Positions 1 through 64,000 of a stretch of 64,000 nt of DNA are shown here, in pieces. A program made the translations under genes and the position numbers. Below the pieces are notes generated by a model. That model did not search any database, had not been told where the DNA came from, and saw nothing but the letters and a program-made list of their open reading frames with translations. Numbering within the stretch: the first letter of the stretch is position 1; every line of letters begins with the position of its first letter. The stretch comes from a virus, in IMG/VR virus record IMGVR_UViG_3300044658_000058, positions 32,001 to 96,000 of that record. The stretch is one strand, 5' to 3'.

Positions 1-564
1 TAAATTTTCGACTTTGACGACATAACGGAATTTTTGATCAGTCTCACCAATCCTGTAGCTCATGCCATCCTGCATCCCGGCCTTGGCCGAAGCACCTTCC
101 GACATCTTCACGGTCTTCACATAAATAGCCTCGCCATCGGCTTCGATGGAAAGCTCTTCATGCGAATAAAGGCTAACTGCCTTCATGATTGTTTTGAGAT
201 TTTCAGCCGTGAATTCGAAAGAATAAATTGTCTCTGCCACATTCAGGTTTTTATCCTTTGGTGGCCAGACAAACAGTGATGGATTGCAATAACGATATGT
301 CGCTTTGTGTGAGCCTTCCTCTATCGTTACCTTGGTATCGTCAAAGGATAGGTCCGGCTCTTTGAAGAGCGAGAGAATACCAAGGAACATTGGCAGATTA
401 TAAATGCCGCAGTCCCTTGGAAATTCCTCTTTAACGTTCGCTTCCGCATACACCACGTTTAGAGGCGTGATGATGCGTTGGCGGTGCCCTTCAAGGAACA
501 TTATAGATTGGTTGATAGTCGAAAAATTCTGTAGAATTTCTACAGTTTCTTTAGATATTTTCAA
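1..564 (-). CDS. gp45: Sliding clamp (T4 gp45-like), runs off the window edge
   Basis: Manual translation from TTG at 564: MKISKETVEILQNFSTINQSIMF...EEFPRDCGIYNLPMFLGILSLFKEPDLSF, the typical gp45 N-terminus; not in the ORF track because the stop lies outside the window. Confidence 0.85.
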   Translation of the reverse strand, partial: MKISKETVEILQNFSTINQSIMFLEGHRQRIITPLNVVYAEANVKEEFPRDCGIYNLPMFLGILSLFKEPDLSFDDTKVTIEEGSHKATYRYCNPSLFVWPPKDKNLNVAETIYSFEFTAENLKTIMKAVSLYSHEELSIEADGEAIYVKTVKMSEGASAKAGMQDGMSYRIGETDQKFRYVVKVENL

Positions 565-567
565 TAC

Positions 568-1080
568 TTATTTCTTTTCCAGTGAAAAATGATATAGAAG
601 AATCAAATAATGAATGGCCTTCAAAATATCTTTTGGATTATGACCTTCCTTTTTACCATACCTTGCTGTATATTTCAAGACATTTCCTTTAAGGAAGTCA
701 TATGAATCCGAATTCGACATGATGAATTCGAGCGCCTGAATGCCGTCTTTCTCGGAATAATGCGCTGTATAAGTCGAGTCGATATAATCCTTGATCTTAT
801 CGAGGATTGCGCCTTCGTTAAACTTGTAGATCACCAAAGGTGTCGGCATTTGAATATACGGAAAATGCGCAATACCGTCTTGAATCGGAATTGTGCCGGT
901 TAGCGTTTGGTTCGGGTAGACCGTGCCAGCCGCCGTATCAACCGGGTACGGGAAGCCTGATATCGCCGTTGTCGTCTGGAATGACGCATTGGCGATCATA
1001 GAGCTTGGGTATCCCTGAATTGACGTTACACTCAATTGGTTGTTATTAGCCGAAAGATCGGTAATTTTCGATTCAGCCAT
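568..1080 (-). CDS. DUF3310-type (T7 gp1.7-like) domain protein
   Basis: C-terminal HY...IQALEFI...FLKGNVLKYTARYGKKEG...DILKAIHYL motif. Confidence 0.7.
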   Translation of the reverse strand: MAESKITDLSANNNQLSVTSIQGYPSSMIANASFQTTTAISGFPYPVDTAAGTVYPNQTLTGTIPIQDGIAHFPYIQMPTPLVIYKFNEGAILDKIKDYIDSTYTAHYSEKDGIQALEFIMSNSDSYDFLKGNVLKYTARYGKKEGHNPKDILKAIHYLILLYHFSLEKK

Positions 1081-1925
1081 TATTTCAACCCCTTCACTTC
1101 TTCCTTGTCGGCAGTTGGGCTCATACCCGTAGCAGCGACCGCAGGAAGGTTACCGATGAACTTGGTTGTTCCAACGTGATGGACGTTCATCCATGGGCAA
1201 AGGGTTACGTTAATGCCCATCTTTCTCGATTCTTGACAGAAGAAATAATCTTCCGAAAGGTGCCGTTCATTGACGATAGGGTCTTGAAAATAAGCCATGA
1301 TGCGGCGATCACCGTCAAAATTCTTCGACCGCACGTGGTCTGGCTTATACAGGAATTGTGGACGTTGATCATTCCAGACTTCGAAGATCGAACGATTGAT
1401 AAGCATGAACCCGGTTCCGATTTCCAGAACGTCAATCGGTTCGTCGATCTTGTATTCGCCATCCTTGGTCGGATTGAACACAAAGTCGCCCGCATAGTTG
1501 TCGAGAACAAACGGATTCTTGTCAGCGTATCCTAGTTCGACCGCTCGCTTGACCTTTTCCCAAGCAATCGACTTCTTTGGATAGGCAGCGCCTATGATAC
1601 CTTTCGAGGGGTCGTTCTGGGTGATTTGAAGCATCCCAAAAACGTCCATTGGGTTGAATTCAATGTCCGAATCAATGAACAACAAATCCGTAAACCCAGA
1701 ACGCATGAATTCATCAGCGCTGTAATTTCTTGCTCTCGTAATGAGAGACTCGTTGAATAGAGCGAAAAAGGTATTCTTGATACCATATTGGGTTAGCAAA
1801 CCCGTCAAATCGAGAACGGACTTCATGTAAAAGCCCGAATTGCTTCCACCATACATTGGTGTTGCAATGAAAACAGAACGATTTGCAGATAGTGTTTCTA
1901 CATCGATATTAATTTTAGTGTTCAT
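1080..1925 (-). CDS. GT-A fold glycosyltransferase-like phage protein
   Basis: IATPMYGG, ESLITRARN, LFIDSDI (DxD) and LSEDYFFC motifs. Confidence 0.75.
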   Translation of the reverse strand: MNTKINIDVETLSANRSVFIATPMYGGSNSGFYMKSVLDLTGLLTQYGIKNTFFALFNESLITRARNYSADEFMRSGFTDLLFIDSDIEFNPMDVFGMLQITQNDPSKGIIGAAYPKKSIAWEKVKRAVELGYADKNPFVLDNYAGDFVFNPTKDGEYKIDEPIDVLEIGTGFMLINRSIFEVWNDQRPQFLYKPDHVRSKNFDGDRRIMAYFQDPIVNERHLSEDYFFCQESRKMGINVTLCPWMNVHHVGTTKFIGNLPAVAATGMSPTADKEEVKGLK

Positions 1926-1937
1926 TAATTCCCTTGG

Positions 1938-2828
1938 TCAATATGCATTCCATGAACCTAGTACATCTTGTCCATCCTCACTGTTTTCATTATCAATAGA
2001 TTCTTCCGCAGCTTCATACTTTAGCTTGAAGTTATCGAAAAATCCGTCTCTGGTGCCTGCATCAAAGCGGCTAAGACAAAGCATTATTGCCTTATCGACA
2101 TCTTTCCAGATGCCGAAAGCTTTGATCATTTGTACGAGTCGTCTTGTGGAAATCGTATGCTCTATCATCCCATTCTCATGGGATTTGCGGGCGTCGGCGG
2201 CAAACTGGACTAGAGCTTTGATTAGATTTTCTGTATTTTCGATCTTAAAATATTTTGCAACATTTGTCAATATCTTTTTTTCGGTTTCAGCATCCGGATA
2301 GCCGCATTCCATAGTGACCGGAAAGCGTTCCAGAAAAGCTTCATTCAGAACTTGGGTTCCCACGAATGCGCCTGTGCTATCGCCCGTTCCCTTGGTGTTG
2401 GCCGTGGCAAAAATCTGGAAACCATCCTTGGGCATGACCCATTCGCCGGTTTTCTTCATCAGATAACCCTTGCCTTCAAGGATGCTCTGTAAGCACATAA
2501 TCAGCATGGGAGAAGCCAAGTCGATTTCGTCAAGCAAGAGGATGCCGCCAGCCTCCATAGCCGCCAGCACCGGGCCTTTCTCGACTAGGGTGTTGCCGTC
2601 CTTAAGACGCATACCACCAATCATGTCGTCTTCATTGGTTTCGAAGGTGACATTCAGGCGGAAATATTCTCTCTGTGCAACGGCACAGATATGTTCAATG
2701 GTTTCAGTCTTACCACAACCGGATAATCCGGTAAGCAAACAAGGATAGAAAAAATTAGACTTTAGAAGAGTAGCACAATCATCATAAACACCGAATGGAA
2801 TGAATAGGGGATTTACTTTAGGTATCAA
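1938..2828 (-). CDS. MoxR/CobS-like AAA+ ATPase
   Basis: Walker A GLSGCGKT, Walker B LLLDEID, ATANT sensor, EAFLERF, STRRL. Confidence 0.9.
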   Translation of the reverse strand: MIPKVNPLFIPFGVYDDCATLLKSNFFYPCLLTGLSGCGKTETIEHICAVAQREYFRLNVTFETNEDDMIGGMRLKDGNTLVEKGPVLAAMEAGGILLLDEIDLASPMLIMCLQSILEGKGYLMKKTGEWVMPKDGFQIFATANTKGTGDSTGAFVGTQVLNEAFLERFPVTMECGYPDAETEKKILTNVAKYFKIENTENLIKALVQFAADARKSHENGMIEHTISTRRLVQMIKAFGIWKDVDKAIMLCLSRFDAGTRDGFFDNFKLKYEAAEESIDNENSEDGQDVLGSWNAY

Positions 2829-4504
2829 ATTGAACCACCAAAAACTGCCATTCTATCTGTCAAATCGTCGATAAAAACTCTTGGATTGTTCTGCATTAGT
2901 TGATTCCCAATGAAGAATGCTCCAGTACACGTGTCTGTTTCTTTATATTCATATTCATCACCGTGAACTATATGATATGCCCACACATTTGAACCGGTCC
3001 TGTGACGGAGAATCTTCATCAATGGTCCTACGGAATTTCTAGAACCCAGAAAATTTTCGCACATATCAACCATATAATTAGATTTCAAATCGGTATAATT
3101 ATCGCCATAGATCGTCGCTGTACATCCTCCATCTGTGATGAAGATCGTATTCATCACATCGATCCGTTTTGTTTCCATAAAATCCAAAACCATAGTTTTG
3201 GCATAGTGGATTGTGGAGCTTAACGGAGTTCCAGACTTCAATTTCTTGCGTTTCAGACGGAGTGTCTTAGCCAGAATTGTCTTGGCTGAGTCCGTTGACG
3301 ACATGAGCGGAACCAACCCAAACCCGCATTTTATGAGTGCGCATTCGTGTGGTTCATCCTGAAATCCATAAGCCTCAAACGGCATTGACAGTTGCTTACA
3401 AAACAAGGTCAACAAATAAAGATGTTCGACCACATTTTTCCAGACTCCAGACATGGAACCCGACATATCAACATAGATAATGAAACCATGATTCTTCTGG
3501 CGATCTATGATCATCCGGCGAAGCATAACGTCATCATTATATTTGTAGGAATGCAACTTAAGAGGGTCGAGCATTCCCGTATCCGCCATCAGATTTCGGG
3601 CATAGAGGCGACCGTTTTTCTTTCTTTGAAACAGAGAAACCATCCTATTGATAAGATAGCGGCCCGGCAACGCTGTTTCTTCGTCGGGCAACTCTGCTTC
3701 GAAAGAAAAATCTTTCGTCAAAATTTTTCTGTAATTGGAATCAGGAACATCAATATGACCACGATTGAACCATGAGTTCGTTTGTTGGGTTTCGATAACA
3801 GCTATCTTGACGCCAAGCTTTTCCAGAGTTTGGAGAGTTTTAACTCCCTTTTCACCTTCAAGATCGCCATCGAAAACACCAAGAGTTAGAACCACATCTT
3901 CATCGGAAGACTGTTCTTCCTGTGGCAATTGTGCGAAGAAATCGTCTGCAATCTCTTCGATTTGGGCAAACGTCTTTGCAGCATTTGTCCGATCAATCCA
4001 AACTTGTTCCTCTGGCGTGAATGTCAAGCCATACGGATTACCAATTGGCGTGGTTTTGAAGTACAAATTCAGGCGATTAATCAAGCTCATGGCTTGCGCC
4101 GCTGCTAAATCGCCTTGCAATTCCCAAAGATCAAGATTGTATATAAGTTCGTGAACACCTTCGGCATACCATTTCTTCATGCCGACATAGCGTTGTGGCA
4201 TCAGCCGGTCAATTCTAGCATCCTCAAAAACGTTCAGAATGTCTCGATATACAGCCCGTTGGTTTTTGGGACGACTCCGGATAGCTCTAAGCCAGTCTTC
4301 CGCTGGCGTGAAGATAGCATGAGAAATTTCGTGACAAAGAAGAAACCGCTGCAATTTCCTCGTACCGTCCCACGCTGGTAGATATAGCGTTCTGGTTTCA
4401 AGGTCAAAGCAAGCAGTTTCTAGTTTGGAATCTATCGAAACTCTAATGTTCTCTTGTGCTAGTACATTCGAGAAAACATTAGCATATTCAATAGAAAATT
4501 TCAT
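2825..4504 (-). CDS. CobT-like protein: HExxH metallopeptidase-like domain plus VWA domain
   Basis: HEISH...NVFEDARI, MIDAS DMSGSMS, GTPL, FITDG; adjacent to the AAA partner. Confidence 0.85.
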   Translation of the reverse strand: MKFSIEYANVFSNVLAQENIRVSIDSKLETACFDLETRTLYLPAWDGTRKLQRFLLCHEISHAIFTPAEDWLRAIRSRPKNQRAVYRDILNVFEDARIDRLMPQRYVGMKKWYAEGVHELIYNLDLWELQGDLAAAQAMSLINRLNLYFKTTPIGNPYGLTFTPEEQVWIDRTNAAKTFAQIEEIADDFFAQLPQEEQSSDEDVVLTLGVFDGDLEGEKGVKTLQTLEKLGVKIAVIETQQTNSWFNRGHIDVPDSNYRKILTKDFSFEAELPDEETALPGRYLINRMVSLFQRKKNGRLYARNLMADTGMLDPLKLHSYKYNDDVMLRRMIIDRQKNHGFIIYVDMSGSMSGVWKNVVEHLYLLTLFCKQLSMPFEAYGFQDEPHECALIKCGFGLVPLMSSTDSAKTILAKTLRLKRKKLKSGTPLSSTIHYAKTMVLDFMETKRIDVMNTIFITDGGCTATIYGDNYTDLKSNYMVDMCENFLGSRNSVGPLMKILRHRTGSNVWAYHIVHGDEYEYKETDTCTGAFFIGNQLMQNNPRVFIDDLTDRMAVFGGSI

Positions 4505-4878
4505 ATAGCCTTTTTGAAATCCTCTGCGAAAGACTTAAGTCTTTTTATAGATATCACACGTTCTTTTCGGTTACGTAGTTCCTGTTCAACTTTCGCCAAA
4601 GCATCTTTACGTTCACGATCAAGCTTTGCAGTTTCCCATACAAAATCATGAAAATCTGGATCGAGTTTGATCTTTTCGCTATTGAAAACACGTCCACCAT
4701 TTGTCCTAACAACAGTAAACATATGAGTATCTTCTGAAACAGTAACATAAGTATTTTCGTAATAGATGGTGGCATGACTTCCACCAAAATCTGTTCCTTT
4801 TACAGTATTTTGAATGCAAGTATTCACCAATTCATCATAGATTTTCTGTTGTTCTTGACGATATTCTTCGCCTGTCAT
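4501..4878 (-). CDS. Hypothetical protein
   Basis: 125-aa ORF with ATGA overlaps to both neighbours. Confidence 0.7.
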   Translation of the reverse strand: MTGEEYRQEQQKIYDELVNTCIQNTVKGTDFGGSHATIYYENTYVTVSEDTHMFTVVRTNGGRVFNSEKIKLDPDFHDFVWETAKLDRERKDALAKVEQELRNRKERVISIKRLKSFAEDFKKAI

Positions 4879-5414
4879 TTACGTAGTCCCATTAGTTTGT
4901 TTGTTGAATACATGATACCTGTGCGCTTAGCACACTTCCGAACCATCATATCGACTTTGAGTTTCGAGAAACCAGCAAAGAATGGTTTGCCATCGATATG
5001 ACACATTTCGTGTTGAATGATACGGGCGGTCAAACCAGAAAGCGTGGCTTCCTTTTCCTCGCCGCTGACTGTCTGGTACTGGACCGTGATTGTCTTTGCC
5101 CGTTCAACCTTGGCAATGAGGCCGGGGAAGCTCAAACACCCTTCCTCCATCAAATCCGTTTCTGTGGACAAGGATTCGATCTTTGGATTGAACATCGGCA
5201 TGATCGATCCGGCGTCACGACCATTGCCGAATACGAAAACGGAATATGGAATGCCGATTTGGTTGGCAGAAAGGCCATAACCCTTCATTTCCGACAATGC
5301 GCTTTTCAACGTCTCGAATAGCTCATGAGCGTTCTGTGTGGCGAAATCGAACGGAATTGTGGGAATATAAAGGATAGGATTGTCGGAAGCGACTAGATCG
5401 GATTTGTTGGTCAT
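4875..5414 (-). CDS. def: Peptide deformylase
   Basis: GYGLSANQIG, EGCLS and QHEMCH motifs. Confidence 0.92.
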   Translation of the reverse strand: MTNKSDLVASDNPILYIPTIPFDFATQNAHELFETLKSALSEMKGYGLSANQIGIPYSVFVFGNGRDAGSIMPMFNPKIESLSTETDLMEEGCLSFPGLIAKVERAKTITVQYQTVSGEEKEATLSGLTARIIQHEMCHIDGKPFFAGFSKLKVDMMVRKCAKRTGIMYSTNKLMGLRK

Positions 5415-5584
5415 TCTTTGTACCTTTCTATCGCCCGTATTGCGGCTCGGGCTTCGTCTTTAAATTCTTTCCAGAGTTCGCATCGTGACGAATCTTCGGA
5501 ATTGCAAATCAGGCAGAGTCGCTTGTTGATGGTCTTGCCAGCCGCAAGACATATCTCACGACTGACTAACTCCACTTTCGACAT
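5411..5584 (-). CDS. Small Cys-containing hypothetical protein (57 aa)
   Basis: Manual translation MSKVELVSREICLAAGKTINKRLCLICNSEDSSRCELWKEFKDEARAAIRAIERYKE; its stop overlaps the def ATG (ATGA). Confidence 0.6.
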   Translation of the reverse strand: MSKVELVSREICLAAGKTINKRLCLICNSEDSSRCELWKEFKDEARAAIRAIERYKE

Positions 5585-6347
5585 GGCGATATCTCTCTTC
5601 GATTCGGAGCGGATTGCTGCGAACCATGCGTGTCCGGATGACCGGTTTTGTAGGATGATGTTCGAAAGGAATAGTCGCCAATTCCTTCAAAGTCAAGTGC
5701 CTTTCTTCCGTGACACGGGTAATTTCGGTTCCTACTCGGAAACAGGCAGCATGTTCTTCAAAGAAATCAATGCCAAACGCTTTGATCATTTCCAACTTTT
5801 CCTTTGTGGTCTTTCCCATAAGTTTGGAGTGGCCAAAAAGGAAATGTGCAGCCGATTGGACGGAATTTTTAAAGGCGTCTTGTTGCCTCCAAAGGATCAT
5901 ATTGTTGGCTTCTTCCATGGTCGGAACGTTGATAATTCGGCAATCAAACGATGGAATCGTTTTTGGTGGCTCGCCAAAATATGAACAATAAGCAAGCGTG
6001 AATTTGGCGGCACACATCGCCGCTAGGACCGATGCGAGCTTCTGAATCTTGCCATCGAACATGAACTGCGATAAACCGTGACACGGTTCCCAAATCAGCG
6101 AAATTTCATCTGACTGTGTGTACCCAAGGACAGCCTTGGTTTCATAGGCCAGATATTCGGTCGTATCCTGCATACAGGCGGACATGTCACGGTCAAATGG
6201 CCGCTTCATTCTCCGGGTAAAACTAGAGAATGAACGACCATCCAAACGAGCATAAACCGGCAGAGATGTATCAAGCTTCTGTTCCGTGAAAGGTCTTTCA
6301 TAAGCCTTCATGCGGTCACCGAAGTTGTCGTGGTGTTTTGTACTCAT
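5556..6347 (-). CDS. Thg1-like protein (tRNA-His guanylyltransferase / 3'-5' RNA polymerase family)
   Basis: RMKAYE, RLDGRSFSSFT, GYTQSDEISL, FDCR and WRQQDAFKNS motifs. Confidence 0.92.
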   Translation of the reverse strand: MSTKHHDNFGDRMKAYERPFTEQKLDTSLPVYARLDGRSFSSFTRRMKRPFDRDMSACMQDTTEYLAYETKAVLGYTQSDEISLIWEPCHGLSQFMFDGKIQKLASVLAAMCAAKFTLAYCSYFGEPPKTIPSFDCRIINVPTMEEANNMILWRQQDAFKNSVQSAAHFLFGHSKLMGKTTKEKLEMIKAFGIDFFEEHAACFRVGTEITRVTEERHLTLKELATIPFEHHPTKPVIRTRMVRSNPLRIEERYRHVESGVSQS

Positions 6348-7327
6348 GTATACTTTGTTTCAACTTTATCTGGCCATAGAGGATAGTTCACATCTTTATA
6401 GTGACGTTCATAATAATCTGGTCCATAATAAGTTTGATCTTTACTCTTCCATTCGTTATGGAATATTTCGTTGATTTCCTGTTGCGTCAAAGTGAAAGCA
6501 TCTTGCTCTTCTTTTGTCGCATGGAAATAATAATGCCGGTCACCATATGGGATTTCTGGCATCGGTTCATCCGATGCGGTGATGATCGCTTTGTCACTTA
6601 GTTTTCTGGCGAAATTGTAGTGGCGATAATTCGGATCGTGTTTAGACAGATAAACAAAAACCAAATACGGTTGCTTATTCTGTTCGATGAAATAATGGGT
6701 ATTTCTTGTGGCACCATATCCATAGTAGAATTTTTGCGTTTTGTTCAACGGATCATTTTTATCCACATCACGATATGTGAGAGATGAAACATAGAATGTC
6801 CCGATATATCGGCCATTGACGGTAGGCGATTCCACCATGTCACCGACTTCAAGCTTTTTGCGCTCTGGTGGAGCGAGGAAAGTCAGATAGCGTTCATCGT
6901 TTACGGAAATCAGATGGTTGATTGCACCGATGCGGCCCCAAAGAAATTCACCTTGGATTTCGCCTTTCAGGAAATCATTGTGGTTCAGAAGGTCGGAAAG
7001 GTTGTGAGCGGTGATTTCAAGCTGGAAACCACGAGGATCATTGATTCGGAACCATTTGTTTGAGGTTTCATATCGAGATACTGAATGATCGAAGCGAAAG
7101 CCTGACAATGGCTTGTTTTCGAGCGTGAGTGCTTCTAGGCGCTTGTCCGGCTCATTGGGATGATACAGAGCCCAATTCCAGTGCTTGCCAGCCCATTGGT
7201 CTACCGTCTCTTTGCGCTTCTGTGCAGCGGAATCGGTTCCATCCGGAACCGCAAAACCAAGAACGTCGCCATCGTGTTCAACTTTACGACCGACGTAAAG
7301 TTGTTTCGGAAAATTACAAATTTCCAC
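6344..7327 (-). CDS. Conserved hypothetical large-phage protein
   Basis: 327-aa ORF with LENKPLSGF...DPRGFQLEI..NL motif; first CDS after the permuted tRNA-like RNAs. Confidence 0.75.
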   Translation of the reverse strand: MEICNFPKQLYVGRKVEHDGDVLGFAVPDGTDSAAQKRKETVDQWAGKHWNWALYHPNEPDKRLEALTLENKPLSGFRFDHSVSRYETSNKWFRINDPRGFQLEITAHNLSDLLNHNDFLKGEIQGEFLWGRIGAINHLISVNDERYLTFLAPPERKKLEVGDMVESPTVNGRYIGTFYVSSLTYRDVDKNDPLNKTQKFYYGYGATRNTHYFIEQNKQPYLVFVYLSKHDPNYRHYNFARKLSDKAIITASDEPMPEIPYGDRHYYFHATKEEQDAFTLTQQEINEIFHNEWKSKDQTYYGPDYYERHYKDVNYPLWPDKVETKYT

Positions 7328-7354
7328 TCAAAAATCCTGATTGTGTGATTAAGG

Positions 7355-7430
7355 CGGGCGTCCTCACCAAACTAGACGAACCCGGCCATAGCGTTGTGGC
7401 CCGGTATGGGATTCGAACCCATGTTTCCCG
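7355..7430 (-). ncRNA. Circularly permuted tRNA-like element 2
   Basis: Minus strand: CGGG AAAC ATGGG-TTCGAAT-CCCAT ACCGGGCC ACAA / cgctat / GGCCGGGT TC GTCT AGTTTGGTG AGGAC G CCCG. Confidence 0.75.
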
Positions 7431-7439
7431 AGAATTCAG

Positions 7440-7514
7440 TAGGGCGTCCTATCCGCTAGACGACCTCGCCCATAAATGGTGGGCGAGGGCTGGATTCGAA
7501 CCAACGTTTCCCTA
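7440..7514 (-). ncRNA. Circularly permuted tRNA-like element 1
   Basis: Minus strand: TAGGG AAAC GTTGG-TTCGAAT-CCAGC CCTCGCCC ACCA / tttat / GGGCGAGG TC GTCT AGCGGAT AGGAC G CCCTA. Confidence 0.8.
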
Positions 7515-7521
7515 AGCTTTA

Positions 7522-7550
7522 TATATACGACTTTTAGAAAGAAATGTCAA
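7522..7550 (-). promoter_or_regulatory. Sigma70-type promoter for the permuted tRNA-like RNAs and downstream genes
   Basis: TTGACA-17 nt-TATATA; predicted +1 near 7513-7516. Confidence 0.7.
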
Positions 7551-8163
7551 CTCTTTTTTGATAAAGTGCATCACCAAAAATATGATATTTTTCTAAATCG
7601 ATTTCTTTTCTCACAAAGCCATGTTTTTCCATGAAGGCATCCACGGTGGCAACAGAAGCACTATTTTCATACATAACTTTTCGCCACACTTCCAATAGAA
7701 TATATTTAATGTTTTTAAGAGTTTCTATTCCACCATTCAAAACAAATAATTCATATCCTTGAACATCTATAACAAGAGTATTGTATATCATTTCATGATC
7801 GATGAAATATTCGTCTAAAGATGTTTGTAATATAGATTTTGGCGTAAACGATCTTTCTGGATATTCTATTAAATGATTAGTAGGTTTTAAAATTGAACTA
7901 GAAACACCATTTTTGCTTGACTCAAAAATGGTGACCGTTGAAGTTTTATCACCCAAAGCAATATTTTCAGCGATCATCTGTGGATATGGCTTTATTGTGT
8001 CCAAAAGTTCCTTGAATGGTCCTTCAAGAGGTTCAAACAATAGTACAGGAACATCTTTTTTCGCATAGAATGGAACTTCCTGTCCAATATGAGCACCGAC
8101 ATGAATTACGCCGGTGACATCTTTTCCAGACAGGTACATTTCCGCCGCTGTATCGTCTGCCAC
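7534..8163 (-). CDS. FkbM-family SAM-dependent methyltransferase
   Basis: VIHVGAHIGQE, FEP, IALG, IDVQGYELFVLNG motifs. Confidence 0.88.
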   Translation of the reverse strand: MADDTAAEMYLSGKDVTGVIHVGAHIGQEVPFYAKKDVPVLLFEPLEGPFKELLDTIKPYPQMIAENIALGDKTSTVTIFESSKNGVSSSILKPTNHLIEYPERSFTPKSILQTSLDEYFIDHEMIYNTLVIDVQGYELFVLNGGIETLKNIKYILLEVWRKVMYENSASVATVDAFMEKHGFVRKEIDLEKYHIFGDALYQKRVDISF

Positions 8164-8171
8164 GATAATTC

Positions 8172-8501
8172 CTAATTATTTGCTGTTGGGACGTTTTTGG
8201 TTGGAATATAGATCGGATAATCTAGATTTGGTTTTTCGTGCCTTTCTAAGCCTTCAAGAGCAGATATAATATCTTTTGAATTCTTTGGTGTTAGATTACC
8301 CAACAAAGCTTTTGCTGCTTTGTACAGATTCTCGTCATCGAGAATTTTACAATTTGCCAGATCAATAATATTTCTTGGATTTTTAAGAGACTGCGATGCC
8401 CACGCTTTCTCTTTATTTGAATTTACCAATATTGTCCATAAAACAGCTACCTTCTCATTCAAATCTTCTATTTGTTCTTCTAATTCTTTTATCTTATTCA
8501 T
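8172..8501 (-). CDS. Hypothetical protein
   Basis: 109-aa ORF, co-oriented, N-terminal coiled coil. Confidence 0.65.
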   Translation of the reverse strand: MNKIKELEEQIEDLNEKVAVLWTILVNSNKEKAWASQSLKNPRNIIDLANCKILDDENLYKAAKALLGNLTPKNSKDIISALEGLERHEKPNLDYPIYIPTKNVPTANN

Positions 8502-8513
8502 CTATTTAATACC

Positions 8514-9332
8514 TTATGCAAAATCAGTTGAAGAACTGGCTACTGTCATGTTAACGAGTGTCCAGTTTATGTTGTTACCTGAAGAATCAGAACCCAATGT
8601 TGTAACAGAAGAATTATCTTCAAAACGAAGATAGAAACCCTTTGCGCCAAAAGTTCCTGTATATTCAATCGGCTCACTTAACGTAGCAAAATCAGAGGGC
8701 GTGAGTTGTTGTCCGTCAACAAAAATGAATTCATCCAATAGACCATCATAAAAGCTACCGGAAGATTCATCACGACCTATAACAGTGACAGAATAATTAT
8801 TATTAATAGACGCATTAGCATTTAGAGTATAATCTATGTTTGTACTGAACGATGTAATTTCTGTTCCGTCAACATATATTCTAGTTCTCAAAGATGCTGT
8901 AGATTGTGAAGTGTCAATAGCTACAACCAAATGATGCCAAGAAGAATCTACACCGAAAGAAGCAGTACTTTCTTTCCTCATAATAAACGACCCAGATAAT
9001 CTATCTATGACAAGTAGTTTATCCAGATTATCGAATCCTATAAAGAATCTATTATTCGTATCTGTTCCAGATGTGAATATTCTTTGAAAACTGGCACCAG
9101 ATTCTCTTTTGAAAAACGTGCTAATCGTAAATGTTTTTCTTGAAGTTCCTCCGGCCCCCCAAGATAGGGTCAAACACTGTGAACTTGACGATTCAAAATC
9201 AAGACTTCTTGTGTTAAATGGTTCCAAAAGACCTAAAAAGTCCCCAACGCTTACAAAGCTAAATGTCCCATCACTTTGAAGAATATACAAGTAATCGTTG
9301 TTGGTCGGTGTTATAGAGGGTATGGTTGGAAT
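8514..9332 (-). CDS. LamG/concanavalin A-like domain protein (probably virion-associated)
   Basis: FTISTFFKR, WHHLVVAIDT, RIYVDG, DGQQLTPSDF, GFYLRF..LGSDSSGN; start at TTG 9290 or ATT 9332. Confidence 0.8.
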   Translation of the reverse strand: MPTIPSITPTNNDYLYILQSDGTFSFVSVGDFLGLLEPFNTRSLDFESSSSQCLTLSWGAGGTSRKTFTISTFFKRESGASFQRIFTSGTDTNNRFFIGFDNLDKLLVIDRLSGSFIMRKESTASFGVDSSWHHLVVAIDTSQSTASLRTRIYVDGTEITSFSTNIDYTLNANASINNNYSVTVIGRDESSGSFYDGLLDEFIFVDGQQLTPSDFATLSEPIEYTGTFGAKGFYLRFEDNSSVTTLGSDSSGNNINWTLVNMTVASSSTDFA

Positions 9333-9373
9333 TGTACTAGTTCCTTATGTCGTTTCTACTTCTAGTATATATC

Positions 9374-11086
9374 TCAAAAGGAATCCATTGAAGAAAAATT
9401 ACCTTTTTTCACCACTTTCATAACCCGGTCAAAGTTATCCACCATGTTCTCACGATGAGAGATGACGATGATGTTGGTATCTTCACCCATAGAGCGCAGG
9501 ATTTCGAACACATATTTGATACCATCTTCGTCCAGAGAGGAGTCACCAACTTCGTCAAGGATCAATAGATTAGTGGCCATGGAATTCTTCTTTTTTGCAA
9601 TTTGCCGCCAAGCAAAAAGAATAGCCAAATCAATGCGCTGCTTTTCACCTTCCGAAAAATTTTCATAAGAGAAATCATCCCGGTAACGAGATTTGATCGA
9701 CTCTTGAAAATTTTCGTCCAGATTGAAGCTCACATAGAAATCCATAGCAGACAGATATTCGTTAATAAGCTCATTCATATAAGGAATGTAGCGCTGTACG
9801 ATAGCCGTCTTTAGGCCGGTGTCTTTCAGCATGAGCGCCGCCACGTTTTCGACTTCACGTTCATTCATCAACTTCTGTTTCGTTGCGAAATATTCTGTGA
9901 CTAGCTTACGAGCCTTTTTCAGATTGGCCTTGGTGGCTTCCTCTTGCGTGGCATCTAGGTCATCCACCAAATCAGTTTCCAGTTTGGCGATGAACTTGTT
10001 GTTGATGTGGACGGAGGATTGAAGCTCGGATATCCTACGATTGGTTCGGTCAAGAGCGTCGATAACCGCAGCCTTCTTTTCCAACGTTTCGGCAATCTGG
10101 GTTAGCTTCGCCTTTTCGGTGGCGATGCTTTCTAACAATGGCTCAAACGCCGTGGTGTGATTGTGAATTTCTTCGGCCTTGAAAGTTCCGTCGATGCTCT
10201 GTCTACATGTCGGACAATGGTCGTTTTTCTCATAGAAAGCGACACGGGTTTTGTGTTCCCGCACCTTTTGTTCCATGGTCTGGGTGAACGACTCTATCGT
10301 CTTCTGCTTTTCGACAAGCTTGGCAAACTTTGCCTTTTTGTCGTCAAGAGTGTCCTTTTCCGTCAGAAGCTCCGTTATTTGCTTCTGTGTCATTTCGTTC
10401 TCACCAAGCAGACGGTCAATTTCAGAACGGGCACGGTCCTTTCGATCCTGTTTCTGTTTATTGATAGATTCAAGAAAGTCTTCATTCATTTTGACTTTCT
10501 CTTGTTCGATCTTCAAGAATCCTTCTATCTCTTTAAGGTGTTCCCGGTTTTCTTCTTGCTGTTCTTTTAGCAAAGCATTCATTCGAGAAAATACAGAGAT
10601 ATCAAGCAAATCTTCGATGATTTCACGACGCTGTTGCGCCGTCAAACGCATGAAAGGAACGTAATTGTTCGATCCGAGAACGACAATCTGCTTGAAAGAA
10701 TTGAAGTTCAAGTTCAGAACATTCTCTTCGATATATTTCTGATAATCCTTAGACGAAGCCGACTGGTTAATCAATGTTCCGTCCATATAGATTTCGAACA
10801 CGGCAGGCTTAATGCCACGTCGGATCATGTAGGTTTTGCCCTTCGTCTCGAATTCGATTTCTACCAGAAGATTCTTGCCATTGATGGAGTTCACCAATTG
10901 CGGCTTATTGATCTTGCGGAAATCCTTGCCGAACAACGCAAAAGTCAGCGCTGAAATCATGGTTGATTTGCCAGCGCCGTTTTGTCCGATGATCAATGTT
11001 CTTGGGTGTGAACTTAAGTCTATTTCGACGGGATCATTGCCGGTAGCGAGAAAATTTTTGTATAATAGACGTTTAAAAATTACCAA
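9374..11086 (-). CDS. gp46: Recombination exonuclease ATPase subunit (Rad50/SbcC-like)
   Basis: GQNGAGKST, CPTC zinc hook, FSEGEKQRIDLA, LILDEV. Confidence 0.95.
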   Translation of the reverse strand: MVIFKRLLYKNFLATGNDPVEIDLSSHPRTLIIGQNGAGKSTMISALTFALFGKDFRKINKPQLVNSINGKNLLVEIEFETKGKTYMIRRGIKPAVFEIYMDGTLINQSASSKDYQKYIEENVLNLNFNSFKQIVVLGSNNYVPFMRLTAQQRREIIEDLLDISVFSRMNALLKEQQEENREHLKEIEGFLKIEQEKVKMNEDFLESINKQKQDRKDRARSEIDRLLGENEMTQKQITELLTEKDTLDDKKAKFAKLVEKQKTIESFTQTMEQKVREHKTRVAFYEKNDHCPTCRQSIDGTFKAEEIHNHTTAFEPLLESIATEKAKLTQIAETLEKKAAVIDALDRTNRRISELQSSVHINNKFIAKLETDLVDDLDATQEEATKANLKKARKLVTEYFATKQKLMNEREVENVAALMLKDTGLKTAIVQRYIPYMNELINEYLSAMDFYVSFNLDENFQESIKSRYRDDFSYENFSEGEKQRIDLAILFAWRQIAKKKNSMATNLLILDEVGDSSLDEDGIKYVFEILRSMGEDTNIIVISHRENMVDNFDRVMKVVKKGNFSSMDSF

Positions 11087-11831
11087 TAGTATGCTTCTCT
11101 ATTCTATCAATTGCAGCATTGTAATAGGTTTCATCACGTTCAATACAAATCCATCGTCTTTTAGTATTAATTGCTGCAATAGCTGTTGTACCGGAGCCAG
11201 CCGTGTTGTCCAAAACAATAGCATTTTCATTTGTATAAGTTTTGATAAAATATTCAAACAATGAAACCGGTTTTTGTGTTGGATGAATAATATTTTTAGT
11301 GGTCTGTGATGGAAAATCTATTATTCTTTTTGGGTTCAAACCATCGACTTTTCTACCGACATCTGGCTTTATACTAGATTTTCCAACTGTATCTGTATTT
11401 CTGTCTCCGTTGGTATGTCTTGTAACATATGAACCGGGCCTCAATTGTTTGTTATACACACATTGTTTTCTATAAAACACAGCAACATCTTCATAATCCA
11501 ACATGGGCATTCTGTTGGCATTTAGAGAACCTGTGAATTTATTGACTTTATTCCACACCCAACAATATTTGAAATCTTTTACGTTAGACATAATTAATGC
11601 AGAGGTAAACGGTTGGCTTGCCGTCAAAACAATTGGAGCTGCCTCCTTAGAAATTCTGTAGTATTCTTTCCACAATTCATCAAAAGGTATAATTGCGTCC
11701 CATTTACATTGCGTGGTTCCATAAGGAAGATCACAAAGCACCATATCTATACTATTATCAGGCAGTTTTGCCATTGCATCAAATGTGTCTGCCTGATAGA
11801 AAATTCCATTATCAAATTTTTTGTAAATCAA
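11073..11831 (-). CDS. DNA amino-methyltransferase (N6A/N4C, beta class)
   Basis: CDLPYG catalytic motif, HPTQKP, VLDNTAGSGTT SAM motif. Confidence 0.9.
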   Translation of the reverse strand: MIYKKFDNGIFYQADTFDAMAKLPDNSIDMVLCDLPYGTTQCKWDAIIPFDELWKEYYRISKEAAPIVLTASQPFTSALIMSNVKDFKYCWVWNKVNKFTGSLNANRMPMLDYEDVAVFYRKQCVYNKQLRPGSYVTRHTNGDRNTDTVGKSSIKPDVGRKVDGLNPKRIIDFPSQTTKNIIHPTQKPVSLFEYFIKTYTNENAIVLDNTAGSGTTAIAAINTKRRWICIERDETYYNAAIDRIEKHTIGNF

Positions 11832-12109
11832 GAGTTTTCTTCAATCCATGTCAGAAAATACTTCACCAATTCATTGTACAGTCCAGCGTATTCATCACGA
11901 AATGGGATTTCCGGATACACTCTTCTGACAAGAGTTATAACAACCCACGACGGATGGTCCATCAAAAGTTCATAGACATGTATTCGAGCATTTTCATCAT
12001 CTACAAGCGTCTGGAAAAGAGCATGTTCCGTCCACATTCTTGGATTGGAATGAAAATGGGTGTCAGCATGTATCTTGTCGAGTACAGCCTTGTATTCTTC
12101 AAATGTCAT
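11828..12109 (-). CDS. Hypothetical protein
   Basis: 93-aa ORF translationally coupled to its neighbours. Confidence 0.65.
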   Translation of the reverse strand: MTFEEYKAVLDKIHADTHFHSNPRMWTEHALFQTLVDDENARIHVYELLMDHPSWVVITLVRRVYPEIPFRDEYAGLYNELVKYFLTWIEENS

Positions 12110-13164
12110 AATTCTAACTCATTGGCTTTTTGATACAGATTCGTGAACAGACCCAAAAGCTTATCCTTTCGGACTGTCAACTTTTGGTCTGAATTCTGAA
12201 TGTATCTGGTAATGAATGTAAGGGTATCTTCTATTTCGAAATTGCCGTCTTCCTGACTGCTTTCAGTCCGGAATGCGGGTTCCTCCACCACGATAACGTT
12301 AGCGGCATTGGTCTTGTTCAGACGGTCCAGATACTTTTCGAAATTGACTGGATTGGTCTTGTTTTTGACCACTACTTTGATATAGGAATTGTCGATAACG
12401 GATGTATCGAGTTCCTGTTCGCCAGCCGAGTCATCATAGCTTAGCTTTTTGAACAGCTTATACGGATTTTCGATAAAGTCAATGGTCAAAGTTTCGGTAT
12501 CGAGAACATGGAAGCCCTTGGCCACGTCGTGATCTGCCCACGTCATTTCGTATGGTGTTCCAAGGTACATGATGCCGTTGGAATATGATTTGAAATGGAA
12601 ATGGCCAGAGAACACAGACAGGTAGGCATCGAAGATCGACCTGTTCAAGCCATGCTCCGCCGGACGACCACGCAACATTTCGTAGCCTTGAATTTCCAGA
12701 TGGCCCATGATCACTTTAGCTTTCGCTTCTGCGATCATTTCCATGGTGAGTGCCTGATTCTCTGGTGTAATCCATGGAACCATCAAAATTTTTAGGTCAC
12801 CGAACGTCTCATAGGTCGGTTCGGAATAGATCGTGAAATTGTAATCCTTCAAAAGCAACATTGGCGAGTTGACAGCCAACGTGTTCCGAAAAAATGAAGA
12901 GTGGTTCCCAAGGATGATGCGAAGATCGATATTCCGCTCTGCGATCTTGTCGAAATACATCTCACGGGTCATTTGGAGGGTCTGAAAGTTCACGTATTTC
13001 CGGCGATCAAACGTGTCGCCAAGATCAATCACGGTTTTGATGCCGTGATTGTCCAGATACGGGAAAAAGATATCGTCATAGAACTTTTTGTGATAATTCA
13101 GAAGCACCAAGGAGTCGTTTCGGACTCCAAAATGCTGGTCTGTAATTAAAGCCAGCTTGGTCAA
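12106..13164 (-). CDS. gp47: Recombination endonuclease subunit (Mre11/SbcD-like)
   Basis: TDQHFG, LGDTFD, GNH, GHLE, SGHFH phosphoesterase motifs. Confidence 0.95.
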   Translation of the reverse strand: MTKLALITDQHFGVRNDSLVLLNYHKKFYDDIFFPYLDNHGIKTVIDLGDTFDRRKYVNFQTLQMTREMYFDKIAERNIDLRIILGNHSSFFRNTLAVNSPMLLLKDYNFTIYSEPTYETFGDLKILMVPWITPENQALTMEMIAEAKAKVIMGHLEIQGYEMLRGRPAEHGLNRSIFDAYLSVFSGHFHFKSYSNGIMYLGTPYEMTWADHDVAKGFHVLDTETLTIDFIENPYKLFKKLSYDDSAGEQELDTSVIDNSYIKVVVKNKTNPVNFEKYLDRLNKTNAANVIVVEEPAFRTESSQEDGNFEIEDTLTFITRYIQNSDQKLTVRKDKLLGLFTNLYQKANELEL

Positions 13165-13743
13165 TTAGTCGTCCAAATCCAATTTCGTCTGGTCACTCTT
13201 CTTTGTGACCTTCTTTTTCTTCTTCTCTACAGACGCCTCAAACTTTTCAACGAACAAGTTCATGTTCTCACGGGCACCATCAGAGTACTTCACCATGCTG
13301 TTATTGCCACCATCCGTTCCGGATTGCGTTTCCGAAGTTCCAAGGAAAATTTCAGTGTTTTCAATCGATTTGAATTTGGTGTACAAATACTTCTTTTCCT
13401 TCTCAATGCGACGAAGGAAAGCATACCAAGAAATCTGGGTGAAGTATGAGAACGGGGATGTAGACTTTTCGGGATCGAAGTTGTCGATATATTGGATGCA
13501 GTTAATGATGGCATCCGAGACAAGTTCGTCACGGAAAGGATATTTCTGAAACTGATGTAGGTGAGAAAGCTTTTCAGCAATATCCCACAAGCACTTTCCA
13601 ATGTAGTCATTGACCGCTGGCTTAGGCTTGCCTTGTTCTTTGGCAATCTTGACCGCAGTCGCATATTTCGTCATTTCAGTATAGAATTTTTTGTTATCTA
13701 CATAATGTTCAGCGTCTTTGTTGTTATTCTTCTTTGCTTTCAA
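13165..13743 (-). CDS. gp55: Late-transcription sigma factor
   Basis: HYVDNKKF, YIDNFDPEKS.SPFSYFTQI..YAFLRRIEKEKK. Confidence 0.93.
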   Translation of the reverse strand: MKAKKNNNKDAEHYVDNKKFYTEMTKYATAVKIAKEQGKPKPAVNDYIGKCLWDIAEKLSHLHQFQKYPFRDELVSDAIINCIQYIDNFDPEKSTSPFSYFTQISWYAFLRRIEKEKKYLYTKFKSIENTEIFLGTSETQSGTDGGNNSMVKYSDGARENMNLFVEKFEASVEKKKKKVTKKSDQTKLDLDD

Positions 13744-14075
13744 TGTAAATTTTTACTCTTTTCTTTTTGCTGGTCCTTCAATTGTTCATGATAATCCGCA
13801 AGACGGTCATAGGCATCAGCGGCTTTGCTATGGTATAGTTGCCCGAGAATGACGTTCGGGATAACGTTAAATAGAATATCGGCTTTGCAAATCACTATAG
13901 ATTGGTCAATGCCGTATGGAATAGCCGGTTGGATAGACATTCCCATTTGTTCACCGGTATCAACAATTATTACATCCATGACGGAAGTCAGAAGCATATA
14001 AGTATCATCTTCCGATTCTTTCATGCCTATAATAGTTTCGCCGCTTTTCAGACGGATGTATAGGACTCGTCTTAT
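13740..14075 (-). CDS. Conserved T4-like hypothetical protein (LKSGETII motif)
   Basis: Frame extends upstream of ATG 14024 through RRVLYIRLKSGETIIG; probable ATA start overlapping the uvsW stop. Confidence 0.6.
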   Translation of the reverse strand: MRRVLYIRLKSGETIIGMKESEDDTYMLLTSVMDVIIVDTGEQMGMSIQPAIPYGIDQSIVICKADILFNVIPNVILGQLYHSKAADAYDRLADYHEQLKDQQKEKSKNLH

Positions 14076-15565
14076 ATTTTTGTCGGAAGCTTGGCTTTGT
14101 AGATTTTGTATTTTAGACCTTCCTTGGCATAAATTTTCAGCCGTTTCTCAAGGTGTGTATATGTATGATTTTTTCTATCTTGGTGACGAAAATCGTCTGC
14201 CAAATCAAACAGGGTCACATGGTCCTTTTCCTTGCCACGGCGGAGGCCACGGCCAATGGATTGGAGATTACGAACTTTTGATTTGCTTGGGAAAGCGAAT
14301 ATCATATAATCGAGATTAACAATGTTAATACCACGACTATATGTTCCATATGAAGCGACGATAATGTTGTTTCGTCCGGCTTCTGTATCCTCTCTGATTA
14401 CTTCACGGTCGGCAACCGACACATCTCCGTAAACAAAATGAACTTTCTTGTTTTTGTCGTTTCTTTCCAGTATTTTATCATACAATATTTTACCATGTTT
14501 GTCAACATAATTGTAAAATACAAGAACATTACCGGGCAAAGATTGCGCCAAGTTTGCAATGAAATTATTGCGTTCTTCGTTCCCTATAAGGAAAGCTACT
14601 TCTGTTTTGTACTCTTTGTTTGCCTTCTTTGCGAAGTGCTGGCGCACTTCATCTTCATAGCTGAACACAATCACTTTTAGGGTAAGCTCGGAAGAGAACT
14701 GACGGTCGATCATCTCACGTGTTCGGATGAACTGCTTGATCGGCCCAAACAGACCGGTCAAAACCAATTCGTGAAGATCGACCTCATCGATAGTGCCAGT
14801 GAAACCTAGACGGATATGGGCGTCCGTGAGAACATCCATGATTTTCCGGATCGAAGCGCCCTTAGCTTCATGGGCTTCGTCCACCAACACCGCCTCATAG
14901 CCTTGAAACCAACGCTTGGTTTGGTTTATGGCCGACTGCCACGTGGTGATGACGATTCCATTCAGATTGGTTTTCTCGAAACCTTCATAAACACGGGAGC
15001 ATTCAGCTTCGACATTCCAGCTTGAATCTAGGCTTGAATAGAATGCAAAATCCTTGTACATTTGTTCCACCAGCGCTTTCGATGGAACAATCAGCATTAT
15101 TTTACATTTGAAATAACGAATGAGCGAATAGATCGCCAACGATTTGCCCGAATTGACGGCAGAGAGTGCCAGCATCCGTTTTTCACGGATGGCATGTGCA
15201 ATAGTCGCAAGCTGGTAGTCTCGGGCTTCGATTCCTTCCGGCAAATTCAGAGTTTTTAGAAAATCTTCCGCTTCCTTGATCGAAAACGAAGCCTGTGAGT
15301 CGTCAAAATGGACGTTGCACTGATAGCCACGTTCTTCACAGAACACCTTGACGTGGTTTAGCAGACCGTAATAAAGCGTTTTGTCTTGGAATTTGTATAG
15401 ACGAATTTTTCCATCCCAAATTTTAGCTTTATATTTTGGACTGTGCACCGCATTGGGTGCCATGAAAGTGAAAAATTCCCAAAGTTCTTTTTCTACCCCC
15501 GCCGTACTTCTAATTCTAAGATACGTGTTGTTGTGGTGGTAGACATCTACTATCGTGGTGATAAT
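14072..15565 (-). CDS. uvsW: UvsW SF2 helicase
   Basis: WDGKIRL, SGKS, DEAH, GFTGT, QSIGRGLR; the T4-like N-terminus lies upstream of ATG 15463. Confidence 0.93.
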   Translation of the reverse strand: MITTIVDVYHHNNTYLRIRSTAGVEKELWEFFTFMAPNAVHSPKYKAKIWDGKIRLYKFQDKTLYYGLLNHVKVFCEERGYQCNVHFDDSQASFSIKEAEDFLKTLNLPEGIEARDYQLATIAHAIREKRMLALSAVNSGKSLAIYSLIRYFKCKIMLIVPSKALVEQMYKDFAFYSSLDSSWNVEAECSRVYEGFEKTNLNGIVITTWQSAINQTKRWFQGYEAVLVDEAHEAKGASIRKIMDVLTDAHIRLGFTGTIDEVDLHELVLTGLFGPIKQFIRTREMIDRQFSSELTLKVIVFSYEDEVRQHFAKKANKEYKTEVAFLIGNEERNNFIANLAQSLPGNVLVFYNYVDKHGKILYDKILERNDKNKKVHFVYGDVSVADREVIREDTEAGRNNIIVASYGTYSRGINIVNLDYMIFAFPSKSKVRNLQSIGRGLRRGKEKDHVTLFDLADDFRHQDRKNHTYTHLEKRLKIYAKEGLKYKIYKAKLPTKI

Positions 15566-16008
15566 TACATTCCCGAATAATATTTTTTGATTTCAATCCA
15601 ATTTTTGATATCGTTACCACGGCAGTATCTTAAATATTCAACGATTTCTTTGCAGTAGAGCATGAATTCTTCTGCATTTTCAACTTGGTTCATGAGCGAT
15701 GTGTACATAGGATCGGCCTTTGCCATCTTTTCGGCTTGATCCTTGGTTTTTGCGATGTATGGGCTCTTCGCTGTTCTTTTCAACTCTTCAAGATAGATGC
15801 CTTGAAGGTAATATCCTTCCAACCAAAATTGGACAGTTTCTTTTTTGCGAAGAAGCGCTTTATATGTAAGCCGGTATGTGGATAGAATTTTTCCATATTT
15901 CTCATGAAGCATATTGCCTTTAGCGGCATCCTCTGTCATGAGATTGGGATCATTGTAATGAATAGTACTGTCTTTAGCGTATTCGTCTCTAAGTTCTTCT
16001 AGTGTCAA
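15565..16008 (-). CDS. uvsY: UvsY recombination mediator
   Basis: MTLEELR...D...LHEKY...R..DIKNWIE pattern; upstream of uvsW. Confidence 0.8.
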   Translation of the reverse strand: MTLEELRDEYAKDSTIHYNDPNLMTEDAAKGNMLHEKYGKILSTYRLTYKALLRKKETVQFWLEGYYLQGIYLEELKRTAKSPYIAKTKDQAEKMAKADPMYTSLMNQVENAEEFMLYCKEIVEYLRYCRGNDIKNWIEIKKYYSGM

Positions 16009-16033
16009 ATGCGATTCCTAAGTTTATCTTCAA

Positions 16034-16062
16034 ATATACATGAAAAAGTACTGTAAGTCAAT
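16034..16062 (-). promoter_or_regulatory. Sigma70-type promoter for uvsY
   Basis: TTGACT-17 nt-TATATT on the minus strand. Confidence 0.6.
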
Positions 16063-16275
16063 TTGTGTCAAGTCTTTTCTCGAAAAAAGATTCATTGTAG
16101 AATCAAACACTTAGTTATATTTCGAGTATATTGTAACAATTCGTGATTTGACTCTTTATTTCAGGCATATTATGGTCTGTCTTTATAACCATAGAGTCTA
16201 ATAAAAGAATCATTAGATACAGCTTCGCTGTTCGAGCTTTGCTCGAATGTCTAGTAAATCTCTAATATGATTCAG

Positions 16276-16800
16276 TTACACAAATTCATACCAGTCGTAC
16301 TTGAATCCGACTGTCGCTGATACGACTCCTTTTTCGGTAGTGTCCATATCAATGCCTGTAAGGCTAATTGGCATCATGTTACGGAAAGTGATATTGATGT
16401 TTGGATTCGAAGAGTTCGTTAGCGAGAACAAAGTACCATCAGATGTCACATTGTAACGTTCTGTTACATTCAGACGCTTTGCTTCAAACTCTTTGAACTG
16501 GTCTGTTGTCTGTGGAGCGGTGATACCAACCATCCAATTGAATATTTCTTTGTAGTTGGTCAAATCTTCCGATACACGGAATGATAGAATCAAATCTTCA
16601 TAATACAATTTGGTGGCACCAACGTTGAAATAGTTAAGAGGATTGTGGAGAACTTTCGGTTCGAAAGAAATGCCGGGTAGATTCGCACGGAAACAGAAAA
16701 ATTCTACATTCTTGGCTTCATGAAGCACGAATTTGAATTTGTCTGCATAAAGTGGATTGACGTTTATGGGTACAATCGGTGGACGTTCGATATCGGCCAT
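16276..16800 (-). CDS. gp3: Tail completion / tube terminator (gp3-like)
   Basis: NPL...FKF...VEFFC..ANLPGIS...YEDL...F.VSEDLTNY.EI.NW; TATAAATA late promoter at 16845-16852. Confidence 0.75.
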   Translation of the reverse strand: MADIERPPIVPINVNPLYADKFKFVLHEAKNVEFFCFRANLPGISFEPKVLHNPLNYFNVGATKLYYEDLILSFRVSEDLTNYKEIFNWMVGITAPQTTDQFKEFEAKRLNVTERYNVTSDGTLFSLTNSSNPNINITFRNMMPISLTGIDMDTTEKGVVSATVGFKYDWYEFV

Positions 16801-16863
16801 TTTTCTTATTGACATTCCCGAAAAAATTGATATGAGTATGTCCGTATTTATAAGGAATAACCG

Positions 16864-17034
16864 ATGAAGCCCAAGGATCACGTCAAGGTACTCACTTCCA
16901 TCGCCATGCCCGATACGGTTGGCGTCGTGAGAGAGATAACCAATCAGGGACGTGTGGTTGTGGAGTTTTCAAACAACCGGGTTGGCTTCTACACCTTGGG
17001 TTCCGACGAATTCGAAATCGTAAAGGAAGCCTAA
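16864..17034 (+). CDS. Small hypothetical protein (56 aa)
   Basis: MKPKDHVKVLTSIAMPDTVGVVREITNQGRVVVEF...; AAGGA RBS; TTGACA at 16809. Confidence 0.6.
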   Translation: MKPKDHVKVLTSIAMPDTVGVVREITNQGRVVVEFSNNRVGFYTLGSDEFEIVKEA

Positions 17035-17041
17035 ATATTAG

Positions 17042-17119
17042 GCCCATGTAGGCCAATCGGTTAGAGTCGGCGGACTTAAAATCCGTACAGTGTGGGTTCG
17101 AATCCCACCATGGGCACCA
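17042..17119 (+). tRNA. tRNA-Leu(UAA) with short variable loop
   Basis: GCCCATG/CATGGGC acceptor, GCGGA-CTTAAAA-TCCGT anticodon arm, TTCGAAT loop, encoded CCA. Confidence 0.92.
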
Positions 17120-17134
17120 ACAACGGAGAATATA

Positions 17135-17356
17135 ATGAAATTGCGAATTCATATCGGCTGTAAACATTCCGATATGTCGTGGATTCAAATCGAAGATGAA
17201 CAGAACGACGTTCTTTTAGACCACGATGGTTACGGAACAGGTCTTGGTTCTCTGTCATCAGGCGATTATATGGAATTCGAGATTGACAATGATACAGGAA
17301 CCATCTTAGGATGGAAGCCTATCACTCTTGAAGAAATCAAAAACTTCAAAAAATAA
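17135..17356 (+). CDS. Hypothetical protein
   Basis: GGAG RBS; MKLRIHIGCKHSD...GDYMEFEIDNDTGTILGWK. Confidence 0.7.
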   Translation: MKLRIHIGCKHSDMSWIQIEDEQNDVLLDHDGYGTGLGSLSSGDYMEFEIDNDTGTILGWKPITLEEIKNFKK

Positions 17357-17362
17357 CATTTT

Positions 17363-17440
17363 CGCCCGTTAGCTTAGTTGGTCTAAAGCCCTCTGCTCAT
17401 AACAGAGTGATCGTCGGTTCGAATCCGACACGGGCAACCA
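17363..17440 (+). tRNA. tRNA with CAU anticodon (Met or Ile2) and C1xA72 mismatch
   Basis: CGCCCGT/ACGGGCA, CTCTG-CTCATAA-CAGAG, TTCGAAT, ACCA. Confidence 0.92.
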
Positions 17441-17443
17441 AAT

Positions 17444-17539
17444 TCCTCCGTTACGGACTCGTGCCGTCGCTTGGAGCCCCCTATATTTTTACCGGTCGGA
17501 TAGGGCACCGTTCAATTCGGGAAACGGAGGAGTCGACCA
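17444..17539 (+). ncRNA. Aberrant tRNA-like structured element
   Basis: TCCTCCGTT/AACGGAGGA stem, CCCTAT/ATAGGG, CCG-TTCAATT-CGG, ends in ACCA. Confidence 0.4.
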
Positions 17540-17555
17540 TTTTCAAAAGGAAAAC

Positions 17556-17885
17556 ATGACGACTTCGCCTTGGGCTAATTTCCAGCCCCCACAAGAACCA
17601 CAATCTGAATTCAAACCGTTCTTCTATGGGTTCGGTTCCAAAGAAATGAAAGAGCGGTTTCTAGCGAGAAATCAAGAGCTTAAAGAGAAATTGGAGCAAG
17701 CCAGCGTCCCAATTCTCGTCATTATGACATACTCAGTCGTTGACGTTCTGGTCGTGTCGTATAGGGACGATACCGACACAATCTGGATTGATCCTGAAAT
17801 TCCGGACGGTTTTTTCCGAATGTATCATGGCGATGATGGCAAAGCCGGTTTCAAAGAATTTAACTTTGATGAAAAACGGGATTGA
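17556..17885 (+). CDS. Hypothetical protein
   Basis: 109-aa ORF with AAGGA RBS. Confidence 0.7.
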   Translation: MTTSPWANFQPPQEPQSEFKPFFYGFGSKEMKERFLARNQELKEKLEQASVPILVIMTYSVVDVLVVSYRDDTDTIWIDPEIPDGFFRMYHGDDGKAGFKEFNFDEKRD

Positions 17886-17888
17886 ATT

Positions 17889-18080
17889 ATGGAAAAAGTT
17901 ATATATTGTCAGGAAATCAAGGCAGATGAATCCAGAAATTTGCCTATATATAGCAGAACCGTTTGGGAAGAGCCTTATTACGAACATGGCGATTCTTTTA
18001 ACGGTCGAGCGCTTCCTGTTTTGGTCGCCGCTGCATCGATAGCCGCTCTGATTTCCATCTTTTTGATGGCTGTTATCTGA
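17889..18080 (+). CDS. Small protein with C-terminal transmembrane helix
   Basis: Hydrophobic LPVLVAAASIAALISIFLMAVI end. Confidence 0.55.
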   Translation: MEKVIYCQEIKADESRNLPIYSRTVWEEPYYEHGDSFNGRALPVLVAAASIAALISIFLMAVI

Positions 18081-18087
18081 ACATTAA

Positions 18088-18164
18088 TGGAACGTAGCTT
18101 AGTCTGGTAAAGCCCCCAACTGATAATTGGGAGATCAGTGGTTCAAATCCACTCGTTCCAACCA
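18088..18164 (+). tRNA. tRNA-Ile(GAU)
   Basis: TGGAACG/CGTTCCA, CCCAA-CTGATAA-TTGGG, TTCAAAT, ACCA. Confidence 0.93.
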
Positions 18165-18232
18165 TTTAATTCATTGACATTCTCATATTATCCTATATGT
18201 TTCGGAAAATTATCCGAACACAAGGATTCGAT

Positions 18233-19039
18233 ATGGTAGACATCGCCCCTGAATTGGAGCCCGTCGATTATTTTGCCGACGTTAAGGCTAAGCTAATTGA
18301 AGCCAACAAAGATGACTTGGCAAACCAAGTCGGCGTTTTGCAAGCGCAAATCGTTCTGGCCAACGAAATCGGTCAGAAGGCTTTCCTTCACAAGCTGTCA
18401 TTCGCCTATAAGACCATCGAGAAAGAAATCCAAGCCATTGCTGGTGGCTGGAATCGATACGTCCTCGAAAAGGACATCAAAGCTTTCATCGACAAGGTGA
18501 CACCGAAGCACTCCGTCAAGATCATCGAATTGGAGCGCTTCCCACGGGCTATCCCGGTCGAAGTTTTGGAAAAAATCAAAGCCGCACAGGCGGCAAAAAT
18601 TTTCGACAATTTTGTGGTGGTCTTCACCGATTTCACAGGCTTGACACATTCCACGGTTCAAACCGAAACGGAAAAGAAGGTCATTGCCCGCAACAAAGAC
18701 CCAATCGTATTCGGCTATTTCACATCGCCTGAAACTGGAATTCGCTATGACAAATTCTATTTCATTGCTGATTGGGTCGATGAATATTGCGATCTGGATT
18801 TTTCCAAGCTTATCGAGCGTATGACGGAACTTGGGATCAAAAATCCCGTTCACGACCTTGATATCGATCCGATCATGGTTTCCAACATTGTGGAAACGGC
18901 TATGAAAGATATGATCGAAAAGTCGTCGCCAAGGAATTGGTCTGATAGCGTTAGAGTGGTCGAGAGAGAAATTCCAGAGAAGGTCAGCGTTTTCCAGAAA
19001 ATCAAAAATTTCATCGTTGAAAATGGGAAAATCGGCTGA
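18233..19039 (+). CDS. Conserved hypothetical phage protein
   Basis: AAGGA RBS before ATG 18233; FPRAIP, KDPIVFG, FYFIADW.DEYCDL motifs. Confidence 0.75.
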   Translation: MVDIAPELEPVDYFADVKAKLIEANKDDLANQVGVLQAQIVLANEIGQKAFLHKLSFAYKTIEKEIQAIAGGWNRYVLEKDIKAFIDKVTPKHSVKIIELERFPRAIPVEVLEKIKAAQAAKIFDNFVVVFTDFTGLTHSTVQTETEKKVIARNKDPIVFGYFTSPETGIRYDKFYFIADWVDEYCDLDFSKLIERMTELGIKNPVHDLDIDPIMVSNIVETAMKDMIEKSSPRNWSDSVRVVEREIPEKVSVFQKIKNFIVENGKIG

Positions 19040-19527
19040 TGGAACACCTTCCCGAAGAAATCGACCTGACATTTGGTCGATTGTTTTCAACGGAATGGAA
19101 CGACAAGTTCGATAACGTTCGTCGGTATATAAACTATACCGAGGATGTTGGTGAGCTATACAATTTGACTGGCCAATTCCGGATGTTGGAAAATCTTACA
19201 TTCGTCATCACACCACATCCATGGGCCGAAACGATCTTCAAAAAAGATTTGTGGGATCATGATAGCAATCGAGATGCATGGTTGTGGACGTATCAAAGGT
19301 TTTTTGGCGAATATCCGTCTATGACAGAGGAAGAAAAGCGATCTTCCGAGTTGATGTACTATGAAATGTACGACGGAAAAACTTGTGAGTATTGTGTTAA
19401 CACTATTGACTTTTTTACAAAGAGTCGATACAGTGGTATGTGTAACATCTGCACGGAACGTGAAGACTATATAAGAAAGCACGGCTTCTTTGCAGAAGAA
19501 ATCTTAGATACTCCATGGTTGGAATAG
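19039..19527 (+). CDS. Hypothetical protein with two CxxC pairs
   Basis: CEYC...CNIC. Confidence 0.7.
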   Translation: MEHLPEEIDLTFGRLFSTEWNDKFDNVRRYINYTEDVGELYNLTGQFRMLENLTFVITPHPWAETIFKKDLWDHDSNRDAWLWTYQRFFGEYPSMTEEEKRSSELMYYEMYDGKTCEYCVNTIDFFTKSRYSGMCNICTEREDYIRKHGFFAEEILDTPWLE

Positions 19528-19528
19528 C

Positions 19529-19999
19529 GTGAGTAAGGACATTATAATGGGATCACCGGAAGTAACAAGAGACAAGGCCGCAGTTTTTGACAAGCTGCTT
19601 GGCAAACGTTTGGAAGAGATTATCGACAAGATCGGTACGCTTGGAAATCTCTCCAATCCGTACAACTATACATTCACCGAAGAAAAATGGGAAGACGCCT
19701 TTAAAAGGCTTGACGCTTCCGTGGCGGCGCTGAAAGAACGTGCTGCAAAAGGTTTGAGGGACCAACCGCTTGTTGGGACCGGTCGCCGCAAGAAAGATGC
19801 ATCGCCGGACTCTGGCACTGAAACCGCTCCGGTACAATCCGAAGAACAGCCCGGTGACACCGGCACAAGCCCGTCATTGGCGGAAACGACTTCGGCTCTG
19901 GTCGATGAAGCGAGCGAAGCGGCCAAACAGGCACAACGGGAAGAAATGGAACGTATCGAGAAAGAGGATGTTCCTGACTTCCTGAAAAAGAAAGCGTAA
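19529..19999 (+). CDS. Hypothetical protein
   Basis: 156-aa ORF, LGNLSN..NYTFTEE motif, low-complexity C-terminus. Confidence 0.7.
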   Translation: MSKDIIMGSPEVTRDKAAVFDKLLGKRLEEIIDKIGTLGNLSNPYNYTFTEEKWEDAFKRLDASVAALKERAAKGLRDQPLVGTGRRKKDASPDSGTETAPVQSEEQPGDTGTSPSLAETTSALVDEASEAAKQAQREEMERIEKEDVPDFLKKKA

Positions 20000-20040
20000 T
20001 GTTCGACCACGCTATTTCTTAAAGTCGCATACATTTCGAG

Positions 20041-20077
20041 GGGTTCACTGGCGGAAGCTGGTGAGCCCCTTTTTTTC
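20041..20077 (+). terminator. Rho-independent terminator
   Basis: GGGTTCACTGGC-GGAA-GCTGGTGAGCCC followed by a T run. Confidence 0.75.
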
Positions 20078-20120
20078 ATAAATATTACATGTACTTCCCT
20101 CCTACTAAGAAAGGCTATAT

Positions 20121-20879
20121 TTGGCACTATTTAAGTATATTGTAAATGGTATTAAAACTCTTACAATAATCGGCCTTATTGCATTAACGACGTACCCATA
20201 CTATCAGAGATATCACGATATTCCGATCACGACTAATATAAAATCAACAGTCGCTATCGAAAATAGAATGATCATAACCGATCCCAAAACTGGCGAACAA
20301 CAAAGAGGCGCAGCGGTTGGGGCCGGTGTTATTATAAACAGTCAGTTCATTTTGACTGTTCAGCATCTAATAAACGACAATCCTAACGGCGACAAGAAAA
20401 ATAACTTCATCGTTCACACAAACGATGAAAGAAGCATCGAAGCAGAGCTTTATTCCGTGACGAAACAAAAGCTAAGCTCGGGTGAGACTGTAGATTTGAT
20501 GGTTCTCAAATTAGCTTCGCCATTGGAAGGTTATCCCGCAGCAAAATTCTCTTGTGTCAAGCCGCAAATTGGAGATTCTATTCACACAATCGGCACTCCA
20601 CAAGGATTCCCATTCATGATTCAGTTTGGTAACGTCGCAAAATTGAGATTACCAAAGGGAGATGCTTTGGATGACCGTTATGTTGTGGATATGAGTATAT
20701 TCCATGGCAATTCCGGTGGCCCTGTTTTTGATTCTCATGGTTTTGTCGTCGGCCTTTCTGATGCCATTCTCTATTGGGAAGACGAATTCGGTAAACATCC
20801 TTCGCCAATTGCTTTGATCATGTCGCCGGTCGATATGTGCAATTTCATGGATAGCCTGAACATAAAATATTCCGCTTGA
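20121..20879 (+). CDS. Membrane-anchored trypsin-like serine protease
   Basis: N-terminal hydrophobic helix; LTVQH, DLMVLKL, GNSGGP triad; CATAAATA upstream. Confidence 0.88.
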   Translation: MALFKYIVNGIKTLTIIGLIALTTYPYYQRYHDIPITTNIKSTVAIENRMIITDPKTGEQQRGAAVGAGVIINSQFILTVQHLINDNPNGDKKNNFIVHTNDERSIEAELYSVTKQKLSSGETVDLMVLKLASPLEGYPAAKFSCVKPQIGDSIHTIGTPQGFPFMIQFGNVAKLRLPKGDALDDRYVVDMSIFHGNSGGPVFDSHGFVVGLSDAILYWEDEFGKHPSPIALIMSPVDMCNFMDSLNIKYSA

Positions 20880-20905
20880 CAACTCTCTAATTACTCATTA
20901 TATGA
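20876..20905 (+). promoter_or_regulatory. Sigma70-type early promoter
   Basis: TTGACA-17 nt-TATATG. Confidence 0.6.
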
Positions 20906-20931
20906 GGGAAGTAATGAGAGGGAGTTGACGG

Positions 20932-21123
20932 ATGTATTTGGCACCGGTCGTTGTTTCGCAGAATTTCCACCACGGGTACAAGGTGGAGTTCGAAACCGGC
21001 AAACGTCTTCGGACGCTGGTGGATGAAAATTCGGACGATCTTTCGCAGGCACAGGCCCGGAAGCTTGTCCACACGCTCGAAAGCCACGGCCACAAGGCCG
21101 TGTGGCTGGTCGAAGGCGAATAA
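20932..21123 (+). CDS. Hypothetical protein
   Basis: GGAG RBS, 63 aa. Confidence 0.6.
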   Translation: MYLAPVVVSQNFHHGYKVEFETGKRLRTLVDENSDDLSQAQARKLVHTLESHGHKAVWLVEGE

Positions 21124-21196
21124 GGAATGAACATGCACAAGAAAGACCCACGTTTCTCCGTCGATTAAGCAGTCTAACGCTTAATCGGAGAAATAA

Positions 21197-21730
21197 ATGA
21201 CTATCACTGTTAAATCCACCAATGGGCGGATTTGGACTTTCGATTCTCTTGAAGACGCTGTTGTCAAGATGAATCGTGAATTTCCTATTGCCAATTTGAA
21301 GTACGGTTCACTTCGTTGGTATTCCAAGACCTATGATTTCCACTTTGGTTGTGGCGATTACGTTGTTTATCGTGACGAAATCGGCATTATCCCTGTGTGG
21401 CGAATCAAGGAAGCTTTCTATAATCTTCCTCTTGAAGTTAGAGAGCCAACATATTGGTACTGGCGTTGGCGCAAAGCTCACGCCAAGCCAGAACACTTCC
21501 GTAAGTATCCTGTCCCTCACACCGGTTCTCGCCGGTACGGTCATGACCGCCGAATCCGTACTCTGAATGAGTTGAAAGCTGAATGTGCTTTCGAACTGGA
21601 CGAAGATGTTGTGGACTACAAAATCAAGCGCCGGGCACGATACATTCCGGATGATAGAGAGGATTACGTCACCTATGTTCCTCGCTGTCACAACTGGAAA
21701 AAGTTTCGTCGCCATCAATGGAAGGGTTGA
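21197..21730 (+). CDS. Basic hypothetical protein
   Basis: GGAG RBS; FRKYPVPHTG...NWKKFRRHQWK. Confidence 0.75.
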   Translation: MTITVKSTNGRIWTFDSLEDAVVKMNREFPIANLKYGSLRWYSKTYDFHFGCGDYVVYRDEIGIIPVWRIKEAFYNLPLEVREPTYWYWRWRKAHAKPEHFRKYPVPHTGSRRYGHDRRIRTLNELKAECAFELDEDVVDYKIKRRARYIPDDREDYVTYVPRCHNWKKFRRHQWKG

Positions 21731-21760
21731 CTTAAAAACGAATCTCGCTACAAGGGCAAT

Positions 21761-21878
21761 GGTCGGTTGGCTTCTGAACCCCAACGTCCCCCGCAGGGAG
21801 CCACCGATGCAGTGACATGAGTACCATCTGATTTTCGCCTCGGCTGTCAGATGTGGAAAATGTCACTGCTTTTGTTTT
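21761..21878 (+). ncRNA. Candidate two-hairpin small RNA
   Basis: TCGGTTGGCT/AGCCACCGA stem with C-rich loop; GCAGTGACAT/ATGTCACTGC stem followed by a T tract; TTGACT upstream. Confidence 0.45.
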
Positions 21879-21966
21879 AAGGTACAAATATGCGTCATAA
21901 AATTTTCGAGAATGTGATTCGAAAATTTTACGAAGAAACAGCGCCAGATTGGTTGACAAGAACCGA

Positions 21967-22278
21967 ATGAGCTACAAACTGTTTTTGGATGATGAAAGAA
22001 ATCCTGTTTCCCCGAACGAATGGAAGATCGCCCGTTCCTTCGAAGAAGCTTGTCGGCTTTTTGATGAATTCGGAGCGCCGTCCTTCATCAGCTTTGACCA
22101 TGATCTTGGACAATCGCTTAGCGGTTACGACTACGCAAAATGGCTTGTCGATAAGGATCAAGATCAAGACTTCCTGACAGAGGAATTTGCCTACTATGTT
22201 CATTCTCAAAACCCGATTGGGAAACAGAACATCGAAGGGCTTTTGGATACTTATCTAGGAATGAAGTTCAGCCGTTGA
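21967..22278 (+). CDS. Receiver-like (cyclic-phosphate-processing receiver type) domain protein
   Basis: KLFLDDER, ISFDHDLG, SGYD, HSQNPIG motifs. Confidence 0.8.
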   Translation: MSYKLFLDDERNPVSPNEWKIARSFEEACRLFDEFGAPSFISFDHDLGQSLSGYDYAKWLVDKDQDQDFLTEEFAYYVHSQNPIGKQNIEGLLDTYLGMKFSR

Positions 22279-22285
22279 GGGCTAC

Positions 22286-22447
22286 ATGCGAACATTTTTA
22301 TCTCCAAAACACAGAATCAAGGCAGAATTTGAAGATTCTTTATATAAGAAATTGGAGGAAAAGCTTGGTGTTGAAGAGATGAAAAAGCAGATAGACGATA
22401 TCCTATCTGCACTTGACGACAAGGCTGATGCATCATCCAAAGTATGA
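22286..22447 (+). CDS. Small hypothetical protein (53 aa)
   Basis: GAGG RBS; MRTFLSPKHRIKAEFEDSLYKKLEEK... Confidence 0.5.
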   Translation: MRTFLSPKHRIKAEFEDSLYKKLEEKLGVEEMKKQIDDILSALDDKADASSKV

Positions 22448-22625
22448 TCCCATGACCGTCCAATTTGAAAAATGTAAGCCAGATTGCCCCGAATGTGGTG
22501 GTAACCAACATATTGGTGGTGATACGGAATCGCTATGGGCTTGCACAATTTCTGTGAGGCGGTATCGGAAGGCGATAGACGAAGCTGAAAACGAAAAGGG
22601 GAACCGAAGTTCCCCTAATGCTTAG
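22428..22625 (+). CDS. Small Cys-rich hypothetical protein
   Basis: CKPDCPECGG...WAC. Confidence 0.45.
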   Translation: MHHPKYDPMTVQFEKCKPDCPECGGNQHIGGDTESLWACTISVRRYRKAIDEAENEKGNRSSPNA

Positions 22626-22753
22626 TTTGCGTCCTGATTGCTATTGCCACCGGCATGGTCGCCAACGGCAGGAACATCAACTGGACCGTTACCGCAAGCA
22701 GCAACGGAAACACCAATAACAACAAGCATAATTGCAGCAAAAATTGCCTTCAT
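22622..22753 (-). CDS. Small lipoprotein (43 aa)
   Basis: MKAIFAAIMLVVIGVSVAA-CGNGP: basic N-terminus, hydrophobic region, VAAC lipobox; GAGGG RBS. Confidence 0.7.
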   Translation of the reverse strand: MKAIFAAIMLVVIGVSVAACGNGPVDVPAVGDHAGGNSNQDAN

Positions 22754-22798
22754 TTGATTTTACCCTCTTGGTTGTATAAGACGATTTGTTCGTCTGTA

Positions 22799-23518
22799 CT
22801 ATTTATCTATTTTGGAAGCTCTGTATCCTTTGGAATGGCCATATCGGATAAGATTGGCGTGACTAACGTCATTGGCTTTGCCCCAAGCGTTAAGGCTGGT
22901 GATTTCCTCTTGGTGCCCGTCTGGATAAGTAATCAGCCATTTTGACGCCATAGATTTGGAAATTTTATTTTTCCATTCCTCTGAATGCTTTTTGCCTCGA
23001 TTTGCCTCATGCATCTTGGCGACGTTTTCACGATTGACATCAATTCGGGTAGCGGCAGAATCACGCAACTTTGCCTTGGTTTCTTCGGACATGGCTTTCC
23101 CTTTATTCCAAGGGACGTAATCTTTTTTCGCTTCACGCATTTTCTGTTTGGCTTCCTCTGTGTGTTTCTTTCCATAAAATGGGTTGTCTGGACCGGAGAA
23201 AGATGGAGGACGGCAGTCGATAAGATGATTCAAAAGAATGCCATGGAAATCATAGTTCAAGCGGCCATATGTCCGAATTAGCTCTGCTTCCATATCATAA
23301 GCTACACTTTCTTCAAGATTGTCTTGAAGAATTTTTATCTCTGGGTCTTTGCCATATAGTTTGCGAATCTTCGCTATTCGTCCGTTGAGCCGTTTGTTAT
23401 GGCAATATTCTGGTTTGTCGGTAAGATGTTGCTTGTAACGATTACCGGTTCCTTTGCCAATATATAAAGGTCGGTCAGAATTTGGATCGATAATGGCGTA
23501 TACGTAGTATTTGTTCAT
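22799..23518 (-). CDS. Free-standing GIY-YIG homing endonuclease with NUMOD3 repeats
   Basis: YVY...YIGKG..R, conserved Glu, NPFYGKKHTEE, GKKHSEE; own TAAATA late promoter at 23545. Confidence 0.88.
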   Translation of the reverse strand: MNKYYVYAIIDPNSDRPLYIGKGTGNRYKQHLTDKPEYCHNKRLNGRIAKIRKLYGKDPEIKILQDNLEESVAYDMEAELIRTYGRLNYDFHGILLNHLIDCRPPSFSGPDNPFYGKKHTEEAKQKMREAKKDYVPWNKGKAMSEETKAKLRDSAATRIDVNRENVAKMHEANRGKKHSEEWKNKISKSMASKWLITYPDGHQEEITSLNAWGKANDVSHANLIRYGHSKGYRASKIDK

Positions 23519-23560
23519 TTGAGTTCCTTATGAATTACTACGTGTATTTAGCACAAAAGT

Positions 23561-23580
23561 AAAGGGGCCGAAGCCCCTGA
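23561..23580 (-). terminator. Terminator after the major capsid gene
   Basis: AGGGGC-TTCG-GCCCCT followed by TTT on the minus strand. Confidence 0.7.
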
Positions 23581-23616
23581 ACTTGATTTTTGTCTTTCTT
23601 TGGTTTACACCAAGTT

Positions 23617-24996
23617 TTAGACAAGATTTTTTACGACAAAACCTCTGTAATATGAGTTCTTCTTGTTCACGTGGATAGCGCCGTCCGCTGCCGATGTGGC
23701 GAATGGGTGAGCAACCATGCCGTAACGTGTCTTGAAGCCAATCTTAGGCTGGAAAGTATCCTGACCTACGGCACGGTACATCTGCAATGGGATGTATGGG
23801 CAGTAGAACATACCGGCGTCGAATGACGAAGTACCCTTGTAACCAACTACGGCAATCTGATTGCCCGCAGAAGAGTTCGCATATGGGTCAATGTAAACCT
23901 TGTACTGGCCGAACAGAGTACCAGCGAAGGTGTTACCAGTGTCGTCAACTTCAAGAGTTTCCTTCTGCATTGCAGACTGGTAGTCGAGATAGCCAGCCAT
24001 ACGGAAGGCAGACGCTACGTCTGACGAGCAGAGAACGAAGTTACCCTTACCACGACGGGTTGCCTTGGCAATGGCGTTAGCTTCACGTTCGATCTGGAAC
24101 AGAAGACCCTTGAACTTTTCAACCATCCAACGACCGTTTGAGTCAACGTCAAGGTCGTAATAACCAGCGGTCGCTACGTTGTCCTGTGCACCGATTGTAG
24201 CGGTTGCATAGATGGAACGGATAACCTGACGGTTAATTTCGGCAAGAATTTCCGAAGAAAGGATGTTCGAAAGTTCTGTTTCAGCGTCCAAACCGTGCAC
24301 GGCCTTCAAGTCCTGTGCAAGTTCGTGTGAGTATTCAGCCTTCAAAGCACGGGACATTGCTGTCACCGAAATCTTTTCAATGCTGAATGACATTTCTTGG
24401 AACTGGTTAGTTGAGTTAGAACCCAGACCTTCCGCAGTTGTTCTTGTCATACCGGTAGCGAATGTGTAAGCAGTGTTACCAGTTGTGATAAGCAACGTTG
24501 GGTCAGTACCAGTCTGCGCACCACCAACCGAAGTCAACTGTGCAGTGTTACCCGCAGCCGAAGCCGACCAGTTAGTTAGAGGTTCGTTGAAGAGAGCTTC
24601 CGTACCTGTCTGATTCTGGTAACGAGAACGCAACGCAAAGATCAAACCAGTAGGCAATGTCATTGGCTGAACGCCGCAAAGATCGTAAGCGATCAAGTTT
24701 GGCATCGAACGACGGATCAACGAAATCAACACAGGGTCATAAGTATCGATAGCGCCGTCACCAGCGTTCGAAGAAGATGCACCCATAGAGTTTGTTGGTG
24801 AAGTTGGAGCCGCTTCAAGCAAGTAAGTCAAAGACTGAGTCTTGTCACGGGCAACCGTTTCCATGTTGGCCTTCAACTGATTTTCCAGAAGAATCGCAAC
24901 AGTCGAACGACGGTGCGAGTCTCTGATCTTTGGAAGGTCTTCATGGTCAAGGACCGGAGCCCACTTTTCCATCAATGTATTGATATCGTATTCCAT
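23617..24996 (-). CDS. gp23: Major capsid protein
   Basis: KWAPVL, DPVLISLIRR.MPNLIAYD.CGVQPM, LAQDLKAVHGLDAE, FYCPY.PL, FKTRYG. Confidence 0.98.
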   Translation of the reverse strand: MEYDINTLMEKWAPVLDHEDLPKIRDSHRRSTVAILLENQLKANMETVARDKTQSLTYLLEAAPTSPTNSMGASSSNAGDGAIDTYDPVLISLIRRSMPNLIAYDLCGVQPMTLPTGLIFALRSRYQNQTGTEALFNEPLTNWSASAAGNTAQLTSVGGAQTGTDPTLLITTGNTAYTFATGMTRTTAEGLGSNSTNQFQEMSFSIEKISVTAMSRALKAEYSHELAQDLKAVHGLDAETELSNILSSEILAEINRQVIRSIYATATIGAQDNVATAGYYDLDVDSNGRWMVEKFKGLLFQIEREANAIAKATRRGKGNFVLCSSDVASAFRMAGYLDYQSAMQKETLEVDDTGNTFAGTLFGQYKVYIDPYANSSAGNQIAVVGYKGTSSFDAGMFYCPYIPLQMYRAVGQDTFQPKIGFKTRYGMVAHPFATSAADGAIHVNKKNSYYRGFVVKNLV

Positions 24997-25032
24997 TTTT
25001 ACTTTAATCTCCTGTTAGGAATTCTTTAATAT

Positions 25033-25040
25033 TATTTAGC
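25033..25040 (-). promoter_or_regulatory. T4-type late promoter (NNTAAATA)
   Basis: GCTAAATA before gp23; the same TAAATA core precedes other late genes at 26330, 28641, 31008, 33060, 43700, 48291, 48792, 61478 and 63026. Confidence 0.75.
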
Positions 25041-25042
25041 AA

Positions 25043-26290
25043 TTAGCGATTTTTACGAAGAGTCTTGGTCATAGAAGCTGCAATTACCTGACCGACTGGA
25101 TTTACATCCTTAACCGGAGAGGCATCTACTTCTTCTGTAATCACAACAGGTTCATCGTCGGCATCAATAGAAGTCTTCTTCACGTCCTTAGCGAAATAAG
25201 ATTCTTTCAAATCTTTAATCTGGCTAACGAAATCGTCTTCGTCTTCGAATTCAATGCCTTCTGCGAGCATAACTAGACGTTCTTTCTGATTTGCAGAAAG
25301 ACCATCAACATGTTCCATTACCAATGCAGTCTTCTTTGACTCATTAAGTTCGTTTGCAAGAGCAACGTTCTTATTGATTTCTTCGTCAAGAGAAGCTTCA
25401 AGTGTGCCAACACGGGCCACAAGTTCTTCAACAATATCTACTTTTTCATCTGGAATTTCGATATAGTGTTCTTCGAACAAGTTCTTCAAACCAACAAGGA
25501 ATGATTCAGCAATTTCGGTACGAACGTTAGACTGAATTTCAACCTTATTTTCTTCAAGCCATTCAGAAACAACCTTATCAAGGTAGTCGTCCATCTTTTC
25601 TACAAGATTTTCGACGAATACTTCCTGATCTTTTTCGTTCTGTTCAAGAATCTGTTCAACAACTTCCGAGATAACTTCGTTAGCAGCCGCAATTACAGCA
25701 GTTTCGAAGATATTCTTTGTCTTTTCTTTGAACGATTCGGTCAAATCTTCCTTGCCAAGCAAGGCTTCAAGGTGTTCAGCAACGTCCAAATCTTCCTTGG
25801 TTACTTTGCGAACCTTGATATCAACTTCGTTGCCGCCGTTGTCATCAGAATCATCGTCGTCGCCTGAGTCGTCATCCGAGCCCGCTGCATCGGCTGGCTT
25901 CTTGATCTTGACTTCCTTACCGGCGTTGTCGTCATCCTGTGAATCGTCGTTGTCATTATCCACATCATCGTTCATGTCTTCATCGGCATTACCTTCACCG
26001 ATCACAGAAGCTTTATTCTTCTGCTTGAATTTCTTGTGGTTGATGTCTTTCTGATTGTCGTTCTTTGCAGCGTCAATACCAGCTTCGATCTTTGAATTGT
26101 CAGCGGCTACGTTATCAACGTCGCCCGGAAGGTCTGGACCAGTTTTCTTAAGGTCTTTCTTAGCTGGAACGTTCTTACGCTTGTCGAAAACAACTTCTGG
26201 AACTTCCGAAACCTTGTCGTCTGACTTGAAAGCTTCTTCAAGAGCCTTTTCTTTTACTGACTTTTTGATTTCATTCAAAAGCTTTGACAT
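25043..26290 (-). CDS. gp22: Prohead core scaffold protein with acidic N-terminal extension
   Basis: L.ESFKEK...IFETAV, DDYLD.VV.EW..EN, LF.EHYIEIP. Confidence 0.9.
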   Translation of the reverse strand: MSKLLNEIKKSVKEKALEEAFKSDDKVSEVPEVVFDKRKNVPAKKDLKKTGPDLPGDVDNVAADNSKIEAGIDAAKNDNQKDINHKKFKQKNKASVIGEGNADEDMNDDVDNDNDDSQDDDNAGKEVKIKKPADAAGSDDDSGDDDDSDDNGGNEVDIKVRKVTKEDLDVAEHLEALLGKEDLTESFKEKTKNIFETAVIAAANEVISEVVEQILEQNEKDQEVFVENLVEKMDDYLDKVVSEWLEENKVEIQSNVRTEIAESFLVGLKNLFEEHYIEIPDEKVDIVEELVARVGTLEASLDEEINKNVALANELNESKKTALVMEHVDGLSANQKERLVMLAEGIEFEDEDDFVSQIKDLKESYFAKDVKKTSIDADDEPVVITEEVDASPVKDVNPVGQVIAASMTKTLRKNR

Positions 26291-26355
26291 GTTAACTGTA
26301 TTCTCCTAGAGAGTGATAATTTCTTGTTTTATTTAGCAAACAGAGTATTTTACTG

Positions 26356-27000
26356 TTAAGATTTGAGAAACTTAGAAAAAGCGTTAAGGAACTGCTTTTC
26401 ACGAAGCTCTCTGTTCTTCACTGTTTTGATTGTCTGAATTTCTTCAACAATACGTTCTTTCTTCTGCCATTCGACGCCATCGAAAATCCATTCGACGCCT
26501 TCAACCAATGACTCGACAAAGCATCCCGGTCCCGATGGTTCGGCCACGATATCAACTGTCATGAGCTTGAAATCCGGCTGAACGACTTTGAGGCCATTCG
26601 ATTCCTTGATCGAACCAAGGCCACGGCTGGACACGCCAAGGCGAATACCTTCGTCAAGGAAGGTCTTTGCGATCTTGCCGCATGGGGTATCGAGAATCTT
26701 CGCCTTGCCGAACACGATGTTTTCGTTCATCGTCAACTGAGTGATGATGTGCGATACACGGTCGAGATTAAGGGTTGGGTTCGATGGATGACCCAATTCG
26801 CCCATGGCACGATTTTCAGAGATAATCTGTGCGTAACGGCCCAACTCACCTTCAAGAACAGAACGTGGGTAAACACGCTTGTTTCCATTCAAAGTTTCTG
26901 CAACCATGAATGGACCTTTAATGAAGTATTGTTTGATCCCGTCTTTTTCTTCTTTCAGAAGTTCGATAGATTCGTTAAGTTCTTCGGTAAGTAAAAGCAT
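26356..27000 (-). CDS. gp21: Prohead protease
   Basis: N.NKRVYP, GELGHP, VSH, GVSSRGLGS. Confidence 0.96.
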   Translation of the reverse strand: MLLLTEELNESIELLKEEKDGIKQYFIKGPFMVAETLNGNKRVYPRSVLEGELGRYAQIISENRAMGELGHPSNPTLNLDRVSHIITQLTMNENIVFGKAKILDTPCGKIAKTFLDEGIRLGVSSRGLGSIKESNGLKVVQPDFKLMTVDIVAEPSGPGCFVESLVEGVEWIFDGVEWQKKERIVEEIQTIKTVKNRELREKQFLNAFSKFLKS

Positions 27001-27006
27001 TCTTGT

Positions 27007-27483
27007 TTAGCAACTCTTTACGTGTTTATCCCACTCTGTTTCTTTCGGAGTGGCTTTCATGATCATATTTTTCCATGAGCGATCTTTGTCCGCAGCGGAA
27101 CGACGCTTTTTGTTAACAACGAAGGTTGTGAAAGTCTTACCTTTACGAGAAGTCGAGATAGTGTGAGCGCCCATGTCTTCTGAAACCGGCTCTACTTCTT
27201 CCTTTGCAACTTGCTTATTGCCCGAGGACATTGTAGAAACAGCCTTCTTATTCTTGATCTTTTCAGGAGTTTTGTTCTGAATGTTATCTTTGATATTGGC
27301 GTTAGCAAAAGCTACTTTGTCTTCGTCTCTATCTGCTTCTGTACTTTCTTCGAATACTTCTGGTGCAACTTCGGAAGCAACAGCTTCACAAATGTTGCTT
27401 GCCTTTTCAGCCAACTTAGCTCTTACGTCATCGAAAAATTTAGATGGTGCGCCTTCCATAAGGCTGATAAGTGATTTCTTCAT
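27007..27483 (-). CDS. Prohead core protein (gp67/gp68 position)
   Basis: Charged ORF between portal and protease, with KEE motifs. Confidence 0.6.
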   Translation of the reverse strand: MKKSLISLMEGAPSKFFDDVRAKLAEKASNICEAVASEVAPEVFEESTEADRDEDKVAFANANIKDNIQNKTPEKIKNKKAVSTMSSGNKQVAKEEVEPVSEDMGAHTISTSRKGKTFTTFVVNKKRRSAADKDRSWKNMIMKATPKETEWDKHVKSC

Positions 27484-27488
27484 TGTTA

Positions 27489-28616
27489 TTAATCCTTTGT
27501 TATTTTATCTACAGCTTTCGCCATGTATTTTCGACGTTGCCAACTCTTTTCAAAGAACTTGTCAGCCAACTTACTGTCCTTTTCGCCTTGCTGATAATTG
27601 GCGTAATTTTTATTCTTTATTTCATCACGCACACGATTTGCACGATCACCATAGCGACCGGTAGCCGCTGATCGTGTTGCTACATCGTGAGAAGCTTTCT
27701 TGATATAGTCGCCAAGTTTAGCTTTCGACAATTCGTCAAGCTGTTCTACTTCCTCTTTTACTGGCTTCTTTGAACCACCATGACCTTTCAGCAAAGAATG
27801 AATAAGTTTGCTTTCTTTCTTACCAATACGGCGACCGGCTCTATTCGATGACTCGATAGATTTGTTCACTGCATCTGCATTGTATTCGGCTTCTTCTAGT
27901 TCAATCTCTTCTTTTACTGCCTTATTTTTTCTACCAAGAGTATTGAGTCCTTTTACTCTATTCGAGAATTTCTTATCTGTGTTGTGACTTTTACCGTCAT
28001 AACGAAGAATTTGAGTTTCTGCATGATCTTTATATTTTGCCAATTTTTCTTGTGACAATTCGTCAAGCTGTTCTACTTCCTCTTTGACAGTCTTCTTTTT
28101 GCCAGAGAAAAGAGCTTTAAGCTTTGCACGACGTTCTTTCCTCTTTTCCTGTGCTTTTTCATAGGAATCGACGCCTGAACCATAAAAATTTGTTGCGACC
28201 GCAATGTCTTTCATCATACCTTCGTCAATGCTTTCAGAGCGAAGCGCACGTTCGTTGGTCGTGTATGTCTTGCCGACAAAATTTGTGTTCTTTGGACTCT
28301 TCGAAGCAGCGAAGTCGTTCAACTGATTGTAGGCGTCACGATCATCCGGACGCTTGATGTTTTTGATACGAGCGTCTTTCCTCTTCTTTGGCTTCGTTAC
28401 ATCACCGGTTAATTCATCCGTATCATCTTCGACCGAAACGTTATCGAGATGTTGCTTCATCATGGCCTTGTGGCCGGGAGTCATTTCGTTCAGGAGAGAT
28501 TCCGTAAGATTTTCTGCCATATCCGCAATGACGGACTCTGCCTTTTCTGTGAGAGAATCGGTCAATGGGGTGAAATCACCCTTCAACAAATCGAGAATGT
28601 TTTGTGTTTTGATCAT
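27489..28616 (-). CDS. Internal head/core protein with VKEE...LDE repeats
   Basis: VKEEVEQLDELS twice plus VKEEIELEEA; late promoter at 28641. Confidence 0.65.
   Translation of the reverse strand: MIKTQNILDLLKGDFTPLTDSLTEKAESVIADMAENLTESLLNEMTPGHKAMMKQHLDNVSVEDDTDELTGDVTKPKKRKDARIKNIKRPDDRDAYNQLNDFAASKSPKNTNFVGKTYTTNERALRSESIDEGMMKDIAVATNFYGSGVDSYEKAQEKRKERRAKLKALFSGKKKTVKEEVEQLDELSQEKLAKYKDHAETQILRYDGKSHNTDKKFSNRVKGLNTLGRKNKAVKEEIELEEAEYNADAVNKSIESSNRAGRRIGKKESKLIHSLLKGHGGSKKPVKEEVEQLDELSKAKLGDYIKKASHDVATRSAATGRYGDRANRVRDEIKNKNYANYQQGEKDSKLADKFFEKSWQRRKYMAKAVDKITKD
27727..28085. repeat. Exact 32-bp direct repeat (27727-27758 and 28054-28085)
   Basis: gacaattcgtcaagctgttctacttcctcttt occurs twice. 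Confidence 0.85.
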
Positions 28617-28660
28617 TTAAGTATCCTATATTGTTCAAAATATTTATGAAAATAAGGATT

Positions 28661-30364
28661 TTAGCTAAACCATCTCTGCTTTGGGTTAGCGTTGTCCTCT
28701 TTGTCGTCGGAACCTTCATCCATGCCGTCTTGGCCCGGCATTCCACCAGCATCTTGACCGGCTGGACCGCCGAATTGATCACCACCACCGAAGCCGCCGC
28801 CGAATTGGTCACCGCCGAAGCCTCCATCCATACCCATGCCGCCGCCGAAGCCTGACATCTGGTACTCGGGCTCTTCATCAATTTCTTTCTTGATTTGAAT
28901 CCATTCTTCTTCCGACATGCGAAGTACGTTGGTACGAACCCAAGTCTGTGAATAGAATTTACCGATATACGGTTCGATATCACGCAAGTTTGATATGCGA
29001 GATTGCATGATTTCGCCTTCTTTCAATTCGGTAAAGAAGTTGTTTTCATGCCATGTGATGATAATGTCGTCTTTATACTTGTCCCATTCTGTTGAAGTTA
29101 GAATGGATTTCAAAATCAACTGGTCGCCAAGAATGTCTAGAAATACTTCTGCGAAACGTGAACGGAGGCGATTTACAAAATCGGAAAATTTCACTTCATC
29201 ACGGGAAATTTCGGATGGACGCCCAATATTGAAACCACCTTCTGAATCGAGGCGGCCAATTGGAACTTCCAAGGCTTCGTAAAGCTTCTTTTTGAAGTAT
29301 TCAACGTCGGTAATCTGACCAAGATTTTCACCGGCTGGCAGAGTTTCGACAGTCGTTCCCTTACCGTCACGTTGTGGGAACCAAAAATCTTCCAACATGG
29401 TGGCAATACGTTTGTCATCTGAAACCTGTCCTGTTTCCGGATCGAATTTCAGCTTCTTATTGTGCTTGCGCATGATTTCAGCCACATACTGTTCGGCTTT
29501 CATCTTCGGCAAGTTGCCAACTTCGATATTGAAAATTCTTCTTTCTGGTGCACGGGCGATACGATAGATGACCACGGCATCTTCCATCATGCGGAGCGTG
29601 TTGTACGCCTTGATCGCCTTATGAAGATTTGAGAGGATCATCGTGTTGTCGTTATTGCGAATGCCCGAGTGGACATAGGTAATCGAGTTTGGGGAAATCG
29701 GAATACCCTGTGGATTCTTACGGTTCACCCCTTGACTATTGTATACGAAGTATTCGATATACTTTTTGTTTACTTCCAAACTATTGGTGATAATGTTGGC
29801 GTAGCTTGGAACACGCTTGTTGTTCTTTACAAGCTCTTTAACTTTTTTGATTTTACGTGGATCAACATTACGGAGTTCATAGATTCCGTTTGTCGGATCA
29901 TTTTCGTCGATCATTTTATGATAATAGATACGACCATCCACATACCATTGGCGGAAAATATTGTAACAATCTTTCTTGAAGTTCATCATCTTCAAGATGG
30001 CATCAAATTCCTTTTTGATGGCGTGACGAGTGTTTTCCCCGATATCGATCTTTTGCGTATCAATATCGACTGGACCAGTAGGAGAAGTATAGTCAAAGGC
30101 TTCATTGATGATGTCTTGGATAGCCTTGTCTACTTCCTGTTGTTCGGAAAGAAGTCTATATTTGGAGATAAGAGCGGCTTCATCGACGGTAGAATTGTCG
30201 AGAGCAACGCCATAATTGTAAAAACCAGATGCATTGGAACCAATTTCCAATGCACCATCGTTATCATTCTTTTCGATAACTTGAAGTGTTGACGCTTCAC
30301 GTATCCTACGTTCTTCGTCAACACCTTTATTCAGCTTATAGCCAAAGAATCTATTCATTACCAT
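28661..30364 (-). CDS. gp20: Portal protein
   Basis: FRQWYVDGR, MEDAVVIYRIARAPERR, EDFWFPQR, EISRDEVKF. Confidence 0.97.
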   Translation of the reverse strand: MVMNRFFGYKLNKGVDEERRIREASTLQVIEKNDNDGALEIGSNASGFYNYGVALDNSTVDEAALISKYRLLSEQQEVDKAIQDIINEAFDYTSPTGPVDIDTQKIDIGENTRHAIKKEFDAILKMMNFKKDCYNIFRQWYVDGRIYYHKMIDENDPTNGIYELRNVDPRKIKKVKELVKNNKRVPSYANIITNSLEVNKKYIEYFVYNSQGVNRKNPQGIPISPNSITYVHSGIRNNDNTMILSNLHKAIKAYNTLRMMEDAVVIYRIARAPERRIFNIEVGNLPKMKAEQYVAEIMRKHNKKLKFDPETGQVSDDKRIATMLEDFWFPQRDGKGTTVETLPAGENLGQITDVEYFKKKLYEALEVPIGRLDSEGGFNIGRPSEISRDEVKFSDFVNRLRSRFAEVFLDILGDQLILKSILTSTEWDKYKDDIIITWHENNFFTELKEGEIMQSRISNLRDIEPYIGKFYSQTWVRTNVLRMSEEEWIQIKKEIDEEPEYQMSGFGGGMGMDGGFGGDQFGGGFGGGDQFGGPAGQDAGGMPGQDGMDEGSDDKEDNANPKQRWFS

Positions 30365-30413
30365 AGAGGATGATATCCTTTTTTATTTAACTATATTGAA
30401 TATATAGCTAATT

Positions 30414-30974
30414 TTAGATATCAGTACCGCCAGCGAAGCCAGTTGTGCTTTGATCACCAGATGTCCAGTAGTCAACGGAGAACGTCACCGGATAGCTGAT
30501 AACGTCATCCTGTCCCCAATCCATGCCGATAGCACCAACAGAGATAGGCCAAATACCGTTGAACTTGTATTCACGAAGAACGTTGCCATTCTGTGAGTAC
30601 AAAGTAACGTCAGCAATAGACTTGTATAGAGTCTGTTCAGAAGTTGGGAGTCTTCTAATGTTGCCAATTGGAGAGTTGATTGAGTTTACCCATTCTTCCA
30701 TTGCGTTACGGATCAAATGATCTTCATCACCAATGATTGTAACTTCCCAATCGGAATAGTTCTGGGTTACACCAGCAACCTTGATCGCACGACCGAAGTA
30801 ATTAACCGCAATAGGGTTTGTGTCCTTCTGTGGAACGTTGGTTGCACGGCAAAGGAATGGAAGAACCGAGTCAGCCTGTCCGTTTACCGGGTTGGTGATT
30901 TTCACCTGAAAGAGGTTCGTTCTTGCGCCACCATAACGGAGAGCCGAACGGAATGAGTTGATATTAAAAGCCAT
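30414..30974 (-). CDS. gp19: Tail tube protein
   Basis: GARTNLFQV, YFGRAIKVAG, W.VTI..DED..IR, WPISVG. Confidence 0.95.
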   Translation of the reverse strand: MAFNINSFRSALRYGGARTNLFQVKITNPVNGQADSVLPFLCRATNVPQKDTNPIAVNYFGRAIKVAGVTQNYSDWEVTIIGDEDHLIRNAMEEWVNSINSPIGNIRRLPTSEQTLYKSIADVTLYSQNGNVLREYKFNGIWPISVGAIGMDWGQDDVISYPVTFSVDYWTSGDQSTTGFAGGTDI

Positions 30975-31017
30975 GGTTAACTCCCAAGTTTCTTATTATT
31001 TTACTTATATTTAGACG

Positions 31018-31047
31018 AAAAAAGGCTGGTGCCAAAGACACCAGCCC
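31018..31047 (-). terminator. Terminator after the sheath gene
   Basis: GGCTGGTG-tctttgg-CACCAGCC followed by T6. Confidence 0.7.
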
Positions 31048-31103
31048 AAGGTTGTTAGTCTATATTCTTCTTATTATTGAAAGTATTTAGACTAACCAAT
31101 TTA

Positions 31104-33023
31104 TTACTCACCAAACTTGCCAACGATTTCTTCGAAGGCCACACCGGTACGTGTTGCGATGAAGTTCAAACGAATGAATTCAGCTACACGGGCTGGCTTA
31201 ATGTAAATGTCACCTACCATTTCGTTGCGGTCGATAACTTCTGGTGTGTTGTTTGTTTCGTCACAGACAACTTTGAAGTCATAGATGCCACGACGGCCCT
31301 GAATGTCACGCAAGAATGGTTCAACCATGTTGCGGAACTGTGCACGTGTGAATTCATCGTTGAATTCGAACAACTGGTAACGAGACGCCTTCGCAATCGC
31401 CTTTTCGAGAACGATGAACAGACGACGGACGTTGATGCGGTCGAACGCCGATGGCTTCGAAAGCAATGTCTTCTGTCCGAAGAGAACTGTTCCATCACCG
31501 GGGAATGTCGCCACCGGATTGATGTTGTTCTTGTAGAGCGTGTCACGGTCGGCCTGACGTGGGTTCCAAGCAAGCTTGATCACGTTCTTGATCTGGCCAC
31601 GGTTGAAACCGGCAGCGGCCCACCAAGGATCACGGTCTGTGTCGGTCTTAACGTGAAGACCGGCAATGTCGCCGTTCATTGGAACATAACGGTACAAATC
31701 GTTGTAACGGTCGTACTGCCATTTCCAGTTGTTATCCAAAGCAGCATATGAAGTAACAGGCAGAGTATTTCTGTATGTTACGATATCCGCAGCTTCGTCA
31801 CCCTTGTTATTTACGGCATATGAACGTGGTGGAGACAAGAATGCAACACAGTCCAAACGAACTTCGCAAATGTTGTTAATGATGTATGTTGCCAATGTCT
31901 GTGTAGCGTCCGAACCAATAAGGATCGAGACTTCAACGTCTTCCGGAGAAGCAAACATTGAGTAACCACGAATCTTTTCCGAATTTCCGATGGTTGTTCC
32001 ATCAGAACCGTGATCAAGAGAACTGTTGATAGGCAAAACTGGCGCTACGAATGCCGTAGTCGAAGCTTGGTTACCAGTGTTTGTCAAAGATGAAGGATGA
32101 CCGGCCCAACGGATATAATCAGACTGTTGATTGATTACTTCCTTGTAATATGAAGTAGCACCATTGTCATACTTGGCATCTACAGCTTTCGAAATCTTCT
32201 GATAAACTTCAAGGACTTCGCCACGCTGATTTGTCCAAAGACCATCTTCGTCAACGACAACGACGTGCATTTCATCGTCTGAACCACCAAGATTTGCAAC
32301 GTAGTCAGAAGTACCCGGAGCGTTGTCAACTACAGTGTAGAATTCCCAACGACGCACGGCAGTCTGGCCAGTACCGCCAGCAATGTGACGTGAATCGAGA
32401 GTCAACGAAGTTGTATTACCGATTGCAGCAACAGAGTGAGTTTCGCCATTGATAACCAAAAGGTCACCAACAACAACCTGTGTTGTAAAGTTTGTTCCAG
32501 TACCGGTAACTGTAAGAGTATTTGCAGTAACGGAAACTGTACCAGTCAAAGTAGACTGATAAGCAGCCGCCGAAGGGCAAACCGCTACTTTCAAAGAGTT
32601 ACCCATAGCGCCAGCGAACTTAGCAATCCATGGACCAGTATTGAAAGAAGATTGAAGACTACCAGTGTCGTAAGAAGCAGAATATTCTTCATCGTTACGA
32701 ACAAGGAAACCGGCTGTACCGGCAGAAGCGTTGGTAGCTCTTAGAGCGGTGTTAGCGTTGTTATCGTTGACAACACGAACAATCCATAGGTTGTTAGCGT
32801 ATGCCAAGAAATTAGCAGCCGAGAACCAGTCGTTAGCGACAGTATTGTTTGGTTTCCAGAAAGTATCGACAAGCTCTTGTTCTGAATCGATAGAGACAAG
32901 CTGATCTACTGGACCCCACTGGAAAGAACCGGCCAAGCCACCTTCCGTAGTCGAAACCGCAGGAATGATATTGGTTGTGTCGAATTCTTTTACGTACACA
33001 CCGGCTGATAAATAGAATGGCAT
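31104..33023 (-). CDS. gp18: Contractile tail sheath protein
   Basis: SAGVYVKEFD, FQWGP, PWWAAAG.NRG, FDRINVRRLF. Confidence 0.97.
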   Translation of the reverse strand: MPFYLSAGVYVKEFDTTNIIPAVSTTEGGLAGSFQWGPVDQLVSIDSEQELVDTFWKPNNTVANDWFSAANFLAYANNLWIVRVVNDNNANTALRATNASAGTAGFLVRNDEEYSASYDTGSLQSSFNTGPWIAKFAGAMGNSLKVAVCPSAAAYQSTLTGTVSVTANTLTVTGTGTNFTTQVVVGDLLVINGETHSVAAIGNTTSLTLDSRHIAGGTGQTAVRRWEFYTVVDNAPGTSDYVANLGGSDDEMHVVVVDEDGLWTNQRGEVLEVYQKISKAVDAKYDNGATSYYKEVINQQSDYIRWAGHPSSLTNTGNQASTTAFVAPVLPINSSLDHGSDGTTIGNSEKIRGYSMFASPEDVEVSILIGSDATQTLATYIINNICEVRLDCVAFLSPPRSYAVNNKGDEAADIVTYRNTLPVTSYAALDNNWKWQYDRYNDLYRYVPMNGDIAGLHVKTDTDRDPWWAAAGFNRGQIKNVIKLAWNPRQADRDTLYKNNINPVATFPGDGTVLFGQKTLLSKPSAFDRINVRRLFIVLEKAIAKASRYQLFEFNDEFTRAQFRNMVEPFLRDIQGRRGIYDFKVVCDETNNTPEVIDRNEMVGDIYIKPARVAEFIRLNFIATRTGVAFEEIVGKFGE

Positions 33024-33121
33024 GGAATTACTCCCTATTATTATTGTTATATGCGGGAGTATTTAGGATTCGGCCCTTTTTAACTTAATTTTGACCTAAA
33101 TAGAGGTAAAAATGGTCAATT

Positions 33122-33433
33122 ATGACCATGCGGGGCACGATATTGGATACAAAGAATCCTTTCTTTGGGAAAAAGCACACGGCTGAATCCCGCAAAAAAA
33201 TCAAAGAGAATCATGTTGGTATGTCTGGGAAAAAACATTCTCCGGAAACGAAAGAAAAAATGTCAGCCGCTCATACTGGACGAAATTGGGTCTACAAAGG
33301 AATGGTGAACAAATCCATTCCGAGCGAAGAACTGCAAACCTATCTGGATAACGGTTGGCTACGGGGCAGAGCTATCGATAAAAGAGGATCGAAGAGCTAC
33401 ATGTTGAAATTTTTGTTTGAAAATTCCCCTTGA
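33122..33433 (+). CDS. NUMOD3-only protein (homing endonuclease DNA-binding remnant)
   Basis: NPFFGKKHT, GKKHSPETKEKMS, YLDNGW.RGR; no nuclease motif. Confidence 0.65.
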   Translation: MTMRGTILDTKNPFFGKKHTAESRKKIKENHVGMSGKKHSPETKEKMSAAHTGRNWVYKGMVNKSIPSEELQTYLDNGWLRGRAIDKRGSKSYMLKFLFENSP

Positions 33434-33458
33434 CATTCATTCATATAACCGATATATT
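33430..33458 (+). promoter_or_regulatory. Sigma70-type early promoter
   Basis: TTGACA-17 nt-TATATT. Confidence 0.65.
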
Positions 33459-33494
33459 GAAACCATAGTCATCGATTTAATGAAAGGTTTGTGA

Positions 33495-33704
33495 ATGGCT
33501 GATAAAGGCAACCGGGTTCAGATGGCGCAGATTGTTGCGTTCGCCAATTTTCCCGATTTGAAGCGCTTTCCCGACGAACGACACATTGTCGTGCGCAAAG
33601 AGTTGCGGCGCAATTTCGGGAATCTTAAGGACCAGTACGACTTGGCCCTTGCCAAGCTGGCCGCCGAACAGCGCACCATTCCCATTTCCCTTCCGGTCGC
33701 ATAA
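33495..33704 (+). CDS. Hypothetical protein
   Basis: AAGG RBS, 69 aa. Confidence 0.6.
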   Translation: MADKGNRVQMAQIVAFANFPDLKRFPDERHIVVRKELRRNFGNLKDQYDLALAKLAAEQRTIPISLPVA

Positions 33705-33705
33705 G

Positions 33706-33885
33706 ATGGGTTGGCTTATTCCGATACCATTTTTGTTGGTGCTGTTGGCCATCGTCTGGCGAGCCCAACGAAAGCATGTGGCCGGGCGGGAAGCCCTGAT
33801 CGAATCGCAGGCGAAGCGTATCAAGGAACTTGAATACGAAAACTATTGCCTGAAATACCCACTGTTAAGGAGTCGAGATGACTGA
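33706..33885 (+). CDS. Small membrane protein
   Basis: MGWLIPIPFLLVLLAIVW hydrophobic start. Confidence 0.55.
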   Translation: MGWLIPIPFLLVLLAIVWRAQRKHVAGREALIESQAKRIKELEYENYCLKYPLLRSRDD

Positions 33886-34249
33886 ACAAGGTGAGAAGCC
33901 GGACAATTTGGATTATTACATTGTCCGTGGCGGAATGTCGTGGGGACGTGACGAAGACCTTAAGACGGCCTTCTTCAATTGGTTCAAGAATGAACGGCCA
34001 ATAGGCGATACCAAGGTCGTCGTCCACCAAGTCGCCGCCAGTGCCACGGTCGATGATTTCGGTCGCCTGAACTGGTTTGAAAAAGACGGGGAGCCGCCGA
34101 AGTTGGGCGAAATCGTCGTCACCAAGAAGCTCATTGACCGGTACAACGCCGTCATGAACGATCTTGACGAACTTCTAGTGCCGGTCGAAGAAAAATTCGA
34201 TTGGGACTTGGCCATGCACAACGGAGAAAAAGCCGATGAAAAAGCTTGA
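33878..34249 (+). CDS. Hypothetical protein
   Basis: AAGGAG RBS, 123 aa. Confidence 0.7.
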   Translation: MTEQGEKPDNLDYYIVRGGMSWGRDEDLKTAFFNWFKNERPIGDTKVVVHQVAASATVDDFGRLNWFEKDGEPPKLGEIVVTKKLIDRYNAVMNDLDELLVPVEEKFDWDLAMHNGEKADEKA

Positions 34250-34369
34250 ACCAAAGGTAGGTGATGTGGTCGCCTTCAACAAACTGCCGGATGCCGCATG
34301 GTTCGACGTTCTGGAAATTCAATTTGGCACTGATGGCACACGATTTTCTGATTTTTTGGCTTTTTGTTG

Positions 34370-34400
34370 TTGACAAACGAATAAAACTCTTTTATAAATA
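34370..34400 (+). promoter_or_regulatory. Composite sigma70/late promoter for tmRNA
   Basis: TTGACA-17 nt-TATAAA; the -10 is also a perfect TATAAATA. Confidence 0.7.
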
Positions 34401-34404
34401 TACA

Positions 34405-34685
34405 TGAAACTGTTCGACGCCAAAGAGGATGACTGCAACACGGCGGTTCAAATCCGCCCACCTCCACCAAAACTCTCGACTCCACTTTATTTAGTCGAAA
34501 TATGGGGGTGACTTGGGATCGACTGCGGTAGGAATTTGAGGTTTAGGTTTCCGGCATTGTACCGCCGTTACCGGGCTAAACAAAGTAAGAGACAACGATA
34601 ACTTCGTTCCTCTGGCTGTCGCTGCCTAATCAGCAGTAAGCCAATGAGTTTTGGCGGTTGAACTTGGAAACAGAATCAACCGTCG
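34405..34685 (+). ncRNA. ssrA: Two-piece (permuted) tmRNA
   Basis: Acceptor piece ends GGCGG-TTCAAAT-CCGCC-CACCTCC-ACCA (34469); 34-nt spacer; coding piece starts GGGGGTG (34504) giving G3-U70; tag 34591-34629 reads DNDNFVPLAVAA*; outer boundaries approximate. Confidence 0.93.
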
Positions 34686-34711
34686 CTTCCATTTTTCAGG
34701 GAACAATTTGA

Positions 34712-34837
34712 GTAGAATATGAAACATACGCTCGCAATCCAAAGTTCTATAACGGAACGTTCTGTTGCCAGTGCAAAGAACACAAGCCTTTGAGTGAATT
34801 CCATTGGTCTGGCACAACGGAAGTGGTTGGGTCTTGA
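34712..34837 (+). pseudogene. Start-less fragment of a Zn-finger-like phage gene
   Basis: Frame VEYETYARNPKFYNGTFCCQCKEHKPLSEFHWSGTTEVVGS* follows an in-frame TGA and has no start codon for the N-terminal part. Confidence 0.4.
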
Positions 34838-35058
34838 AAAAAGACCTAGACCCAGATTTTTGGGATGATTTCGTTTCTCTTGCACAGTCTTATGCTTCCA
34901 TTATGCAAGGCGACGTTTACGATAGTCAGATAAATTCTGCCTATGCCATCATGAAGAAATATGGCCTTGACGAGTATGGCCATCCTCCGGAAGACGAAGA
35001 AGACGACACGCCGGTTTACACCAACAATGGACCTAAGCCGAAGAAGGCGTCGGATTGA
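34834..35058 (+). CDS. Hypothetical protein
   Basis: TTG start, acidic 74-aa ORF. Confidence 0.55.
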   Translation: MKKDLDPDFWDDFVSLAQSYASIMQGDVYDSQINSAYAIMKKYGLDEYGHPPEDEEDDTPVYTNNGPKPKKASD

Positions 35059-35285
35059 ACGAATTCCTAAATGACTTCGAATCTCTGTTCGGAGTCCCCG
35101 ACAAGCCCAAGCGAGACTTCACCAAGGAAGTCCAAACCACCCAAGCAAATCCGGATGCTAAGAAGCTGATAACCATTCGGCTTGACCGGGATATTTTAGC
35201 ATATTTTCAACAGCAAGGCGAAGGGTATCAAACCCGAATCAATAATGCTTTGCGAGAATTCATGAATCAAAGATTAAAGAAATGA
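35055..35285 (+). CDS. BrnA-family antitoxin (RHH domain)
   Basis: KKLITIRLDRDILAYFQQQGEGYQTRINNALREF. Confidence 0.85.
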   Translation: MNEFLNDFESLFGVPDKPKRDFTKEVQTTQANPDAKKLITIRLDRDILAYFQQQGEGYQTRINNALREFMNQRLKK

Positions 35286-35380
35286 TGTTTGTATTAGGCG
35301 TTCTATTTGGCGCAATCGTAGTTGCCATAGTTGGCCTAGCCTTATTGGGCTACTTTTTTAAAGATTTCATGAGATACTAA
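35282..35380 (+). CDS. Single-TM micro-protein (32 aa)
   Basis: MMFVLGVLFGAIVVAIVGLALLGYFFKDFMRY; ATGA-coupled to the upstream gene. Confidence 0.55.
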   Translation: MMFVLGVLFGAIVVAIVGLALLGYFFKDFMRY

Positions 35381-35382
35381 GT

Positions 35383-35763
35383 GTGCGCTTAATCAGCGAA
35401 CAGGAATTTTCAGAAAAATTAATTTTTGAACTTTCCGACGAAGAATTTTCGGAATTTGGAGTGGTCACCGGGCCGGGTCGTTCAGGCGCAATCGCCTCTG
35501 TTTATGCCTCTCACTTCCTCCACATACCATTCATCCCGTATGGTGCAAACGCACCGGTCCACCTTGGCCGCTTGCTGATTATTGACACTGCTGAACAGAC
35601 CGGGAAGACCATCCGCAAAGCATCACGTCGTTATGAGAATGTGCCGCATACCGTGTTCACGCTCTACAAAGAGCCGCCACGGGTTTATTTTTGGTATGAG
35701 AATCAGCCACAACGACAAGAAAGAATAAATGAACAATCTACCGAACATTCTGACCAAGGATAG
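35383..35763 (+). CDS. Phosphoribosyltransferase-like protein
   Basis: VTGPGRSGAI and degenerate PRPP loop LLIIDTAEQTGKT. Confidence 0.65.
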   Translation: MRLISEQEFSEKLIFELSDEEFSEFGVVTGPGRSGAIASVYASHFLHIPFIPYGANAPVHLGRLLIIDTAEQTGKTIRKASRRYENVPHTVFTLYKEPPRVYFWYENQPQRQERINEQSTEHSDQG

Positions 35764-35962
35764 TTTTTCTAAGGAAGTCGAAAAATTCGTTCTGGAAACC
35801 GGTTCCGATTATATGGATGCCGTGCTGCACATTTGTCAGCTTAGGGATATAGAGCCCGAAACAGCCGCCAAGCTTCTGAATGCCAATCTGAAAAACATGA
35901 TTGAAAAGGAAGCTAGTTCCCTGAACCTAGTCGAGAAAACACAAAGCCTTTCATTCGAATGA
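35729..35962 (+). CDS. gp33: Late promoter transcription co-activator
   Basis: FS.EVEK...YMDAV...C....IEPETAAKLL...LK..IE.EA..LNL. Confidence 0.9.
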   Translation: MNNLPNILTKDSFSKEVEKFVLETGSDYMDAVLHICQLRDIEPETAAKLLNANLKNMIEKEASSLNLVEKTQSLSFE

Positions 35963-36564
35963 TATCGCCAGAGAGAACGAAACAAATTTTCGTTGCTCTT
36001 CGTCTGCATTTCACCGGGTCATACGACTACATTAAATATCAAGGCAAGACTCGGGCCGGACTAAAGCCAGCGGAAACATGGGCAGTCGAGAAGATTGCCT
36101 ACAAATTTCAGAACGAAAATACCGTTCGGGATTTCTTCGTTGCTAATATGATCGATTCATATGTGAAGTCTGGCAAAATCGTCGGCTTCATCGGTTCTTA
36201 CGCCAACAAAGAAGCGACAGAAATTTACGAAAAATCAACAAACTGGTACAATGCATCCTACAATCTGACTTCGGATTTGAAAAAATTCGATAGTCTGAAA
36301 GATGCCGTCCTGTGTATTGACGGTAATCATCCGAAAATTTTTCAGTATGTTTTAGATGGAGAAATTTCTATATTCACCATGGCGTGTGTAATGCTTCAAA
36401 TGGGTGATCATATTGTGAGATATTGGAATAAGAATTGCGATGATACGGTATTGTTTGGTGGATATATTCAATTTTTGAAAAAGTATGTTCCACTTATACC
36501 AAAAGATAGTGAAAAAATAAAAGAAACAATAAGCAGCTATAATTACAAGACAAGGAATACATGA
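35959..36564 (+). CDS. gp59: Helicase loader
   Basis: ALRLHFT.SYDYIKYQGK, FFVAN, HPKI; 33-59-32 synteny. Confidence 0.88.
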   Translation: MISPERTKQIFVALRLHFTGSYDYIKYQGKTRAGLKPAETWAVEKIAYKFQNENTVRDFFVANMIDSYVKSGKIVGFIGSYANKEATEIYEKSTNWYNASYNLTSDLKKFDSLKDAVLCIDGNHPKIFQYVLDGEISIFTMACVMLQMGDHIVRYWNKNCDDTVLFGGYIQFLKKYVPLIPKDSEKIKETISSYNYKTRNT

Positions 36565-36785
36565 GAAGATCAAGAATCGAACGTCGTAACGAATGGCGTG
36601 ATGCCAATCGCCGGACCAATGGAGAACCAAATCAGCCATGGGTTTCGACTGTAGACCCACGCTATGAGCCGGTAGAAGTCAAGAGCAAGAAATACGCATC
36701 GAACGGCAAGCGTGAAGTTGCCCGTCGCCTTCGACAAGCTGGTGAACATTACAATCCCGAGTGGCTTGAACAGATGGGCGCTTAA
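36561..36785 (+). CDS. Basic hypothetical protein
   Basis: AAGGA RBS; NGKREVARRLRQ. Confidence 0.6.
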   Translation: MRRSRIERRNEWRDANRRTNGEPNQPWVSTVDPRYEPVEVKSKKYASNGKREVARRLRQAGEHYNPEWLEQMGA

Positions 36786-36786
36786 G

Positions 36787-37125
36787 ATGAACCTGAATGA
36801 GTACGCTGAACAATGCCACAAGGCAAACGCCAAGTGGTGGCCGGAAGACGTTCGAACCCGCAACAAAGGCGAGGCAATCGCCTTGATGCATTCCGAGCTA
36901 TCGGAAGCCTTGGAGGGCGAACGTAAGAATCTGATGGACGACAAGCTTCCACATCGCAAGATGGCAGAAGTAGAATTTGTCGATACGCTCATTCGAATTT
37001 TCGATTATTGCCACGCCTTCGGTTATGATTTGGAAGGCGCTTTTCAAGAGAAGATGGCCTATAACGCCATTCGGGAAGATCACAAGCTTGAAAATAGAAT
37101 GAAAGAAAACGGAAAGAAATTTTAA
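36787..37125 (+). CDS. MazG-like NTP pyrophosphohydrolase
   Basis: ALMHSELSEALEG.RK, EVEFVDTLIRIFD, EKMAYN. Confidence 0.82.
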   Translation: MNLNEYAEQCHKANAKWWPEDVRTRNKGEAIALMHSELSEALEGERKNLMDDKLPHRKMAEVEFVDTLIRIFDYCHAFGYDLEGAFQEKMAYNAIREDHKLENRMKENGKKF

Positions 37126-37130
37126 ATTTC

Positions 37131-37161
37131 TTGACTTTTCGATGATCTTCTGATATAAATA
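37131..37161 (+). promoter_or_regulatory. Composite sigma70/late promoter for gene 32
   Basis: TTGACT-17 nt-TATAAATA. Confidence 0.65.
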
Positions 37162-37280
37162 AAAGATATTATGTCTGTGTGGTTAAGAAAAGATATCAAC
37201 AATACGTCAATTTTATTATGCAGACGAAACTAATGTAGTTTCAGGAGTGGATATGACAAAATATAGGATAAAAATAATAA

Positions 37281-38156
37281 ATGTCACTATCCCTTTCAGA
37301 CTTGAAAAAGTCTTCGAAAACTCGTCTCGATAACCTAATCACAAAATCCCAAGCAAATGCAGAACAAGGCGCTAAGGACGCTCGCTTTTGGCAACCAACC
37401 GTTGACAAAGCTGGTAACGGCAGTGCTGTAATTCGCTTCCTTCCCGCTTCGAAGGAAGATGGCATTGACGCTCTCCCATGGGTAAAGTACTTTGAACACG
37501 GCTTCAAAGGCCCATCGGGCAAGTGGTATATCGAAAAATCCCTCACTTCGCTAGGTCAGAAAGACCCCGTTTCCGAGTATAATTCTAAGCTTTGGAACAA
37601 GGGGACCGATGAAGCAAAGGAAATCGCACGTTCGCAGAAGCGTAAGCTTGTGTTCGTGTCGAACATTCTGGTAATTACCGATCCGGGCAATCCAGAAAAT
37701 AACGGTAAGGTGTTCCTGTTTAAGTACGGTCAGAAGATTTTTGAGAAGATCAAGAATATCATGACTCCGGACGAAGCGCTTGGTGAAGAACCAAACGATC
37801 CGTTCGACTTCTGGACAGGCCAGAACTTCAAGCTTAAGATCAAGAAAGTTGGCGATTTCCGCAACTATGACGACTCTAGCTTCGCTAATCAGTCTGTTCT
37901 TTTCAAGAAAGATGAAGAAATCGAAGCGGTCTGGAATTCGCAGTACTCACTTGGTGAATTCCTTGATCCTAAGAACTACGAAACCTACGAAGAACTGGAA
38001 AAGAAGTTGTTCGACGTTCTACAGATTCAGACCGAATCTGTGTCAACGACCGCTGAACGTCTTTCCATGAAGGTTGATGCCGCCGTGGCTGATGCCAGTG
38101 CGGAAGTTGAAGCCGGTGAAGATGCCGACTTGGACGAAATTCTGAAAAACCTCTAA
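37281..38156 (+). CDS. gp32: Single-stranded DNA-binding protein
   Basis: DARFW..DKAGNG.AVIRFLP, HGFKG..GKWYIE, GKVFLFKYG.KIF, acidic tail. Confidence 0.96.
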   Translation: MSLSLSDLKKSSKTRLDNLITKSQANAEQGAKDARFWQPTVDKAGNGSAVIRFLPASKEDGIDALPWVKYFEHGFKGPSGKWYIEKSLTSLGQKDPVSEYNSKLWNKGTDEAKEIARSQKRKLVFVSNILVITDPGNPENNGKVFLFKYGQKIFEKIKNIMTPDEALGEEPNDPFDFWTGQNFKLKIKKVGDFRNYDDSSFANQSVLFKKDEEIEAVWNSQYSLGEFLDPKNYETYEELEKKLFDVLQIQTESVSTTAERLSMKVDAAVADASAEVEAGEDADLDEILKNL

Positions 38157-38158
38157 GG

Positions 38159-38281
38159 TTTCAGAAAGCAGTGCGAAAGTTGAAAACTTGGGAACCCCAC
38201 CAAGACTGCGAAAAGGGGACCATTTTGGGCGGCTATAAAGACTTGTTACACGGTTCTCCACCGTGGCCCGGAACGGAGAAA
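38159..38281 (+). ncRNA. Tandem pseudoknot-forming elements (strand uncertain)
   Basis: Two units, each with an outer stem, an inner hairpin and a downstream run complementary to the hairpin loop. Confidence 0.45.
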
Positions 38282-38291
38282 GGACGAAGAT

Positions 38292-38777
38292 TTATTCTTC
38301 GTCCTTTTTTTCATTTTTGAGAGCATCCAAAGTTTGCTCTAGAGTGCCGGTGAACACGGCTTTATCGATATAGACCTTGGCATTCCCGCCTGTGTCCGGC
38401 ATATACACTTTTCTCTTTTTCTCAATATAGGCCATCTTGGCAGAGAAAATGTTCACCTTCTTTTCGTTGCCGTCAATGATGGTTTTCAACAATCCATTGA
38501 GTGCCTGAAAGTCTTTGTCGTCCTCCGTATCGGATGCTATTTGTGCGGCCTTTTCAGCGGCTTCTACAGCGATTTCCAAAGCGTCGGCAATGTTGCGTCT
38601 CGCTTCCTCGAAATCTCTCTGTAGCTCTTGTTCTTCGGCATCCATGGGCTCTATGACCGCTCCACCGACCTGTGGCTGTACGGTTGGTAGGTTTTCGTGT
38701 TGCACGTCTGTTAGGTTTTCGTGCTCTTCCGGTTCGGCATCGATATCCAAAACTTCATGAATTAACTTTTTTGTCAT
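38292..38777 (-). CDS. gp16: Terminase small subunit
   Basis: DFEEARRNI...A, AVFTGT; follows gene 15. Confidence 0.75.
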   Translation of the reverse strand: MTKKLIHEVLDIDAEPEEHENLTDVQHENLPTVQPQVGGAVIEPMDAEEQELQRDFEEARRNIADALEIAVEAAEKAAQIASDTEDDKDFQALNGLLKTIIDGNEKKVNIFSAKMAYIEKKRKVYMPDTGGNAKVYIDKAVFTGTLEQTLDALKNEKKDEE

Positions 38778-39646
38778 TTATCTGTTCCTGTCACAGGATC
38801 ATACTTTTTACCATCCTGAAATTCTTCGATGGACGTGATGAATCCGTAATCGTCTTCCTTATTTATGTCCTGATACGGGATTGTAAGATTTGGGTCTGAT
38901 GTTGGTTGTCCATCGGAAGTTAGACCGGGGGTGACCACAATTCGAGCGATACGACCATTGGCCTGCATTTCATCTTCCGTGATCTTGCCAAGCCCCGGAA
39001 TCGAGTGGAAATCCACCTGAACACGCTTGATCACACCGGATTTCTGGATTGGTCCGAAAATCCATCCATCGACTTCGAAATTGAAAGTAGCGGTCAACAC
39101 ACGGCGCTCTTTGAAGTCGCCATCGTAAATGTCTTCTATCTCCGGAGCGTCTAGCATATTCACTCTGGCATCGTATTTGTAGGCAGAGCCCGGTATCAAA
39201 TCGAGTGTGGTGTTGAAATCAGAGTTGAAGAAAGGAACAATCTGTTCGATCACCTGATACACGTCGTCGGTATTCACGGACATGACATAAAGTTGGAACT
39301 TGAATTTGACGGAAACAGGCATGAATTGTGAAAGAACTTTGTTGCCGTCATCAACAATAGACACCAATTTGTGAACGGCGTTGTTCTTACGAGACTCATC
39401 AATGGTGAAACCGTCACATATGAACCCCATGCGAGGCAATTGAATTTTCACAACCGGGCTATCAGCCGGATGATGCTTCATCAGAGCATACCATTTCTGC
39501 TTGGGAGCATATGTGATAGGAACCGGAATTTGCTGTAATTCGGTCTTGTCAGCCGACAAACGAGTGACAAATATTTCGTTGAAAATATTTCCGAACATAA
39601 TAACATATTTTCGAGTGGTCGAGTGATAGAATGAATGACCTAGCAT
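38774..39646 (-). CDS. gp15: Tail sheath stabiliser / completion protein
   Basis: FYH...RKY...FG..FN, VPITYAPK.K, LPRM.F, EQI.PFF. Confidence 0.93.
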   Translation of the reverse strand: MLGHSFYHSTTRKYVIMFGNIFNEIFVTRLSADKTELQQIPVPITYAPKQKWYALMKHHPADSPVVKIQLPRMGFICDGFTIDESRKNNAVHKLVSIVDDGNKVLSQFMPVSVKFKFQLYVMSVNTDDVYQVIEQIVPFFNSDFNTTLDLIPGSAYKYDARVNMLDAPEIEDIYDGDFKERRVLTATFNFEVDGWIFGPIQKSGVIKRVQVDFHSIPGLGKITEDEMQANGRIARIVVTPGLTSDGQPTSDPNLTIPYQDINKEDDYGFITSIEEFQDGKKYDPVTGTDK

Positions 39647-39650
39647 TTAA

Positions 39651-40508
39651 TTACCATTTAAAATCTTTATTTCTTTTCACGAACGGAGATATTTCAGAGA
39701 AGTCCACAACACCATCGGTTTCTCTCGTAATAAGAGAATTGTCTGCTTGTTTGTCTGTGTCCTCAATCTGTACATCTTCATCAATGAGTGTGGCTTCGTC
39801 TGTGTCATCCTCCAATTTGATCGATTCGTCGTCTTCCATCGCCATTGGTGAGCGCATAAGATCGCCAGAGAACAAATCTTCGATAATATCGATTTCATCG
39901 TCGCCGGTATCAATTTTCTCGCTACTGTATTCGAACAATTCACAGAACAATTCATAGGTCTGCAATGCACCACCCTGATAGAAAATGGCGTCGTGTTGAA
40001 CGAACTTGATTTCGAAAAGACGTTGGAACGTCGAAACCCAGATTAGATCGCCTTCACGTGGCCGATCATATGGGATATAGTAGCCTTCGATATTTCCTTC
40101 TTCCAAAAGAATACCGTTCAACTGTCCCGGCATATACCGATTGGTAATTTCTTGTTCCATCGTGTCGTCATTTTCTGACATGAGATGTTCCGCTCTCACT
40201 TCTTCGAAGCGCTTGCGAGAAATGGAAAGATGCAGTTCGTCTTTGATCTGCACATCGAATTTCGACATAAAACGAGCGCCGTCAAAACCTTCCGTGTTGT
40301 TGGGATAAGCTTCGATTAAAACGGCGTCATTGAATGAATTCACGGTCGATTCACCAAAAAGATCATCCATGTTCACGGCTGTACGAGGCAAATAATTTAC
40401 CCAGAAACCCATATTTTTGATCGCCCCAATGGTGAGGTCTTCAAACATCTTTTGGGTTGGACCATAGATGTAGTTGTTGATGTATCTATTAGGTGAACGT
40501 GATGCCAT
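39651..40508 (-). CDS. gp14: Neck protein
   Basis: YLPR...D.LFGE, SKF, RPREGDLI, FEIKFV.H...FYQ. Confidence 0.93.
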   Translation of the reverse strand: MASRSPNRYINNYIYGPTQKMFEDLTIGAIKNMGFWVNYLPRTAVNMDDLFGESTVNSFNDAVLIEAYPNNTEGFDGARFMSKFDVQIKDELHLSISRKRFEEVRAEHLMSENDDTMEQEITNRYMPGQLNGILLEEGNIEGYYIPYDRPREGDLIWVSTFQRLFEIKFVQHDAIFYQGGALQTYELFCELFEYSSEKIDTGDDEIDIIEDLFSGDLMRSPMAMEDDESIKLEDDTDEATLIDEDVQIEDTDKQADNSLITRETDGVVDFSEISPFVKRNKDFKW

Positions 40509-42542
40509 CTATCGTCTCTTTATAAAGTTATTCAAGTATTTATCATATGAAAAATTATTTGGTTCGTTATCTGTTGTTCCGACTGTGCCAATAACCGTGT
40601 TGGTATTCTTCGAATATCCTTTGGTCTGATTGGCACTGATGAATGCTTTCAAATAATTGTCGTAAGTGAACTTGGCTTTGAAAGTTATAGTTCCTGTAGA
40701 AACCACGGTATCATTTTGTTCACGTTCGTTAACATCAGCCCAACGGCTTGTTTTCTCGATAATACCACTTGCGGTATCGTTATGCTCTGCTATGTTCGCA
40801 TTGGCATGAGTTAGAACTTTACCGCTTGAAGTTACAAGGTCACTTTGCTCTGTGGCCACCACAACAGCATGTTTCGTCTGTTTTGAAGTGGAAACAATTG
40901 AGTCGTTAGCCTCTATGGTTGATAGAGCACCATGAATGATATTTCTTGTAACCGAGACAAGAGTATCATTATTTTCTGTTACGGTTACACTACCGAATAC
41001 AGGGAGTTTACCACCAAAGGAGTCGAGTGTGTCATTGGCTTCTGTAACAGAAATTGAACCTTCGACCGATGTTGTGGCGGTTGCCGACAACAAATCATTT
41101 TCTTCGGAACTTGTTTCTATGCCGGTAATATCGGTTGTGGCATTTGCTGTTAGTTGGTCATCACCTTCTGTGACATTGCCAATTGCCGCAATAGATAGAG
41201 ATGATGTGCCGGAAACAGTGTCGTTGGCTTCTGTAGCAGACAGAGATGCCTTTACAGAAGGGTTGGCTGTAGATGCCAACGTATCACTGGCTTCTGTGAT
41301 CGAGGCGCTGGCCTGAATCAGAACACCAGCGGTATCAGCGATGCTATCATTCGCTTCGATGATCGATGCAGTTGCTTTGATAGCGATTGTTGCTTGTGAC
41401 CCAACCGTGTCGGCGGCTTCCGTAACAGAAGTCGAACCATGTGTTGCCAAGGCCGAAACGGCAGAAACGGAATCGTTTGCTTCTGTAATAGAGGCCGCTG
41501 CACGATTTAGGGAGAAACCAGATGCCGAAAGGGTATCATCCCCTTCTGATATCGAAGTGCTGGCCTTAATGGCAATAGTGCCTGTCGAAGCGAGGGTATC
41601 GTTCGCTTCGGTAACGTTCACAAATCCTACCGGAGCATTACTTGCGAACAATATATCGTTCGCTTCTGTAATCGAAGCGGCGGCATGTGTAGAAAGTGTG
41701 GAGGTAGACAACACAGAATCATCAGATTCTGTGTTTGCTACTGTCGCATGAACCGGAACCAAACCTGTGGCCGAAACAGAATCGTTTGTTTCTGTAACAG
41801 ACAAGATCGCCTTAACAAGTACTTGTGCGGTTCCTGATAGGGTATCGTTACCTTCTGTAATGGAAGCCGATGCCTTGATCAAAAGCCCGGCAACATCAGA
41901 CGCCGTATCATTGGCTTCTGTGATTGAAGCGCTAGCATGAGTCGCCAGAGTGGATGCCGAAGAAACTGAATCATCCGCTTCCACCATTGGAGCGTTCATT
42001 TCATAGGCATAAAATTCCCATGTATCCTTATTCAGGAATATCGCAAATCGACCATCGGCAGAAACGGAAATGGTATTGACCGTGAGATTCGACGTATCGC
42101 CAAGCCAATGCCATGTGCTACCATAATCCAACGACTGATATAGGCCGGTTGTTCCACCAACATTTGTTACAGAATATTGAATGGAACCGTCTGCCGAACT
42201 GGCTTGAACAACACCTATAGTGAAGGGTGTTGACGATGACCATGTTGTGCCGCCATCAAATGATCGATATAGAGTAGAGGTAGGCCATGAGACAACATCA
42301 ATGATGCTGACAAACAACCCATCGGAAGAACATATGATGGATTTGGCATCTGTTAGCGTAACAGAGGTTATCTGATTCCAAGTAGCACCAGAATCAGTTG
42401 TCTTGAACAATTTCTGCGAAGATAGCAGATAAGCGATTTGGCCGTCGCTGGACGTAGCAACTTGACGGGCAACCCCGGCTGGTGCACTCGTAACAAGAGT
42501 TTCACCTAATGTTACTTCGCCAAGTGTCCAAGAACCTAACAT
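40509..42542 (-). CDS. Fibre protein B: MLG..LGE..LGE leader, partial Asp-box propeller, ~21 x 21-aa ExxD repeats
   Basis: T/S-x-D-x-G-x-T-W boxes followed by ASITEANDT-type repeats. Confidence 0.75.
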   Translation of the reverse strand: MLGSWTLGEVTLGETLVTSAPAGVARQVATSSDGQIAYLLSSQKLFKTTDSGATWNQITSVTLTDAKSIICSSDGLFVSIIDVVSWPTSTLYRSFDGGTTWSSSTPFTIGVVQASSADGSIQYSVTNVGGTTGLYQSLDYGSTWHWLGDTSNLTVNTISVSADGRFAIFLNKDTWEFYAYEMNAPMVEADDSVSSASTLATHASASITEANDTASDVAGLLIKASASITEGNDTLSGTAQVLVKAILSVTETNDSVSATGLVPVHATVANTESDDSVLSTSTLSTHAAASITEANDILFASNAPVGFVNVTEANDTLASTGTIAIKASTSISEGDDTLSASGFSLNRAAASITEANDSVSAVSALATHGSTSVTEAADTVGSQATIAIKATASIIEANDSIADTAGVLIQASASITEASDTLASTANPSVKASLSATEANDTVSGTSSLSIAAIGNVTEGDDQLTANATTDITGIETSSEENDLLSATATTSVEGSISVTEANDTLDSFGGKLPVFGSVTVTENNDTLVSVTRNIIHGALSTIEANDSIVSTSKQTKHAVVVATEQSDLVTSSGKVLTHANANIAEHNDTASGIIEKTSRWADVNEREQNDTVVSTGTITFKAKFTYDNYLKAFISANQTKGYSKNTNTVIGTVGTTDNEPNNFSYDKYLNNFIKRR

Positions 42543-42551
42543 TTATTTTCC

Positions 42552-43676
42552 TTATGTTACAGTGCCAGCGGACCAAGTAATCAAAGTCCAACCTTGTGCC
42601 TGCCACTCGACTAAAATCATATCCCCTTGATTGTTCAATTTAACTGTAGTAGGGCTACTCCCATCCAATTTCTTAAAAGCATTGGTGAAATTTATTCTAT
42701 CCGATGCATTCGTTCTGGTCTGAAACTTCAATATAAATCTCGCTCCAAACACCAAGCCAGAAGGGGTATTCAAAGAAACGTTTTCATTTCCAGCACTACC
42801 GCTGGAAGTAAACCTTTGCTGATGGAAACTTGGCGTCACATTCAGTGTGGTTGCACCATTCGTAGTTTGGCTTTCATAAGCAAATTGAAAATTTGGATCA
42901 AGATTTTGAAAGAATACTTGTCCAGTGTCAGAAGTTGACATGATAAATTGGTTAGGGGTTGTAGTCACGTTGTTATAAATGAACAATGGAGTGACCCATG
43001 AGGCATCACCACCGGGACCACGAAACCAAATGCCATTAGTGGTGGCATTAGTGTTAACACCAGAACTTCCCATTACTACCCATTGATAATAATACGGATT
43101 CCATTCTAATTCGACAAACGCTCCTGTATAACCAAGAGAAAATGAAATATCAGCATCAGAACAAGTCACCGTATCACCGGGTGCAGATATAGTGTTCAAA
43201 ATGATAATTAGTTTGCGATTAAAACTCGTACTATCAAGATTTGCAGACGCCAATTTGATTACATTAGCTGTGCCTGAACCATTTGTTGTCAAACGGACGT
43301 AAGAAACATCAGGAAGAAAATATGGAGAGCCAACAAGAGTAATATCAAGTGGTTTATCAAAGTCTTCTGCTAAGATTACCCCCAAACGAACTTTAGGGGC
43401 GGAAGAAAAGTTTACGTTAGAATTACTGTTTGAAGAATTGTACACAAACATTCTACTAAGGTAAGAGCCTCCTACGTTCCATTCACCATAGCCGACTTCC
43501 CATTCAGAAGTTCCATTTTCTGCAATATAGTGGTAACCTTTACCAGAAACAATGTCCGGATCGGCTTCACTTGGAGAAAGGAAACCAGAGATCGTGCTGG
43601 CATAAACAAAGTTTCCAGTACCGCCACCACTGGCATTCCAATAGCAACGATTTATTTTTTGAGTAGAAAGTGGCAT
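42552..43676 (-). CDS. Virion fibre/adhesin-like protein
   Basis: N-terminal NR...GTG...GF...Y..E....WEVG.G....LSR...SSN domain as in phage fibres; own late promoter at 43700. Confidence 0.65.
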   Translation of the reverse strand: MPLSTQKINRCYWNASGGGTGNFVYASTISGFLSPSEADPDIVSGKGYHYIAENGTSEWEVGYGEWNVGGSYLSRMFVYNSSNSNSNVNFSSAPKVRLGVILAEDFDKPLDITLVGSPYFLPDVSYVRLTTNGSGTANVIKLASANLDSTSFNRKLIIILNTISAPGDTVTCSDADISFSLGYTGAFVELEWNPYYYQWVVMGSSGVNTNATTNGIWFRGPGGDASWVTPLFIYNNVTTTPNQFIMSTSDTGQVFFQNLDPNFQFAYESQTTNGATTLNVTPSFHQQRFTSSGSAGNENVSLNTPSGLVFGARFILKFQTRTNASDRINFTNAFKKLDGSSPTTVKLNNQGDMILVEWQAQGWTLITWSAGTVT

Positions 43677-43702
43677 TGTAATTTTCCTTTAAATAGAAAT
43701 AT

Positions 43703-46700
43703 TTATGATATAGCGGTAAAGTTCCATGTAGCGCCAACGTCGGTTGACACATACACTCCACCCGATTGAACAGCATAAATTACACCACCATTTGGTGATA
43801 CTGTTACACTTGTCCAAGCACCAGTTGTAGAAGGTGATGGTTGAGTCCATGTCACACCACGATTAGTCGAGACATATGGTGTTCCACTATCCGGCAGTGC
43901 TACAAGCAAATTACCATCATTTGACGAAGCGACGGCATTCCAGTTCGCAGATGGCAATCCATTGCTATTAAGTTCTGTCCATGTGTCGCCTTCGTTTGTA
44001 GAAATCCATGGATAACCAACTGTATCCACCCATGCACCAGCAAGGATGATCGATTTATCTCCGGATACGGCTACCGCACCAGACCAATTGAAGTTCAAAT
44101 CACCAGAATTGGTTCTGTAATATCCCTTACCGTTTGCTTTGATCGGAGCAATGGACGTGGCTGAAACAGAATCACCACTTTCCGTAATTGCCAGCGAAGC
44201 TTTTGCCGCAAGTCCCGCTGTTGATGATATTGAATCGTTGGCTTCCGTGTTTGATGCAGAAGCCTTGATTGCGATGGCCGATGTTGCCGAAATCGTATCG
44301 GGGGCTTCGGTAATCGAGGCAGTTGCATGAGTTGCCAGAGTAGAAGCGGCAGAAACAGTGTCATCGGCTTCTGTAATGGATGCCGAAGCGACAGGGCCAG
44401 ATACAGCCGTACCAGCCGCCGAAATCGTGTCGTCCGCTTCTGTGTTAGAAAGAGAAGCCTTGATCGCAACGGCAGATGTCGAAGAAACAGAATCGCTTGC
44501 TTCTGTAATGGATGCAGAGGCTTTTAGGGCAACTGTCGCTGGTGCCACAATCGTATCATCGGCTTCTGTTACAGAAGTCGTAGCCTTCAATGCTATCGTA
44601 GCTGGTGCGGCGATGGTATCACCGGCTTCCGTGATCGATGCAGCGGCCTTCAACGCAATTGTTGAAGTCGATGCAACAGTATCACCGGCTTCCGTAACAG
44701 AAGCCGTGCCTTTAATTTGCATTGCCGAAGTGGCGGAAACCGTGTCACCGGCTTCTGTGATCGAAGCCGTGGCGGTTGCAAGGTCTTGACCTACCCAATT
44801 ATCAGTATCATAGGCGAGGTTATCATAGTAAACATTGTAGCCAGAAGTATTAGGACCAACGGAGCCGCCATATTGATACCCAATATTGTCAGAAACATAG
44901 TTTGGTGTAGCAGTATAGATGACTGTGCCATTCAATCTAATAGTTACGACACCGGGGCTGCCTGTTTGAACAAAATATTCAAAGCAAGCCCATTGATTAT
45001 ATCCCCATCCTGTGATTTGCGTTTGGGTACTATTTGTATCCAGCCATATTGTTCCATCAGCTTTCAAAAGAATGTAAGCCGACATAATTGCATTACTTGC
45101 GCTTTCCATAGACACCAATTTGAAATCTTGATCTACAGTAAGTGCGGGCGATGGCTGATCAACATAGACCGCCATTCTACCATAAGAGGTTTTGGAACCG
45201 AATGAAGACGGATTCGACCAACTAAAGGTAGAACCGTGGTTATCCGTTGGAAGTCTTAGACAATATGTTCCTGTGCGAGGATGTGTTGTGACAACAGTAG
45301 TCGAACCGGGAGCCACAAGATCGGCGGTTGTACCCGTTTCAAATCCGGTCGAGAACGTTTGACGGATATGCGCCGCTCCGGAAGACGTATCATTGGCTTC
45401 CGTGATCGATGCTGTTCCTGCAATCGGCGTAAGTTGAATTACAGAACTTACAGTATCATTCGCTTCTGTTATCGATGCATTTGCAGTATTTGGCGTACTG
45501 TTATGGCTTGCTGATGATAGTGTATCATCGGATTCGACAATATTTGTTTGGTACAGAACAAAATAAATATCCTGAAAAGCAGAACCACTATCCCAACTGC
45601 TTGTTCCAGAATTATATGTGAACAACATACCATTAGCATATGTGTCTGATATGCTGTACCCAACCCAATAATAGTTGGATGCATCAAGTGCGCCTGTTCG
45701 TCTAATTACAAACATGTAGGTTGTGCCGCCTGTTAGCGCAACGCCACCTGAAAATGTAAAGCTGGCATCAGCACGGGATGTCGTTAATGAACTTCCCGCC
45801 ACTGTGGTTGACGTTCCGAGCACAGTCGTTCCGGTTGAGTCTCGTATCTCCATCACAACGCTATCAGATGGAGAACCGGTCTTCATCATTTTCAGACCGA
45901 TTTTGGTCAATAAAACATTTGAAGTTGGGATAAATGTTTCGCCATAATATGCCGCACTACTACCGAAACCAAATTGAGTATCGCTACCAACATTTGTCTG
46001 GCTTAGGAACGCTATATCCGTTCCGCCATTGACGGCAGTGATCTTTACCGTACTTGCGGATGCAACTGTATCATCAGCTTCTGTGATAGAAGTGGTGCCA
46101 GTAATACCAAATGTTCTTACTGTGTATTCATTATATTTTAGTGTGCCGTTATCATTGACAATATATGGCAGGACCATGGAACTGCCACGTTGATAGATTG
46201 TCGCATCTTGGTTAAGACCACCACCCATTGATGTTGCGCCAGTGAATGCGGCGACGCCTGTCGTCTGTGTCGAGCCGTTATTAGATGAACTTGACACATA
46301 GACAATTTTATTGTTCGTGCTGACCCATAGAATCCAGAGAGTGCCATTATCCCATGCGGTTATACCAACGCCACTGGTGCCAGCATCAACGCCACTGGTG
46401 CCGCCAGTGTTAATCGTTGGCGTGTTTCCACTATCGAAATAGAGATTTCGAACACCGTTGCCTGACGATGCACTATCAACACCAGTGAACGCAACCTTTT
46501 GCACTGACGAAATATTTGCACTTGAACCAACAACATTACCGGCAGTGTTTGTTGCTACACCAGTGCTGACCGTTTGCAGCACGTTGCTACTATTCAGTGT
46601 TCTTTGAACAAATGTTGATGCTGGATATTTGTAGCCGAAGTGGATAGAGTTCGATGCGCCCATAACGCAATCGCTGACATAACCATCGAGTGCACCACCA

Positions 46701-47686
46701 GCGTCAACAGCAACGTTAGTTGTCCATGTGTTTGTTGCAGTTCTTCTCGCATAAACAACACGTGCATATGAGGTAGCCATCGATGCAACACGTGCACCGT
46801 TATACAAAATGATTGGCTGATTATCAGATGTTCTGAAAATAATGTCGCAATTGAATACGGTGGCGGCTGCACTATCCGTTGGGTTGAATGATGCCTGAAC
46901 GACTTCCTTGATAGGGAAAGTATCGCTCGTCATATCAAATGTTTGATAGTGAATATTTGTGGACGTGCTGGAACCACTCATCACTGCCAGATGAATAGTG
47001 CTGCCATTTTGATAGCCTGAAATAGCTTGTACGGCTGTTGCATAACCAGTGCTTGTAGCAATACTTGACCAAGATGTATCCGGTGAAGTAGATTTATACG
47101 CCTGTAGTGTAGTGGAAGTGGTAGAATCACGACCGAAGAAGTAATATGCTTCCTGATACAGCTTGTAAGCCATATCAATGCTGCGAGCAGTGTATGTAGA
47201 ACCATCATACCAATAACTATCTCCACCAGCGTTTGATGAAGAAGTAGATGTCCAGAAATAGAAATTAGTTGCAGCAGGAGCACCACTTCTTTTCATAACC
47301 AACATATACTGAGTTGATGCAGACAAAGAAACGACGTTGCTGAATGCAAAATCTACAAAAGTTCCGCTTGAAGTGCCTAATGTGCTACCATCAACTAGTG
47401 ATGATGTTGCTATTACAGTAGAACCGGTAGAATCTCTTATTTCAACGTATACGTTGTCCGTAACAGTGCCAGACCTATAGATAGGTAATGACACACCTGA
47501 TATAGAATAATTTGCGCTTGGGGTAAAGGTCTGTCCAATAGCCTGATGACTAGTATCGTTACCTATTGCATAGCTAGAGCTAAGAGTTGTGAAAGACTCT
47601 GATGTTATAGGCGTCAACGAATTTTTGAACGGTCCAACAGTCGCTATTGCCGTCGAAATACCAGTAATTGTTACAGGCAGTGCCAT
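43703..47686 (-). CDS. Fibre protein A: multidomain adhesin with ~14 ExxD repeats and a C-terminal partial Asp-box propeller
   Basis: Duplicated G.TF.P...EIRDSTG domain, lectin-like segment, repeats and three STxxGxTW boxes. Confidence 0.75.
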   Translation of the reverse strand: MALPVTITGISTAIATVGPFKNSLTPITSESFTTLSSSYAIGNDTSHQAIGQTFTPSANYSISGVSLPIYRSGTVTDNVYVEIRDSTGSTVIATSSLVDGSTLGTSSGTFVDFAFSNVVSLSASTQYMLVMKRSGAPAATNFYFWTSTSSSNAGGDSYWYDGSTYTARSIDMAYKLYQEAYYFFGRDSTTSTTLQAYKSTSPDTSWSSIATSTGYATAVQAISGYQNGSTIHLAVMSGSSTSTNIHYQTFDMTSDTFPIKEVVQASFNPTDSAAATVFNCDIIFRTSDNQPIILYNGARVASMATSYARVVYARRTATNTWTTNVAVDAGGALDGYVSDCVMGASNSIHFGYKYPASTFVQRTLNSSNVLQTVSTGVATNTAGNVVGSSANISSVQKVAFTGVDSASSGNGVRNLYFDSGNTPTINTGGTSGVDAGTSGVGITAWDNGTLWILWVSTNNKIVYVSSSSNNGSTQTTGVAAFTGATSMGGGLNQDATIYQRGSSMVLPYIVNDNGTLKYNEYTVRTFGITGTTSITEADDTVASASTVKITAVNGGTDIAFLSQTNVGSDTQFGFGSSAAYYGETFIPTSNVLLTKIGLKMMKTGSPSDSVVMEIRDSTGTTVLGTSTTVAGSSLTTSRADASFTFSGGVALTGGTTYMFVIRRTGALDASNYYWVGYSISDTYANGMLFTYNSGTSSWDSGSAFQDIYFVLYQTNIVESDDTLSSASHNSTPNTANASITEANDTVSSVIQLTPIAGTASITEANDTSSGAAHIRQTFSTGFETGTTADLVAPGSTTVVTTHPRTGTYCLRLPTDNHGSTFSWSNPSSFGSKTSYGRMAVYVDQPSPALTVDQDFKLVSMESASNAIMSAYILLKADGTIWLDTNSTQTQITGWGYNQWACFEYFVQTGSPGVVTIRLNGTVIYTATPNYVSDNIGYQYGGSVGPNTSGYNVYYDNLAYDTDNWVGQDLATATASITEAGDTVSATSAMQIKGTASVTEAGDTVASTSTIALKAAASITEAGDTIAAPATIALKATTSVTEADDTIVAPATVALKASASITEASDSVSSTSAVAIKASLSNTEADDTISAAGTAVSGPVASASITEADDTVSAASTLATHATASITEAPDTISATSAIAIKASASNTEANDSISSTAGLAAKASLAITESGDSVSATSIAPIKANGKGYYRTNSGDLNFNWSGAVAVSGDKSIILAGAWVDTVGYPWISTNEGDTWTELNSNGLPSANWNAVASSNDGNLLVALPDSGTPYVSTNRGVTWTQPSPSTTGAWTSVTVSPNGGVIYAVQSGGVYVSTDVGATWNFTAIS

Positions 47687-48261
47687 TAGATAACCTCACC
47701 ACGACCACGCTGGACAACGAAGTCCGGGGAAACTAATTCTTTCCATTGTTCCTTGGTTTTCCAATTCAACCCACCGCCAGAACTTGGAGTCGAACATGTA
47801 ACCCAATGCACAACTTTTGGAGCCAGCAAACGCAAGGCAGAAGAAAGTTCTACACATTCTTCGTCATATAGATTTGGAAGAACATCTTCCGTTATAGCTA
47901 TTGTGATCGGTTTCCCTATTGCATTTCTGATATTGTTTCTCGATTCCTCGGTCAAAGAAGATTCGTTCAAAATAGGAACTGTAGCTTGTTTTGCTTTGTG
48001 TTCGTGAACCCATGTAGAAATGTCGGTAACGATCACCGATAGTCCGGCTTCAATCCAATCCTCTGCTACCCATCCGAACGCTCCACCAATCAAAACAATG
48101 CCGTCTTCCGGAGTCAGACTAAGAGCATCCTTAAGAATCATGTGATCGTTGCCAAAATATTGTTGTTTAGCAATGCGGTCGAAACCGACGATTTGGCCAT
48201 CAATTTCACAACTATAAAGTTGGGACCAAGTAGATTCGAGATTGCTATCGACCAATGGCAT
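47686..48261 (-). CDS. Putative SAM-dependent methyltransferase-like protein
   Basis: VLIGGAFGW, VTDIS, TEDVLP resemble class I motifs. Confidence 0.45.
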   Translation of the reverse strand: MPLVDSNLESTWSQLYSCEIDGQIVGFDRIAKQQYFGNDHMILKDALSLTPEDGIVLIGGAFGWVAEDWIEAGLSVIVTDISTWVHEHKAKQATVPILNESSLTEESRNNIRNAIGKPITIAITEDVLPNLYDEECVELSSALRLLAPKVVHWVTCSTPSSGGGLNWKTKEQWKELVSPDFVVQRGRGEVI

Positions 48262-48303
48262 TATGGATTTCCGGGATTATTGTATATTCCTATTTAGTTA
48301 AAC

Positions 48304-48330
48304 AAAAAAAGGCGGCTGTTACGCCGCCTT
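48304..48330 (-). terminator. Rho-independent terminator
   Basis: AAAGGCGGC-gtaaca-GCCGCCTTT followed by a T run. Confidence 0.75.
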
Positions 48331-48355
48331 TCGATATTCAAAAGTGAATTTACTA

Positions 48356-48760
48356 TTAAGCGTTGCCCGCAGTAAGCGTAAAGCTTGTAACAGAGAATGA
48401 CTGACCAGTTGCGAACGATGTGTTGTCAACGGTCATGTCGCCACCACCACCAGTAGCAGTTACAGTGCCTTGCATGTGGCATGTACCGGTCGATGAAAAG
48501 ATACGGAAGTGACCGGCAGTACCGGTAGCGTCCGCAGAAGTATCCTGCCAAGTACCTGTCATAGACTTTGTACCACCAGATGCAGCGGCCATCCAATCGG
48601 ATGGAAGCGTACATGTTGCGAGAACAGTACCGGAGTTAGCGGCTGCGCAAGATGCAGGAGGGGCACCAGATTTGATCAAAAGAACAGCCGATGTTCCGGT
48701 TGTCGATTCAACAACATCAAGACGTGCGTTACGAACGGCAACAGAATATTGTAGTGTCAT
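48356..48760 (-). CDS. Small beta-rich virion protein (candidate fibre subunit)
   Basis: MTLQYSVAVRNARLD...GTAGHFRI...QGTV...DMTVDNT; flanked by a perfect TATAAATA, GAGG RBS and a terminator. Confidence 0.75.
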   Translation of the reverse strand: MTLQYSVAVRNARLDVVESTTGTSAVLLIKSGAPPASCAAANSGTVLATCTLPSDWMAAASGGTKSMTGTWQDTSADATGTAGHFRIFSSTGTCHMQGTVTATGGGGDMTVDNTSFATGQSFSVTSFTLTAGNA

Positions 48761-48803
48761 AAAAATTCCTCTAAAAAGTTTAATTTCAAGTTATTTATAA
48801 AAG

Positions 48804-49556
48804 TTAGAGTCCCGGCCCGAACATATCCGTCAAAGGAATCGAGAATGAACGAATCATTTCTTCTTCAAGTTCCTGAATTTCTTTTTCGGCTTCGTCATAA
48901 ATTTCTTGGCCGGACAATTCCGCACCCGAAAGAATTTTCACAGATTTATAGAGCTTAAGGTTCGTTCCCCATTGTCTTTTCACCAAAGCTGTGGCATAGC
49001 GAAGAAGCCATTTATCTGACCATACTTCTGGATATTCGTCCGGATTCAAGACCTGATATCCGTCAAAAATGATGTATGTGCCGACTGCATATTTTGTCCA
49101 ATCGGTATCGACAAATATTCTGTTCATTTTACGATTAAAACGAATGCCGGGAGTGGCATTGAAGAAATCGTTGAACATGTTGATATGACGAATTGCCAAA
49201 TAGTATGGGACAATAGATGTGTTTGTCAGATTATAGAAATCATTCAGCATCACTTGATATGTGGTGGAGAAGAGAGCAGATGCGCTTCCGATCAAACCAG
49301 AGCCATCGACAACCTTAGTGATGCCTGTGATAGAACTATCGACTTCGATGTATTGATTTGCGATGTCGTCAGCGGTAATCTGATGTTTGTAGAAAATCTG
49401 GGTCATACCATCGAAGTGATATTCCTGATAATAAGAAAGGGCATCATCGATACGATCTTCGACTTGTTCGGCATCCACGGCAATTTCAATGACAGGAAAG
49501 CCGAGACGACGCATAATGTATTCTTTAAACGCCTTTCTTGTAGTTGGTAATGCCAT
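48804..49556 (-). CDS. gp13: Neck protein
   Basis: PTTR..FKEY..RRLG.PVIEI.V..EQVEDRIDDAL, WL.RYATAL.KRQWG.NL. Confidence 0.94.
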   Translation of the reverse strand: MALPTTRKAFKEYIMRRLGFPVIEIAVDAEQVEDRIDDALSYYQEYHFDGMTQIFYKHQITADDIANQYIEVDSSITGITKVVDGSGLIGSASALFSTTYQVMLNDFYNLTNTSIVPYYLAIRHINMFNDFFNATPGIRFNRKMNRIFVDTDWTKYAVGTYIIFDGYQVLNPDEYPEVWSDKWLLRYATALVKRQWGTNLKLYKSVKILSGAELSGQEIYDEAEKEIQELEEEMIRSFSIPLTDMFGPGL

Positions 49557-49941
49557 AGATTTTCTTTTCCTTAAAAGCTCTTCCACCGTTTAGGCGCACG
49601 ACAATCCAGACGGCCCAAGCAAGATATCTTGGCGAACCCAGAGCGATCATTGCATCAAACAACTGATTGTCAGCAAACAATCTATTGTTATCCAGAACGC
49701 TATAGAGCTTGTCGTGTAGTGCGCCAGCGGCAGCATATTTCCCTGATGTATTTATAAACCCCTCAAAAATACGAGGGATAGACATAAGATCGGTGAGATA
49801 TCCTTTTTGAACATAGATATAATTACCAGAGCCCTTTTCACCGACTTCCCAAACAAGATCACGGGTTAGGCGAAAAACTCGCCTGTCCCCGTTGAAATAT
49901 TCTGTGGATGCAAATTGAATTGGGTCTGTAAAATTGGACAT
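49525..49941 (-). CDS. DUF1353-like protein
   Basis: V.KGY.TDL.SIPR, AGALHD.LY, AD....DAM, VRL.G. Confidence 0.8.
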   Translation of the reverse strand: MSNFTDPIQFASTEYFNGDRRVFRLTRDLVWEVGEKGSGNYIYVQKGYLTDLMSIPRIFEGFINTSGKYAAAGALHDKLYSVLDNNRLFADNQLFDAMIALGSPRYLAWAVWIVVRLNGGRAFKEKKIYGITNYKKGV

Positions 49942-50552
49942 TAGCTACCAGATACCGGCCATAGCGTGTCGTTTGTGTAATCGCCCGGAACCGGGGAAGA
50001 CTGTTTGATCACACGGGCGGCAAAAATCAATTTGGTTTCCCATGCGGCGGCGGCTTGGCCAAAAGCAAAACACGTTTGGGCATCCATTCGTGTTAGAGAG
50101 TTGTCATCAGCAATCCAAACGAAGTCCGAAGAGCCGCCATGCCAACGATAGTTACCAGTTTGTGCGCCAGCGGCTATGGCAAATCCGGCCAAAGTAGCAG
50201 CGCCAATGATGCGAGCCTTCGATTCATTGTCCATCGCATAGGATTTGCCTGCGAACTGGAAACCTGTCGCAATGCGTTTGTCACGCTCTGCATTCACTTC
50301 ATCAGCCGTTGGAACCTTGACTGATGTGGTCCAGACATATTTCGGAACGCCATTGGTTACCACGACATTTTGTGATACGCCAACATAGCCAACCGGAATA
50401 GGGTCCGCTGGCGAAATTTCTTTCAAAGTATACGTTCCATTATCCCAACCGGCATAGGCAGGAGAAGTAACATCGTTCCCTATAACGAATGTACTGCCAG
50501 ACAAAACTTGTTTCACAACAGAATTGTCAGATTTCTTTATTAATGCTAACAT
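49941..50552 (-). CDS. DUF4376-like tail fibre assembly protein
   Basis: VNAERDKRI..GF, WIADDNS...MDA, DYT...LWP. Confidence 0.75.
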   Translation of the reverse strand: MLALIKKSDNSVVKQVLSGSTFVIGNDVTSPAYAGWDNGTYTLKEISPADPIPVGYVGVSQNVVVTNGVPKYVWTTSVKVPTADEVNAERDKRIATGFQFAGKSYAMDNESKARIIGAATLAGFAIAAGAQTGNYRWHGGSSDFVWIADDNSLTRMDAQTCFAFGQAAAAWETKLIFAARVIKQSSPVPGDYTNDTLWPVSGS

Positions 50553-51190
50553 TTAAGTCCTTCGTAAATCTCTATATCTTTCTCATAGTATTTATTCACC
50601 GCAGCTAAGGTGGCTTCATCATAGAATGTGTCAACCCAATCTTTTATATCTACATTTTGGAGTGACTTATTTTGATGTTTTAGCGGTTGCTTGATGTCTA
50701 TATTGTATGTTTCGACAAATTCTTGAATATGCTCATCCAATCTATCGTAAAGCCACCAAGTTCCAATTTCTTTTCCTCGATAGGTCAGAAACGTCGATTG
50801 GAGTTGATTTTGCCATGGTCGATCCGGATAATATCCAGTGTTGACGACGGACTGTCTGAAATCCTTAATTGATGGATTTTGAACCAAGCCCTGTTTTGCT
50901 CGGTAGAGGTAGAGGCTAAGAACCCGGTCGATTGGATTTCGGACCACACCAACGATGGTTTCGTTTGGATTCAAGAGCCCATTGTCGATGGCATAGGTTA
51001 CATCCATGTGCGAGTGTTCGGCGTGTACAGGTTCCATATTTTGGGACCAATGAATATTCTCTGTCGCATAATATTTCGAATACATGTCTTCCGGGTGTAT
51101 AACGTTATCAATGAAGAAACGCCGAATGGAGGTTGATGCATTCTTCGGCACATTGATGAAATTGAATTTAAAACGTTTGATACTAATCAT
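50546..51190 (-). CDS. Sulfotransferase-family protein
   Basis: 5'-PSB FINVPKNASTSI and 3'-PB VRNPIDRVLSLY motifs. Confidence 0.82.
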   Translation of the reverse strand: MISIKRFKFNFINVPKNASTSIRRFFIDNVIHPEDMYSKYYATENIHWSQNMEPVHAEHSHMDVTYAIDNGLLNPNETIVGVVRNPIDRVLSLYLYRAKQGLVQNPSIKDFRQSVVNTGYYPDRPWQNQLQSTFLTYRGKEIGTWWLYDRLDEHIQEFVETYNIDIKQPLKHQNKSLQNVDIKDWVDTFYDEATLAAVNKYYEKDIEIYEGLKC

Positions 51191-51744
51191 CTAAGCAGAA
51201 AAGAATTTAAAGTGAGCCTAACATTACCTATAGATTTATAAGAATGCCATGTAACACCAGTTTTACCAGCAAAGACCATCATTCTATTCTGTTGCCATTC
51301 GATTTGCTTGACAAAATTCTTGTCCTTGTCGTAAAGAAGAGTTCCTTGACCGTTCATTGGGTAGAGGTAGGTAACGGCTGACAAAACTTTGTTTTCAGCT
51401 TCATCATGAATAGGATGTTCAGAGGCGTCCAAGCACAGGATACATTCACCATAGAGCGAGAGCTTCTTATGTTCCCGACGATCTGGAAAATAGTCAAGCA
51501 AAGCGTTCGTGTCTCTGGACAACAGTAAATTTCTTGTAATGGGAAATTCTGAATTTTCGTACAAATTATTTTTGGAAATGAAAATTCGCTTGGCCGTTTT
51601 GGTTACAAATTGTTCCGGCTTTGTTTTGAGATTGTCCCAAATTTCTCGAATTGCCGCTGATGTATCATCGTAATAATCATCGATGGTTACATGCGGCCAT
51701 GGTTCAGTTGAAATCGACAATTCGTTGTTCAATTCGTTCTTCAA
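51187..51744 (-). CDS. 2OG-Fe(II) oxygenase
   Basis: PWPH..IDD, IHDE...K.LS.V.YL, GTLLY, WHSY, RLTL. Confidence 0.78.
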   Translation of the reverse strand: MKNELNNELSISTEPWPHVTIDDYYDDTSAAIREIWDNLKTKPEQFVTKTAKRIFISKNNLYENSEFPITRNLLLSRDTNALLDYFPDRREHKKLSLYGECILCLDASEHPIHDEAENKVLSAVTYLYPMNGQGTLLYDKDKNFVKQIEWQQNRMMVFAGKTGVTWHSYKSIGNVRLTLNSFLLR

Positions 51745-52522
51745 AATCCTCTTGCGTCACATCGATGCAGAGCTTATGGGCATACCAAGATAGGAACCGT
51801 TTTAGGTCGTCCTGATTGACCGGCTGCATGTCTTCCAATTCCCTAGCGGTCTTGATCTTCGGTAAAATTTCCGAAAATGGGGTTGTGTCATAGCTGGCAC
51901 AAACCTTTCCACGGATCATGGCATTCACGCTAACGGACGAATAGGAGCTTGACACCTTGTCAGCACCGTCCAAGAGATGACTTAGGTTATGTGAGCCATC
52001 GACAAAGATTACATATTCGCTTTGTGGCACGGTTATTTTGGTCAAAGGATGTTGTTTGAACACTGTATAGACCTTGTGAGTCTTGGCGTATTCGACGGCA
52101 TCCGAAAAATGATCAAGTTCTTTGTTCATATTGTCTTGCATCAGAAAGAGATTGTATCGTTCTGGCAATTCCATGATCACATTTCCTTCGGAATATTTCG
52201 TACCGAAGCGCCCCGTTATCATTGGATCAATATCACATTCTTTCCATGCGTGAAGAAACGGGTTTTCTCGGTCGAGATATTGACGATTTGGGGTGAACAC
52301 AAAAAATTCCACCTTTGGTGAGCCGAAGCGCCACGTCAATTTTCTCTCAAATTTCATGGGATCGACAATTTCTGAAAATATGCAGTTTGTCAGTCCATGT
52401 TTTTCTAATATGGCATCGACAATTTTGGCAACTTTAATTGTTTGTGCGAACATGTAATGGGTCTGTTGAAGGTCTTTCACCATATTGACCCATTTCAATA
52501 CCAAATTATAGTTGGACCGCAT
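51704..52522 (-). CDS. Capsule-biosynthesis-like GT-B glycosyltransferase
   Basis: FLMQ, VFKQHP, SSVSVNAMIRGK; start uncertain. Confidence 0.6.
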   Translation of the reverse strand: MRSNYNLVLKWVNMVKDLQQTHYMFAQTIKVAKIVDAILEKHGLTNCIFSEIVDPMKFERKLTWRFGSPKVEFFVFTPNRQYLDRENPFLHAWKECDIDPMITGRFGTKYSEGNVIMELPERYNLFLMQDNMNKELDHFSDAVEYAKTHKVYTVFKQHPLTKITVPQSEYVIFVDGSHNLSHLLDGADKVSSSYSSVSVNAMIRGKVCASYDTTPFSEILPKIKTARELEDMQPVNQDDLKRFLSWYAHKLCIDVTQEDFEERIEQRIVDFN

Positions 52523-53204
52523 ACATGTATTCGTTATCTCTTCCGACATTTTCAGCGAGCAATTCTGCTTTCAGAATAGAGACATTCTTTTTACGAATAT
52601 AAACTACTGGACACTTGCTTTTCAGTGCCTTTTTCATTGTCTCTATAGCCCAATCCTCTTTGTCCGGTCTGCAAATTAAACAGACCATGGATTTGGTGAA
52701 CTTGAAATCGAGAGCATTCATGATCTTCACTGGATACTCATAATTTTCATAAGAAGCGATATCGATACACGTCACGTCAAACCCGGCTTCTGTAAGAATC
52801 TTTCCTGTATAGCCGTTGCCAGCGCCGCAATCGATGATGTGGTGACCAGAGAACAATTCCTTCATCTTGTTAATGAAAATCTCATTAGGATGAAAGTAAT
52901 GACCACTTAGTTCAGGAACAATTTTGAGAATTTCTGCGAATTGCTCGTCAGTTAGAGTTTTCTCATTATAAGAAGATATGATTTCGCTTTCTTTCTCTTT
53001 CTTGTAGGCATCAACCATCTTCTTCGTCCACACAGTTTTGTGAGCTTTTTTAATTGCCTCTCTGACATCTTCGATCACGTAATCATTTGGATTGGTGAGA
53101 ACCCATTCGTTGTTGACAACATGGGCTGGTGGAATTTCGAACGTTAATCCGGGTAGTTCAAGGTGCAGAATCTTGTGTGATCCCACGTATTTTACATTAC
53201 TCAT
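52506..53204 (-). CDS. Class I SAM-dependent methyltransferase
   Basis: IIDCGAGNG, VTCID, ALDF, ICRP. Confidence 0.8.
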   Translation of the reverse strand: MSNVKYVGSHKILHLELPGLTFEIPPAHVVNNEWVLTNPNDYVIEDVREAIKKAHKTVWTKKMVDAYKKEKESEIISSYNEKTLTDEQFAEILKIVPELSGHYFHPNEIFINKMKELFSGHHIIDCGAGNGYTGKILTEAGFDVTCIDIASYENYEYPVKIMNALDFKFTKSMVCLICRPDKEDWAIETMKKALKSKCPVVYIRKKNVSILKAELLAENVGRDNEYMYAVQL

Positions 53205-54073
53205 GGCTCTACAAATCTTACGCTTTGGACAAAGTTACTATAGAAATGCCATGTAGTTGTGACGACCCCGCCCGAGTGACCGCCGCCACCACCAGTTGAT
53301 GTGGTTTGATATAGTGTATCAGTAACAAATGTTCCATTTGCATCCATACATTCCAATGCTATCTCTCTTGAATATCCACCATAAGCAGCATTCGTTTCAA
53401 GGATTCTCGTATGTGCTGGACCGCTATGGGCGATTGTCGGAGGGCTTATATCGTTGATATCCAGTCCACCTTTTATGAACACCAAGTCATTCTGTAGAAC
53501 GGATATACTGGTGGAAGGGTGAGACGAACTGCTTCCTGTTCCACCACCATAAAATGCATTCGTAACACCACTCCATCTGCCCGGAAGGACATAGACCATT
53601 TGAGAGTTCGTGCGTGATGTGCTGCTTGCTTTGACAAATGTTGCCGCAACCGAAGTCAAATTACCAAATCCAATTGGAACTTGGAATTGACAAAACTTAA
53701 AATCCGAACCCAGACCGGTATTCTTACTATACAATATAGTTTCATCGGTTGCCGTATATGCGCCGCTGTTCACGTTGACAGAAGTTGTTCCGGGTGAGCT
53801 ACCTTCGTTCAATGTAAACAATGTCGTCCATCGACTTTGTAAATTGATGGCAGCTTGCGGGTATGTTAATGTGCCAGAAACAGATGTTGCAGTTGCGAAT
53901 GTAGAGTCGAACGATTCAGAAAATGGACCAGTCGTAGTGTTGGTTTCAAACCCCTGATTGACAGAGGTTTTAGAAATCATCGCATTTCGTGAAGAAATAG
54001 TTTTCAGCGCCGAAACTACATCAGATACACCAATTAGCACCACTGATGGAATGGATGTTGGGAAAAAAGGCAA
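53201..54073 (-). CDS. Ser/Thr-rich tail fibre tip/adhesin-like protein
   Basis: Directly after the fibre gene; S/T/G-rich. Confidence 0.55.
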   Translation of the reverse strand: MPFFPTSIPSVVLIGVSDVVSALKTISSRNAMISKTSVNQGFETNTTTGPFSESFDSTFATATSVSGTLTYPQAAINLQSRWTTLFTLNEGSSPGTTSVNVNSGAYTATDETILYSKNTGLGSDFKFCQFQVPIGFGNLTSVAATFVKASSTSRTNSQMVYVLPGRWSGVTNAFYGGGTGSSSSHPSTSISVLQNDLVFIKGGLDINDISPPTIAHSGPAHTRILETNAAYGGYSREIALECMDANGTFVTDTLYQTTSTGGGGGHSGGVVTTTWHFYSNFVQSVRFVEP

Positions 54074-55402
54074 TTATCCGAGAACCTTTTGAATATGACA
54101 ATGCTTCACACCACCGATAGAAGTAATGAACAAGAAAAATGCATTACCAACTACAGTGTTTAGAGTATCGCCGGTTACTTTATGCCAACCGGAGAACGTA
54201 ATAGCTCCAGGTGCAGAGTTGTAGAAATACACGACCATGCTACCGTCATTTGCTGGTGGAGCAATGGTGAACGTACCGCCATTTCTCATGAGCACAAAAT
54301 TACCAGATGCCATGTTCGGTGTCCAAGTTCCGGTAGTTGTCGTTCCCAAATCTGGTGTTGTGACAGTGTATCCAACTGTCATGTTTTTTGTGACATTGGA
54401 TTTCACAGTGGCAGCATCGAACCCTTGGATAGTTGTTCCGATAGAACCCGCCAAGCCCGCTGGCGTCACCGCTCTTGTTCCATCTGTTCCTGTCGTTGTT
54501 TCGGCAGTTGTCGCCAATTCCACCACGCCAGTAGCGGCAGTCGAAGCGGCTGAAACCGTTATAGCTGGATTGCCCAAAACACCATCGCCATTGGTGATTC
54601 CAAGAGGCGCTGTCACAGTGATTGCACGTTGCGCCCATGTGTCTGTTGTGGTTCTAACTGGAAATCCTGTGGAGTTAAGCGCTTCAATAGCGCCAACGTC
54701 GTTAGCCAAGGAAACGGCGGGATTTCCAGAAACGCCATCGCCGTTTGACACAGAAAGACCGGCACCAGAACTAGTGATCGCTCTTTGAGCCCATGTATCG
54801 GCGGCTGTTCGAACGGCAATACCGGTCGATGCCAAAGATTCGAGAGCGTTCAAGTCGTTTGCAAGAGCAATTGTTGGATTGCCAGACACGCCATCACCAT
54901 TCGTGACCTGAATGCCAGTAGCCGGACCTGTAATGGTTCTTTGTGCCCATGTGTCGGCAGTGGTTCGAACGGCAATACCAGTAGAAGCGAGAGCCTCCAA
55001 AGCGGCCAAGTCGTTAGCCAATGCGATGGTTGGGTTACCCGCAACACCACCGCCATTTGAAATTGTCAAACCAGCGGCAGGAGCCGTAATAGTTCTGGAC
55101 GAAAAAGTTCCGTTACCAGTTCTGGAAACTATGCCAGTTCCACTAAGATTTGTGATACCGGTAAGGTTATTCGATGAAAGCGTATTGTTGATTGTGACAA
55201 TTTGTGATTTGACCGTATTCACATTTGCCGATAAAGAAGATAGTGATGTCGAAAGAGTAACGACATTTGCAGTAACAGCATTAAGATCACTGTTTATAGA
55301 CGTAATGTCTGTAACAATCTTGTTAGTATTGTTACCCCATTGTTGGAACGTTACCGAAGAAATGCTCCGAACGTCCATAATAGATGCCGTTATAACTGTC
55401 AT
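54074..55402 (-). CDS. Tail fibre protein
   Basis: N-terminal TFQQW..NTN plus coiled coil, ~4 x 52-aa repeats, and a T4-type ATGVVELAT..ET..G.D..RAVTP motif. Confidence 0.8.
   Translation of the reverse strand: MTVITASIMDVRSISSVTFQQWGNNTNKIVTDITSINSDLNAVTANVVTLSTSLSSLSANVNTVKSQIVTINNTLSSNNLTGITNLSGTGIVSRTGNGTFSSRTITAPAAGLTISNGGGVAGNPTIALANDLAALEALASTGIAVRTTADTWAQRTITGPATGIQVTNGDGVSGNPTIALANDLNALESLASTGIAVRTAADTWAQRAITSSGAGLSVSNGDGVSGNPAVSLANDVGAIEALNSTGFPVRTTTDTWAQRAITVTAPLGITNGDGVLGNPAITVSAASTAATGVVELATTAETTTGTDGTRAVTPAGLAGSIGTTIQGFDAATVKSNVTKNMTVGYTVTTPDLGTTTTGTWTPNMASGNFVLMRNGGTFTIAPPANDGSMVVYFYNSAPGAITFSGWHKVTGDTLNTVVGNAFFLFITSIGGVKHCHIQKVLG
54555..55138 (-). repeat. ~4 tandem 52-aa (156-bp) repeats
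   Basis: GIAVRT.ADTWAQR.IT....G..V.NGDGVSGNP.I.LANDL.ALE.L.ST. Confidence 0.85.
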
Positions 55403-55602
55403 TTATTTTCTAAAGCTCTTAATCTTATAGTTAGGTCGCTCACCATTTTTTCGAGATTGGCAATCCGCTTTTCCATTAAAGGAATGTTTTTTGCCGTCTG
55501 TCTTCTTTTGCGGTAAGCTTCCAACGATTTGTTGTCTTTATTTATGAGAGCCCCGGTACTCTCATTTCTGAAAATGCCGGGTACTTCTGTTCTTTGGTCC
55601 AT
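55399..55602 (-). CDS. Small conserved T4-like structural-module protein
   Basis: FRN.STGALIN.D...L..Y plus coiled coil. Confidence 0.75.
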   Translation of the reverse strand: MDQRTEVPGIFRNESTGALINKDNKSLEAYRKRRQTAKNIPLMEKRIANLEKMVSDLTIRLRALENK

Positions 55603-55606
55603 ATTT

Positions 55607-58600
55607 TTACATCTGTAGAGCAATCAAACGAAGATCGGCCACTCTCGGAACCATGGCAGAATTCGTTGAAGTTAGAACGATCTTTACTGAAAATTGCTTG
55701 AAGCCAGAGAATGCAACGTTGTTTGAATTTGTGTATTGAACAGCGCCATATAGACCGGTCATGATAGTAGGAGAGAATCCAAATTCATATTCAATCCAAT
55801 CATCGGTATTAGAGATTGAAGAGAACACGGTATCTGATGTTTCCAACTGTATCCAATCATGACTATCGAACGTGTCGGAGTCTTCATTGTTTGCAATTTT
55901 CGCATATACCAAAATGTCCGTGTTCGGTGGACGATAAGCAGTCAAATAGACCTTCAAATCTTCGGCGTCCTGACCTTCGGCCAAGGTGATGGTTTTGCAG
56001 ATATATTTGTTTTGTGCAGCACCACCGGATGGAGCGGTTTCATTCGCAGTGTTTGCGTTCACGATGTTGTGGACAAACACACCATGTGTTCTGTTCAAAT
56101 CGATCACTGGCGAAACATAAGGTGTGCTTGACACGATAGATGCTACCGCCTGATTTGAACGGGCGCTCGAAATCAAGTCCACTTCCTTCGAACGGCCAAG
56201 CAAATGCTTTTCCGACGTGAAGAAATTGTTGTCGTCCGAAACAACTGCAATCGAAGTCGAATCCAATGAGTTGGTGTTCGATGTCCCCTTCATCGTCCAT
56301 CCCAAAGATGTGTTCTGGAATGTCAGATAATTTGGTTCGAAATCCACAACAGAATATTTGATCGGAATCTTCGATCCTATGGTTCCACGGTCACCCGAGG
56401 CTGAACCAATAATGATTTCACCATCTTCCCAATAGCCAGTTGTGTCACGCAATTCGAGATGAATAAGATTTGCTGTCACATCACGGAAGCTGTACAATGA
56501 ACCGCTTGGGTACGATACTGTAGCGAGTGTTGCCGTTCCTCTTGTGGTGCCGGTATTTGACTTGATAGTCAGTGTTTCGCCCGCAGTGTAATTCATGATA
56601 GAATTTGCTGTCAGACGGTATGTTCCGGCAGAAATTGCAACAACTTGGCTGTTTGCGTGAGAAGTAGCACCCACAAGACGGTTACCAACTGCGATTGCGG
56701 CAGTGTTGCCCGAGATTGTGATACGGTTCTGACCACGAACAGTTTCACCAAACATGTCAAAGTCCGAAGTAACGGATGACATGATGAATTTTTCGAATGG
56801 CTTGTTGCCAAAGTTCGCTGTTCCGGTCGAGTTCGTAGTGAAATCGGCACGATAGAATGTCACCTTCAAGTCAGCATTTGGAACAGGAACCCAATCCATA
56901 TTGTTGTTTGTATCGAACAACGTTCCTGTATATTTTCTGCTTACAACATTCTGTCCCGTTGTAACGTCGGCTTCACCAAGCTTCATAATCCAGAGATAGG
57001 TATCCGGATTTGTTGCAGTAGGATGGATAACCAATGCGTATTCGACGTTATTGTACAAGAAAATTGGACACTGGAAATAAATTCTTTGTGCAACAGAGGC
57101 ATCATCAGACACAGAAATTTGTGATGATTCCAGAGTAACAACAGAGTATGGCACTGTGTTTCTAGTAATATTACCAGAATTGTCCACTTCACGGATTTCG
57201 AACCAAGCACCATACAATGGGTTCTTTGCTTCGAAGTATAGATCGAAACTTGTAAGAAATACACCTTCTTCTGTTGTCGGTGCAGAAATGAAGAACGTGT
57301 AGGCCAAGCAGTCACGGTTACCGGTGGCCGAACCGTTGCCGCCACGGGAACCCGTATCTGTTGTCGAACGGTTTACGACCGGATTGACAATCGTTGAATT
57401 ACCCTGAACACCACCAGTCTGTGTAACGTCGTCTTGTGAAGTTACGACCACATTGGTTGAAAGGATAGTATCCTGCTTTTGCTGAATCAGACCGGAGGCA
57501 GTGAAATAGGCCAAAGCATATGTTGTCGAATCATCTTCGTTCGTCGGACTATCAGAAACACGAACTTTCTTTGTGCCTGTACGGAAACGCTTTCCGGAAT
57601 CAGGGAAGCGAAGTAATCCATAAGCCTTACCGTCTGAGCCGGAAACCCAATTCGAGCCTTCTGCACCAGTCGCCACATATGAGCTATTCGCTGGCGTTGT
57701 ATAGTCTGACATTAGTTCGTCATCGACATATACCCAAAGACGAGTGTTTGGCTTCACATCACGGGCTGACAAAAGAATCGTTTGTGGACGAATGTATGGG
57801 ATAATCGAAACGTCAACCACCTTGTTTCCAAGATTTTCTGTTGTCGAGACAACGCTTGACGTTGTGGTCGTTCCTGTGCGAGTTTGAGAACCGAACTGTT
57901 CAATTTTTGTGGATTGTCCAGTTCTATTGCTTGTAGTTTGCGCAGCCGACAAAGCCGCCGCTTCCGTGGTGTAAGTTCCAATCAGAGCGCCAGTGCTGTT
58001 GTTGTATACTTTGTAACCGGTAATAGTTGTCTGCCACGAATCCCACGTGGTTTGCATAGGAGGAACATTAGTTGGTGTTGTTCCACCAACCATAGTATCC
58101 GGTAGCTGAACGGTATCGACCCAAACGTCCGAATCCGGAGTGAGTGTCAACAGACCAATGAAGCTATAAACCGCATTTGTCGAATTGCGAGTTGTCGTTG
58201 CATATGGCTGTTGAATGAACGCTACTTCTGTGTATGGAAGTGTGATCAAATTATTTGATTGTTGAACGCCAGAACCGGAAATATATTGGTATCCAACCGA
58301 GTCCATATCGAACTGTGGACGAATACTCTGTTCTTTCGGATCAACAACAATTGCGTAGTCTGGATTTGTGATAGCACCTTGTGAGTGATCACGGAATGTA
58401 TCGACAAAAATACCGTTCTTGAAGCGATCAAGACCGTTATCATCCAAGATAGACAAATCAGAAGCTTGTTTTTCCAGCAAGTTTAGCTGGTTATAATATT
58501 CAAGATTAGAAATACGTTCATCTAGAACGCCGATATCACGCTTAGTATAGTTTCTAAACGCTGTCTTCTTGACCGTGCAAGCCAAATCTTGACGATCCGA

Positions 58601-61447
58601 CTCAATGGCGTAAGCTGGCGACAACGAAGGATATGGAGCGATGGTCAATGTGGCCAGAGCCATAGCGTTTGGAGGCGTAGCAGGCGTGATCGGAACGGTA
58701 GCAGGCTGACCTTCTACAATCGAGATGTTGCCCGACGAATCCATGATTACCAAGTCCTTTCGGGACATGTAATATGAATAGTCGTATGTTACCTGACCGG
58801 AAGGCGAAGGAAGATGCAGGCCACCAGATGGCGACGTGAAGCTATTTGTCTTGGCCGGATTCGATGTTGCACCAGCAACCGTTGTCGAGCTAGTAGCAGT
58901 TGCCGCCTTCACTGGACGGAAATCGAGGCTATTGCGAAGATCGTAACGGATACCGCTTGTTGGTGACACATAGACCGGAATCTGTTGTGTCAAGATAGTG
59001 GTATCTGAAATCGTTGAATCATCTACAGGATATGAGTCTACAGAGAAGTATCCCAAGCCCTGTGTGAAGGAAGGTTCGAAGTGGTCAAGGCATACCAAGA
59101 GATAATCACCCGAACCAATAGGTGAGATAGGAGTGATCGACGCATGATCATACATGTTGTCACGCTGGCCATTGTCGAAAATGAAATTGTCTGTTACATC
59201 AGTTCCATCGGTCGAAGCCGAGAAAGCAGAGCTTTTCAGGCGAACAGAACGAATTTTGTATACGTCTGCGATACCAAGGTTGAATGGGCCGGTTGTGCCA
59301 GATGTCGCACCATCGATCTTCACGTAACGTGATGGACGAAGCAACTTCGCTGTTTCACGGGCAGTTGTCTTAGTCAAACGCAATGTCGCTGTAGCGGCTG
59401 TTGTGCCGGAAAGCGTTTCCTTCATATCGAATGAGGCGCTTGTTGACGAATTGATAGTGATTGTTCTATCTGTTCCGGCGTCTGCCCCCTTGCCGGTGAA
59501 GTCTACAATATCACCGATTTTGTACTGTTTTGTAATGGTCTGACCGGTCACGGTTGGAACCGCAGCCGTCGTCTTCAACACAGTATCACTTACGATTTGA
59601 GCGATATAGAACGTACCTGTAACGGTAGAAATAGAAATTTTATCACCGACATTCAAACGAGTGAAAAATGTCGATGTACCGTTTACAGTTGTATTGGCAT
59701 GAGTGGCAACTGTGCCCGGCAGTGTCTTGGTAGCAGCGGCGTCCAAAGAGATGATGATTTCTTCTTTGTCGTCATCAACCAAGCCGCCAATGCCATATGG
59801 GAAGATTTCATCAACCGCACCAGTATTGATGGTGAACGTACCGCCAGAGGCGATAGAAATTGGGAATGATTTGGTAAACGAATAAGAGGTATCGACGTTA
59901 CCGCCCGAATCTCTTACTGTTTTGACCGCACCAGCGCCTATGTCATAGATCGAAGCGTCCAGAGATGTTTCGAGAAGAACAGCCGTGTTTGAAATGGGAT
60001 CAAGAACAACGTCGGCACCAAGGTCCGCAGTCGAAGCATTGTTTAGATACAAACTGCGAACAGAAGAGAATGCACCGTTCGACATTTGCACATCAAACAA
60101 ATAGATGTTATATTGAGCGGAAGGCGTTCCGGCAACACCAGAATGAAGTTCGATACCACGAATCTTTGCTTTGCCGATGGCAGCGCCAGTCTGTGCCGCA
60201 GAAGAGAAACCAAGACTTGTCAAGCGTGTCTGTGGAGTGTTGTATAGCCACACCACGGAAGCACTGTTCATGTCCCATGAGCCGCAAAGTTCCTGAACAC
60301 GCAAATAGTTACCCATGCGAGTACGTGATACTTGGTTGCTGATATTCTGCGCATCGATAGCCTTGCGAACATCAGTGTACTTTGTCACCAAAGTTTCAAT
60401 GTCATAACCCTTGACATACGCCAATCCGGGCTCTACACCGGCAACCAACAAAGAAGTGTTACCAGTTGTCGTGTATAGACCCTGATTTGTTCCGTTGTCC
60501 TTATGTTCACGGATACGAACGTTCAAACCGGTTGCATAGAAGTCACCGCAATCAGCGGCGGTTCTTCTAGCCAATTCATCACGTATGGCCGAATATTGAG
60601 TTCTTTCGTATGTGACTTCCAAAATACCGTCACGAATACGGAACAATTCCACAAAGTTTGGTGGACCAGAGATATCGTCTAGATCGGTCTTGGCCAAAAC
60701 GGCTTCAAGTTTGAAACGGTCGGCACCGGGAGCCGCATAGTTGTATGCGCCGAGCGCCGGATCATTCAGAGAAGGATCATCGACTGCCGTTACGATGGAT
60801 TCTAGAACATTGAAACCGATACGGGCGGAAGGTGTTTCCGAATATCTGTCGAGGATGATGGTCTGCTTTACGAATGTAACGAAGTGATCTTTCGAGAATA
60901 CAATGCCATCGTCGATGGTAAAGGTCGAACCCTTACCGGTAGCGTCTGTTGCAAATACAACAGCATTACCAGATGTTGACGTTAGAATTTCGCCATCGGC
61001 AAAAACTTTCGTAACATTATCTGTACCAGATGAAAGATAGCGAACAAAGAGAGTTTTCTTGTCTGTAGCGGCCTGTGCACCATCGGCTACAGACACAACA
61101 TAAGCCTTGACACCGGTAGTCGCACCTGTCATTGTAGCACCGACAAGATTGTCAACGATCACGGCACCGCCACCTGATGTGGTATCGTTGATTTTCACAT
61201 AATCAATGTCAGTGTCGATGTGGAACTGTCCACCAGCTACCAATGAACCTTCTTTGAAGATATGTTCCGCAAATCTATCGATCTGCTTTTGTAGCATTGT
61301 TTGTAGCTGCGTTAGTTCACGGGCCTGAACAGCAATCGATGGCTTGAAAACAATACGATAAAAACCCTTGGTTTGATCGTAGTCGTCGTACCAAGGGTTT
61401 ACGTTAAAGTCAGTATTGTAGGAAAAGCTGATAGTATTTGAAGCCAT
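55607..61447 (-). CDS. Large baseplate-associated structural protein (DUF4815/VrlC-like)
   Basis: NVNPWYDDY, FKP..AVQARELTQLQ, APGADR, ARRT, DNGQRD, RFKNGIFVD. Confidence 0.88.
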   Translation of the reverse strand: MASNTISFSYNTDFNVNPWYDDYDQTKGFYRIVFKPSIAVQARELTQLQTMLQKQIDRFAEHIFKEGSLVAGGQFHIDTDIDYVKINDTTSGGGAVIVDNLVGATMTGATTGVKAYVVSVADGAQAATDKKTLFVRYLSSGTDNVTKVFADGEILTSTSGNAVVFATDATGKGSTFTIDDGIVFSKDHFVTFVKQTIILDRYSETPSARIGFNVLESIVTAVDDPSLNDPALGAYNYAAPGADRFKLEAVLAKTDLDDISGPPNFVELFRIRDGILEVTYERTQYSAIRDELARRTAADCGDFYATGLNVRIREHKDNGTNQGLYTTTGNTSLLVAGVEPGLAYVKGYDIETLVTKYTDVRKAIDAQNISNQVSRTRMGNYLRVQELCGSWDMNSASVVWLYNTPQTRLTSLGFSSAAQTGAAIGKAKIRGIELHSGVAGTPSAQYNIYLFDVQMSNGAFSSVRSLYLNNASTADLGADVVLDPISNTAVLLETSLDASIYDIGAGAVKTVRDSGGNVDTSYSFTKSFPISIASGGTFTINTGAVDEIFPYGIGGLVDDDKEEIIISLDAAATKTLPGTVATHANTTVNGTSTFFTRLNVGDKISISTVTGTFYIAQIVSDTVLKTTAAVPTVTGQTITKQYKIGDIVDFTGKGADAGTDRTITINSSTSASFDMKETLSGTTAATATLRLTKTTARETAKLLRPSRYVKIDGATSGTTGPFNLGIADVYKIRSVRLKSSAFSASTDGTDVTDNFIFDNGQRDNMYDHASITPISPIGSGDYLLVCLDHFEPSFTQGLGYFSVDSYPVDDSTISDTTILTQQIPVYVSPTSGIRYDLRNSLDFRPVKAATATSSTTVAGATSNPAKTNSFTSPSGGLHLPSPSGQVTYDYSYYMSRKDLVIMDSSGNISIVEGQPATVPITPATPPNAMALATLTIAPYPSLSPAYAIESDRQDLACTVKKTAFRNYTKRDIGVLDERISNLEYYNQLNLLEKQASDLSILDDNGLDRFKNGIFVDTFRDHSQGAITNPDYAIVVDPKEQSIRPQFDMDSVGYQYISGSGVQQSNNLITLPYTEVAFIQQPYATTTRNSTNAVYSFIGLLTLTPDSDVWVDTVQLPDTMVGGTTPTNVPPMQTTWDSWQTTITGYKVYNNSTGALIGTYTTEAAALSAAQTTSNRTGQSTKIEQFGSQTRTGTTTTSSVVSTTENLGNKVVDVSIIPYIRPQTILLSARDVKPNTRLWVYVDDELMSDYTTPANSSYVATGAEGSNWVSGSDGKAYGLLRFPDSGKRFRTGTKKVRVSDSPTNEDDSTTYALAYFTASGLIQQKQDTILSTNVVVTSQDDVTQTGGVQGNSTIVNPVVNRSTTDTGSRGGNGSATGNRDCLAYTFFISAPTTEEGVFLTSFDLYFEAKNPLYGAWFEIREVDNSGNITRNTVPYSVVTLESSQISVSDDASVAQRIYFQCPIFLYNNVEYALVIHPTATNPDTYLWIMKLGEADVTTGQNVVSRKYTGTLFDTNNNMDWVPVPNADLKVTFYRADFTTNSTGTANFGNKPFEKFIMSSVTSDFDMFGETVRGQNRITISGNTAAIAVGNRLVGATSHANSQVVAISAGTYRLTANSIMNYTAGETLTIKSNTGTTRGTATLATVSYPSGSLYSFRDVTANLIHLELRDTTGYWEDGEIIIGSASGDRGTIGSKIPIKYSVVDFEPNYLTFQNTSLGWTMKGTSNTNSLDSTSIAVVSDDNNFFTSEKHLLGRSKEVDLISSARSNQAVASIVSSTPYVSPVIDLNRTHGVFVHNIVNANTANETAPSGGAAQNKYICKTITLAEGQDAEDLKVYLTAYRPPNTDILVYAKIANNEDSDTFDSHDWIQLETSDTVFSSISNTDDWIEYEFGFSPTIMTGLYGAVQYTNSNNVAFSGFKQFSVKIVLTSTNSAMVPRVADLRLIALQM

Positions 61448-61492
61448 CTTTGTCTTTAATTATGAGGAAATATCAATTATTTATAAGAGATA

Positions 61493-63001
61493 TTATAGAT
61501 TGATTACGAGACGGAAGTTTTCTTCCTGATTCACCGAACGAACAATTGGCGATCTATTTTCGACATACAAAAGAGAGCCGGAATATTTCTTTAGCGGTGA
61601 TGTCACGATAGAAGCTATTGTAGCTGTTGCCGCAGATGTTCCGCCTGTGATTGTTTCCGAAGTCGAGAATGAACCAACGACATTTGTTACGATAATTGAA
61701 GAACTATTCGCATTTTCAACATACACGCCTGTCGCACCAGATGTTCCGCCTGTGATCGTTTCGTCGGGAAGGAACGTTCCGGATTGAGAAGTCAGGTTGA
61801 GTTTTGGAGCGACAAGATATGATGTGTCCGTGGCGATAGCGTTGTTCGCCAACAATGGGTTGGCCAAAACACCGATGATACGGAAATCGTTGTTTGAGAA
61901 AAACTTACCAGCTTCGTCACCAGAAAATTGAACGAACATCATCACATTATAGCCGTTCAATTCATAGACTGCATTAGAACCGTGTCCACCGTTTGGTGAC
62001 AATTGCGCCACTACGGAAGCGCCAGAGCCCGTGTTGGCTGTAACCGCCAATGTTGCTCGTCTGTATCCCGAGCCTTCGTTAACAACTTCGACGGTCGAAA
62101 TTGAGCCATTCGAAACGGTCGAATAGGCAGAGAAACCAGTGCCATCACCAGATGTGACAGAGATGGTAGGCGATACCAGATATGCCGAACCGCCGTTTGG
62201 AGCGATAGAGAATGCAGGGGAAACGGTTGCGATCTTCGAAGCACCAGAATAGTTGGTGATCACACGCTTCTGACCAGCGCCCGTGCCGGACGTGATATAA
62301 ATTGATGAACCCACATAGATGCCACCGGTTGAGTTAGCGGTAGGAGCGAGTGTAACTTTTGTGGTGTTAGCCGTCGTAACCGTGCCAGAATTCGTCTTGT
62401 AGTTGGCACCACCAGCCGCCACACGCACTGTCGAAATTGAACCATCAACGGCGGCGGCTTGAACGTCCCATTGGAAAGAACCATCATCGGAAGTCAATTT
62501 CTTCAATGGGACAAAGGTCGTTGTCACATATTTGACGGCATCCGGAGCGGAAACTTCGCCCATGAATTTCCATTTATAACCATCGCCAGTCGAGAAAACC
62601 GAAGTCAGACGGCCAGATGGCTTGACAGTAGATGGAGCGCCTTTGTTGTTGTACATGCACTTGTAAAGATTATATTCATCGGTTAGAACGAAGAATTGAC
62701 TATCTTGAAATGCTGTATCGGTGTTATATTCAGTATAAACTTGCCCGCTTGTCCAATTATAACGTGGTCCCGCAAAAGTTACATCACCAGAAGCTACCTT
62801 CTTTGTCGAAATAATGTTATCCCAAATCTGGTATTCGGATGCATTCACCGAATCTACTGGTGCGGGAGGATTGTTGTCGTCAGTCCAAGGTTTTGGACGG
62901 CCAATAAACACATAGAGATTTTCTGACCCTACTTCATCGAACAGTTCTTTGAATTGTTCGGCTGCAAAAAGTCGAAATCTCTTGGTAATAGTTCCTGTCA
63001 T
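61493..63001 (-). CDS. gp8: Baseplate wedge subunit
   Basis: YVFIGRP.PW, PRYNW.SG..Y, YKC.YN, DGYKWKF, GGHG, YSG.LLY.ENR.PI.R. Confidence 0.9.
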   Translation of the reverse strand: MTGTITKRFRLFAAEQFKELFDEVGSENLYVFIGRPKPWTDDNNPPAPVDSVNASEYQIWDNIISTKKVASGDVTFAGPRYNWTSGQVYTEYNTDTAFQDSQFFVLTDEYNLYKCMYNNKGAPSTVKPSGRLTSVFSTGDGYKWKFMGEVSAPDAVKYVTTTFVPLKKLTSDDGSFQWDVQAAAVDGSISTVRVAAGGANYKTNSGTVTTANTTKVTLAPTANSTGGIYVGSSIYITSGTGAGQKRVITNYSGASKIATVSPAFSIAPNGGSAYLVSPTISVTSGDGTGFSAYSTVSNGSISTVEVVNEGSGYRRATLAVTANTGSGASVVAQLSPNGGHGSNAVYELNGYNVMMFVQFSGDEAGKFFSNNDFRIIGVLANPLLANNAIATDTSYLVAPKLNLTSQSGTFLPDETITGGTSGATGVYVENANSSSIIVTNVVGSFSTSETITGGTSAATATIASIVTSPLKKYSGSLLYVENRSPIVRSVNQEENFRLVINL

Positions 63002-63050
63002 TGTTTATCCTGAAAATGTTTCTTATATTTATACTGTTTATTGGATTGAA

Positions 63051-64000
63051 TTATCCGATTCCGGGCAACTGGAAGCCTCGGAAATCACACACAAAAAGGC
63101 TAACTGGACGTGACGGATTACCAGCACCACGCCATGTCGAAGCAAAGACCAGACGTTTACCGGTTGGCGACAGAGAACCATGCGGTTCGTTGTCATAGTC
63201 GGCGTTAACGCCACGCTGATTATGGCATAGGCGTCCCTTAGCAGAACCATCCTTGGCAATAATGATTTCTTCACCCACGTATGGGTCGCCAGAGTCATCA
63301 AAATAATCGTTGGCAATCCAAGCTCCGCCACGATAGTTCGTAGCGCTTGTGTGATAGCCATAAGGAATGGAGTTGATCGTCACCTGTGAACCATCAGAAA
63401 GCTTACGTTTGATGATAACACCACCGGACATAGCACCATAAGCGTATTCTGTAGTTCCTTCCACACCCAAGCTATGGTGACGTGGTTGTCCAACTTCTGA
63501 CCAAGTGTTGATAATATTTGTGCCAGTGATATCGAGAACAACAGCCGTTTCATCGTCAAAATAAACAAGCATATAGTTTTTGAGAGGCGAGATAGAAACC
63601 TGTCCAAGGTCCATTGTTTTTGTCGGCCAACGTGCTGCAACATCATTCACAGTTCCCATAGTGTCTGTTGAAATTGTGTATGGGAAGAATATGTTGGCGC
63701 TGTCCGAAACTCTTTGGCCCTTAATCGGGAAGATATCGTTATCGTATGATTGTTCACCTTTAAGAGAACCGATATAGAGATTTTTGTACGTTCCTGCCCA
63801 TGAGCGAATTAACGTGCTAACGTTTGTTCGTGGATAGTAGTAGTACAAGCTGTTATTTGTTACATAAACCATTCTATCGGGATCGTTTCTGTCCCAACGA
63901 CCTTCAACCCAACCGGAAGGTCTTGGATGAACGTATGCAACTTCGTACGTTTCGCCATCCAAGAAAATAACGTCACTTTGACCGGTAGCCGGACCACCAG
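63051..64000 (-). CDS. Structural protein with beta-propeller-like C-terminus; start lies beyond the window edge
   Basis: Open frame with ISP..NY and SLSPTGKRLVFASTW blade-like motifs. Confidence 0.6.
   Translation of the reverse strand, partial: GGPATGQSDVIFLDGETYEVAYVHPRPSGWVEGRWDRNDPDRMVYVTNNSLYYYYPRTNVSTLIRSWAGTYKNLYIGSLKGEQSYDNDIFPIKGQRVSDSANIFFPYTISTDTMGTVNDVAARWPTKTMDLGQVSISPLKNYMLVYFDDETAVVLDITGTNIINTWSEVGQPRHHSLGVEGTTEYAYGAMSGGVIIKRKLSDGSQVTINSIPYGYHTSATNYRGGAWIANDYFDDSGDPYVGEEIIIAKDGSAKGRLCHNQRGVNADYDNEPHGSLSPTGKRLVFASTWRGAGNPSRPVSLFVCDFRGFQLPGIG

What the first reader, a model, noticed from the sequence alone, without database searches (positions are those of the whole stretch)
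7355..7550. Tandem circularly permuted, anticodon-less tRNA genes directly behind a promoter
Seen: the minus strand has two consecutive units in the order 3' tRNA half, short linker, 5' tRNA half. Unit 1 (7514-7440) is TAGGG-AAAC-[T arm GTTGG/CCAGC]-CCTCGCCC-ACCA, tttat, GGGCGAGG-TC-[D arm]-G-CCCTA. Unit 2 (7430-7355) is CGGG-AAAC-[ATGGG/CCCAT]-ACCGGGCC-ACAA, cgctat, GGCCGGGT-TC-[D arm]-G-CCCG. Acceptor and anticodon stems pair only within each permuted unit (8/8 and 7/8 bp; 5 and 4 bp), and the two units differ by compensatory changes. The conventional reading (5' half 1 plus 3' half 2) gives no acceptor stem. The break is where the anticodon loop should be. TTGACA-17-TATATA puts +1 at the start of unit 1. 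Both linkers end in TAT before G1, as does the spacer of this phage's two-piece tmRNA. Known: the D/T arms resemble tRNA-Glu; permuted tRNA genes are described in some algae and archaea, and a permuted tRNA-like module occurs in Ro60-bound YrlA RNAs, but the long Ro-binding stem is missing and no Ro60 gene is in this window. Inference: RNase P-type processing would give a three-piece, two-headed tRNA mimic joined by a 9-nt linker. It could be a decoy for anticodon nucleases or other tRNA-targeting defences, or a substrate for ligation or repair.
Basis: partly seen in the sequence, partly recalled or inferred. Interest (0 to 1): 0.93.

Follow-up and report, generated by a model that had tools for sequence, protein, structure and literature searches.

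The report
Ro60-less tRNA-body mimic RNAs in phage
Behind a conserved promoter, this T4-like phage encodes two tandem small RNAs shaped like tRNAs with no anticodon loop and a loop-closed acceptor stem, the same design as the tRNA-like part of bacterial YrlA Y RNAs but without the Ro60 protein or its binding stem.

Summary
On the minus strand, 7514-7440 and 7430-7355 each fold as a cloverleaf. Each has a T arm, an 8-bp acceptor stem closed by a 9-10-nt loop, a tRNA-Glu-like D arm and an open 4-5-bp "anticodon" stem. A TTGACA-17-TATATA promoter lies just upstream.

The element is conserved. Two related phages carry one copy each, with compensatory changes. About 25 further units occur in other viral and metagenomic contigs, often inside phage tRNA arrays and sometimes in tandem. 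In 27 units, 96% of pair cells are paired, against 68% after shuffling.

The architecture is not new. It is the "circularly permuted tRNA" domain of YrlA Y RNAs (Chen 2014; Wang 2018). My model also detects Ro60-linked YrlA arrays in phages Bxz1, CcrPW and Bambus.

What differs here is that neither this phage nor four others carrying units encodes Ro60. The long Ro60-binding stem is also missing.

Most relatives cap the acceptor with tetraloops. This lineage instead keeps an A-C-(C/A)-A ... UAU|G loop, which suggests RNase P nicking as in M. smegmatis YrlA. That step is inferred, not shown. The binding partner and the function remain unknown.

Verdict: a real RNA and a new variant of a known kind. 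The scan had already noted this stretch.

The parts
7522..7550 (-). Sigma-70-type promoter: -35 TTGACA at 7550-7545, 17-nt spacer, -10 TATATA at 7527-7522. The predicted start is about 7518-7514, which is 0-4 nt before unit 1.
   Evidence: It is the only match in the window, with 0.01 expected by chance. Nearly the same promoter sequence stands before the single unit in relatives L001 and L002. The start site is inferred, not measured.
7440..7514 (-). tRNA-like unit 1. Base-stem 3' strand, 4-nt variable loop, T arm and acceptor 3' strand ending in ACCA occupy 7514-7477. The loop linker is 7476-7472. Acceptor 5' strand, D arm and base-stem 5' strand occupy 7471-7440. The acceptor has 8 bp and the base stem 5 bp.
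   Evidence: Sequence read; fold; 91.6 bits with R1 and 81.2 bits with R2; ARAGORN calls a tRNA after in-silico rejoining. The nucleotides needed for the L-shape are all present by eye: U8, A14, G15 with C48, G18 G19, T54 with A58, G53 with C61.
7431..7439 (-). 9-nt single-stranded linker joining the 5' half of unit 1 to the 3' half of unit 2.
   Evidence: Sequence read. Short linkers between tandem units recur elsewhere: 6 nt in L045 and about 30 nt in L027.
7355..7430 (-). tRNA-like unit 2. The 3' half ending in ACAA is 7430-7394, the loop linker is 7393-7388 and the 5' half is 7387-7355. The acceptor has 7 of 8 pairs (one G.G mismatch) and the base stem 4 bp. It is the orthologue of the single units in L012 (87% identical) and L002 (75%).
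6344..7327 (-). Co-oriented downstream gene of 327 aa and unknown function. No terminator separates it from unit 2 in this window.
   Evidence: No Pfam family. PHROG families of unknown function match the N-terminal ~165 residues. It is 68% identical in L001/L002 at the same position. The family is large, with 1609 clusters. The AlphaFold2 model has pLDDT 72.7 and gives only weak small-beta-barrel matches with Z of 5 or less.
5556..6347 (-). Thg1-like 3'-5' nucleotidyltransferase gene (263 aa), overlapping the end of the 327-aa gene.
   Evidence: Pfam PF04446, E 8e-28; phrog_4717, E 8e-71. Synteny is kept in L011 and L012.
4875..5414 (-). Peptide deformylase gene (179 aa), further down the same tightly packed gene string.
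   Evidence: Pfam PF01327, E 1.7e-36.

Best explanation
The stretch encodes a trans-acting structured non-coding RNA made of two tRNA-body mimics. Each unit descends from a tRNA-Glu-like gene. Each keeps everything that builds the L-shape: the T arm, the D arm, the short variable loop, the acceptor helix and the top of the anticodon stem. Both business ends of a tRNA are gone. There is no anticodon loop, and the acceptor stem is closed by a loop.

This is the same module as the tRNA-like domain of YrlA Y RNAs. Here it stands alone, with no Ro60-binding stem, in phages with no Ro60 gene. That much is shown.

The following is inferred:
- The RNA is made early, from the conserved sigma-70-type promoter.
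- In this lineage host RNase P nicks each acceptor loop just 5' of the invariant G, after UAU. The 3' tail is then trimmed or rebuilt to CCA. The pieces stay held together by the 8-bp and 4-5-bp helices.
- The RNA works by occupying or recruiting a protein that reads the tRNA elbow and acceptor/T helix rather than the anticodon. The identity of that partner is unknown.
For: Structure:
- Both units fold as cloverleaves and are called tRNAs after in-silico de-permutation.

Conservation with covariation:
- Orthologues occur in two related phages (L002 and L012).
- On 27 units from different contigs, 96.1% of pair cells are paired, against 68.4% after shuffling and 35-54% when partners are slid. 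All 8 acceptor pairs show changes on both sides (the 10-unit set is).

Family context:
- Units sit in phage tRNA arrays.
- Others are stand-alone genes with their own promoter and terminator, as in L002 and L071. This argues for a free-standing RNA.

Link to YrlA:
- Rfam's YrlA model aligns T arm, closed acceptor and D arm of unit 1.
- My family model R2 finds the known Ro60-linked RNAs in Bxz1, 190 nt upstream of the Ro60 gene gp220.
- It also finds unannotated arrays directly upstream of the TROVE genes in CcrPW and Bambus.

Ro60 independence:
- No TROVE match in the own genome or in G001, G002, G004, G005 and G006, either by HMM or, for all of these except G006, with the CcrPW Ro60 protein as query. 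The same HMM search did detect the divergent phage Ro60s.
- Base stems are 4-5 bp here, against long repeated stems in CcrPW.

Nicking:
- In the four close homologues the stems vary, but the loop A-C-(C/A)-A, 2-3 nt, UAU and the closing G:C pair are invariant.
- The phage's own two-piece tmRNA junction has the same ACCA ... UAU|G layout.
- M. smegmatis YrlA is cleaved by RNase P and gains CCA in vivo (PMC4201824).
Against: - Expression, RNA ends and nicking are therefore unproven.
- Most family members cap the acceptor with UUCG-type tetraloops or an extra hairpin and carry no CCA. Nicking cannot be the family's general mode of action.
- Two of the four close homologues read ACAA rather than ACCA.
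- In this window no terminator separates the RNA from the downstream genes, so a cis role is not excluded.
- The own genome is only 85% complete.
- My search patterns demanded a tRNA-Glu-like D arm, so the apparent tRNA-Glu ancestry of the wider family is partly an ascertainment effect.
Confidence: 0.6

Rival explanations
1. It is a cis-acting leader of the downstream operon (327-aa gene, Thg1-like, deformylase). The tRNA-shaped folds would serve as RNase P/RNase E processing signals or as a 5' stabiliser that sets the end and lifetime of the mRNA.
For: In this window the units lie between the promoter and the first gene, with no terminator and a Shine-Dalgarno sequence 20 nt after unit 2. The gene string is tightly packed. 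tRNA-like folds used as RNase P processing signals are known, for example MALAT1/mascRNA, cited in 10.1101/312249.
Against: In both relatives a terminator hairpin follows the RNA before the next gene. L071 is a promoter-unit-terminator gene on its own. Other members sit between tRNAs with nothing to lead.
Confidence: 0.12
2. It is a substrate or cofactor of the neighbouring Thg1-like 3'-5' polymerase. After RNase P nicking, the 5' end of each 5' half faces a 3' overhang that the enzyme could fill or extend. The invariant terminal G:C pair recalls G-1:C73 of tRNA-His.
For: The order RNA, 327-aa gene, Thg1-like gene is kept in three phages. The terminal pair is G:C in all four close units while the other seven pairs vary. 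G005 and XaC1 carry both a unit and a Thg1 gene.
Against: The three syntenic phages are close relatives, so the synteny may be inherited rather than selected. In G005 the Thg1 gene lies 67 kb from the units. G004 and Bxz1 have units but no Thg1. No unit lies within about 2.5 kb of the Thg1 gene of the one cultured phage where that neighbourhood was scanned, Variovorax phage V45v66. After the 8-bp stem comes A-CCA, one base more than in tRNA-His.
Confidence: 0.1
3. It is a genuine Y RNA of the YrlA type that works with a Ro60 protein. That protein would be encoded by the host or in the unsequenced 15% of the phage genome.
For: It has the same tRNA-like module as YrlA. Y RNA arrays upstream of Ro60 exist in other alphaproteobacterial phages, CcrPW and Bambus. 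The own genome is 85% complete.
Against: There is no long terminal stem and none of the repeated stem motifs seen in Ro60-linked units. Two related genomes rated 100% complete lack TROVE. YrlA genes lie within 4 kb of Ro60 on the same strand (PMC4201824), whereas the genes here are different ones.
Confidence: 0.08
4. They are true circularly permuted tRNA genes. The transcript would mature into a decoding tRNA by end-joining and opening of the acceptor loop, as in Cyanidioschyzon merolae.
For: The 3' half precedes the 5' half. The ACCA and UAU|G signals sit where the mature ends would be. Rejoined halves pass ARAGORN.
Against: No anticodon loop is encoded. The flanks differ between homologues and give no consistent 7-nt loop. 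There is no bulge-helix-bulge motif. No RtcB or T4-type RNA ligase was found in the genome. Tetraloop-capped relatives could never be opened.
Confidence: 0.03
5. They are decayed remnants of tandem tRNA-Glu genes with no function.
For: Tandem identical tRNA genes do imitate the permuted pattern. Four of five genome hits and about 14 metagenome hits were such false positives.
Against: Here no 5' half precedes unit 1 and no 3' half follows unit 2. The two acceptor stems differ, so the conventional reading fails. Pairing is kept through double changes across phages whose flanking proteins are only 68% identical. The promoter is conserved.
Confidence: 0.02

Closest known systems
[quoted passage not shown] 2014, PMC4201824; Wang et al. 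2018, bioRxiv 10.1101/312249)
   Same: The order of elements is identical: base stem, variable loop, T arm, loop-closed acceptor stem, D arm, base stem. There is no anticodon loop and no free CCA end. Acceptor length varies between members. Phage members occur in arrays. My family model cross-detects Ro60-linked YrlA RNAs.
   Different: There is no long terminal helix carrying a Ro60 site, only 4-5 bp. No Ro60/TROVE gene is found nearby or anywhere in the six genomes and contigs searched. The score is 16.9 bits against a cut-off of 69. Many members lie inside tRNA arrays or are stand-alone genes.
Mycobacterium smegmatis YrlA, the processed form (PMC4201824)
   Same: The acceptor stem is of tRNA-like length and is followed by a single-stranded loop. 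In M. smegmatis RNase P cleaves at the tRNA 5' site and CA is added, giving a two-piece RNA with a CCA end. The loop layout in the window lineage fits the same path.
   Different: The M. smegmatis RNA has 7 bp and is bound to Ro60. Here the stem has 8 bp, there is no Ro60, and cleavage has not been shown.
Circularly permuted tRNA genes of Cyanidioschyzon merolae and some archaea (Soma et al. 2007, as cited in 10.1101/312249)
   Same: The 3' half is encoded before the 5' half. In the precursor the acceptor stem is closed by a loop.
   Different: Those precursors contain the anticodon loop and are circularised by the splicing endonuclease and ligase to give working tRNAs. Here there is no anticodon and no such machinery.
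Two-piece (permuted) tmRNA of Alphaproteobacteria, also encoded by this phage at 34376-34720
   Same: The permuted acceptor has the order ACCA, spacer ending UAU, then G1. It is a tRNA mimic without an anticodon.
   Different: tmRNA has a tag reading frame, pseudoknots and the G3:U70 alanine identity pair. The units here have none of these.
Phage T4 stable RNAs species 1 and 2 (RNA C and RNA D) in the tRNA cluster (from my own knowledge, not checked here)
   Same: They are small stable RNAs with tRNA-like features, encoded among the tRNA genes of T4-type phages. Their function is unknown.
   Different: As far as I recall, those RNAs have open acceptor-like ends rather than a closed acceptor. 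No sequence comparison was made here.

Membership tests
YrlA / Y RNA (RF02553) | tRNA-like domain in the order T arm, loop-closed acceptor stem, D arm, without an anticodon loop | tested here: met
   Fold; Rfam YrlA alignment over model positions 30-81; covariation; R2 cross-detects Ro60-linked YrlA RNAs.
YrlA / Y RNA (RF02553) | Long helix formed by the 5' and 3' ends that carries the Ro60-binding site | tested here: not met
   The base stem has only 5 bp (unit 1) or 4 bp (unit 2), and the flanks do not pair. Ro60-linked CcrPW units have long flanking stems with repeated motifs.
YrlA / Y RNA (RF02553) | Encoded within about 4 kb of a Ro60 (TROVE) gene and on the same strand | tested here: not met
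   No PF05731 match in G000, G001, G002, G004, G005 or G006. No match with the CcrPW Ro60 protein as query (G006 not included). The same HMM search finds TROVE in CcrPW, Bambus and Atu_ph07. Caveat: G000 is 85% complete.
YrlA / Y RNA (RF02553) | Reaches Rfam's gathering score of 69 bits | tested here: not met
   16.9 bits, E 0.73. This test is weak, because the accepted Bxz1 YrlA scores only 32.5 bits.
YrlA / Y RNA (RF02553) | Physically bound by Ro60 | not testable with these tools
   This needs immunoprecipitation or a binding assay.
Canonical tRNA (RF00005) | Contiguous cloverleaf with an anticodon arm and an open acceptor end | tested here: not met
   ARAGORN finds none here. Rfam gives 25.3 bits, below the cut-off of 29, for the chimeric reading without acceptor pairing. 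The conventional reading is rejected.
Circularly permuted tRNA genes (C. merolae type) | 3' half encoded upstream of the 5' half, with the acceptor closed by an intervening loop | tested here: met
Circularly permuted tRNA genes (C. merolae type) | The precursor ends carry the anticodon loop and a bulge-helix-bulge junction, so that end-joining restores a decoding tRNA | tested here: not met
   The flanks show no conserved 7-nt loop and no extended helix. No RtcB or T4 Rnl1 was found (the Rnl1 search had no positive control).
Two-piece tmRNA | Tag-peptide reading frame and the G3:U70 alanine identity pair | tested here: not met
   There is no room for a reading frame in 75 nt. The third acceptor pairs are G:C, C:G and A:U. 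The phage's real tmRNA lies elsewhere.

The most novel reading that the evidence does not exclude
Phages carry a Ro60-independent class of minimal tRNA-body RNAs. In this lineage host RNase P opens them into CCA-ended, anticodon-less two-piece tRNAs. These would serve as a dedicated substrate or cofactor for the co-transcribed Thg1-like 3'-5' polymerase, or as bait for host enzymes that attack tRNA acceptor ends. If so, they would reveal the long-sought partner of the YrlA tRNA-like domain.
Probability: 0.15. Interest if true: 0.85.

Novelty: new variant of a known kind. Interest (0 to 1): 0.6.

Why it matters
The tRNA-like domain of YrlA Y RNAs has been known since 2014, and its structure was solved in 2018. 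What it binds is still unknown. It has only been studied as an appendage of the Ro60 particle.

The same module now appears on its own in phages without Ro60. It is sometimes duplicated in tandem, and often sits as an extra "gene" inside tRNA arrays. This suggests the module has a function of its own, which Y RNAs may have borrowed.

It also means that phage tRNA arrays hold unannotated non-decoding members that standard tRNA finders skip. Examples in cultured phages are Bxz1 95755-95832 and XaC1 328922-328988, so the question can be tested at the bench.

Tried and rejected
- BLASTN of the locus (1.3 kb) and of unit 2 against 50,697 cultured phage records found nothing. gp46 shows that the nearest cultured relatives are cyanomyoviruses at 44% identity.
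- My first pattern scan was too narrow and returned mostly ordinary tandem tRNA genes.
- Tandem identical tRNA-Glu genes imitate the permuted signature. They had to be filtered out with ARAGORN.
- 327-aa protein: no Pfam family, no PDB sequence match, no Foldseek match. VIA-align gave only Z of 5 or less, to small beta-barrels. Its homologues in PAK_P2, Phosso and Kaldavass have no tRNA-like RNA nearby. I therefore dropped the idea that it is a general protein partner of the RNA.
- A general Thg1 link was rejected. G004 and Bxz1 have units but no Thg1, and in G005 the two are 67 kb apart.
- Alanine or histidine identity was considered and rejected by eye. There is no G3:U70, and there is one base too many before CCA.
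- No RtcB and no CCA-adding enzyme were found in the own genome. T4 Rnl1 was also not found, but that search had no positive control.
- Literature searches for phage permuted tRNA-like RNAs, decoys and tRNA-array oddities found no description of a Ro60-less class.

Full report
**What is there**

Read on the minus strand, the sequence has this layout:
- A perfect -35 hexamer at 7550-7545, a 17-nt spacer and TATATA at 7527-7522.
- Seven bases later, unit 1 at 7514-7440.
- A 9-nt linker.
- Unit 2 at 7430-7355.
- Twenty bases further on, a Shine-Dalgarno sequence and the GTG of a 327-aa gene.

Each unit runs in this order: base-stem 3' strand, a 4-nt variable loop, a T arm with the canonical T-loop, and an 8-nt acceptor 3' strand. 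Next comes ACCA (unit 1) or ACAA (unit 2), and 5-6 further bases ending in UAU. The unit ends with the acceptor 5' strand, UC, a tRNA-Glu-type D arm, G26 and the base-stem 5' strand.

RNAfold returns exactly this cloverleaf for each unit, at -32.3 and -27.5 kcal/mol. All nucleotides that make the tRNA L-shape are in place: U8, A14, G15 with C48, G18 G19, T54 with A58, and G53 with C61 (read directly from the sequence).

ARAGORN and Rfam call no tRNA here. The conventional reading across the linker scores 25.3 bits, below the tRNA cut-off of 29, and has no acceptor pairing. When I rejoined the halves of each unit around an artificial 7-nt loop, ARAGORN accepted all four tested units. It rejected the natural conventional reading.

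**It is conserved and its pairing co-varies**

The 327-aa protein and the Thg1-like protein led to two related uncultured phages, of 256 kb and 196 kb.
- Both carry one unit at the same place.
- L002 has nearly the same promoter. Its unit ends with a terminator hairpin.
- L012 has a terminator about 100 nt downstream of the unit.
- Unit 2 is 87% identical to the L012 unit and 75% to the L002 unit. Unit 1 is the divergent copy, at 68-72%.

Among these four units seven acceptor pairs change in a compensatory way. The closing G:C pair, the preceding UAU and the A-C-(C/A)-A stay fixed.

I built a covariance model from the first three units and ran pattern-seeded scans of IMG/VR, GTDB genomes and JGI metagenomes. 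These found about 25 further distinct units that ARAGORN does not call as tRNAs.
- On 27 units, 96.1% of pair cells are paired. The figure is 68.4% after shuffling and 35-54% when partners are slid.
- 16 of 22 pairs change on both sides, including all eight acceptor pairs.
- The alignment was fitted to the model, which flatters these numbers. The margin is nevertheless large.
- One caveat had to be handled: tandem identical tRNA-Glu genes produce the same signature. I removed these hits by checking for overlapping ARAGORN tRNAs.

**What the family looks like**

- Units lie inside phage tRNA arrays, as in L022, L025, L027, L008 and L052.
- Others are stand-alone genes with their own promoter and terminator, as in L071 and L002.
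- Tandem pairs recur in L027/L049, L045 and L047.
- Acceptor stems have 6-9 bp.
- In most members the acceptor is capped by a UUCG-type tetraloop or an extra hairpin, with no CCA.
- Only a minority have a CCA-like loop: this lineage, L056, L071 and L022.
- Second units found by the model rather than by my pattern have other D arms. The tRNA-Glu look is therefore partly a product of how I searched.

**What it is related to**

The architecture is that of the tRNA-like domain of YrlA. This is a Y RNA bound by the bacterial Ro60 protein and found next to Ro60 genes in 254 bacteria and 22 phages (PMC4201824). [quoted passage not shown] It also says they lack the anticodon loop, and that the partner of this domain is unknown (10.1101/312249).

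Rfam's YrlA model aligns T arm, closed acceptor and D arm of unit 1, but at only 16.9 bits. That score is not very telling, because the accepted YrlA of mycobacteriophage Bxz1 scores just 32.5 bits against a cut-off of 69.

My broader model R2 gave these results in cultured phages:
- It finds the Bxz1 RNA 190 nt upstream of the Ro60 gene gp220.
- In Caulobacter phage CcrPW it finds five tandem units in an unannotated 1.2-kb gap, directly upstream of a TROVE gene.
- It finds two such units in Brevundimonas phage Bambus.

The Ro60-linked units have long flanking stems with repeated motifs. The window units have 4-5 bp and unpaired flanks.

No TROVE gene is found in the own genome (85% complete). 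None is found in the two relatives rated 100% complete, in the complete 70-kb G004, in G005 or in the fragment G006. This holds by HMM. It also holds with the CcrPW Ro60 protein as query, run on all of these except G006. The same HMM search does detect the divergent phage Ro60s.

Of the defining YrlA features tested here, the tRNA-like domain is met. The Ro60-binding stem and the Ro60 linkage are not met, and Ro60 binding itself could not be tested. I therefore do not file the RNA as a Y RNA. I file it as a stand-alone version of the Y RNA's tRNA-like module.

**How it most likely works**

Shown:
- It is a conserved, structured, non-decoding tRNA-body mimic.
- It sits behind a conserved promoter.
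- It exists independently of Ro60.

Inferred step 1, about 55% likely: in this lineage RNase P nicks the acceptor loop.
- The loop is 9-10 nt and single-stranded.
- It keeps A-C-(C/A)-A and ends in UAU before an invariant G. From my own knowledge, U at -1 is the base bacterial RNase P prefers.
- The phage's own two-piece tmRNA, which must be processed, has the same ACCA ... UAU|G junction.
- M. smegmatis YrlA is cleaved exactly so and gains CCA in vivo (PMC4201824).
- The ACAA variant is no obstacle. The phage's tRNA-Ala gene also lacks an encoded CCA, so the host CCA-adding enzyme must be in use. The phage itself encodes none.

Inferred step 2, identity of the partner open: the RNA acts in trans by occupying or recruiting a protein that reads the elbow and the acceptor/T helix.
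- A decoy for anticodon nucleases is unlikely, since the arm they read is absent.
- Aminoacylation looks unlikely. There is no G3:U70, and there is one base too many for tRNA-His geometry.

**Neighbours**

The promoter is followed by a packed string of genes: the 327-aa gene, a Thg1-like gene, a 57-aa ORF and a peptide deformylase gene.

The order RNA, 327-aa gene, Thg1-like gene is kept in three phages, but these are close relatives. Elsewhere the RNA and Thg1 are unlinked or Thg1 is absent.

The 327-aa protein belongs to a large phage family of unknown function. Members of it in other phages have no such RNA nearby. Its model gives no convincing fold match.

A role for Thg1 on the nicked RNA, prompted by the invariant terminal G:C pair, stays a minority hypothesis.

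**Novelty and verdict**

The topology and even the RNase P/CCA processing route are published for YrlA, so the finding is not categorically new. I found no description of the following:
- a minimal, Ro60-independent form;
- its spread through phage tRNA arrays;
- its tandem arrangement behind a promoter.

Cultured phages with unannotated units make it testable: Bxz1 at 95755-95832 and the Ro60-less XaC1 at 328922-328988.

Expression could not be checked.

Interest 0.6; new variant of a known kind.

Noticed in passing
L095:456-533 (Mycobacterium phage Bxz1, NC_004687 95755-95832, + strand): An unannotated closed-acceptor tRNA-like unit (35.3 bits with R2) fills the 124-nt gap between the annotated tRNA-Met and tRNA-Cys. 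It has a 7-bp acceptor and a loop beginning with CCA. It is separate from the YrlA next to the Ro60 gene at 130 kb. Its flanks can pair further.
   Followed up: partly
L113:760-1700 (Caulobacter phage CcrPW, MH588545 about 116.06-117.0 kb, minus strand): Five tandem YrlA-like units lie in a 1.2-kb gap that is unannotated apart from one small + strand ORF, gp147. The gap is directly upstream of gp146c, which is annotated as hypothetical but matches TROVE (Ro60). Each unit is flanked by long stems with repeated motifs. Brevundimonas phage Bambus has the same layout at 216.8-217.1 kb.
   Followed up: partly
L122:1023-1089 (Xanthomonas phage XaC1, OR258281 328922-328988): A minimal closed-acceptor unit (38.1 bits) lies in an AT-rich intergenic region with repeated promoter-like motifs, upstream of the head maturation protease gene. 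This cultured jumbo phage has Thg1 but no TROVE match.
   Followed up: partly
L002:3929-3990 and L012:2860-3000: The single-stranded 3' trailers between the unit and its terminator both contain a UCCUCC stretch that looks like an anti-Shine-Dalgarno sequence. This could be a base-pairing seed or a coincidence.
   Followed up: no
window 7534-9290 (minus strand): Compared with L002, three genes are inserted between the gp46-like gene (9374-11086) and the RNA promoter. They are a concanavalin/LamG-like protein gene, a 109-aa ORF and an FkbM-type methyltransferase gene.
   Followed up: partly
L005:9024-9317 and L007:990-1283 (minus strand; L005 is a 233,234-bp IMG/VR record of a complete phage genome): An odd tRNA-like gene has two T arms between matching acceptor strands. 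It is followed by a tRNA interrupted by an insert of about 60 nt.
   Followed up: no
L008:3860-4007 (minus strand): A closed-acceptor unit in a large tRNA array has a 28-nt insert where the variable loop should be. It scores 34.7 bits over the full length of Rfam's YrlA model. The contig is only 20% complete, so Ro60 status is unknown.
   Followed up: no
L036:1685-2260 (Verrucomicrobiae MAG, CAWJVG010000017.1): A good family member (63.9 bits, 7-nt loop, no CCA) lies in a run of tRNA-like sequences that ARAGORN does not call as tRNAs.
   Followed up: no
own genome C1 about 109,908 (minus strand), outside the window: A tRNA-type T arm plus acceptor 3' end that ARAGORN does not call. Earlier notes of this scan describe it as a tRNA-Phe split by a 146-nt insert.
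   Followed up: no
L025:634-706: Rfam freshwater-2 RNA motif above its gathering score (58.2 bits against 49.9), in the same contig as a unit and a large tRNA array.
   Followed up: no

Follow-up and report, generated by a model that had tools for sequence, protein, structure and literature searches.

Can one β-propeller domain be shared between two genes that are not neighbors, and how would it have come to be divided? This question is raised by a fibre locus of an uncultured T4-like phage (IMG/VR record IMGVR_UViG_3300044658_000058), of which we analyzed a 64,000-nt window covering record positions 32,001 to 96,000. The features of the locus are collected in Table 1.

The divided propeller

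Table 1. Features of the fibre locus, in window coordinates
Feature	Position	Strand	Description or basis
P0001, N-terminal fibre fragment, 1327 aa	43703..47686	-	Conserved N-terminal ~23 aa, globular inserted domains, 21-aa repeats, half-propeller
P0002, inserted fibre-type gene, 374 aa	42552..43676	-	Lies between P0001 and P0003
P0003, C-terminal fibre fragment, 677 aa	40509..42542	-	Leader, half-propeller, ~19 repeats of 21 aa, conserved C-terminal module
Half-propeller N (P0001 residues 1186-1327)	43706..44131	-	Closing strand KGYYRTNSGDLNFNW and blades 1-3; BLASTP, MAFFT
Half-propeller C (P0003 residues 18-182)	41997..42491	-	Blades 4-6 and three strands of blade 7; BLASTP
Leader, candidate docking peptide MLGSWTLGEVTLGETLV (P0003 residues 1-17)	42492..42542	-	Likeness to the L089 leader
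9-nt spacer GGAAAATAA, P0002/P0003	42543..42551	-	Shine-Dalgarno-like AAGGA
Late-promoter-type motif (C)ATAAATA	43700..43706	-	24 nt upstream of the P0002 ATG; overlaps the P0001 TAA stop
T4 neck protein (gp13/gp14 family)	39651..40508	-	Adjoins P0003 downstream; synteny anchor
191-aa gene	47686..48261	-	Adjoins P0001 upstream; second synteny anchor, 192 aa in L011 and L012

A first-pass annotation of the window had proposed that a propeller is split over two non-adjacent genes, and this was borne out. P0001 ends with a closing strand and three Asp-box blades, and P0003 opens with three more and an incomplete seventh. The Asp-box motifs quoted in that annotation were all found, at residues 1229, 1273, and 1314 of P0001 (which ends at residue 1327) and at residues 48, 94, and 137 of P0003, where they are followed by ISVSADGRFAIFL. 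An Asp-box-like pattern gave 6 matches in the 2004 residues of P0001 and P0003, all of them within the last 100 residues of the former or the first 145 of the latter. The window thus holds six SxDxGxTW boxes (3+3), and the propeller domain of each intact relative described below also holds six. Seven S-x-DG strand motifs can be counted in the propeller. The surrounding 21-aa ITEADDT repeat shows spacings of exactly 21 residues 8 times in P0001, 15 times in P0003, and 18 and 32 times in the relatives. As the same annotation had also noted, the propeller and an internal domain of P0001 interrupt this repeat alike, in the same phase (...K.xNG[domain]x[IM]VExDD). At the DNA level, TRF did not detect 63-nt repeats.

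The curated Pfam thresholds for BNR, Sortilin-Vps10, and PSII_BNR were not passed (BNR reached 13.8 bits against a cutoff of 27), and Pfam detected no propeller family in P0123 and P0124. Nevertheless, the HMMER matches to the propeller belong to proteins with PF15902, PF14870, and PF02012; because these proteins carry BNR/Sortilin-Vps10/PSII_BNR-type families, the matches point to Asp-box propeller homology. Weak matches to Ycf48 and GH74 structures were also obtained, and half-propeller C was weakly similar to Ycf48. An AlphaFold2 model of the intact L011 propeller, made from a 2-row alignment, was all-beta with a pLDDT of only 51, and every match that Foldseek listed for this low-confidence model was a β-propeller. 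Like the Ycf48, sortilin-Vps10, and GH74-type Asp-box (BNR) propellers, the domain carries SxDxGxTW boxes in successive blades; it differs from them in being plugged into a repeat fibre, in falling below the Pfam thresholds, and in having no assignable catalytic or ligand residues. Single-propeller homologues aligned out of register with the L011 propeller. The best database matches to the half-propeller, P0004 and P0005, were rejected as fused orthologues, being generic multi-propeller proteins, and L005-L008 and L092-L098 were rejected as relatives of the split propeller, being only distant Asp-box proteins.

Uninterrupted relatives of the fibre gene

A search for uninterrupted homologues, suggested by the first-pass annotation, yielded syntenic single genes of 1750 and 1960 aa. 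In a sister phage, recovered from three samples (L009, L010, and L011), the interval from the 192-aa gene to the neck gene is filled by one open reading frame of 1750 aa; in an outgroup phage (L012), the corresponding frame has 1960 aa. The neck protein of the window is 91% identical to those of L009, L010, and L011 and 67% identical to that of L012. Over the neck protein and gp15, the window and L011 share 91 to 92% identity, and both share 67 to 69% with L012. By these values L011 is the sister and L012 the outgroup, and the fibre gene is intact in both. The N-terminal 20 to 23 aa of P0001 are about 70% identical to those of L011 and L012.

The two pieces in the window align colinearly and without overlap to the intact propeller, with 39 to 40% identity over about 335 aa (MAFFT, BLASTP). 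By BLASTP, half-propeller N matched L011 residues 935-1071 (E value, 5e-21), and half-propeller C matched residues 1086-1250 (E value, 1e-15). The cut falls in the loop that joins blade 3 to blade 4, and almost no ancestral residues were lost. Few segments of the propeller are better conserved than the closing strand. The only residues extra to the intact propeller are NFTAIS-stop and the leader, for which the alignment contains no counterpart in the intact propeller. The earlier proposal that insertion of the 374-aa gene split one ancestral gene thus agrees with uninterrupted syntenic homologues in both sister and outgroup and with the colinearity of the fragments. As judged from these alignments, it is highly probable that a single giant fibre gene was split by an inserted cassette.

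An independent assembly, a Logan contig, was 100% identical to the window over 7125 bp and contained the same four genes (2 samples); the split layout is therefore not an assembly chimera. A second lineage with the split form was not found in viral contigs, metagenome contigs, or 5.8 billion proteins. Megablast of positions 40000-48000 against GenBank phages gave no match, and tblastn of P0003 gave nothing beyond two distant repeat matches. The split form is known from one phage only, and the event may be recent.

A T4-like phage gene has been turned into two genes by an inserted gene before: in Aeromonas phage Aeh1, nrdA is split by the insertion of mobE (Crona et al. 2011, PMC3045599). There, insertion-borne sequences remain as tails of the fragments and are required for function, a rescue at the protein level without splicing (PMC3045599). 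An uninterrupted orthologue with which the fragments are colinear is found here too, but a homing endonuclease in the insert is not. Aeh1 received a homing endonuclease gene within an enzyme gene, whereas the phage studied here received a fibre-type structural gene, with no endonuclease domain, within a structural propeller. Also unlike in Aeh1, the imported tail is predicted to be part of a pre-existing two-gene docking module.

The inserted gene and its leader peptide

P0002 has a GC content of 40.2%, compared to 45% in its flanks. The N-terminal ~105 aa of P0002 make up an anchor-type module that is carried at the N terminus of hundreds of variable phage proteins and is absent from the complete sister genomes, and homologues of P0002 are located in podovirus-like contigs. 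Lower GC, absence of the N-domain from sister genomes, and podovirus-like homologues together indicate that P0002 is foreign. Its relatives are fibre-like. P0002 belongs to no family in Pfam, NCBIfam, or PHROG, and a profile of its family found no match in the PDB; a T4 gp10-like branching domain was not detected in the family by Pfam or PDB profile. The sole hint of such a domain was an Atlas row, 38% of whose members carry T4_gp9_10_N, with a score of 0.86, below lead level. On the minus strand, 7 of the 12 copies of ATAAATA sit 24 to 37 nt upstream of structural gene starts. The motif at 43700 lies at this usual distance from the P0002 start, in line with the late promoter previously assigned to the 374-aa gene. 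The neck gene has its own ATAAATA at 40537-40543, within the 3' end of P0003.

The MLGSWTLGEVTLGE leader had been regarded as a new invention. This view did not hold, as the same motif opens the gene that follows a P0002-type gene in five further phage contigs, which are unrelated. In 4 of 4 contigs with a full-length P0002 homologue and a readable downstream gene, and in one with a partial homologue, the next gene starts with the leader motif. The leader thus occurs in six contexts (the window, L089, L101, L102, L104, and L108), and the remainder of each downstream protein is unrelated. In L089 the whole unit of P0002 homologue, 9 nt, and leader recurs, with a spacer of the same length and reading frame as that of the window, and the leader heads an unrelated 218-aa protein. 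L101, L102, L104, and L108 carry more distant P0002 homologues, followed by leader-like N termini on unrelated proteins. L105-L107, which share only the C-terminal ~110 aa of P0002, have no leader on the next gene. The peptide is of the type M-[LF]-G-x-x-T-[LF]-x-x-[LV]-T-[LF]-G-E. A motif pattern written after the fact had 6 matches among 5396 Met-starts, exactly the six contexts. The leaders of the window and L089 are identical at 14 of 16 residues (88%) with 8 synonymous codon differences, while their P0002 proteins share only 42% identity; the leader peptide is thus under selection.

Because this conserved peptide accompanies P0002-type genes in five unrelated contigs, we consider the leader to have been imported with the insert. 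As read from gene order and conservation, the insert is a cassette that combines a late promoter, a fibre-type gene, and the putative docking peptide of its partner. A P0002-type protein and a conserved N-terminal peptide thereby define a previously undescribed two-gene module that behaves like a docking pair. In Klebsiella podophages KP32, K11, and KP34, RBP1 carries an anchor and a branching domain and RBP2 an N-terminal conserved peptide (Latka et al. 2026, PMC13352976). Deletion of the first 29 residues of KP32 RBP2 abolished growth on the RBP2-specific host, from which the authors infer that RBP2 was not incorporated (PMC13352976). As in these phages, the first gene encodes an anchor-type module at the N terminus, and the proteins encoded by the second, otherwise variable, begin with a short conserved peptide. 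The two systems differ in that they have no detectable sequence relation and that no gp10-like branching domain was detected in P0002. Moreover, the putative docking pair studied here is grafted mid-fibre, whereas theirs sits at the tail adaptor. The recurrence of the peptide next to P0002-type genes indirectly supports the earlier proposal that the leader docks the 374-aa protein, and the leader is probably the partner to which P0002 docks. An AlphaFold2 model of P0002 and leader as one chain, with the two intervening TAA codons read as Gly, was of low confidence (pLDDT, 42 overall and ~24 on the leader).

Possible fates of the divided fibre

We favor an account, with a probability of about 0.6, in which a cassette caused insertional fission, the propeller reassembled, and P0002 became docked. 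The ancestor carried, just upstream of the neck gene, a giant fibre gene whose 21-aa repeats were punctuated by globular domains, among them a seven-bladed Asp-box β-propeller that closes with its own N-terminal strand. Into the blade 3/4 loop a foreign cassette then recombined, bringing the late-promoter-type motif, P0002, the 9-nt spacer, and the start codon and ~17 codons of the gene that usually follows P0002-type genes; the TAA of the promoter motif now terminates P0001. The comparison with intact relatives shows these fission steps. We infer the steps beyond them, namely, reassembly, docking, and a branched outcome. With blades 1-3 and the closing strand coming from P0001, and blades 4-6 and the greater part of blade 7 from P0003, the propeller could well re-form from two chains through two interfaces, one of them a shared β-sheet, and keep the fragments joined. 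We rate this reassembly at slightly less than even odds. The imported N-terminal peptide of P0003 would probably recruit P0002, as the conserved peptides of RBP2 recruit RBP1, and one recombination step would have produced a non-covalent, three-protein branched fibre.

Alternatively, the halves might stay apart, with P0003 hanging on P0002 via the peptide, P0002 anchored to the virion through its own N-terminal module, and P0001 left as a shortened fibre. KP32-type systems operate in this way (PMC13352976), the leader association is seen in six contexts, and the N-domain of P0002, being widespread at the N terminus of variable fibre-like proteins, is what one would expect of a virion anchor. 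However, the P0002-type anchor is absent from the complete sister genomes and its other homes are podovirus-like, so a matching socket on a T4-like virion is not expected, and two open half-propellers would leave their cores exposed. We consider this arrangement unlikely. A recent neutral or harmful disruption, in which a dispensable fibre was truncated and P0003 and the half-propellers are undecayed remnants, is improbable to a similar or slightly greater degree. In its favor, the split form is a singleton, and T4 can do without its neck whisker fibres in the laboratory. Yet the cut lies exactly in an inter-blade loop with hardly any ancestral residue lost. P0003 has a start codon, a Shine-Dalgarno-like site, 677 open codons, and a transcription unit in common with P0002; both fibre fragments have full open frames and Shine-Dalgarno-like sites and keep all Asp-box and core motifs. 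The phage was also abundant enough to be assembled in two samples.

That each half closes its own ring by homo-oligomerization, for example, in a trimeric fibre, appears very improbable. Propeller fragments can form such rings, and Foldseek listed 6r60, an assembly of two 5-bladed propeller fragments. Against this, the pieces are unequal (~3.25 and ~3.75 blades) and exactly complementary to the 7 blades of the intact relatives, and partner strands for the P0001 closing strand exist only in P0003. Restoration of one polypeptide by an intron, an intein, translational bypass, or read-through, or an assembly artefact, is largely refuted. T4-like phages do have introns, T4 gene 60 has a translational bypass, and P0002 and P0003 are in the same frame. 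But P0001 is in a different frame from both, two TAA codons separate P0002 and P0003, and the 1.16-kb gap holds a complete gene with its own promoter, lying 26 nt after P0001 and 9 nt before P0003. Rfam found no intron in 40000-48500, Pfam found no Hint or endonuclease domain, and the identical independent assembly speaks against an artefact. Rfam also returned one sub-threshold sRNA match in 40000-48500, outside the locus.

If the halves reassemble as in the favored account, the locus would provide a natural split-propeller joint and a structural counterpart of Aeh1 nrdA, in which insert-borne sequence helps hold the pieces together. A closed β-propeller formed by two polypeptides as a rigid non-covalent joint, predicted here, has a parallel in the open six-bladed propellers of Sec13 and Seh1, to which Nup145C, Sec31, Sec16, Nup85, or the Sea proteins add the missing blade (PMC9646525). 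Those are ancient, conserved WD40 propellers split 6+1, whereas this one is an Asp-box propeller split ~3+4 (3.25+3.75 with the closing strand), perhaps recently, and seen in one phage lineage. The broader idea, which we put forward only tentatively, is that a natural 3+4 split Asp-box propeller reassembles to serve as a load-bearing fibre joint and that a portable cassette, placed in frame in any surface loop, can by a single recombination event turn a fibre into a branched organelle of three proteins for receptor binding, across phage families. From this locus one can see how a single step may add a branch to a phage fibre, with both the "before" state (the intact sister and outgroup genes) and the donor module (the podovirus-like contigs) available for comparison. 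The module of P0002 and peptide is relevant to the modularity of phage receptor-binding proteins, and annotators should be aware that in fibre loci a half-domain at the end of a gene can be genuine. No target-site duplication was found at the insertion; the sole notable direct repeat, 28 nt with a 71% match, pairs the P0002 3' end with the leader.

The fibre locus and its intact relatives

The window belongs to a 153-kb IMG/VR virus record, and its PHROG matches (baseplate wedge, tail sheath, portal, sheath stabiliser and neck proteins) identify the phage as a T4-like myovirus. The gene order places the fibre locus immediately upstream of the neck protein gene (see the table), the place of wac in T4. 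The split layout is real. A 17.3-kb contig from the Logan assembly of SRR23978804 carries the same four genes and is 100% identical to the window across 7125 bp; this contig is recorded in two samples. The reading frames of P0001 (the N-terminal fibre fragment) and P0002 (the inserted gene product) differ, and between P0002 and P0003 (the C-terminal fragment) stand two TAA codons. Rfam revealed no intron, and Pfam no Hint or endonuclease domain.

Features of the fibre locus and its surroundings (window coordinates)
Feature	Position	Strand	Remark
191-aa gene	47686-48261	minus	first in gene order
P0001, 1327 aa	43703-47686	minus	
P0001 N-terminal globular domain	45520-47146		residues 181-545
P0002, 374 aa	42552-43676	minus	
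P0003, 677 aa	40509-42542	minus	
T4 neck protein gene	39651-40508	minus	
gp15 gene	after neck protein gene	minus	
ATAAATA before P0002	43700-43706		overlaps P0001 stop codon
Neck gene late-promoter motif	40537-40543		
Hypervariable fibre allele	40559-47658		no DNA homology to L011
28-nt direct repeat, copy 1	42505-42532		leader, SWTLGEVTL
28-nt direct repeat, copy 2	42550-42577		last P0002 codons, TWSAGTVT-stop
Terminator-like hairpin	48307-48332	minus	10 pairs, T-run
214-aa and 185-aa genes	50546-51744		
Permuted tmRNA and three tRNAs	34376-34720; 17042-18164		ARAGORN

Several other elements were noted in the surroundings. At the strong terminator-like hairpin, between the genes for a 134-aa virion protein and the 191-aa protein, a separate transcription unit begins that carries the fibre genes. 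Two genes that lie upstream of the fibre amid structural genes have weak matches, the 214-aa gene to a galactose-3-O-sulfotransferase family and the 185-aa gene to a PHROG family named 'endonuclease V'. The permuted tmRNA (tag DNDNFVPLAVAA) is accompanied by tRNAs Leu-taa, Met-cat and Ile-gat.

With synteny anchored on the neck protein, we retrieved four close relatives (L009 to L012). L009, L010 and L011 represent one phage from three samples (91% identity to the window in the neck protein), in which a single 1750-aa ORF fills the slot from a 192-aa gene to the neck gene. In L012 (67% identical), a single 1960-aa ORF occupies the same slot. These proteins share the N-terminal ~20 residues, the 21-aa repeats and the C-terminal module, and each contains an unbroken domain, in which seven S-x-DG strand motifs and six Asp-boxes are present. 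The first-pass annotation had proposed that one ancestral gene was split by insertion of the 374-aa gene; these intact syntenic homologues, together with the colinear halves described below, support that proposal. Neck protein and gp15 identities are 91 to 92% between the window and L011, and 67 to 69% between either of them and L012. Since both sister and outgroup are intact, fission in the window's lineage is the parsimonious reading. No second split lineage was detected in viral contigs, metagenome contigs or a set of 5.8 billion proteins.

A caveat to this direction of change is that the whole fibre is a hypervariable allele that lacks DNA homology to L011 and may thus have been swapped as a unit. 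Between L011 (7535-8545) and L012 (7139-8164), the propeller domains are 82% identical, compared with ~45% for the N-terminal globular domain and 67% for the neck proteins, which suggests that the propeller moves from fibre to fibre as a cassette. The codons of the conserved fibre C terminus (YDKYLNNFIKR) contain the late-promoter motif of the neck gene, and 40559 is where the DNA becomes homologous to L011 again; part of this C-terminal conservation may therefore be a promoter and recombination flank effect.

Two halves of a candidate propeller

All motifs quoted in the first-pass annotation were recovered from the two proteins. An Asp-box-like pattern search located three boxes in P0001, every one in the final 100 residues, and three in P0003, every one in the initial 145. 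The ITEADDT unit repeats with an exact 21-residue period (8 instances in P0001, 15 in P0003), and the propeller and the internal P0001 domain both break this repeat in the same phase, as had been claimed.

The C-terminal piece of P0001 and the N-terminal piece of P0003 are colinear with the intact domain (39 to 40% identity over ~335 positions); only NFTAIS-stop and MLGSWTLGEVTLGETLV lack a counterpart in the alignment. By BLAST, P0001 1186-1327 matched L011 residues 935-1071 (E = 5e-21) and P0003 18-182 matched residues 1086-1250 (E = 1e-15). On the basis of the alignment and these separate placements, the break lies in the loop following the blade 3 Asp-box. The domain opens with a well-conserved segment, KGYYRTNSGDLNFNW (KGFFVTNSGDNSFNW in L011), which, judged by its position, should complete the ring by joining the last strands; in the window these belong to P0003. 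Because the closing segment and its partner strands sit on different chains, we infer that the two chains share the blades as ~3.25 + 3.75 and meet at two interfaces. AlphaFold2 modeling of the intact propeller from a two-sequence input gave an all-beta model (pLDDT 51), and all of the Foldseek matches listed for it were propellers, which supports the predicted fold class and leaves the blade count unproven.

The large N-terminal globular domain of P0001 is 44 to 49% identical to those of relatives. Its L011 equivalent holds an Asp-box (STDNGATW, residue 476), so the domain could represent a further BNR-type domain in degenerate form.

The inserted gene and the leader peptide

P0002 has no family assignment in Pfam, PHROGs or NCBIfam, and a sequence-profile comparison gave no backing to a link with the RcGTA head spike. 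When 1.84 billion representatives were scanned in full with HMMER, 748 matches came back; the best 150 mostly align P0002 residues ~5-108 with the extreme N terminus of proteins of very different lengths, a pattern expected of a fibre-protein anchor module. One protein sharing this region (P0126) bears a Peptidase_S74 fibre chaperone domain. We regard the gene as foreign to this phage group, since its GC content is 40% (flanks, 45%), the complete sister genomes lack its N-domain, and its homologues are located in podovirus-like contigs. The late promoter assigned to this gene at 43700 corresponds to an ATAAATA located 24 nt before the start of P0002; because 7 of the 12 minus-strand copies in the window precede a structural gene start by 24 to 37 nt, the motif is the late-promoter type of the phage. 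No convincing terminator was found between the P0001, P0002 and P0003 genes.

In other phages, the C-terminal ~110 aa of P0002 (LLEW..W.VI...GVVT) form a separate small protein beside portal or connector genes (L106:2501-3277 and L107:229-756), which hints at a possible head- or neck-associated role.

The leader (P0003 residues 1-17) had been regarded as new, a view that the P0002 homologues contradict. Behind the closest homologue (P0125, 42% identical), in contig L089, comes a 218-aa protein, at the 9-nt distance and in the frame seen in the window; it begins MLGSYTLGEVTFGETL, and the rest of it bears no relation to P0003. The two leaders match at 14 of 16 residues despite eight synonymous codon differences; the peptide is therefore under selection. 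We also inspected the region downstream of more distant full-length homologues. The same peptide type heads unrelated proteins of 129 to 356 aa in L101 (MNLFGALLELALGEGP), L102 (MFGYGTFAQLTFAQGP), L104 (MFDIGTFDRLTFDQQP) and, after a partial homologue, L108 (MLGFAPLGGLPLGGSP). L105 to L107, which share only the C-terminal ~110 residues of P0002, have no leader-type neighbor. Among 5396 Met-starts in all fetched sequence, a leader pattern written after the fact matched only those of L089, L101, L102, L104, L108 and the window, which shows specificity and is not an independent test. Given this recurrence, the inserted cassette brought a two-gene, putative docking module extending to the end of the peptide. 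The crossover lies near P0003 residues 15-22, where TSAPAG resembles SSGPSG (L089) and LTAAG (L011).

The two copies of the 28-nt direct repeat are 71% identical and may stem from duplication of a strand or be a coincidence. The equivalent L089 sites read YTLGEVTF and YLIGSPTFT, so that the aromatic residue co-varies (W/W versus Y/Y).

The proposed fibre and comparable systems

We favor a three-protein fibre in which a re-formed propeller would couple P0001 to P0003, and P0002 would be suspended from the leader where the two meet. Both propeller reassembly and docking of P0002 on the leader are plausible; AlphaFold2 modeling of P0002 linked to the leader gave a pLDDT of 42, with the leader near 24. 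Sister genomes hold no matching anchor-type protein, which makes a virion socket of its own for P0002 less likely and mildly disfavors a relay in which P0003 would be suspended from a separately anchored P0002.

The locus can be classed with known kinds: genes in pieces, receptor-binding protein (RBP) docking pairs and two-chain propellers. For fission, the closest example is Aeh1 nrdA, in which activity of the split enzyme needs tails created by the mobE insertion (PMC3045599). The closest worked example for P0002 and the leader is the KP32-type dual-RBP system, where RBP2 docks through its initial 29 residues on the RBP1 branching domain; phage whose RBP2 lacked these residues did not grow on the RBP2-specific host, which the authors read as failed incorporation of RBP2 (PMC13352976). 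For a two-chain propeller joint, it is Sec13 or Seh1, where a partner protein contributes the blade that makes the propeller whole (PMC9646525).
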